Below are positions 1 to 32,877 of a stretch of 32,877 nucleotides of DNA, in pieces (position 1 is the stretch's first letter; each line of letters opens with the position of its first letter). Both the position numbers and the translations under genes were made by a program. The stretch covers positions 1 through 32,877 of the forward strand of contig NW_021832149.1 of NCBI RefSeq assembly GCF_006345805.1, read 5' to 3'. The stretch is from Octopus sinensis. Its lineage: Eukaryota. Below the pieces are notes generated by a model that saw nothing but the letters and a program-made list of their open reading frames with translations, searched no databases and was not told where the DNA came from.

Positions 1-76
1 AAGAAAGGAAAGAAGGAAGAAGAAGGAAGAAGGAAGATAGAAAGATAGAAAGAAAGAGTAAGAGGGGTAGAGAGAG
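1..76 (+). repeat. Purine-rich (GAA/GA)n simple repeat
   Basis: Direct reading. Confidence 0.8.
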
Positions 77-94
77 ATGTCATTGCATATTTAC

Positions 95-188
95 CTTTTC
101 ATAATAATCAGTGTCTTTGTTGATGTTGTGTCGTCCCTGGCGGTGCCATACATGGATTCCTCGGGAGGGAACCAAGGTATTTTGTTGC
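95..188 (-). CDS. Host gene coding exon 7 (phase 1 to 2): (S)NKIPWFPPEESMYGTARDDTTSTKTLIIMK; gene continues beyond the window
   Basis: Acceptor ttattcccatcag| and donor AAG|gtaaat on the minus strand; 94 nt; open in the frame set by the 1647-1728 exon. Confidence 0.65.
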
Positions 189-255
189 CTGATGGGAATA
201 AATAATGATATACAATTGAAACAAGCGTCGAAATAAACTGCTGAATGTGTGTAGG

Positions 256-424
256 AGGCGCAGGAGTGGCTGTGTGGTAAGTAGCTTGCTTACCAACCAC
301 ATGGTTCCGGGTTCAGTCCCACTGCGTGGCACCTTGGGGGCAAGTTTCTTCTGCTATAGCCCCCGGGCCGACCAGTGCCTTGTGAGTGGATTTGGTAGAC
401 GGAAACTGAAAGAAGCCTGTCGTA
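256..424 (+). mobile_element. SINE family A (tRNA-derived), head and body
   Basis: aggcgcaggagtggctgtgtggtaagtagc...ggttcagtccc (A/B-box-like), then gggcaag...gaaagaagcctgtcg; about ten copies in the window. Confidence 0.9.
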
Positions 425-430
425 TAATGT

Positions 431-465
<35 letters not shown>

Positions 466-542
466 TATATATATATATATATAATATATATATATATACA
501 TATATAATATATATATATAATATATATATATATATTCATGTT

Positions 543-670
543 GGAGTGGCTGTGTGTGGTAAGTAGCTTGCTAACCAACCACATGGTCCGGGGTCGATGT
601 GTTCGACTAAAGGTGGTGCTCCAGCATGGCCGCAGTCAAATGACTGAAACAAGTAAAATGAGTAAAAGAG
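543..670 (+). mobile_element. SINE A, internally deleted (head fused to tail)
   Basis: Head ...cacatggtccgggg joins directly to tail tcgat...ctccagcatggccgcagtcaaatgactgaaacaag. Confidence 0.8.
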
Positions 671-715
671 TATGCATGTGTGTGTGTGTGTGTGTGCGTG
701 TGCGTTTGTCTGTGT

Positions 716-1110
716 AAGATGTGGCTGTGTGGTAAGTAGCTTGTTTACCAGCCACATGGTTCCGGGTTCAGTCCCACTGCGTGGCACCTTGGGCAAGCGT
801 TTTCTACTATAGCTTTGGACCGACCAAAGCCTTGTGAGTGTATTTGGTAGACGGAAACTGGGAGAAGCCCGTCGTATATATGTGTGCGTGCGTGTGTGTG
901 TGCGTGTGTATTGTTTGCGTTTGTGTTTGTTCTCCACCACCGCTTGACAACCGGTGTTGGTGTTTTATGTCCTCGTGACTTAGATGTTCAGCAAGAGATG
1001 CCGATGGAACAAGCACCAGTCTTAAAACAACATAGGCATGAGGGTCAATTTATTCGACTAAAGATTCCTCAAGGCGGTACCCCAGCATGGCTGCAGTGCA
1101 ATGACAAAAA
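716..1110 (+). mobile_element. SINE A, diverged near-full copy
   Basis: Head, body, (TG)n and degenerate tail cccagcatggctgcag. Confidence 0.8.
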
Positions 1111-1154
1111 GCGAATATACAGCGGGCCCAGAACATCATAATAATTATAATTAA

Positions 1155-1547
1155 CTAGCAGTATCGCCCGGCGTTGCTCGGGTTTGTAAGGGAAATAACT
1201 ATATAAGCATTTTTAGAGATGTAAAGTATAATAGCCATCTTAATATGGCTAACCACAAAGGGGAGGTGTTATTGTAGCTTTTTACGTTCTGAGATTTAAT
1301 AATACATTTTTAGAGAGTTACTTCCCTTATATATGCCAAAAATGCATTAAAAATGGGAAAATTTGATGGTAATTTTTTTTTTTAACCGTTGACTCATCGT
1401 AGACGCGCGCTAATACCCAGAAGGGCTTGATATGAATCACGACTATAAGATACCCGCTTTTGCTTACACTGCACCAAAAAATGTGGGAGTAGTTAGGAAT
1501 CTAAATCGTAGGAGACAGACACACAACTTCACTTTTATATATAAAGA
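1155..1547 (-). mobile_element. Non-autonomous Helitron, copy 1
   Basis: 5'-TC start after A; 3' hairpin CCCG-AGCAACGC-CGGG, then 8 nt and CTAG followed by T; no TSD. Confidence 0.85.
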
Positions 1548-1646
1548 TTAGTGGGTGTAATCTATACTTTTTGATGACCCTAGTGAAAGTTTCCAGCTTC
1601 TCCCCTGCTTCAAAATTGGCTTTATTTAGTTAAAGCTACTACTCAC

Positions 1647-1728
1647 TGATATCTCTTTCATGGTTCCAGCTATAAACTGATGATGATTGGTCTCCTCTTC
1701 TCCTCCTCGCCTTCCTCGTAGTGGGTAC
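1647..1728 (-). CDS. Host gene coding exon 6 (phase 0 to 1): VPTTRKARRRRGDQSSSVYSWNHERDI
   Basis: Acceptor tattctttag|, donor TCA|gtgagt; 82 nt of non-repetitive sequence; phases fit both neighbours. Confidence 0.65.
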
Positions 1729-1733
1729 CTAAA

Positions 1734-1769
<36 letters not shown>

Positions 1770-2011
1770 CATACAATATAAGAAAATGGAGAAATACATC
1801 GAAATCAAATATCAATTACCAGATAATACTCAATCACATACTTTATTAAACCACCACAGAAGAAACTATAAGGTTAAACATAATAACATAATAATGTAGG
1901 GCAAAACAGTGTACATTAAAGAGTGTACATAAAAGAGTAATGTTATACAATAAGTAGAATATGTATAAGAGAAAGTAAATATAAGTACACATAAATATAA
2001 ATATAGACTAC

Positions 2012-2138
2012 ATCTTACAGCTGTTTCGGCCATGTAGATAAGTATGTCTCATTTTACTTATATTAGCCATTTATGGTAGGTCAATATATAGATATAAATG
2101 AGACATTTACAAAAATATCATAAGGCCTCTTCGGAGAT
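2012..2138 (-). ncRNA. Type-I hammerhead-ribozyme-like motif 1 (Penelope-type)
   Basis: AUCU | CCGAAGA | GGCC-(92 nt with internal hairpin)-GGCC | GAAA | C-AGCU-G | UA | AGAU; U4C core variant; 1-bp stem III with palindromic loop. Confidence 0.6.
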
Positions 2139-2535
2139 TATGTGATATAAATCAGTCTACATATATACCCATATGGGTGTGGGTACATACCCATAATACA
2201 ACATTTACATATACATATGAGTGCATATACTCACACTTCTATACATAAAAATATACATATACATAATGATGTAAATAAATAATATAAATTAGTAAACATA
2301 TATATGTTCCACATTCAATGTTTCAGTTTTTCAACTTAATATTGTGATAGTAAACATACACATATTAGTACCTAGATGCAAATATACATAGTCAGTAGTA
2401 CATTATATTACTTCACAATAATTTCTAAAGTGTCATTAAAGTTAGCATCATTATCGTTGTCGTTATCATCATTGGATATATGTTATCCCATGGAGGGTTG
2501 CATTTACAACCCCTATCTCAATTTGTATATATATA

Positions 2536-2568
<33 letters not shown>

Positions 2569-2654
2569 GTTCAAATTTATAGAAAAACAAAGGCAAAGAT
2601 AGGTATAGGAACATCAAGCAAGTCTACTAGTTTGACTCTCAGGAAAATTGAAGT

Positions 2655-2690
2655 CATTTACGTTTCGGACCTACGCTCTTCGACAGAAAG
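2655..2690 (-). ncRNA. Degenerate minimal hammerhead-like motif 2
   Basis: CUUU CUGUCGA A GAGC GUAG GUCC GAA ACGU A AAUG; mismatches in stems I and II. Confidence 0.4.
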
Positions 2691-2858
2691 GAATAAGAAG
2701 AAATAAATAGAGAGAGAATGGAAAAAAAACTTGTTCAGTCGTACAACATGACGAATGATTGGGAAAAAAGAGGTTGTATACATACATACATACATACATA
2801 CATACATACATACATACATACATACATACACACACAACACACACACACACACACACAC

Positions 2859-2893
<35 letters not shown>

Positions 2894-2982
2894 ATTATTA
2901 TTTGAGGGAATATAAATCCAAACTTACAGGGAAAAAAATTCAATTTAGAAATACTAAATCAAATTTCACACAATATAATATA

Positions 2983-4257
2983 CGAGGGGCGTTCAATAAG
3001 TAATGCCCCTGACCCACTTCTTATAGCAGTAGAGCAACGAAACTTGGCACAGTTATTAGTCTTTTTCTACTTAGGAACCACCCAGAGTTACGCATTTCTT
3101 CCATCGTTTGATGCGGCTCTGTAGAAGAACCCAGCTTGGTCCTCCAACCTCAACGTGACTTCAGAAATCAAGGCTGCATCATCTGGGAAACGCTTTCCTT
3201 TCAAAAACAACTTCATGGCTGGGAAGAGGTGAAAATCCGAGGGTGCAAGGTCAAGAGAGTAGGGGCATGGAGAAGGAATTCATAGCCGCACGCCTGTGCT
3301 TCTGATCTGGCGACAAGCGAGTTGTGGACCGGAGCGTTGTCCTGCAGGAGGAGGATGCCTTTGCTGATCTTGCCCCGCCTCTTGATTTTGTTAACTTCTC
3401 TTAATTTCCTCAAAAGTGAAGCATAATAGGCTCCTGCAATTGTGGTACCCTTTGCCAGGAAATCTGTCATCACTACTCCGTCCTGGTCCCAGAAGACTGT
3501 GAGCATGACCTTGCCAGCGGAGGGATGCAACCTTGCCTTCTTTGGAGGGGTGAGTCACGGTGCTTCCACTGCATTCACTGGCTTTGGTCTCTGGATCATC
3601 GTGATGGACCCAGGTTTCATCCTGTGTAATCAGTCTTTTGAAAAAATTGACTCATCTTCTTGGCACATCTCCAAATTCCCCCTCGAGCACTCGACGCGTT
3701 CTTGCTTCTGGAAAGGCGTGAGCAACCTGGGAATCCATCTGGCAGACACCTTTTGCATATGCAAATGGTCATGAATGATAGTTTCCACAGACCCGGTACT
3801 AATCTTGACCTCATGGGCTATTTGGCGAATAATTATGCGTCGATCTTCCAAAATGGCAGCCTCAACTTGACGGACAGATGCCTCGTCAATGGCAGAAGGG
3901 GGCGACCAGATCTGGGAGCTGTTTCCACAAAGTTCCGACCATGTTTGACTTCACGATGCCAGCGTTTTACAAGGTCATATGATGGGGCATCATCACCATA
4001 AGTTACTTTCATTTCATCAAAAGTCTCCCGTGGTGTGCGTCCTTTCAAATACAAAAACCGGATCACTGCTCGACACTCAACAGGCTCCATTTCACACTTG
4101 ACTCGGTTCAAACACCTGTAAATCAGAAACCACAATTAATTCAGAGCTGTAATTTGCCACTTACTCTATAGAGATATAAATAATTGCACATGCAAAATTT
4201 CAGCTAGATCAAACAACTGCAAGTGGGTCAGAGGCATTACTTATTGAACGTCCCTCG
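2983..4257 (-). mobile_element. Full-length mariner (Tc1/mariner DD34D, irritans-like) element, 1275 bp
   Basis: 37-bp TIRs cgaggg(g/a)cgttcaataagtaatgcc(c/t)ctgacccactt with 2 mismatches; TA on both flanks. Confidence 0.95.
3056..4090 (-). pseudogene. Mariner transposase pseudogene
   Basis: MEPVECRAVIRFL..., WIPRLL, DETW, QDNAP and APSDF motifs split across several frames by frameshifts. Confidence 0.9.
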
Positions 4258-4262
4258 TATAT

Positions 4263-4568
4263 ATATAAAATTAGAAAAAACACACCTTTTATCAATTCAA
4301 AATCAACAATTAAATTACACCATCTAGAAAATTACATATAATAGAAATATTAAAATAACAATAAAATACCAATGATAAGTAAACTACAAAAAAAAATAAT
4401 TATATAAAAACGTATATAATTATATACGTTATTATTATTATTTTCTTTGTAATTTACTTAATCATTGATATTTTGTTGTTATTTAATTTTAATATTTCTA
4501 TTATATGTAATTTTCTAGATGGTGTAATTTAACTTGTTCATTTTGAATTGATAAAAGGTGTTTTTTTC

Positions 4569-4578
<10 letters not shown>
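4263..4578. repeat. AT-rich inverted repeat (~140-bp arms, short spacer); same family as 2885-2980 and 8700-8830
   Basis: aattagaaaaaacacaccttttatcaattcaaaat...catctagaaaattacatataatag is mirrored at 4440-4578. Confidence 0.8.
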
Positions 4579-4599
<21 letters not shown>

Positions 4600-4611
4600 G
4601 ATTTTGATTTT

Positions 4612-4648
4612 TCCAGTTTCAGCTAATGAGCTGTGGCCATGCTGGGAT
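4612..4648 (-). mobile_element. Isolated CR1-type 3' tail fragment
   Basis: cccagcatggccacagctcattagctgaaactggaaaaa matches the tails at 30066-30115 and 31073-31120. Confidence 0.6.
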
Positions 4649-4694
<46 letters not shown>

Positions 4695-4720
4695 TATATA
4701 TGTATATATATATATGTATA

Positions 4721-4753
<33 letters not shown>

Positions 4754-4805
4754 CTATATATATAATATATATGTATATATATGTATATATATATATATAT
4801 ATATA

Positions 4806-4865
<60 letters not shown>

Positions 4866-5133
4866 GTAGAGGCGCAATGGCCAGTGGTTAGGCAGCGGAC
4901 TCGCGGTCGCAGGATCGCGGTTTCGATTCCCAGACCGGGCATTGTGAGTGTTTATTGAGCGAAAACACCTTAAAAACTCCACGAGGCTCCGGCAGGGGGT
5001 GGTGATCCCTGCTGTACTCTTTCACCACTCTTTCTTTCTGTTGGCCTGCTCGCGAGGTTGGCGTCATTCAAACGCATTGTGACCAGCGATGTGTAACAGC
5101 ATCTGATGGTGTGGTCGGTCACGTGATCACGTG

Positions 5134-5135
<2 letters not shown>
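4866..5135 (+). mobile_element. SINE family B, tail type 1
   Basis: gaggcgcaatggccagtggttagg...ggtttcgattccc head; tail ...gtcacgtgatcacgtgat; second copy at 17270-17579. Confidence 0.85.
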
Positions 5136-5166
<31 letters not shown>

Positions 5167-5256
5167 ATATATATATATATATATAAGTAGTATATATATA
5201 TGTATGTACGTACGTATGTATGTATGTATATATTCACTACGATCGTTGCAACTCAC

Positions 5257-5354
5257 CGTGCACCGGTACCTTACAGGTGAGTTGCTGTACAAACAATTGC
5301 GGTTCATCATAAGGTGCGGATGTGTCTCCTCAATTGATTTGTCAAAGGTAGTTC
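5257..5354 (-). CDS. Possible alternative exon (phase 1 to 0): (G)TTFDKSIEETHPHLMMNRNCLYSNSPVRYRCT
   Basis: Strong donor ACG|gtgagt, weak acceptor (tg)n-taaag|; 98 nt, open; same phases as exon 7472-7812, so the two cannot both be included in frame. Confidence 0.35.
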
Positions 5355-5384
5355 CTTTACACACACACACACATTAAATATATA

Positions 5385-7053
5385 TTAACATTTGGGCTGC
5401 TTCATTGGACGCTTCAGGAGAACCGAGCCATTGATTTGAAAACCTGAAAAATACTAACCATCACACATAATTTCCACATAAACAGCGACGTAGACCGCCT
5501 CTAACTAAAAGGAAGACAATGCGGCAAAATGCCTTTGAATGTCGCATCATATCCATTCGGAAACATCTTTTAACCACCAAGTGTCGAAGTGCTTCCCTTG
5601 ACCAAATTTGCATACATGAGGCTGATAACATCATAAGACTTGGAAGGCAGCTCCTTGAGCAACACTCTTTGTCTGATAACCTAGAATACATGCCCAAAGA
5701 AGCCGCACGACCGTACCGTAACGTATCATCAGATGAAAGGATCAGCCTTTATGAGCAGAAGACTATGCATGGATAAGTCAGTAGAAAGCACCGAGAGATA
5801 GTAATATTGATCATCAAAGCAGTCTATCATAGACTAATAGCCAGATTATTACCTCCCACTTTGAAGGGTATGTCTTTTGCAATCCAGGAACAGGAGATAT
5901 CCTCCAAGTACCTGATGCAAAAAAGGGATAGAGATGCAGGACAATCAGTAAAACGTGACAACCGATGCAGACTTTGTGGGGTTAAAACCGAAGGTATCAC
6001 GCACACCATAAGCTGTTGTCCGAAAATGTCATCACAGAATTATCTACCGATGAGACATGATGCTGTAGCTAGGACACCCTATAATGAAATCCATCGGAAG
6101 AATAACATCCAGGACAAAGAAATAAGAAGAAAACAACAGTATAGGCGCAGGAGTGGCTGTGTGGTAAGTAGCTTGCTAACCAACCACATGGTTCCGGGTC
6201 AGTCCCACTGCGTGGCATCTTGGGCAAGTGTCTTCTGCTATAGCCCAGGGTCCGACCAATGCCTTGTGAGTGGATTTGGTTAGACGGAAATTGAAAGAAG
6301 CCTGTCGTATATATGTATATATATATATATTATATATGGTGTGTATATGTTTGTGTCTGTGTTTGTCCTCCTAGCATTGCTTGACAACCGATGCTGGTGT
6401 GTTTACGTCCTCGTCATTTAGCGGTTCGGCAAAAGAGACCGATAGAATAAGTACTGGGCTTACAAAGAATAAGTCCCGGGGTCGATTTGCTCGACTATAA
6501 AGGCGGTGCTCCAGCATGGCCGCAGTCAAATGAATGAAACATGTAACAGAGTAAAAGAGTAAAGAGTATTGTAGAAGCCATAGCCTCTCGTAATAAAAAG
6601 GAATACTGGTGGAATGTCCCAGTGAAGACCTCAATAAAATGTAAGTACAGCAGACCTGATATAATGATTTGGGATAGAGAATAGAAACTGTGCACAGTTG
6701 AGGAAATTTACATAATATTAACATAAAGTTGAAGATCAGTGACAAAGAGAATACCTATGCTGGACTATTGAGAAATCTGCAATTACTCTACCCAGATTAC
6801 AAGTTCAGGTTCATACCTGTAATTATTAGCGCCTTGGGATATGTAACATACTGCCTAAATACCAATCTTGAGAAATTAGGCTTCTCAAAACCAGAAAGGA
6901 GAAAGCTGATTCAAAGACTAGAGACCCAGTCCATCACTGGAACTGTACAAATCTGTAAAACTTTCCAGAAGTTTATCATTTAAATATATATGAGCATGTC
7001 TAGACATGCAACTGTATGCATGAGAATACATACATAAAGCAAAACATACAAAT

Positions 7054-7060
<7 letters not shown>
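5385..7060 (+). mobile_element. 5'-truncated R4/Dong-like non-LTR retrotransposon remnant (CCHC knuckle and restriction-like endonuclease), interrupted by SINE A
   Basis: AIQEQEI...CRLCG...ITHTISCC...RHDAVA, then after the SINE YWWNVPVK...RPDIMIWD and KISDKENTY...IPVIISALG...; stops and frameshifts; 5' boundary approximate. Confidence 0.8.
6143..6564 (+). mobile_element. SINE A, full length, nested in the R4-like element
   Basis: Complete head to (gagtaaaa)n tail; 5-bp TSD agtat (6138-6142 / 6565-6569); removing it restores LINE continuity. Confidence 0.9.
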
Positions 7061-7109
<49 letters not shown>

Positions 7110-7134
7110 ATACACACACACCACATATATATAT

Positions 7135-7355
7135 ACGACTGTCTTCTTTTAGTTTCCGTCTACCAAATCCACTCGCAAGGCTTTGGTTGGCCCGAGGCTA
7201 TAGGAAAAGACACTTGCCCAAGCTGTGCCGTGCAGTGTGACTGAACCCGCAACCATGTGGTTGGTTAGCAAGCTACTTACCACACAGCTAATCCTGCGCC
7301 TATGCATGTATATTTTTTATTTGTTTCAGTCATTTGACTGCGGCCATGCTAGAGC
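7135..7355 (-). mobile_element. SINE A fragments (minus); a plus-strand tail follows at ~7400-7460
   Basis: Reverse complement of the head/body and of the tail. Confidence 0.8.
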
Positions 7356-7471
7356 ATGCGGTTCGGAAGCAAGCCCTGGGGTGGTGTGCTTTACAAAACC
7401 ATTTCAAGGCGGTGCCCAAGCATGTTTGTAGAACAATGACTGAAACAAGTATAAAAAAAAAACTGACTTAC

Positions 7472-7812
7472 CGGTCTGTGGCCTTTCTTATAAGTAGGGG
7501 GCAACATCAGTGGTGGGTCGAAACCTAGTTTCATTCTGAGATTTTCTTCAACTATAGAAAAATCGATGTTCCATTTTGGAACTGGCCATATATACGGTGA
7601 GCAAGAGGCTTTGAGGAGCAATATGTAACATTCTACAATAGCTTCAGGTGAGTCACAGGTTTTCGAAAGAATCTTTTTCACGACACGTGGTATCTGGGTG
7701 AAGATAGTTTGTGCATTGTCTATCATGAAAGTTGATTTGAAGTTCTCAAGGTGCAAAAAGACAATGGCCGTATAGAAGATGCTCTCTCTAGTGTTGAACT
7801 TGCCTTTTAGGG
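7472..7812 (-). CDS. Host gene coding exon 5 (phase 1 to 0): (A)LKGKFNTRESIFYTAIVFLHLENFKS...LGFDPPLMLPPTYKKGHRP
   Basis: Acceptor gtttacttattctag|, donor CCG|gtaagt; 341 nt open within ORF 7391..7948; non-repetitive. Confidence 0.75.
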
Positions 7813-7904
7813 CTAGAATAAGTAAACAATATACAAATATAAACATGTAGACACATATATACATAAGCACACATATGCCTACATAATGTGGGAATATATA
7901 TAAT

Positions 7905-8090
7905 CCCGACACATCCTTTTCTCTCTCTGTTTTTTCTTTTCTTTTCATTCTTTGTCTCTCATCCCTTTCTGTCCAAGAGCGTCGGCTCGAAACGTCAAAG
8001 ACTTTTCGATTTTCCTGAGCGTCAAACTAATACACCTGCTTGTTGTTCCTTCACCTGTCTCTGTCTTTTATGTTCTGTACATTTGAATCA
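7905..8090 (+). mobile_element. Penelope-like terminal (pLTR-type) fragment
   Basis: Carries hammerhead-like motif 3; related fragment on the minus strand at ~2570-2765. Confidence 0.5.
7965..8000 (+). ncRNA. Minimal hammerhead-like motif 3 (G8C, probably inactive)
   Basis: CUUU CUGUCCA A GAGC-GUCG-GCUC GAA ACGU C AAAG. Confidence 0.5.
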
Positions 8091-8124
8091 TACTACATAC
8101 ATACATAATATATATGTATATATA

Positions 8125-8200
<76 letters not shown>

Positions 8201-8581
8201 TATATTGAGGGTACTACTATTCGTAGATACCAACACGCTAAGAGGGACCAATGCGGTCAAAATACTAAAAATAAACAAAATTTTACCGAATGCAAAACTT
8301 CAAAACACATCATTTTAAAAAAGAATTCAGTTACATATCACATGTGATTTCGTATTTAATGCAGAATATGCATTTCATGTTCATCAGTGCAACAAACTCA
8401 AGAAATATGAGAGAAAACATAACATTACAAGCTCGATAGCCAACGTAGAATTCGTCGTAGCATGTACGAATGTTATCTTTACATATCTATGAAAATGGCG
8501 GGCTTAGTCGCAATGCATTTTGGTAACAATTGTCTAGTCGGAATAAAAATCAGTATTGAACTATTCCGGTGTGAAAAATAT

Positions 8582-8630
8582 AATTAACAATTGAGGATAA
8601 AATCTTTAAAGATTTTATCCTCAATTGTTA

Positions 8631-8633
<3 letters not shown>
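8582..8633. repeat. Perfect 52-bp spacerless palindrome
   Basis: aattaacaattgaggataaaatcttt|aaagattttatcctcaattgttaatt. Confidence 0.95.
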
Positions 8634-8670
<37 letters not shown>

Positions 8671-8835
8671 TTATTTATTTATCTATTTATATATATATAT
8701 ATAATTATTATTTGAGGGAATAAAATCCAAACTTACAAGGAAAAAATCCAATTTAGAATTTCTATTCTAGATGGTATAATTTAATTGTTCATTTTGAATT
8801 GATAAAAGGTGGATTTTTCCTAATATATATTATAT

Positions 8836-8867
<32 letters not shown>

Positions 8868-8899
8868 CACATACACAACACACACTCACACACACACTC

Positions 8900-9199
8900 T
8901 TGTCATCTCGCACACCTTTGTTTACCATTCCTTCTTTGATTCCGCTCTCCTGTTTTTGAAAACATGCTCCTTCTTTTTTACCACTTCCGCCTTTTCAGTA
9001 TGTGACCTCGTGAAGACCACTTGCATTTTTTCCCTCTGTCCTCCCACCACGGGATCTTTCTTTCTCCTATGTTTCCGACGAAGAGCTCCGCTCGAAACGT
9101 CAAACCCTCCTTCTTCCCTTCTTTCCTGAGCGTCCAATAATACTTTATTTGTCCTACATCCTCGCGTTGTTGTCTTTTTGTTTTCTTGTTTGGATTAAC
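8900..9199 (+). mobile_element. Penelope-like terminal fragment (second copy at 10906-11103)
   Basis: Shared ...ctcctatgtttccgacgaagagctccgctcgaaacgt...ttggattaact block. Confidence 0.55.
9071..9105 (+). ncRNA. Minimal hammerhead-like motif 4
   Basis: GUUU CCGACGA A GAGC-UCC-GCUC GAA ACGU C AAAC; loopless ACGU stem III (dimer-type). Confidence 0.6.
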
Positions 9200-9718
9200 T
9201 TTATATGTATATATATAAAACTGTAGTTGTGTGAGTGTCTGTCCCCTTCGATTTAGATTCCTAACTACTCCCACATTTTGCGGTGCAGTTTAACCAAATT
9301 CGGGTAGCTTATAGTCGTGATTCATATCGAGCCCGTCTGAGTATTAGCACGCGTCTACGATGAGTCTACGATTTTAAAAATAATTTAAGATCATTTTTTA
9401 TTCCATTTTAATGCATAATTTTTCGTGTGTCGATGGCGGCGGAGTTGGCGTCCATGGTCACACCTGCACCTGTTTGCTTCTCCCCCTTCTTCCCTCCCTC
9501 GTGAAGCTGTGGGGAAGGGAGTGTAAGGAAATCAACGTCGTAAAGCGTTGTCAAGGAGACCAGCGTTCTTTTAGAACAACGACTTCATGGCTTGAAGACA
9601 CCAAAACAGAAATGGCTAAGAAAGCCCGAATTGGCATCTATAAGGGAAGTAACTCTCTAAAAATGCTTATATAGTTATTTCCCTTACAAACCCGAGCAAC
9701 GCCGGGCGATACTGCTAG
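9200..9718 (+). mobile_element. Non-autonomous Helitron, copy 2, with an extra ~220-bp internal segment
   Basis: Same 3' hairpin and CTAG|T end; degenerate 5' end; 9420-9640 is absent from the other copies. Confidence 0.85.
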
Positions 9719-10005
9719 TACATTATATACTTGTATGTGTGTGGGTGTGCTTAGTAGATTTGGTCAAGTTTCGTCGGCGCGTAAGACGGGCTCATCTCAT
9801 CAGGCAGCATAGGAAGAGTAAGAGATCTGAGACAAATTCAAGTTGGTTTGTTTGTCGGGTTTCTGTTGGTCAGCTCATGTCACGTGATGTTAATGCTGTG
9901 GAAGCGACATCGGCAGCTATTTTCTTTATTCTAACGCCCACATACTCGCATAGGATAAGGTCGTTGGTAGGTTGCTGTTGTCACTCTGGCTGCGGACTGC
10001 GGTAT

Positions 10006-10398
10006 GGGAAGCACTCCGTCGGTTACGACGATGAGGGCTCCGGTTGATCCGAATCAACGGAACAGCCTGCTCGTGAAATTAACGTGTAAGTGGGCTGAGC
10101 ACTCCACAGACACGTGCACCCTTAACGTAGTTCTCAGGGATATTCAGCGTGACACAGAGAGTGACAAGGCCGGCCCTTTGAAATACAGGTACAACAGAAA
10201 CAAGAAGTAAGAGTGGAGTGAGAGAAAGTTGAGGCGAAAGAGTACAACAGGGGTCGCCACCCCCACCCCCTGCCGGAGCCTCGTGGAGCTTTAGGTGTTT
10301 TCGCTCAATAAACACACACAACGCCCGGTCTGGGAATCGAAACCGCGATCCTCCGACCGCGAGTCCGCTGCCCTAACCACTGGGCCATTGCGCCTCCA
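10006..10398 (-). mobile_element. SINE B head/body with tail type 2
   Basis: 13-bp TSD cggactgcggtat (9993-10005 / 10399-10411); tail shared with the SINE at 11392-11689. Confidence 0.9.
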
Positions 10399-10531
10399 CG
10401 GACTGCGGTATAAAGTATTCAGCGACATAAACCCATTGTAATGAGTACCGCACACGGCAGGGTGGGATGTTGACGCTAGTCATTCGTCCAGTCGTTTCCT
10501 CATTTGCTCATTTGCTTAGCATATATATATT

Positions 10532-10905
10532 AAGTACTTGTACTTGTGGCGACATTCACCCTGGGCGGGTTGAGTCGGCTTCTACCACCCTCGAGGCATC
10601 TCGAACCATGGCAGCCCACGCACGACGGTCCTGCGCCAGTTCACTGGAGATAGCGAGCCAGTCACGGTTCCATCGGCGCAGGCCGACCACCTGTGGACCC
10701 GTGAGCACGGGGAGGTCCTCCTTGATCGTCGCAACCCAGGTCTTCAGCTGCCCGCCCGCGCGTTTCTGCCAGTGGGGGAGGTGGAGTTGAGAGAAGGACA
10801 TCACGGCTCAGTTCACCCACCGGACACCTACATGCATGGCCAAACCGCTGCAAGTGCCGTTGCAGAAGGACAGATGGAAGGGGCCGCAGAGACTGTCTCT
10901 GCACT
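10532..10905 (-). mobile_element. RTE-clade LINE 3' fragment
   Basis: ...RFGHACR...HWQKRAGGQLKTWVATIKEDL...LAQDRRAWAAMV...; short 3' UTR ending in (caagta)n. Confidence 0.85.
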
Positions 10906-10966
10906 GTGTACCGTTGGCGATTTTTTCCCCTCTGTCTTCCCTTCTCTGGATCTTTCCTTCTCCTAT

Positions 10967-11001
10967 GTTTCCGACGAAGAGCTCCGCTCGAAACGTTAAA
11001 C
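10967..11001 (+). ncRNA. Minimal hammerhead-like motif 5
   Basis: GUUU CCGACGA A GAGC-UCC-GCUC GAA ACGU U AAAC. Confidence 0.6.
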
Positions 11002-11132
11002 CCTCCTTCTTTCCTTCTTTCCTGAGCGTCCAATAATACTTTATTTGTTCCACGTCCTCGCGTTGTTGTGTTTTTTTTTGTGCTTTCTTGTTTGGATTAA
11101 CTATATATATATACATACATGTACGCACACAC

Positions 11133-11191
<59 letters not shown>

Positions 11192-11391
11192 AACATAAAG
11201 TATTTTGTATATCTTGCTTTACGTGGATATACTGTAGGACGCCAAACACTGCGGTGTTAGTCTTGAGAAAGCATCTCGTATGCATGCATAGCGCTAAAAA
11301 TCACAGAAGGGCATAAGCTACAGACGAAAACAGCCAGCAACGGCGTGGAATTGCTAACTTCGGATTTCTGCGTCATTGTGCATCATTGCTA

Positions 11392-11689
11392 AGGCGCATG
11401 GCTTAGTGGTTAGGGGTGCTCGGCTCACGATCGGAAGGTCATTAGTTCGATTCTCGGCGGCGCGTTGTGTCATTGAGCCATACACTTTACTTGACATTTC
11501 TTCAGTAAATCACCTGGAAAAAATGAGCAGGACCTGTAATTCAAAGGAGCGGCCTGGTCACATTCTGTGTCACGCTGGGTTAAGGTTACGGGTGTCTGTG
11601 GAGTGCTCAGCCACTTGCACGTTGCTTTCATGAGCAGGCTGTTCTGTTGATCGGATCAACTGGAACACTCGTTGTCGTAACCGACGGAG
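11392..11689 (+). mobile_element. tRNA-derived SINE with CORE-like body and tail type 2
   Basis: A/B-box-like head, gttgtgtcattgagccatacacttta body, tail homologous to 10006-10200. Confidence 0.7.
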
Positions 11690-11864
11690 GACCAGTAGGT
11701 ATGCGTGTATGTCTGAGTAAATATGTATGCATTTATACAAGCACGCACTCACACACACACACACACAAACGCGCGCGCACACACACACACACCATATATG
11801 TAATCGGTTAGCACACTTATCGCAAATATAAGAGGTGTGGGTTCGATTCCCACGCAAACTAACG

Positions 11865-12065
11865 CAGATTTTTAGCACGCCGGGCGAAATGCTTTGTGGT
11901 GTTTCGTCTGTCTTTACCTTCCGAGTTCAAATTCCGCCGAGGCCGACTTTGCCTTTCATGCTTTCCGGGTCGATGAATTAAGTAACAGTTGCGTACTGGG
12001 GTCGATCTAATCGACTGGTCCCCTCCCCCAAAATTTCGGGCCTTTTGCCTAGAGTAGAACAGAAT
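11865..12065 (+). mobile_element. SINE family C, older variant
   Basis: ttagcacgccgggcgaaatgc...gaggccgactttgcctttcat...tcgactggtcccctcccccaaaatt. Confidence 0.8.
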
Positions 12066-12092
12066 ATTAGTGCCAGGCAGTTTTTAGTTTAA

Positions 12093-13660
12093 CCCTTTTG
12101 ATACCAACCTGGCTGAAACCGGCTCTGTCTCTGTAGTTCAAATGTCTTGTTTTCATAAGTTCTGAATTAAAATCTTCCACCAAACCTTAGTCACAATTTA
12201 TGTTCCTAACACTAGCTGAATGATAACTAAGTTATTTTACTAAATTCTTTGTTATATTTAACCTTTTGATCCAACCCGGCTGAAACCAGCTCTGTCTCTG
12301 TAGTACAAATGTCTGTTTTCATAAGTTCTGAATTAAAATCTTCCACCAAACTTAGTCACAATTTACGTTCTTAACACTAGCTGAATGATAACTAAGTTAT
12401 TTTACTAAATTCTTGGTTATATTTAACCCTTTTGATACCAACCCGGCGCTGAAACCAGCTCTGTCTCTGTAGTACAAATGTCTGTTTTTCTAAGTTTCGA
12501 ATTAAAATCTTCCACCAAACCTTAGTCACAATTTATGTTCCTAACACTAGCTGAATGATAACTAAGTTATTTTACTAAAAATTCTTGTTATATTTAACCC
12601 TTTTGATACCAACCGCGAAACCAGCTCTGTCTCTGTAGTACAAATGTCTTGTTTTCATAAGTTCTGCAATTAAATCTTCCACCAAACCTTAGTCACAATT
12701 TATGTTCCTTAACACTAGCTGAATGATAACTAAGTTATTTTACTAAATTCTTTGTTATATTTAACCCTTTTGATACCAACCCGGCTGTGAAACCAGCTCT
12801 GTCTCTGTAGTACAAATGTCTTGTTTTCATAAGTTCTGAATTAAAATCTTCCACCAAACCTAGGTCACAATTTATGTTCCTAACACTAGCTGAATGATAA
12901 CTAAGTTATTTTACTAAATTCTTTGTTATATTAACCCTTTTGATACCAACCCGGCTGAAACCAGCTCTGTCTCTGTAGTACAAATGTCTTGTTTTCATAA
13001 GTTCTGAATTAAAATCTTCCACCAATCCTTAGTCACAATTTATGTTCCTAACACTAGCTGAATATAACTAAGTATTTTACTAATTCTTTGTTATATTTAA
13101 CCCTTTTGATACCAACCCGGCTGAAACCAGCTCTGTCTCTGTAGTACAAATGTCTTGTTTTCATAAGTTCTGAATTAAAATCTTCCACCAAACCTTAGTC
13201 ACAATTTATGTTCCTAACACTAGCTGAATGATAACTAAGTTATTTTACTAAATTCTTTGTTATAGTTAACCCTTTTGATACCAACCCGGCTGAAACCAGC
13301 TCTGTCTCTGTAGTACAAATGTCTTGTTTTCATAAGTTCTGAATTAAAATCTTCCACCAAACTTTAGTCACAATTTATGTTCCTAACACTAGCTGAATGA
13401 TAACTAAGTTATTTTACTAAATTCTTTGTTATATTTAGCCCTTTTGATACCAACCCGGCTGAAACCAGCTCTGTCTCTGTAGTACAAATGTCTTGTTTTC
13501 ATAAGTTCTGAATTAAAATCTTCCACCAAACCTTAGTCACAATTTACGTTCTTAACACCAGCTGAATGATAACTAAGTTATTTTACTAAATTCTTTGTCA
13601 TATTTAAAATTAATTGAAAGGAACACAGAGCATTTCAACAGAAATATGGTAACGAAAGTA
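12093..13660 (+). mobile_element. piggyBac-type MITE 1 with left end expanded to 9 tandem ~169-bp units
   Basis: TTAA|CCCTTTTGATACCA start; units begin at 12093, 12262, 12427, 12598, 12765, 12935, 13101, 13270, 13439; single right end ...TGGTAACGAAAGTA|TTAA. Confidence 0.85.
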
Positions 13661-13756
13661 TTAAGCAAAGTTTAGGTTAATTAAAATGTTTATGATATAT
13701 TTCAACTGCTAAAAGACAAATTTACTGCAGTTACCGCGGTAAAACTTTTTCTCTTA

Positions 13757-14025
13757 TGGTAAAAATTGTAAGGGGTAAAGACCCCCTTCGGTCATGAGTG
13801 ACCATGGGTTTTCACCTAGAAAGTTACCCTCCCAGGCACAAGTCTGGGCAAGGTTGTTTATGGAAGGCCAGCAGTCGCCCATGCATACCAGCCTCCCCTC
13901 TCCACGCCACCAGTGTGTCCAAGGGAAAGACAAGGTCGATACAGACGCTTGGCACCTGTGACGTCGCAACTCATTTCTACAGATAGTGAACTGGAGCAAC
14001 GTGAAATAAGTGTCTTTAAAAACAC
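13757..14025 (-). mobile_element. 5'-truncated SINE-like element with CORE-like segment
   Basis: Reverse complement reads ...gacacttatttcacgttgctccagttcactatctgtagaaatg..., similar to the body at 11450-11530. Confidence 0.45.
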
Positions 14026-14140
14026 AATATTTGCCCAGTGTCGCTATCTGTCAGGATTCCCAGACATCGATTGTATCCTGCTCCTTATCCATTATCAATG
14101 GGAAATACCTAAAGAGGCAACTCTGGATAGGCCCTATTAA

Positions 14141-15782
14141 CCCTTTTGTTACTGTATTTATTTTGAGATGCTCTTTACTCTTTTACTCTTTTACTTGTTT
14201 CAGTCATTTGACTGCGGCCATGCTGGAGCACCGCCTTTGTCGAGCAAATCGACCCGGGACTTATTCTTTTGTAAGCCCAGCTTATTCTATCGGTCTCTTT
14301 TGCCGAACCGCTAAGTGACGGGGACGTAAACACACCAGCATCGGTTGTCCAAGCAATGCTAGGGGGACAAACACACTCACACAAACACAACACACCACGC
14401 ATATATATATACATATATACGACAGGCTTCTTTCAGTTTCCGTTCTACCAATTCCACTCACAAGCAAGGCTTGGTCGGCCCGGGGCTATAGCAGAAGACA
14501 CTTGCCCAAGATGCCACGCAGTGGGACTGAACCCAGAATCATGTGGTTGGTAAGCAAGCTACTTACCACAGCCACTCCTGCGCCTATGCTCTGTGTTTCT
14601 TTCAATTAATTTAAATATAGCAAAGAATTTAGTAAAATAACTTAGTTATCATTCAGCTAGTGTTAGGAACTAAATTGTGACTAAGGTTTGGTGAAGATCT
14701 TAATCAAAACTTATGAAAACAAGACATTTGTACTACAGAGCCAGAGCCGGTTTCAGCCGGGCTGTATCAAAAGGGTTAATATAACAAAGAATTTAGTAAA
14801 ATAAACTTAGTATCATTCAGCTAGTGTTAGGAACATAAATTGTGACTAAGGTTTGGTGGAAGATCTTAATTCAAAAACTTATGAAAACAAGACATTTGTA
14901 CTACAGAGCCAGAGCCGGTTTCAGCCGGGCTGGTATCAAAAGGGTTAAATATAACAAAGAATTTAGTAAAATAACTTAGTTAACATTCAGCTAGTGTTAG
15001 GAACATAAATTGTGACTAAGGTTTGGTGGAAGATTTTAATTCAAAACTTATGAAAACAAGACATTTGTACTACAGAGCCAGAGCCGGTTTCAGCCGGGCT
15101 GGTATCAAAAGGGTTAAATATAACAAAGAATTTAGTAAAATAACTTAGTTAACATTCAGCTAGTGTTAGGAACATAAATTGTGACTAAGGTTTGGTGGAA
15201 GATTTTAATTCAAAACTTATGAAAACAAGACATTTGTACTACAGAGCCAGAGCCGGTTTCATCCCCTCGGTATCAAAAGGGTTAAATATAACAAAGAATT
15301 AGTAAAATAACTTAGTTAACATTCAGCTAGTGTTAGGAACATACATTGTGACTAAGGTTTTGGTGGGAGATCTAATTCAAAACTTATGAAAACAAGACAT
15401 TTGTACTACAGAGCCAGAGCCGGTTTCAGCCGGGCTGGTATCAAAAGGGTTATATAACAAAGAATTTAGTAAAATAACTTAGTTAACATTCAGCTAGTGA
15501 GGAACATAAATTGTGACTAAGGTTTGGTGGAAGATTTTAATTCAAAACTTATGAAAACAAGACATTTGTACTACAGAGCCAGAGCCGGTTTCAGCCGGGC
15601 TGGTATCAAAAGGGTTAATATAACAGAATTTAGTAAAATAACTTAGTTATCATTCAGCTAGTGTGTTAGGAACATAAATTGTGACTAAGGTTTGGTGGAA
15701 GATCTTAATTCAAAACTTATGAAAACAAGACATTTGTACTACAGAGCCAGAGCCGGTTTCAGCCGGGCTGGTATCAAAAGGG
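14141..15782 (-). mobile_element. piggyBac-type MITE 2 with 7 tandem left-end units; SINE A nested in its right end
   Basis: TTAA|CCCTTTTGTTAC right end at 14137-14152; unit ends (aaaggg) at 14775, 14944, 15113, 15281, 15449, 15614, 15782; outer TTAA degenerate (ttgc). Confidence 0.85.
14175..14585 (-). mobile_element. SINE A, full length, nested in MITE 2
   Basis: 7-bp TSD atgctct (14168-14174 / 14586-14592). Confidence 0.9.
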
Positions 15783-15855
15783 TTGCTATAGCTACACACA
15801 CGCGCGCGCATAGACTACATACGTGATGGTGTCTAAGAAAAGGTTGATAGCTTAC

Positions 15856-16054
15856 CTCGTTTTTCGGATCTCTCATCTTCTGCAAGATGAAAAAGAAAAT
15901 CTGCGTATGTCTTCTTCTTACGAGAACGGAAATAGAATTTCATAGCCGCGTATAACTCTTCTTCCGTTATACTAATACAAATAGATTCGAGTATAGCGGT
16001 TAAGCGATCAACATCAACTTTGTGTTGACGAGACACGGATAACAATATTTCTGC
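15856..16054 (-). CDS. Host gene coding exon 4 (phase 0 to 1): AEILLSVSRQHKVDVDRLTAILESICISITEEELYAAMKFYFRSRKKKTYADFLFHLAEDERSEKR; EF-hand-like helix-loop-helix pattern
   Basis: Acceptor tttaaattttag|, donor GAG|gtaagc; 199 nt open; 'L..IL.SI.I.ITEEEL' and 'Y.DFL..L' resemble degenerate calmodulin-type EF-hand spacing (inference). Confidence 0.8.
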
Positions 16055-16284
16055 CTAAAATTTAAAAACAAAAAACAATGAATAAATGGAAAAAATTTAC
16101 TAACTAAATGATAGCGAACTTTAAATCTATAGGTGTATAATGGTGGATGAATGAATGCGTGCGCGCGCGTGTGTGTGTGTGTGTGTGTATGTGTGCGTGG
16201 TGGATATTGTTAAGGTATGGATGTATGTGGATGCATGCATATATTAATATATATGTGTATGTGAGTATATATATATATTCATAC

Positions 16285-16350
<66 letters not shown>

Positions 16351-16380
16351 GTCTGTCTGTCTGTCCTGTCTGTCTGTCTG
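16285..16380 (+). repeat. (ATCT)n/(GTCT)n microsatellite
   Basis: Direct reading. Confidence 0.9.
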
Positions 16381-16481
16381 TGTATATATATACTTGTGTG
16401 CGCATGTGTGGATATGTGTGCGTGTATGAGTACGTACATGCACATATATGTTTATGTGTGTGTGTGCACGTGCATGTACAT

Positions 16482-16879
16482 AGGCGCAGGAGTGGCTGTG
16501 TGGTAAGTAGCTTGCTAACCAACCACATGGTTCCGGGTTCAGTCCCACTGCGTGGCATCTTGGGCAAGTGTCTTCTGCTATAGCCCCGAGCCGACCAATG
16601 CCTTGTGAGTGGATTTGGTAGACGGAAACTGAAAGAAGCCTGTCGTATATATATATATGTGTGTGTGTTTGTGTATCTGTGTTTGTCCCCCTAGCATTGC
16701 TTGACAACCGATGCTGGTGTGTTTACGTTCCCGTTACTTAGCGGTTCGGCAAAAGAGACCGATAGAATAAGTACTGGGCTTACAAAGAATAAGTCCCGGG
16801 CTCGATTTGCTCGACTAAAGGCGGTGCTCTAGCATGGCCGCAGTCAAATGACTGAAACAAGTAAAAGAGTAAAAGAGTA
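16482..16879 (+). mobile_element. SINE A, full length
   Basis: Complete head, body and (gagtaaaa)n tail. Confidence 0.9.
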
Positions 16880-17269
16880 AACCACGCCGTAAGTTTTTTG
16901 TTTTTGCATAACGGCATGAATTCCTGTGTGTAGAATACAATTTCGCAAACATTTTCTGAAAATTCCAAAATATAAAAGAGTTATGAGGGGTTATATGGTG
17001 TGCCTAAAGCAAATATTTCATTTCTGCCACAAAATGACAGCTTCTAAATCCTGTTTTCTGACAAGCTAAAAACTTATCAAACTTTAAACCTCTGTAACTT
17101 AAAAAAAAAAAATTCTGGAAAAAGTGAAATATCCACTGAGATGCAGCATGGAAAAACACACCAATACACCAAATGTTAAAACTTTCACTAAACTTTAAAA
17201 TTTCCACTGGTGCAGCCAACCAGAAAAAATCCTTTTATGCTATCATAGTACATTATATTATATTATATT

Positions 17270-17579
17270 ATCACGTGATCCCGTGACCGGCCAGGCTATC
17301 AGATGTTGTTACACAACGCTGGTCACAATGCGCTTCGCATTGTTTTAGCCTTCAAATGACGCCACCCCGCTGGCTAAGCGAGCAGGCCAACAGAAGAAAG
17401 AGTGAGAGAAAGTTGTGTCGAAAGAGTACAGCAGGGATCGCCACCACCCCAGCTGGAGCCTCGTGGAGCTTTAAGTGTTTTCGCTCATTAAACACCCACA
17501 ACGCCCGGTCTGGGAATCGAAACCGTGATCCTACGACTACGAGTCAGCTACCCTAACCACTGGGCCATTGCGCCTTCAC
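17270..17579 (-). mobile_element. SINE B, tail type 1, inside an (ATTAT)n tract
   Basis: Reverse complement of 4866-5135; ATTAT repeats on both sides. Confidence 0.85.
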
Positions 17580-17655
17580 ATATTATATTATATATATTAT
17601 ATATATTATATTATATTATATTATATTATATTATATTATATTATATTATACTATA

Positions 17656-18056
17656 TCTTTATATATAAAAGTAAGGTTGTGTGTCTGTCTGTCTCCTACG
17701 ATTTAGATTCCTAACTACTCCCACATTTTGCGGTGCAGTTTAACCAAAAGCGGGTATCTTATAGTCGTGATTCATATCGAGCCCTTCTGGGTATTAGCGC
17801 GCGTCTACGATGAGTATACGATTTTAAAAAAATTTACCATCATTTTTTTTCCATTTTAATGCATTTTTTCGCAATTATATAAGGGAAGTAACTCTCTAAA
17901 AATGTCTACGATGAGTCAACGATTTAAAAAAAAATTAGCATCATTTTTTTTCCATTTTTGATGCATTTTTTTGCTATTTTTTGGCTATAACTCTCTAAAA
18001 ATGCTTATATAGTTATTTCCCTTACAAACCCGAGCAACGCCGGGCGATACTGCTAG
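17656..18056 (+). mobile_element. Non-autonomous Helitron, copy 3, with internal duplication
   Basis: A|TCTTTATATATAAAAG ... hairpin-CTAG|T; ctacgatgagt...catttt block present twice. Confidence 0.9.
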
Positions 18057-18376
18057 TTCTTTAATATATGTGTGTGTGCGTGTGTGTATACGTGTGCGTA
18101 TGTGTGTGTGAGAGAATACAAGTATTACTGAGCAAAAGGTAACTCAATGCTAGACGGCTGTATTTCGATATTTTTCGAATACAAGAATTATAGATTAGCG
18201 GATTAATAGACAGCCGATACTTCTTTGTTAGACAAAACTACTAGTAGTGATGTGTTCAGTGAATAACCTGCTCCCAAAAATACACATGCGCATACATCTT
18301 CTCCTCCTGCTCCTCCTGCTGCTGCTCCTCCTTCTCATCATCATCACCCTCATCATCATCATAAAAGGGTACTTAC

Positions 18377-18471
18377 TGTTCTAAAACAGGCAATGGTTTC
18401 TAATCTGAGGATCATGCACCAGGGAGGTAGAAAAGCCTCAGCTACAGGTACGTTTCTTTGGAATTCCCGTT
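18377..18471 (-). CDS. Host gene coding exon 3 (phase 1 to 0): (K)[31 protein letters not shown]
   Basis: Acceptor cttactttaccag|, donor ACA|gtaagt; 95 nt; bridges the phases of exons 2 and 4 with no stop. Confidence 0.75.
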
Positions 18472-18536
18472 CTGGTAAAGTAAGCATAAATTAGTACACT
18501 GAACGTAAAACATATCAAAAGGAATTGATACCTCGC

Positions 18537-19137
<601 letters not shown>

Positions 19138-20315
19138 ATGTTTCTTTATTAGCCACACAGGGCTGCACACAGACAGAACAAATTACAAGGTAAAGCTTTT
19201 CTTTTGGGGGTAAAAAGAGGGGGTTGGTTTTCGATCAAAAGGGATCGTAAAAGGAAAGAAAGAGGACAAAAAAGGGGAGGATTTAAAAAAAAGGTGGGGA
19301 GAGGGAAAAAAAGAAAAGGGGAGAGGGAAAAAAAAGTTGATCAATAGGGATCGTAATCACAGAAATGTCAATATGAAGTGTAAAGGGGAGGACAGGTGAG
19401 GTTTACCCGTGGAAAGAAAAGCATACGGAAAAGACCACGGTAACCTCGGTCAATGAAGTCATATGTTATATTTCTTTTTTTTTTTTTTGCAAATAAGCAA
19501 CTCTCTGTATTAATTTTTACGGTTCATAGAATCATAGTCAAGGTGGCGTCGTCATTCATACGTGCCATCCTTGCTACATTCACCCATCTTTTTTTAAAAC
19601 ATTCGCTAAACAAAACTTGCCTCTCTACTCTCACTTTCCTCTTCAAGTGATACTTGAAGAAGTTGATGAGAGATTGACCAGAGAGAAAAGTGTTTGTCTC
19701 TAATCCTTTCAGGCGCGTCAACCAGATACATTCTTTCGCCATAGCCGCTAGTATGATAAAAATAGCTCTTCCTTCCCGTTTGAAGGAAGGAGGCGTGACG
19801 ATATTAACGATAGACTCGGCTGATAAACCGACACGTCCCACACGTGACAACAGTCGTTCGACATAAGCCCACAGGTCGGAAATTGCTAGACACTGCACGA
19901 TTGCGTGCAGAGCGGTTTCGTCGCTCTGACCGCATCTCGGGCAAGTCGGCCCCGTGTTTCTCAAATCATGCCTATAGAGCTTATTCCGAACGGGTAGCGC
20001 TTCTCGGTAGCACCGCCAGGCCAGGGATCTCTGGAAGTTGTCCATAGGTCCCGGGCCAAAAGTCGTTTGAAACAGGCGGGTCAGGTATTCCTCGTCGACG
20101 CCCAGGTTTGCCCCGAGATCGTCGTCGTACCTCCCCTCCACTAATCCCCTATAGAATGCTTTGGTTGTGTTGAAGTCACTCAAGGTCGACCCGGGACGGC
20201 AGAGTTGCTTGAGAGCAACGCGACACTCGCAGTGCCATTCGCCCTTCCTCGGCCTCTTTTTGATCCACGACTGCAGTTCGGTCATGGAGACGAGTTGCGG
20301 GAAAGCTAAACATAG
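19138..20315 (-). mobile_element. Tx1/L1-clade LINE 3' fragment (ORF2 C-terminal zinc-finger region and 3' UTR)
   Basis: ORF 19524..20348: AWRCYREALPV...CPRCGQSDETALHAIVQC...W; 3' end ...gcagccctgtgtggctaataaagaaac abuts (ATCT)n. Confidence 0.85.
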
Positions 20316-20735
20316 GGCTAAACAAGGGGCTAAACATAGCGGGGACAAACAAGGACAGACAAAGGAATTAAGTCGATTACATTGACTCCAGTACGTAACT
20401 GGTACTTAATTTATCGATCCCGAAAGGATGAAAGGCAAAGTCGACTTCAGCGACTATTTCTTTACTACCCACAAGGGGCTAAACGTAGAAGGGACAAACA
20501 AAGACAGACAAACGGATTATATCGACCCCAGTGCGTAACTGGTACTTATTTAATCGACCCCGAAAAGATGAAAAGCAAAGTCGACCTCGGCTACACACAG
20601 AGGGGACATGATTATAGGGACAACAAAGACAGACAAACGGATTATATCGACCCCAGTGCGTAACTGGTACTTATTTAATCGACCCCGAAAAGATGAAAAG
20701 CAAAGTCGACCTCGGCTACACACAGAGGGGACATG
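20316..20735 (-). mobile_element. SINE C body/tail fragments in tandem (one ~125-bp period)
   Basis: Three repeats of ...gaggtcgactttgc...agtaccagttacgcactggggtcg... Confidence 0.8.
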
Positions 20736-20955
20736 AGAAGCAGCCAAGAAGCATGCCAATGACCGCAAAAAGTGAAAAACAACTGTTGAGGCCTTATGCT
20801 CCACAAGGGGCAAACAGGATTAAGAAGAAGAAAAAGAAAAAGAAGGAGAAGAAGAAGAAGATGAAAAAGAAGAAGAAGAAATGTATGTATGTGAGCATAT
20901 ATATGTGTATATAGATATATGTATATGTGTGTGTTTACAGATATAGATACTTACA

Positions 20956-21008
<53 letters not shown>

Positions 21009-21203
21009 GCAAGATTTTTTATGTGAAGTCGTGTGTTGAAACAGATATTGTTATATCTCGGAATGGTCATTTTGCCAGTTTAGCCAATAAAAACACACGC
21101 ACTATATAGAGATATAAGCATGCGCAAATGAAGACATACAATAGAAATTCAAAATGGCTGACGGTTAGTAAGGTGAGACACAAATAAGAAAGAAGAAAGC
21201 AAA

Positions 21204-21248
21204 GGACCACTGATGCGGTCACAGGAGTGTGACGAAAGAACTCTGGCC
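21204..21248 (+). ncRNA. Type-I hammerhead-like motif 6
   Basis: GG(A)CCA CUGAUGCG GUCAC-AGGAGU-GUGAC GAAA G-AA-C UC UGGCC; A9C variant; 2-nt stem III loop. Confidence 0.6.
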
Positions 21249-21362
21249 GAAATAAGATGAAGATTAATGTAAAAAATAAATAACACTGAGGCAAAATAAC
21301 ACCAAATATATAGTGCGTGTGTCTTTATTGGCTAAACTGGCAAAATGACCATTCCGAAATAT

Positions 21363-21414
<52 letters not shown>

Positions 21415-21609
21415 GCAAGATTTTTTATGTGAAGTCGTGTGTTGAAACAGATATTGTTATATCTCGGAATGGTCATTTTGCCAGTTTAGCCAATAAAAAC
21501 ACACGCACTATATAGAGATATAAGCATGCGCAAATGAAGACATACAATAGAAATTCAAAATGGCTGACGGTTAGTAAGGTGAGACACAAATAAGAAAGAA
21601 GAAAGCAAA

Positions 21610-21654
21610 GGACCACTGATGCGGTCACAGGAGTGTGACGAAAGAACTCTGGCC
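21610..21654 (+). ncRNA. Type-I hammerhead-like motif 7 (identical to motif 6)
   Basis: Same sequence 406 bp downstream. Confidence 0.6.
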
Positions 21655-21784
21655 GAAATAAGATGAAGATTAATGTAAAAAATAAATAACACTGAGGCAA
21701 AATAACACCAATATATAGTGCGTGTGTCTTATTGGCTAAACTGGCAAAATGACCATTCCGAAATATAACAACATATATATATAT

Positions 21785-21827
<43 letters not shown>

Positions 21828-22070
21828 TATATGTATATATATATAATATGCATGTCTATATACGTACTGCATATTATATCTATGTATGTATATATAGACG
21901 GCCTTCTGCAGTTTCCGTTCCCGAAAGAATGGAAAGTAAAGTTGACTTCAGTGGAATTTGAACTCAGAATGTAAAGACGGACGAAATGCCGCTTAGCCTT
22001 TTGTCCGGCATACTAACGATTCTACCAGCTCACCACCTTATTGATAACAATAATAATGAAGAATACTTAC

Positions 22071-22164
22071 TGAAGTTATAATTTCGAAATAGCGACTGGT
22101 GTGGATCGCCTGAAGGAAGCCAGATAACACTGTACGGTGTCTTTATACGGGTGCTAAACTGGGG
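22071..22164 (-). CDS. Host gene coding exon 2 (phase 0 to 1): PQFSTRIKTPYSVIWLPSGDPHQSLFRNYNF
   Basis: Acceptor tttttgtttgttgctgatag|, donor TCA|gtaagt; 94 nt; only frame 0 is open. Confidence 0.75.
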
Positions 22165-22306
22165 CTATCAGCAACAAACAAAAAGAATTAATCTTTATTA
22201 GACTGAAGTTCAATTCAATGCGTCTTTCTGTTTATGTATACTACAATAAAAGTATGTATAAAACAAAGAACTTACTCACAAAAAGAACACTGTGAGCCTA
22301 AAATCT

Positions 22307-22905
22307 GTTTCTTTACTGCCCACAAGGGGCTAAACACAGAGAGGGGGCAAACAAGGACAGACAAACGGATTAAGTCGATTACACCGACCCCAGTGCGTAA
22401 CTGGTACTTAATTTATCGACCCCCGAAAGGATGAAAGGCAAAGTCGACCTCGGCGGAATTTGAACTTAGAACGTAACGGCAGACGAAATACCTATTTCTT
22501 TACTGCCCATAAGGGGCTAAACACAGAGAGGAGACAAACAAGGACAGACAAACGGATTAAGTCGATTACACCGACCCCAGTGCGTAACTGGTACTTAATT
22601 TATCGACCCCCAGAAAGGATGAAAGGCAAAGTCGACCTCGGCGGAATTTGAACTCAGAACGTAACGGCAGACGAAATACCTATTTCTTTACTGCCCATAA
22701 AGGGCTAAACACAGAGAGGAGACAAACAAGGACAGACAAACGGATTAAGTCGATTACACCGACCACAGTGCGTAACTGGTACTTAATTTATCGACCCCCG
22801 AAAAGATGAAAGGTAAAGTCGACCTCGGTGGAATTTGAACTCAGAACGTAACGGCAGACGAAATACGGCTACGCATTTCGCCCCGCGTGCTAACGGTTCT
22901 GCCAG
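22307..22905 (-). mobile_element. SINE C: one head plus 3 tandem ~187-bp body/tail units
   Basis: Junction aaagaaatag|gtatttcgtctg at 22491 and 22679. Confidence 0.9.
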
Positions 22906-22965
22906 CTTTCCGCCTTCGTGTCCCTAAAATCTTTAACACAAATGAGCAAGCGAAGTGTGCATGTA

Positions 22966-23527
22966 CTGGGTTGTCCGGAAAGTTCGTACCGATTTTTAAA
23001 GGAAGGAAAAGGTCAATAAATACTTGCCCTTACACTTTTAATGAACCAAATATGAACCATTTTGTTGCACAATGCGTCTCCATCTTTCCTTTACCTTGAA
23101 AATACCCTCTTTCCAGAATTGAGGTGGTTTCATGGCAAAGAATTCATCAAGGTATCTTTTTACGTCATCCAAGGAATTGAAATTTTTACCATTAAGACTA
23201 TTCTGCAGAGACCTGAATAAGTGTAAATCCGAAGGAGCAACATTTGGTGAATATGTAGGGTGGGGTAACACATCCCAGCCGAGCTGCAGCAATTTTTGTC
23301 TGGTTCCCAAAGCATCAAGTGCTGAAAATGAACTTTGTTATCTTCCATTTCAAAGGGTTACATAATTAACACAGGTTATAGGAACATAAACCTTCTTCCT
23401 CGAAAAGATAGTTTAAACTGTGCTCTAAATGGAGGTGTAGTCAAATCCTATTTTATGGACTCAACCACGTTCTAAAATAAGTCGAAAGGTAAGCTACTAT
23501 AATCGGCACGAACTTTCCGGACAACCA

Positions 23528-23528
<1 letters not shown>
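22966..23528 (-). mobile_element. Internally deleted mariner (mellifera-like), 563 bp
   Basis: ~28-bp TIRs ggttgtccggaaagttcgt(a/g)ccgatt with TA flanks; MEDNKVHFQHLML joined to ...HPTYSPNVAPSDLHLFRSLQNSLNG...QNGSY. Confidence 0.9.
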
Positions 23529-23575
<47 letters not shown>

Positions 23576-23630
23576 TATAAACCAGCTTAGAAGAAGAAAC
23601 GAAACGAAACGAATCGAATCGAATCGACGC

Positions 23631-23679
<49 letters not shown>

Positions 23680-23865
23680 ATTTGTATTTATGTAACATTC
23701 TCCGTTTTTTTCCGTTCTTGTTTTCGTATTACATTCGCTGTTTTTCCAAAGAATCTAATGCTCTTAGCTTATTTTTGTCCTTGGGGCTGGCCAGATTGGA
23801 GCAATCACGAGTATAACCAGCCGAAATTGCAAAGATAATCTCGAACTCGACTGAGGAAAGAGACC

Positions 23866-23941
23866 GATAGAATAAGTACTGGGCTTCCAAAGAATAAGTC
23901 CTGGGGTCGATTTGAAACAAGTAAAAGAGAGTAAAAGAGTG
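23866..23941 (+). mobile_element. SINE A tail fragment
   Basis: gaccgatagaataagtactgggctt...gaaacaagtaaaagag. Confidence 0.75.
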
Positions 23942-24189
23942 TATACATACATACATACATACATACATACATACATACATACATACATACATACATACAT
24001 ACATGCTTACATGCATACATACATACATGCATACATACATACATACATACATACACACACATACATACATACATAAATACATACATACATACATACATAC
24101 ACACACATACATACATACATACATACATACATACATTCATACACACATACACACATACATACATACATACATACACACACACACATACA

Positions 24190-24221
<32 letters not shown>

Positions 24222-24301
24222 CACATACATACACACATACATACACACATACATACATACATACATACATACATACATACATACATACATACATACATAC
24301 A
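23942..24301 (+). repeat. (TACA)n microsatellite
   Basis: Direct reading. Confidence 0.95.
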
Positions 24302-24303
24302 TA

Positions 24304-24467
24304 AGACGGATTTCTTTCAGTTTCCGACTACCAAATCCACTCACAAGCTTTGGTCGGCCCGATGCTTTAGTAGAAGACATTTACCCAAAGTGCCAAGCAG
24401 TGGAACTGAACCCGCAACCATGTGGTTTGGAAGCGAGCTTCTTACTACGTATCCACACATGCGCCTA
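24304..24467 (-). mobile_element. SINE A head/body, diverged
   Basis: Reverse complement of the family consensus. Confidence 0.8.
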
Positions 24468-24572
24468 TGGTAACAAATTCACGCCTGCTCCTATATAGTA
24501 ACCAATCAACACCAAATTTCTCCTTATAGATCTTTAAAAAATCCCGTTTTCCAAACAAAAATTACTATATGT

Positions 24573-24980
24573 AGGCGCAGGAGTGGCTGTGTGGTAAGTA
24601 GCTTGCTTACCAACCACATGGTTCCGGGTTCAGTCCCACTGCATGGCATCTTGGGCAAGTGTCTTCTGCTATAGCCCCAGGCCGACCAATGCCTTGTGAG
24701 TGGATTTGGTAGACGGAAACTGAAAGAAGCCTGTCGCATATATGTATATGTATATATATGTGTGTTTGTGTGTGTGTGTTTGTCCCCCTAGCATTGCTTG
24801 ACAACCGATGCTGGTGTGCTTACGTCCCCGTCACTTAGCGGTTCGGCAAAAGACCGATAGAATAAGTACTGGGCTTACAAAGAATAAGTCCTGGGGTCGA
24901 GTTGCTCGATTAAAGGCGGTGCTCCAGCATGGCCGCAGTCAAATGACTGAAACAAGTAAAAGAGTAAAAGAGAAAAAGAG
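24573..24980 (+). mobile_element. SINE A, full length
   Basis: Complete head to tail. Confidence 0.9.
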
Positions 24981-25192
24981 TATATAAAATTTCTGAACAG
25001 ACGCCTTATTGTTTGACGGTATCAGGCTTATAGAAAGCTGAATCATTATAAACTCATTAATTTTGCAAATAGTCAACCCTTCCGTAACACTGTACAAGGC
25101 TCTGTAAACTTACATATAAAAGCATGTGAAAACCTGATCCACAAGTATTTCCTCTTGTATTTAGGTATATTCACGTGTAGTTATGTGTGCGT

Positions 25193-25400
25193 ATGTTAGT
25201 TAGTTAATTTTTTGGCTCAAAAAGCAAAAAAGCAAGGCCATGTAGGGGGACATGGAGTTATGTACAGGGTGGTGTTCATGTAAAGAGTTCAGGCCACTTG
25301 TGGTCAAGGGAGACTTTGAACCGAGCGGTCGTCGGCATCTTCACCATCTTGTCCGGCAGCTTATTCCACGGATCCACAACCCGGACGGAGAAAGCCCCTG
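25193..25400 (-). mobile_element. CR1-clade LINE 3' end
   Basis: FSVRVVDPWNKLPDKMVKMPTTARFKVSLDHKW* fits the CR1 C-terminal RVV..WN.LP...FK..LD pattern; (taac)n tail. Confidence 0.75.
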
Positions 25401-25609
25401 TATGTATGTATATTTTTCTTTGGGTTTTGTTGAAGTTCTTAAGAGAGTTACTAACAAAGCAGCCAGACTTTTTGAGTTGAGAGTTCCTGGGGGTTTATTA
25501 ATATGTGTTCGTTTACACACTGTCGATGCGCACACTCAAGTATGAACTGTTGATGCACACACCGAAGTGTGTGCATCTATTCACCCAAAGGATCTCAGAC
25601 GGAGAATTC

Positions 25610-25730
25610 ACGCATAAGGTTTTGGTTGGCCCGAGGTTATCGAAGAAGACACTTGCCCAGAGTCCTACGCAGTGGGACTGAACCCGGAATCACGTGGTTT
25701 GGAAGCAGGCTTCTTACCACACAGCCGCAT
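25610..25730 (-). mobile_element. SINE A partial
   Basis: Reverse-complement head/body. Confidence 0.7.
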
Positions 25731-25857
25731 GCATTAATTCTTTGCAAAAAGGGTTGAAGCGAGCGGAGGAAAAACAGGAACTCGCCACCAAAGAAAAGCG
25801 CATTTGACGGAAGGAATTATAAAGTGGCCGAAATGAAATATTTTCTTCAATTTTAAG

Positions 25858-26275
25858 TATACTCTTTACTCTTTTACTCTTTTACTTGTTTCAGTCATTT
25901 GACTGCGGTCATGCTGGAGCACCGCCTTTAGTCGAGCAAATCGACCCCGGGACTTATTCTTTTGTAAGCCCAGTACTTATTCTATTGGTCTCTTTTGCCG
26001 AACCGCTAAGTAACGGGGACATAAACACACCAGCATCGGTTGTCAAGCGATGCTAGGGGAACAAACACAGACACACAAACACACACACGCATATATATTA
26101 TATATATATATATATATATACGACGGGCTTCTTTCAGTTTCCGTCTACCAAATCCACTCACAAGGCTTTGGTCCGGCCGAGGCTAAGTAGAAGACACTTG
26201 CCAAGGTGCCACGCAGTGGGACTGAACCCGGAACCATGTGGTTGGTAAACAAGCTACTTACCACACAGCCACTCA
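25858..26275 (-). mobile_element. SINE A, near full length
   Basis: Reverse complement from tail (tactcttt)n to head. Confidence 0.9.
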
Positions 26276-26423
26276 TGTATATGTAAAGTTATAGCAGAAG
26301 CATGTTCCCCGTTTGGCTCTCAACCTTTAAGTACCCACATTTTGACTCATCACGTGATGGTCAAGTCCCTCTAGCTTTAGCAGGTTGTCCACCCTATCAC
26401 ATGACAGACCAGCCAATTGCACT

Positions 26424-26980
26424 TTTTTTTGTTGTTTGTTCCTTCTCGAGCCATGCCTGGCTCATAAGGGCCGGTTCCCGGTTTCTTGACGTATAGGCGG
26501 CGAGCTAGCAGAAACGTTAGCACGCCGGGCGAAATGCTTAACGGTATTTCGTCTGCCGTTACGTTGTGAGTTCACATTCCGCCGAGGTCGACTTTGCCTT
26601 TCATCCTTTCGAGGTCGATAAATTAAGTACCAGTTACGCACTGGGGTCGATGTAATCGACTTAATACCTATGCCTGTCCTTGTTTGTCCCTTCTGTGTTA
26701 GCCCCTTGTGGGTAATAAAGAAATAGGTTTCTTGACGTATAGGTTCCCCACCTGGATGGGACGCCGGTCCATCGCAGGTGAGCTGCAAGATGCAGGAGGA
26801 AAGAGTGAGAAAAAGTTGTGGCGAAAGAGTCAGCAGAAGTTTCGCCATTACCTTCTGTCGGAGCCGCGTGGAGCTTAGGTGTTCCGCTCATAAACACACA
26901 CATCGCCCGGTCTGAGATTCGAACCCGCGTCCCTCGACCGCGTGTCCACTTGCTCTAACCACTAGGCCATGTGCTTCCAC
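26424..26980 (-). mobile_element. SINE B-related element with tail type 3, interrupted by SINE C
   Basis: Head gtggaagcacatggcctagtggttag; tail ctgcgatggaccggcgtcccatccag...gaaaccgggaaccggcccttatgagcc. Confidence 0.8.
26498..26725 (+). mobile_element. SINE C monomer, full length
   Basis: 18-bp TSD ggtttcttgacgtatagg (26480-26497 / 26726-26743). Confidence 0.92.
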
Positions 26981-27313
26981 CTATTGCGCTACCCTCACCT
27001 ATATAAGGAAGCCTTCCCTGCCATTTCTTCAGTGTGATGAGCTTGCACGATGGAGTCCAGATATTCGACAGAGAGCCAGTTTTATTTTCGCAGGAAGCCT
27101 CAGCCAGCCTTTGACACATACGTCTGTTTTCCTATTCTACATTGCATACATCATCGCCATGTACCATTTGCATGTTAAACCATTGTGTATACACACTGGC
27201 CGTTCCTTCAAGATGTATCTCCTACAGCTTTGCCGTCTTAACACTTTTTAACGGGGTTGAATAAATCGTTGCACTTAATCCCAGTTTCTTAATTCTTCCT
27301 TTATCTATACACG

Positions 27314-28094
27314 GCGAACTGGCAGAAACGTTAGCACGCGGGGCGAAATGCGTAGCCGTATTTCGTCTGCCGTTACGTTCTGAGTTCAAATTCCGCCGAG
27401 GTCGACTTTGCCTTTCATCCTTTCGGGGTCGATAAATTAAGCACCAGTTACGCACTGGGGACGATGTAATCGACTTAATCCGTTTGTCTGTCTTTGTTTG
27501 TCCCCTCTGTGTGTAGCCCCTTGTGGGTAGTAAAGAAATAGGTATTTCGTCTGCCGTTACGTTCTGAGTTCAAATTCCGCCGAGGTCGACTTTACCTTTC
27601 ATCCTTTCGGGGTCGATTAAATAAGTACCAGTTACGCACTGAGGTCCATATAATCGACTTAATCCATTTGTCTGTCCTTGTTTGTCCCCTCTGTGTGTAG
27701 CCCCTTGTTGGTAGTAAAGAAATAGGTATTTCGTCTGCCGTTACGTTCTGAGTTCAAATCCCGCCGAGGTCGACTTTACCTTTCATCCTTTCGGGGTCAA
27801 TTAAATAAGTACCAGTTACGCACTGGGGTCGATATAATCGACTTAATCCATTTGTCTGTCCTTGTTTGTCCTCTCTGTGTGTAGCCCCTTGTGGGTAGTA
27901 AAGAAATAGGTATTTCGTCTGCCGTTACGTTCTGAGTTCAAATCCCGCCGAGGTCGACTTTACCTTTCATCCTTTTGGGGTCGATTAAATTAGTACCAGT
28001 TACGCACTGGGGTCGATATAATCGATTTAATCCGTTTGTCTGTCCTTGTTTGTCTTCTCTGTGTTTAGCCCCTTGTGGGTAGTAATGAAATAAG
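27314..28094 (+). mobile_element. SINE C: one head plus 4 tandem 184-bp body/tail units
   Basis: Units start at 27358, 27542, 27726, 27910 with junction aaagaaatag|gtatttcgtctg. Confidence 0.92.
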
Positions 28095-28290
28095 AAACGT
28101 TAGCGCGCCAGGCAAAATGCTTAATTATAGTTCGCCGGTCTCTAAGTTCAGAGTTCGAATTCCGTCGAGGTCGACTTTGGTTTTCATTCTTTCGGGGTCG
28201 ATAAATTAAGTACCAGTGAAACACTGGGTTTCGATGTAATCGACTTATCTCCTCACACCAAAATGCTGGCCTTGTGCCAAAATTTGATAG
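28095..28290 (+). mobile_element. SINE C older variant with a different tail
   Basis: aaacgttagcgcgcc...gtcgaggtcgactttgg...caaaatgctggccttgtgccaaaatttga. Confidence 0.7.
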
Positions 28291-28398
28291 ATGTGTTTAG
28301 GGTGGTAAGCAAGCTGAATCGTTAGCATGCCGGTCTAAATTCTTAGAGAAATTTCGTCCGTCGTTACGCTCTGCGTTGAAATTCAACCGAGGTCAACA

Positions 28399-28706
28399 TA
28401 GGCGCAAGATGGCCGTGTGGTAAGTAGCTTGCTTACCAACCACATGGTTCCAGGTTCAGTCCCACTGCGTGGCACCTTGGGCAAGTGTCTTCTGCTATAG
28501 CCCCGGGCCGACCAATGCCTTGTGAGTGGATTTGGTAGACGGAAACTGAAAGAAGCCTGTCGTATATATATATATATATGTGTGTATATGTGTTTGTGTG
28601 TCTGTGTTTGTCCCCCTAGCATTGCTTGACAACCGATGCTGGTGTGTTTATGTCCCCGTCACTAGCGGTTCGGCAAAAAGAGATCGATAGAATAAGTACT
28701 GGGCTT
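28399..28706 (+). mobile_element. SINE A, 3'-truncated
   Basis: Ends at aagtactgggctt, where Helitron sequence begins. Confidence 0.85.
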
Positions 28707-28708
28707 TT

Positions 28709-28804
28709 ATTGCATTTTTTTGCTATTTTTTGGCTATAACTCTCTAAAAATGCTTTATAGTTATTTCCCTTACAAACCCGAGCAAAGCCGGGCGATACTG
28801 CTAG
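28709..28804 (+). mobile_element. Helitron 3' end only (copy 4)
   Basis: ...cccgagcaaagccgggcgatactgCTAG|T. Confidence 0.8.
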
Positions 28805-29074
28805 TTATAAATGTACGAATATTTACGTAAATCATAAATAAACCTCCGTTTAAACAAGAAATAACATGAGACATTTCATACCATTTCTAGTAATCTGGCT
28901 AGATTTACATCAAAACAGATTAACTGATAATTAAATGGGCCATGTTGTTGTATTATAAGTATACATCTACATATAATTACTTGTACATGTCAGTAGGTTA
29001 TAATTAAAGACGTTTTAACGGTTGGCGTTGAGGTTGAGAGATAATGCTAGTTTGAGTAAGGCTGCATGTATATG

Positions 29075-29370
29075 TTTCTTTATTGCCCACAAGGGGCTAA
29101 ACACAGAGGGGACAAACAAGGACAGACAAACGAATTAAGTCGATTAGATCGACCCCAGTATTTCACTGGTACTTAATTTATCGACCCCGAAAGGATGAAA
29201 GGCAAAGTCGACCTCGGCGGAATTTGAACTCAGAACGTAACGGCAGACGAAATACCTATTTCTTTACCATCCACAAGGGGCTAAACACAGAGGGGACAAA
29301 CAAGGACAGACAAACGAATTAAGTCGATTAGATCGACCCCAGTGTTTCACTGGTACTTAATTTATCGGCC
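29075..29370 (-). mobile_element. SINE C tandem body/tail units (1 full, 1 partial)
   Basis: Same junction (plus strand cagacgaaatac|ctatttcttt) at 29255. Confidence 0.85.
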
Positions 29371-30065
29371 TCGGAAGGTACCAACTAGTATTTATTTCAT
29401 AGATCCTAAAAGGATGAAAGGCTAAGTCGACCTTGGCGGAATTCGATCTCAGAACGTGAAGACGGACGAAAAGCTGGTAAGCAATTCGCCCGCCGTGCAA
29501 ACGATGCTGTCAGTTTGTCGCCTTTTGAAAGACATTATATTGATTTCAGACTTTGCACAAGGCCATCGAAATACATTTTAAGAAAAGAAAGGAAGAACAA
29601 TTAAGCGTATAAAAGATCAAATTATCGAGAAAAAAGGAAAGACGACCCATAACTAACTCACCAAGGAAACAAGGAAAACGCAAAAAGGTTAGGGTAGGAA
29701 TCAAGCTGTTGGAGGTTTTGGGAGTGAAAGATTAAAGGTCAATGACGTGTTTAGCTGAACCTCGCTGGCATCATTGCAAAGGCGTTGGTGCAGAGAGTGA
29801 ATAGCCAGCGACACTCACTGAACAGCCTGCTCAACTCGTGTGTCTCGTTTCTCACATAAGCTGCAGTTATCCCGTTTTTGCGGAGGAAATCAGCAGTGCG
29901 GGGGTCCGAGAAAACCTGAGGTCATGCTGGCGACCGGTACAAACTTATAGTGGTCGGTGAGGGCCCTAATACTTTAACGTGCGAAAAACTATTTTTCCTG
30001 CATCTGCGCTACTGATTTTGTGATGCGTCTGACATGCACATATATCTTTTGTATCATCACATATT

Positions 30066-30760
30066 TTTTTTCTCTAGTTTCAGCTCAGAGCTGCGGCCAT
30101 GCTGATGCACCGCCGTTTTGCTACACTGTTATTACTAAGAGCCTCCTCTAATATGTGGCACTTGGTGAAGCATGGAGTTTAATATAGCTACCCTCATTTG
30201 CTCCTCTTGCCGTGAGGTAGGTTCATCTGGGACTCTCGACAAGAAGAGGTTCAGCTTTGATTTGAAAACCCCTACATCTACTTTGTACAAGTTCCTCAGA
30301 CTCTTTGGGAGAATATTAAAAAGCTGTGGACCCTTGAAACCCAGGCTGTTGCAGTAACTGGTCCTGAAGCGTGATGGCATTGCTGGGACCTTTGGCACTA
30401 TGCAGTGTCGTCCCGTTCTGGCATTGGTGTAGCTTTCAATGCCAAAATTTAGCACAATTCCTTCCAGGATCTTCCAGATGTATATTACTGCATACCTCTC
30501 CCGTCTTCTCTCCAGGGAGTAGAGTCTTAGCTGTTTCAACATTTCCCAGTAGCTGAGCTGTTGCAAAGAGACGATCTTCTTTGTGAATCTTCTCTGGATT
30601 GCTTCAATGTCTGCTGTTAATTTCACACTGGTGGGTGACCATAGCTGTGAGCAGTAATTCTGACAGCTGCCCAACAACGATGACAAACAACAGAAACTAG
30701 GGTTTTGAACCTTGACCATCAGATCTTTTTGCATCTCTCGACTCGGACTATATATGTCTT
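30066..30760 (-). mobile_element. CR1-clade LINE 3' fragment with intact 3' tail
   Basis: YCSQLWSP...IQRRFTK...YSLERRRERY..IYIWKILEG...GPQLFNILP...FKSKL; stop at 30135; tail ggcggtgcatcagcatggccgcagctctgagctgaaactagag(A)n. Confidence 0.88.
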
Positions 30761-30886
30761 TCCTGTTTTAAAAGTTTAAACCCCCCAAAAAAACCGACGA
30801 CTAGATAGATGACGGCCCTCAAACTAGACTCTGAGATGCTTTTTTTTGTGGGCTTCAGACCTTTTCTAAAAAGATTATCAAAAAAG

Positions 30887-31130
30887 ATTACTGCTCACAG
30901 CTATGGTCACCCACCAGTGTGAAATTAACAGCGGACCTTGAAGCAATCCAGAGAAGATTCACAAAGAATAAGTCCTGGGGTCGATGAGGGCAGCTGCATC
31001 GAACTCTCTCATGCACCAAATGGCAATTGCTAAAAAGCATTCGTGAAGTAAAATCATGTAGCAACACCAAATGGCGGTGCCCCAGCATGGCCACAGCTTG
31101 TGAGCTGAAACTAGATAAAAATAAAAATCA
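30887..31130 (+). mobile_element. Rearranged CR1 fragment (82-bp ORF piece, SINE A piece, 3' end of a divergent subfamily)
   Basis: 30887-30968 mirrors 30577-30658; gaataagtcctggggtcgat; MRAAASNSLMHQ...; tail at 31073-31120. Confidence 0.7.
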
Positions 31131-31192
31131 ATAAAAATCACGATACCAAATGCAAAAAATGAAATGAAATGAAAGAAAAAGACAGCGGAAAC

Positions 31193-31408
31193 CTGTAAGG
31201 GCTGGACGATTTGTGTTTGACCATTGTTGCCATTTTCCTTCGCTCCATTTATTCCATTTTTATTGCCGTCGACATTACTTGTAAATCTTGTGATGCCTTC
31301 CTTGGGTTTCGACGAAAGCTCAGCTTCTTTTGTGCCAGCATCCGTCTTTACATCGTTGTTTCCTTCACCAGGCCCTTGAGTAAGGTTTCCCGCTCCCCCG
31401 CTTTCCAT
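31193..31408 (-). CDS. Probable first coding exon (72 codons, phase 0 end): [21 protein letters not shown]...[11 protein letters not shown]; low-complexity G/N/E/K-rich N-terminus
   Basis: ATG in gcaATGG context; 216 nt open; donor CAG|gtttcc is weak; phase matches exon 2. Confidence 0.55.
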
Positions 31409-31485
31409 TGCTCCGAAAAATAAAAAGCCGTTTTCTTAAAGCAAACGAAAAGTCGAAAGACCAAACAAACAATACGGAGACGAAA

Positions 31486-31700
31486 TTATGTATGTATATA
31501 TGTATATGTACGTACGTATGTATGTACGTACATACGTATGTATGTATGTATGTATGTATGTATGTATGTATGTATGTATGTATGTATGTATGTATGTATG
31601 TACGTATGTATGTATGTATGTATGTATGTACGTACGTACGTATGTACGTACGTACGTACGTACGTACGTATGTATGTATGTATGAATGTGTGTACGTATG
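31486..31700 (+). repeat. (TATG)n/(TACG)n microsatellite
   Basis: Direct reading. Confidence 0.9.
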
Positions 31701-31929
31701 TTATGTAGGTATGTGTGTGTGTATATATGTACTGGTGTATCTATGTATGTTTATACATTTATATACATATAAATACACAAGCACACATACATTCATTCAC
31801 ACATCCATACACACATACATAGAGACATACACATATACTGATGATGCATCACACACATGCGTATATAAATATATATATATATCCAGACGCACACGCGCTC
31901 ACGCAAGCGCACACATTCACATACTTGCA

Positions 31930-32130
31930 TCATGTATATATATATATATATTACACACATATTTGCATCATGTATATATATGTATATACATACATGCATA
32001 CACACATATATATATACACATATGTATATATATATACATAAATATATATATACATGTATGTATATATATATATGTATGTATGTATGTATGTATATATGTA
32101 TGTATGTATATATATGTATATATTTGTATG

Positions 32131-32183
<53 letters not shown>

Positions 32184-32184
32184 A

Positions 32185-32216
<32 letters not shown>

Positions 32217-32218
32217 TG

Positions 32219-32253
<35 letters not shown>

Positions 32254-32300
32254 CGAGAGAGAGAGAGAGAAAGAGGGAGAGGGAGGGAGAGAGAGAGAGA
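31930..32300 (+). repeat. (TA)n-rich tract followed by (GA)n
   Basis: Direct reading; similar (TA)n tracts at ~430-535, 4650-4865, 8110-8200 and elsewhere. Confidence 0.9.
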
Positions 32301-32480
32301 GAAGCAACAAACGAAAAATGACAATTCTAAAACGACTGAAACAACGACTGAAATACAAAAAAAAAATGAAACAAATCAAAAACAAATTATAAAAGAAATA
32401 TAAAAAAAGGGCGAAAAGTAAAATCTAAGTTATAAAAAAATAAAAAATTTGTACTTAAAAAAAAAAGAAAACCCAATGTT

Positions 32481-32561
<81 letters not shown>

Positions 32562-32877
32562 TATTATACAAGCAAAACGTATAGGCGATACACACACACA
32601 TGGACATGCATGCGCACACTTTCATTCATACATCCATACAAATTCATAATACACACACACCACACACACAGAGGCATAATAAGTGACACGAAAACGAAAA
32701 TCTCGCCGTATTAGGATCATCGCTTAATCATTGCATTACGCGTAAATCTTTATGACGTCATGACACTTCTGAAAACGTAAGACCGATATCAGAACGTAGT
32801 ATCAAGGCAAATATCGTGTGTGTATATGTGGTGTGTGTGTGTGCGTGGTGGTGGGGGCTGTTTGCGCGCGCGTGTGT

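What the first reader, a model, noticed from the sequence alone, without database searches (positions are those of the whole stretch)
12093..15782. Two piggyBac-type MITEs, each with its left end amplified into a ~169-bp satellite (9x and 7x)
Seen: the unit runs from the terminal TTAA|CCC to an internal TTAA (...gttatatTTAA), so every junction recreates TTAA|CCCTTTTGATACCA. Each array has only one right end (LnR), which rules out simple nested insertion of whole elements (that would give LnRn). The arrays carry their own diagnostic variants (array 1: ccaaccc, ccagctctgt, aagttctg; array 2: ccagccc, ccggctctgg, aagttttg), implying independent expansion or homogenisation, or spread of pre-multimerised subfamilies. 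Inference: a transposon end turning into a nucleosome-sized satellite; any internal left end could pair with the single right end to give size-laddered mobile units.
Basis: partly seen in the sequence, partly recalled or inferred. Interest (0 to 1): 0.7.

Follow-up and report, generated by a model that had tools for sequence, protein, structure and literature searches.

The report
Octopod piggyBac-like MITEs with multiplied left ends
Two old copies of a small non-coding piggyBac-like transposon sit tail to tail in an octopod genome, each with its 169-bp left end repeated in tandem (9 and 7 times); this is a tidy but fairly ordinary case of a mobile element seeding a short satellite-like array.

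Summary
There are two 169-bp tandem arrays: 12093-13607 on the + strand (9 units) and 15782-14611 on the - strand (7 units). Every unit starts CCCTTTTGATACCA, and 12 of 14 internal junctions read TTAA|CCC. Each array is followed by one homologous 52-bp right tail ending at a TTAA. The monomer would be 221 bp with a 12-bp inverted repeat (11/12), CCC...GGG termini and no coding capacity, which fits a piggyBac-type MITE.

New points:
- The elements lie in opposite orientations, 472 bp apart.
- Element B carries a 411-bp SINE in its tail.
- Element A's right end and B's outer TTAA have decayed.
- Units differ from their own array consensus by only about 1% and the two consensuses by 3%, while the right tails differ by 17% and the SINE by about 5% from its family consensus.

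So the arrays grew or were homogenised in place, long after insertion.

How the first left-left junction formed is unresolved: self-insertion at the internal TTAA or TTAA microhomology. I could not reach any other genomic copy or an autonomous partner, so mobility and a size ladder remain inference. I rate it a new variant of a known kind (tandem-repeat-bearing MITEs), of moderate to low interest.

The parts
12089..12092 (.). TTAA flank (target-site duplication) at the left end of element A
12093..13607 (+). Array A: 9 tandem copies of the 169-bp left part (terminal CCCTTTTGATACCA through the internal TTAA). Central units A5-A8 are near-identical. A1 keeps a B-type G. A2 and A9 share two private variants.
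13608..13660 (+). Single right tail of element A (about 52 bp). Its terminus is decayed: GTAACGAAAGTA instead of GTAACAAAAGGG.
13661..13664 (.). TTAA flank at the right end of element A
13665..14136 (.). 472-bp spacer between the two elements, not part of either. It has no inverted symmetry. Segment 13839-13981 is a fragment of another dispersed repeat, 82% identical to O. vulgaris L062:7087-7228.
14137..14140 (.). TTAA flank at the right end of element B
14141..14174 (-). Outer part of element B's right tail, with an intact terminus (CCCTTTTGTTAC on the + strand, i.e. GTAACAAAAGGG|TTAA in element orientation)
14175..14592 (-). Full-length tRNA-related SINE of about 411 bp (14175-14585) inserted into B's tail, plus the second copy of its 7-bp target duplication ATGCTCT (14168-14174 and 14586-14592). 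The tail of A serves as the empty site.
14593..14610 (-). Inner part of element B's right tail
14611..15782 (-). Array B: 7 tandem copies of the 169-bp left part. There are two unit types: B1, B6, B7 versus B2, B4, B5, with B3 mixed.
15783..15786 (.). Outer flank of element B reads TTGC, not TTAA (decayed or rearranged target site)

Best explanation
Two copies of one non-autonomous piggyBac-like MITE inserted at TTAA sites 472 bp apart, right ends facing each other, in an octopod genome. The monomer is about 221 bp: a 169-bp left part plus a 52-bp right part. In both copies the left part, from the terminal TTAA|CCC to the internal TTAA at position 166-169, is reiterated head to tail, giving L9R and L7R. 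The first L-L junction arose through a TTAA-dependent event, probably once in a common ancestor, because both arrays use the same one of three internal TTAAs. That event was either self-insertion into the internal TTAA followed by loss or bypass of the extra right end, or slippage between the flanking and the internal TTAA. Most of the present copies were then made and homogenised in place by unequal exchange or gene conversion, long after insertion, probably with some exchange between the two inverted arrays. Both elements now look immobile. Shown: the anatomy, the piggyBac hallmarks, and the relative ages. Inferred: the mechanism of the first duplication, unequal exchange as the growth process, and inter-array conversion.
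For: Anatomy.

piggyBac hallmarks:
- TTAA at 3 of 4 flanks.
- CCC at every unit start and GGG at B's right end.
- L versus reverse-complemented R identical at 11 of the first 12 bases.
- A second in-register block, GCTCTGT at positions 30-36, reached by 80 of 100,000 shuffles.
- No coding capacity; the 41-aa ORF in each unit has no homologue.

Late, local growth:
- Units differ from their own array consensus by 1.0-1.3% substitutions.
- There are four near-fixed array-specific differences.
- Central units are most alike and edge units keep variants of the other array.
- The right tails differ at 9 of 52 sites, against 5 of 169 for the array consensuses (Fisher p = 0.0009).
- The SINE inside B's tail is about 4.9% from its family consensus.

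General propensity: a SINE family in the same window shows the same build, one head followed by 3 or 4 tandem bodies.

Not an inverted segmental duplication: homology stops exactly at the element ends and the spacer has no inverted symmetry.
Against: Only two copies were available. No monomer, no empty site for the MITE itself, and no autonomous piggyBac with matching ends could be examined. B's outer flank is TTGC, so one of the two target duplications is not intact. The tail comparison rests on 52 bp, and 3 of its 9 differences are CpG transitions. Many 1-bp indels look like long-read noise (36 events, 25 of them homopolymer-length changes), so exact copy numbers need read support. The window cannot say whether unequal exchange, slippage or repeated self-insertion added the units.
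Confidence: 0.65

Rival explanations
1. Transposase-made, pre-multimerised elements. A copy inserts into the internal TTAA of another copy, giving L[LR]R. The transposase then pairs the outer left end with the inner right end and moves L-L-R as a unit. Iteration gives LnR subfamilies, and A and B arrived already as multimers.
For: The unit boundary lies exactly at TTAA|CCC in both arrays and uses the same one of three internal TTAAs. Only 1 of 9 available 5-bp direct-repeat pairs would give this boundary under a pure microhomology model. T. ni piggyBac can use either of two tandem 5' ends with one 3' end (PMC3030938).
Against: Units within an array are about 99% alike and carry array-specific variants, whereas the tails are 17% apart and a SINE about 5% diverged from its family consensus sits in B's tail. 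The present copies are therefore much younger than the insertions. No LRn or LnRn by-products appear in the window. This rival may still explain the very first L-L junction.
Confidence: 0.2
2. One composite foldback-like element, or an inverted (palindromic) duplication of a single LnR element, rather than two insertions.
For: The two arrays form a 3.7-kb quasi-palindrome with arms up to 389 nt at 96% complementarity. The outer ends are perfect inverted repeats (CCCTTTTGATACCA). The array consensuses are much closer to each other than the tails are.
Against: Each arm is a complete element with its own right terminus abutting a TTAA. Homology stops exactly at those termini, and the 472-bp spacer has no inverted symmetry. 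The composite's outer flanks (TTAA and TTGC) do not form a matched duplication. The tails differ by 17%.
Confidence: 0.08
3. Assembly artefact: one or a few units inflated into arrays by the assembler.
For: There is a high rate of 1-bp indels, mostly homopolymer-length changes, typical of noisy long-read consensus. Copy number in such arrays can be mis-estimated.
Against: Units carry private and position-specific substitutions and structured sub-types: A2 and A9 share two variants, and B1, B6, B7 differ from B2, B4, B5. The two arrays have different fixed variants and different flanks. Arrays of 1.2-1.5 kb are easily spanned by long reads.
Confidence: 0.04

Closest known systems
Tandem-repeat-containing MITEs: DTC84/pearl in bivalves (PMC3879986), miDNA4 in Xenopus (Tc1/mariner; as reviewed in PMC12628747), terMITEs
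   Same: A small non-coding element carries a short array of roughly 100-170-bp repeats whose number varies between copies. Unit variants are ordered along the array. These elements are proposed as seeds of satellite DNA, and short AT-rich direct repeats at the array borders are invoked for expansion.
   Different: In those elements the array is internal and bounded by unique left and right flanking modules. Here the repeated unit is the left terminus itself, inverted repeat and TTAA included, so every unit carries a potential transposon end and there is no unique left module. The superfamily also differs: piggyBac-like, with TTAA targets.
Xstir, a Xenopus MITE (called a piggyBac-MITE in PMC2872659), and its tandem arrays (Hikosaka & Kawahara 2004; described in PMC2872659 and PMC12628747)
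   Same: A MITE that PMC2872659 assigns to piggyBac exists as a MITE, as tandem arrays and as composites of both, with lineage-specific expansion.
   Different: The Xstir arrays are described as derived from internal sequence of the MITE, and a stem-loop processing model between neighbouring copies was proposed. Here the unit spans the terminus to an internal TTAA. I could not read the original paper.
CMITE arrays in Acropora corals (PMC2872659)
   Same: These are piggyBac-related MITEs (TTAA duplication, CCYT terminal motif) found in tandem arrays attributed to replication slippage rather than transposition.
   Different: The CMITE arrays consist of full-size elements, sometimes with the intervening sequence. 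Here only the left 169 of about 221 bp is reiterated and there is a single right end.
Foldback-type elements with tandem-repeat arms (Tetris in Drosophila virilis, PMC4079207)
   Same: The arms are inverted, built of tandem repeats, differ in copy number and are a source of satellite DNA.
   Different: Each arm here is a complete element with its own right terminus and TTAA flank. I found no evidence that the composite moves as a unit.
Engineered piggyBac vectors with duplicated 5' ends (Handler et al. 2004, as described in PMC3030938)
   Different: These are artificial constructs of the T. ni element with marker genes between the ends, not a natural array of 169-bp ends.

Membership tests
piggyBac-superfamily non-autonomous element (MITE) | TTAA target-site duplication at both ends | tested here: met
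   Element A has TTAA at 12089-12092 and 13661-13664. Element B has TTAA at 14137-14140, but its outer flank is TTGC (15783-15786). That makes 3 of 4 flanks.
piggyBac-superfamily non-autonomous element (MITE) | Termini 5'-CCC...GGG-3' (CCYT motif) and a short terminal inverted repeat | tested here: met
   Fifteen of the 16 units start CCCTTTTGATAC; A2 starts CCTTTTGAT-CC, lacking one C and the A of GATAC. B's right end is GTAACAAAAGGG, matching 11 of 12 bases. A's right end is decayed to GTAACGAAAGTA. A second in-register block lies at positions 30-36 (80 of 100,000 shuffles).
piggyBac-superfamily non-autonomous element (MITE) | Small size and no coding capacity | tested here: met
   The inferred monomer is 221 bp. 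The only ORFs in the units are 31-45 aa and have no homologue. No Rfam family matches the arrays.
piggyBac-superfamily non-autonomous element (MITE) | An autonomous partner in the same genome encoding a piggyBac (DDE_Tnp_1_7) transposase with matching ends | not testable with these tools
   There is none in the window (Pfam). No octopod genome could be searched by DNA. O. vulgaris is reported to hold 6 piggyBac families among its recently active repeats (474 insertions; PMC13282606), but their ends are not given.
piggyBac-superfamily non-autonomous element (MITE) | Many dispersed copies with unrelated flanks, and empty or occupied sites | tested here: inconclusive
   The window holds two copies with unrelated flanks and no others. 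There are none in 20 kb each of O. vulgaris and Argonauta and none in the metagenome contigs.
Tandem-repeat-containing MITE (DTC84 / miDNA4 type) | Internal array bounded by unique left and right modules that carry the inverted repeats | tested here: not met
   The array begins at the first base of the element. The left inverted repeat is part of every unit, and only the right module is unique.
Tandem-repeat-containing MITE (DTC84 / miDNA4 type) | Copy number of the repeat varies between copies of the element | tested here: met
   9 versus 7 units.
Satellite DNA | Long, abundant arrays (tens to thousands of units, many loci) | tested here: not met
   At this locus there are only 9 and 7 units. 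Genome-wide abundance could not be measured.
Foldback element | The whole inverted structure is bounded by one matched target duplication and moves as a unit | tested here: not met
   The outer flanks are TTAA and TTGC, and each arm has its own inner terminus plus TTAA.

The most novel reading that the evidence does not exclude
The piggyBac transposase itself makes end-multiplied elements. A copy inserts into the internal TTAA of another copy, and the outer left end is then paired with the inner right end. This would create a family of LnR elements whose internal ends are all usable. Such a family would move as a size ladder, leave orphan left-end arrays behind on excision, and so provide a direct, transposase-driven route from a MITE to a nucleosome-length satellite in cephalopod genomes.
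Probability: 0.2. Interest if true: 0.55.

Novelty: new variant of a known kind. Interest (0 to 1): 0.33.

Why it matters
Transposon-to-satellite transitions are well documented, but the step that makes the first tandem junction is rarely visible. Here that junction coincides with the transposase's own target and cleavage site (TTAA|CCC), and every unit keeps a complete left end. A genome-wide census could therefore separate a transposase-made origin from a recombination-made one. It could also test whether internal ends are used, through size ladders and orphan arrays. Cephalopod genomes are very repeat-rich and, as far as my literature searches show, their satellite-like repeats are little described. 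The same window also holds SINEs with multiplied bodies, which hints at a general tendency in this genome. If nothing beyond this locus is found, it is simply a decayed repeat of no functional consequence.

Tried and rejected
1. Two scans of the metagenome contigs. A 28-mer of the left end gave 0 hits. TTAACCCTTTTGATACCA gave 60 hits, all chance matches: blastn of the unit and tail against them found nothing.
2. Using the 41-aa ORF inside each unit as a handle to find other copies in the protein collection gave no homologue.
3. Reaching octopod DNA through window LINE ORFs. This yielded 20-kb loci from Argonauta hians (L061) and O. vulgaris (L062). Both share the SINE but hold no copy of the unit. 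Two ENA loci were fetched: L063 shows no similarity to the window, and L064 could not be compared because its file was missing.
4. Exact look-ups of three window ORFs, to retrieve the same locus from other assemblies, found nothing on record.
5. A full-text search for the end sequences found only unrelated primers.
6. An Rfam search of the region gave only sub-threshold hits in the flanks: microsatellite-driven miRNA look-alikes and a weak tRNA-like SINE head. The arrays are therefore not RNA gene arrays.
8. I considered and rejected three readings: a single foldback element or palindromic duplication, the 169-bp unit as a complete mobile element in its own right (its 3' end, ...GTTATAT, has no inverted repeat or GGG), and an assembly artefact.
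Full report
**Observation**

The window is repeat-rich eukaryotic DNA. Tandem Repeats Finder reports two arrays with period 169: 12088-13607 (9.0 copies, 94% matches) and 14611-15784 (7.0 copies, 95%). The motif TTAACCCTTTTGWTAC, allowing up to 2 mismatches, occurs 16 times, all within 12089-15786. Shuffles predict 0.05 occurrences.

I cut the arrays at each CCCTTTTG and aligned the units. This gave nine units on the + strand (A1-A9, 12093-13607) and seven on the - strand (B1-B7, 15782 down to 14611). Twelve of the 14 internal junctions read TTAA|CCC. The two exceptions are TTAG before A9 and ATAA before B3.

The array consensuses differ at 5 of 169 positions, four of them nearly fixed. The coordinates given are exactly the outer first bases of the two elements.

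**Anatomy**

- **One right tail per array.** After the last unit of each array comes one homologous tail of about 52 bp.
- **Element A.** The tail is 13608-13660, followed by TTAA (13661-13664). Its terminus has decayed to GTAACGAAAGTA.
- **Element B.** The tail is split. The outer part, 14141-14174, ends in an intact GTAACAAAAGGG next to TTAA (14137-14140). The inner part is 14593-14610.
- **SINE in B's tail.** Between the two parts sits a full-length tRNA-related SINE of about 411 bp (14175-14585) with a 7-bp target duplication ATGCTCT. The uninterrupted tail of A serves as its empty site.
- **Orientation.** The locus is two LnR elements with right ends facing each other across a 472-bp spacer. 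The spacer has no inverted symmetry.
- **Outer flanks.** They read TTAA for A and TTGC for B.
- **Quasi-palindrome.** Together the arrays form a 3.7-kb quasi-palindrome with arms up to 389 nt at 96% complementarity.
- **No other copy.** The unit and the tail occur nowhere else in the window.

**What kind of element it is**

The inferred monomer is 221 bp, made of a 169-bp left part and a 52-bp right part.

- It shows TTAA at 3 of 4 flanks.
- It has CCC...GGG termini.
- The left end and the reverse-complemented right end are identical at 11 of the first 12 bases.
- They share a second in-register block, GCTCTGT at positions 30-36, which only 80 of 100,000 shuffles reach. This recalls the terminal plus subterminal repeats of piggyBac ends.
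- There is no coding capacity. The 41-aa ORF in each unit has no homologue, and no Rfam family matches the arrays.

These are the hallmarks used in the literature for piggyBac-derived MITEs: a TTAA duplication and a CCYT terminal motif (PMC2872659). The window has no piggyBac transposase; Pfam finds only mariner and LINE remnants. I could not search the host genome, so an autonomous partner remains untested.

The host is an octopod. LINE ORFs in the window match proteins of Argonauta hians, Octopus bimaculoides and O. vulgaris. The SINE is shared with O. vulgaris and, in part, with Argonauta.

**Relative ages**

| Comparison | Divergence |
|---|---|
| Units vs own array consensus | 1.0-1.3% substitutions |
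| Array A consensus vs array B consensus | 5/169 (3%) |
| Right tail of A vs right tail of B | 9/52 (17%; three are CpG transitions) |
| SINE in B's tail vs rough consensus of seven copies | about 4.9% |

- The difference between the tails and the array consensuses is significant (Fisher p = 0.0009).
- Indel events are as frequent as substitutions (36 versus 32). Twenty-five of the 36 are homopolymer-length changes, so they are probably long-read noise.
- The elements are therefore old, while the present units were generated or homogenised much later and in place.
- The pattern within the arrays fits unequal exchange. Central units are nearly identical (A5-A8, B5). Edge units keep variants of the other array: A1 has the B-type G, and B1, B6, B7 have the A-type GATAAC. 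A2 and A9 share two private variants. B has two unit types (B1, B6, B7 versus B2, B4, B5) with B3 mixed.
- The two array consensuses are much closer to each other than the two tails are. This is not expected if each array simply grew from its own founder unit. Gene conversion between the two inverted arrays in cis is the simplest explanation, but it rests on a 52-bp tail and stays an inference.

**Origin of the first L-L junction**

The monomer has TTAA at positions 75, 166 and 171. Both arrays use position 166, which suggests a single origin in a common ancestor. Two routes give identical junctions.

- **(a) Self-insertion.** One copy inserts into the internal TTAA of another, giving L[LR]R. 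The extra right end is then lost, or the transposase pairs the outer left end with the inner right end, which mobilises L-L-R directly. T. ni piggyBac with duplicated 5' ends can use either 5' end with one 3' end (Handler et al. 2004, as described in PMC3030938).
- **(b) Slippage or illegitimate recombination** between the flanking TTTAA and the internal TTTAA.

Only 1 of 9 available 5-bp direct-repeat pairs spaced 100-200 bp apart gives this boundary, which mildly favours a TTAA-specific process. Against a transposase-specific process, a SINE family in the same window shows the same build: one head plus 4 x 184-bp bodies at 27313-28092, and 3 x 188-bp bodies plus one head at 22308-22905. Multiplication of one part of a mobile element is therefore a general habit of this genome. 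I leave the first step open and commit only to local growth afterwards.

**Rivals**

- **Ready-made multimers.** Transposition of finished 7- and 9-mers is contradicted by the youth and array-specificity of the units.
- **Foldback element or palindromic duplication.** This is unlikely. Each arm ends at its own terminus and TTAA, homology stops exactly there, the spacer is asymmetric, and the outer flanks do not match.
- **Assembly artefact.** This is unlikely given the unit-specific substitutions and structured sub-types. Exact copy numbers still need read support.

**Comparison with what is known**

Tandem repeats inside MITEs and their link to satellites are well described:

- DTC84/pearl in bivalves (PMC3879986)
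- miDNA4 and Xstir in Xenopus (reviewed in PMC12628747)
- arrays of full-size piggyBac-related CMITEs in corals (PMC2872659)
- tandem hAT MITEs in cod (PMC12368964)
- Tetris in Drosophila (PMC4079207)

The review states that terminal inverted repeats of DNA transposons can seed satellites. The difference here is that the repeated module is the terminus itself, with its inverted repeat and the TTAA, and that there is a single right end. I therefore rate it a new variant of a known kind, in a group (cephalopods) for which my searches found no description of such repeats.

**Limits**

All attempts to find further copies failed or were impossible with these collections. Copy number in the genome, the existence of monomers, empty sites, a size ladder and the autonomous partner all remain open. 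The census and read checks listed under next steps would settle them quickly for anyone with the assembly.

**Verdict**

The mechanism is partly resolved: late growth in place is shown, while the origin of the first junction is open. Interest is moderate to low.

Noticed in passing
window 27313-28092 (+) and 22308-22905 (-); also 20490-20736: A tRNA-related SINE family shows the same build of one part single and the rest in tandem. One head is followed by 4 x 184-bp bodies (27358-28092), and 3 x 188-bp bodies are followed by one head (22867-22905). There is also a 2 x 125-bp piece of the same family. A monomeric copy lies just left of element A (about 11872-12049). The periods (169, 184, 188) are all near nucleosome length.
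   Followed up: partly
window 14175-14592: A full-length SINE of about 411 bp is inserted in the right tail of element B, with a 7-bp target duplication ATGCTCT. The window holds five other copies at 89-91% identity (6138-6563, 16479-16881, 24572-24976, 25865-26277, and the shorter 28397-28706). It is 83% identical to a copy in O. vulgaris (L062:7336-7757).
   Followed up: yes
window 12093-15782: The two arrays form a 3.7-kb quasi-palindrome (arms up to 389 nt at 96%). If transcribed it would give a long hairpin RNA, and it could be a site of instability or of gene conversion between the arms.
   Followed up: partly
window 12093-13607 and 14611-15782: One- and two-base indels are as frequent as substitutions (36 versus 32 events), and 25 of the 36 are homopolymer-length changes. 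This suggests an unpolished long-read assembly.
   Followed up: partly
window 13839-13981: Part of the spacer between the two elements is a fragment of another dispersed repeat, 82% identical to O. vulgaris L062:7087-7228.
   Followed up: no
window 3213-4135 (-) and 23038-23310 (-): At 3213-4135 there are remnants of a mariner-type transposase (Pfam HTH_48 and Transposase_1), broken into several frames. The ORF at 23038-23310 looked like a mariner transposase C-terminus by eye but matched no Pfam family.
   Followed up: partly
window 19524-20348 (-) and 30135-30734 (-): These are LINE reverse-transcriptase C-terminal remnants (zf-RVT in the first). Their closest proteins are from Argonauta hians, O. 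bimaculoides and O. vulgaris, which identifies the host as an octopod.
   Followed up: yes
window 20963-21812: A 406-bp unit is repeated 2.1 times at 99% identity, flanked by (AT)n microsatellites. Its origin was not examined.
   Followed up: no
window 15833-16045 (-): A 70-aa ORF lies immediately right of element B in non-repetitive sequence. It has no Pfam match, and whether it is an exon of a host gene is unknown.
   Followed up: no
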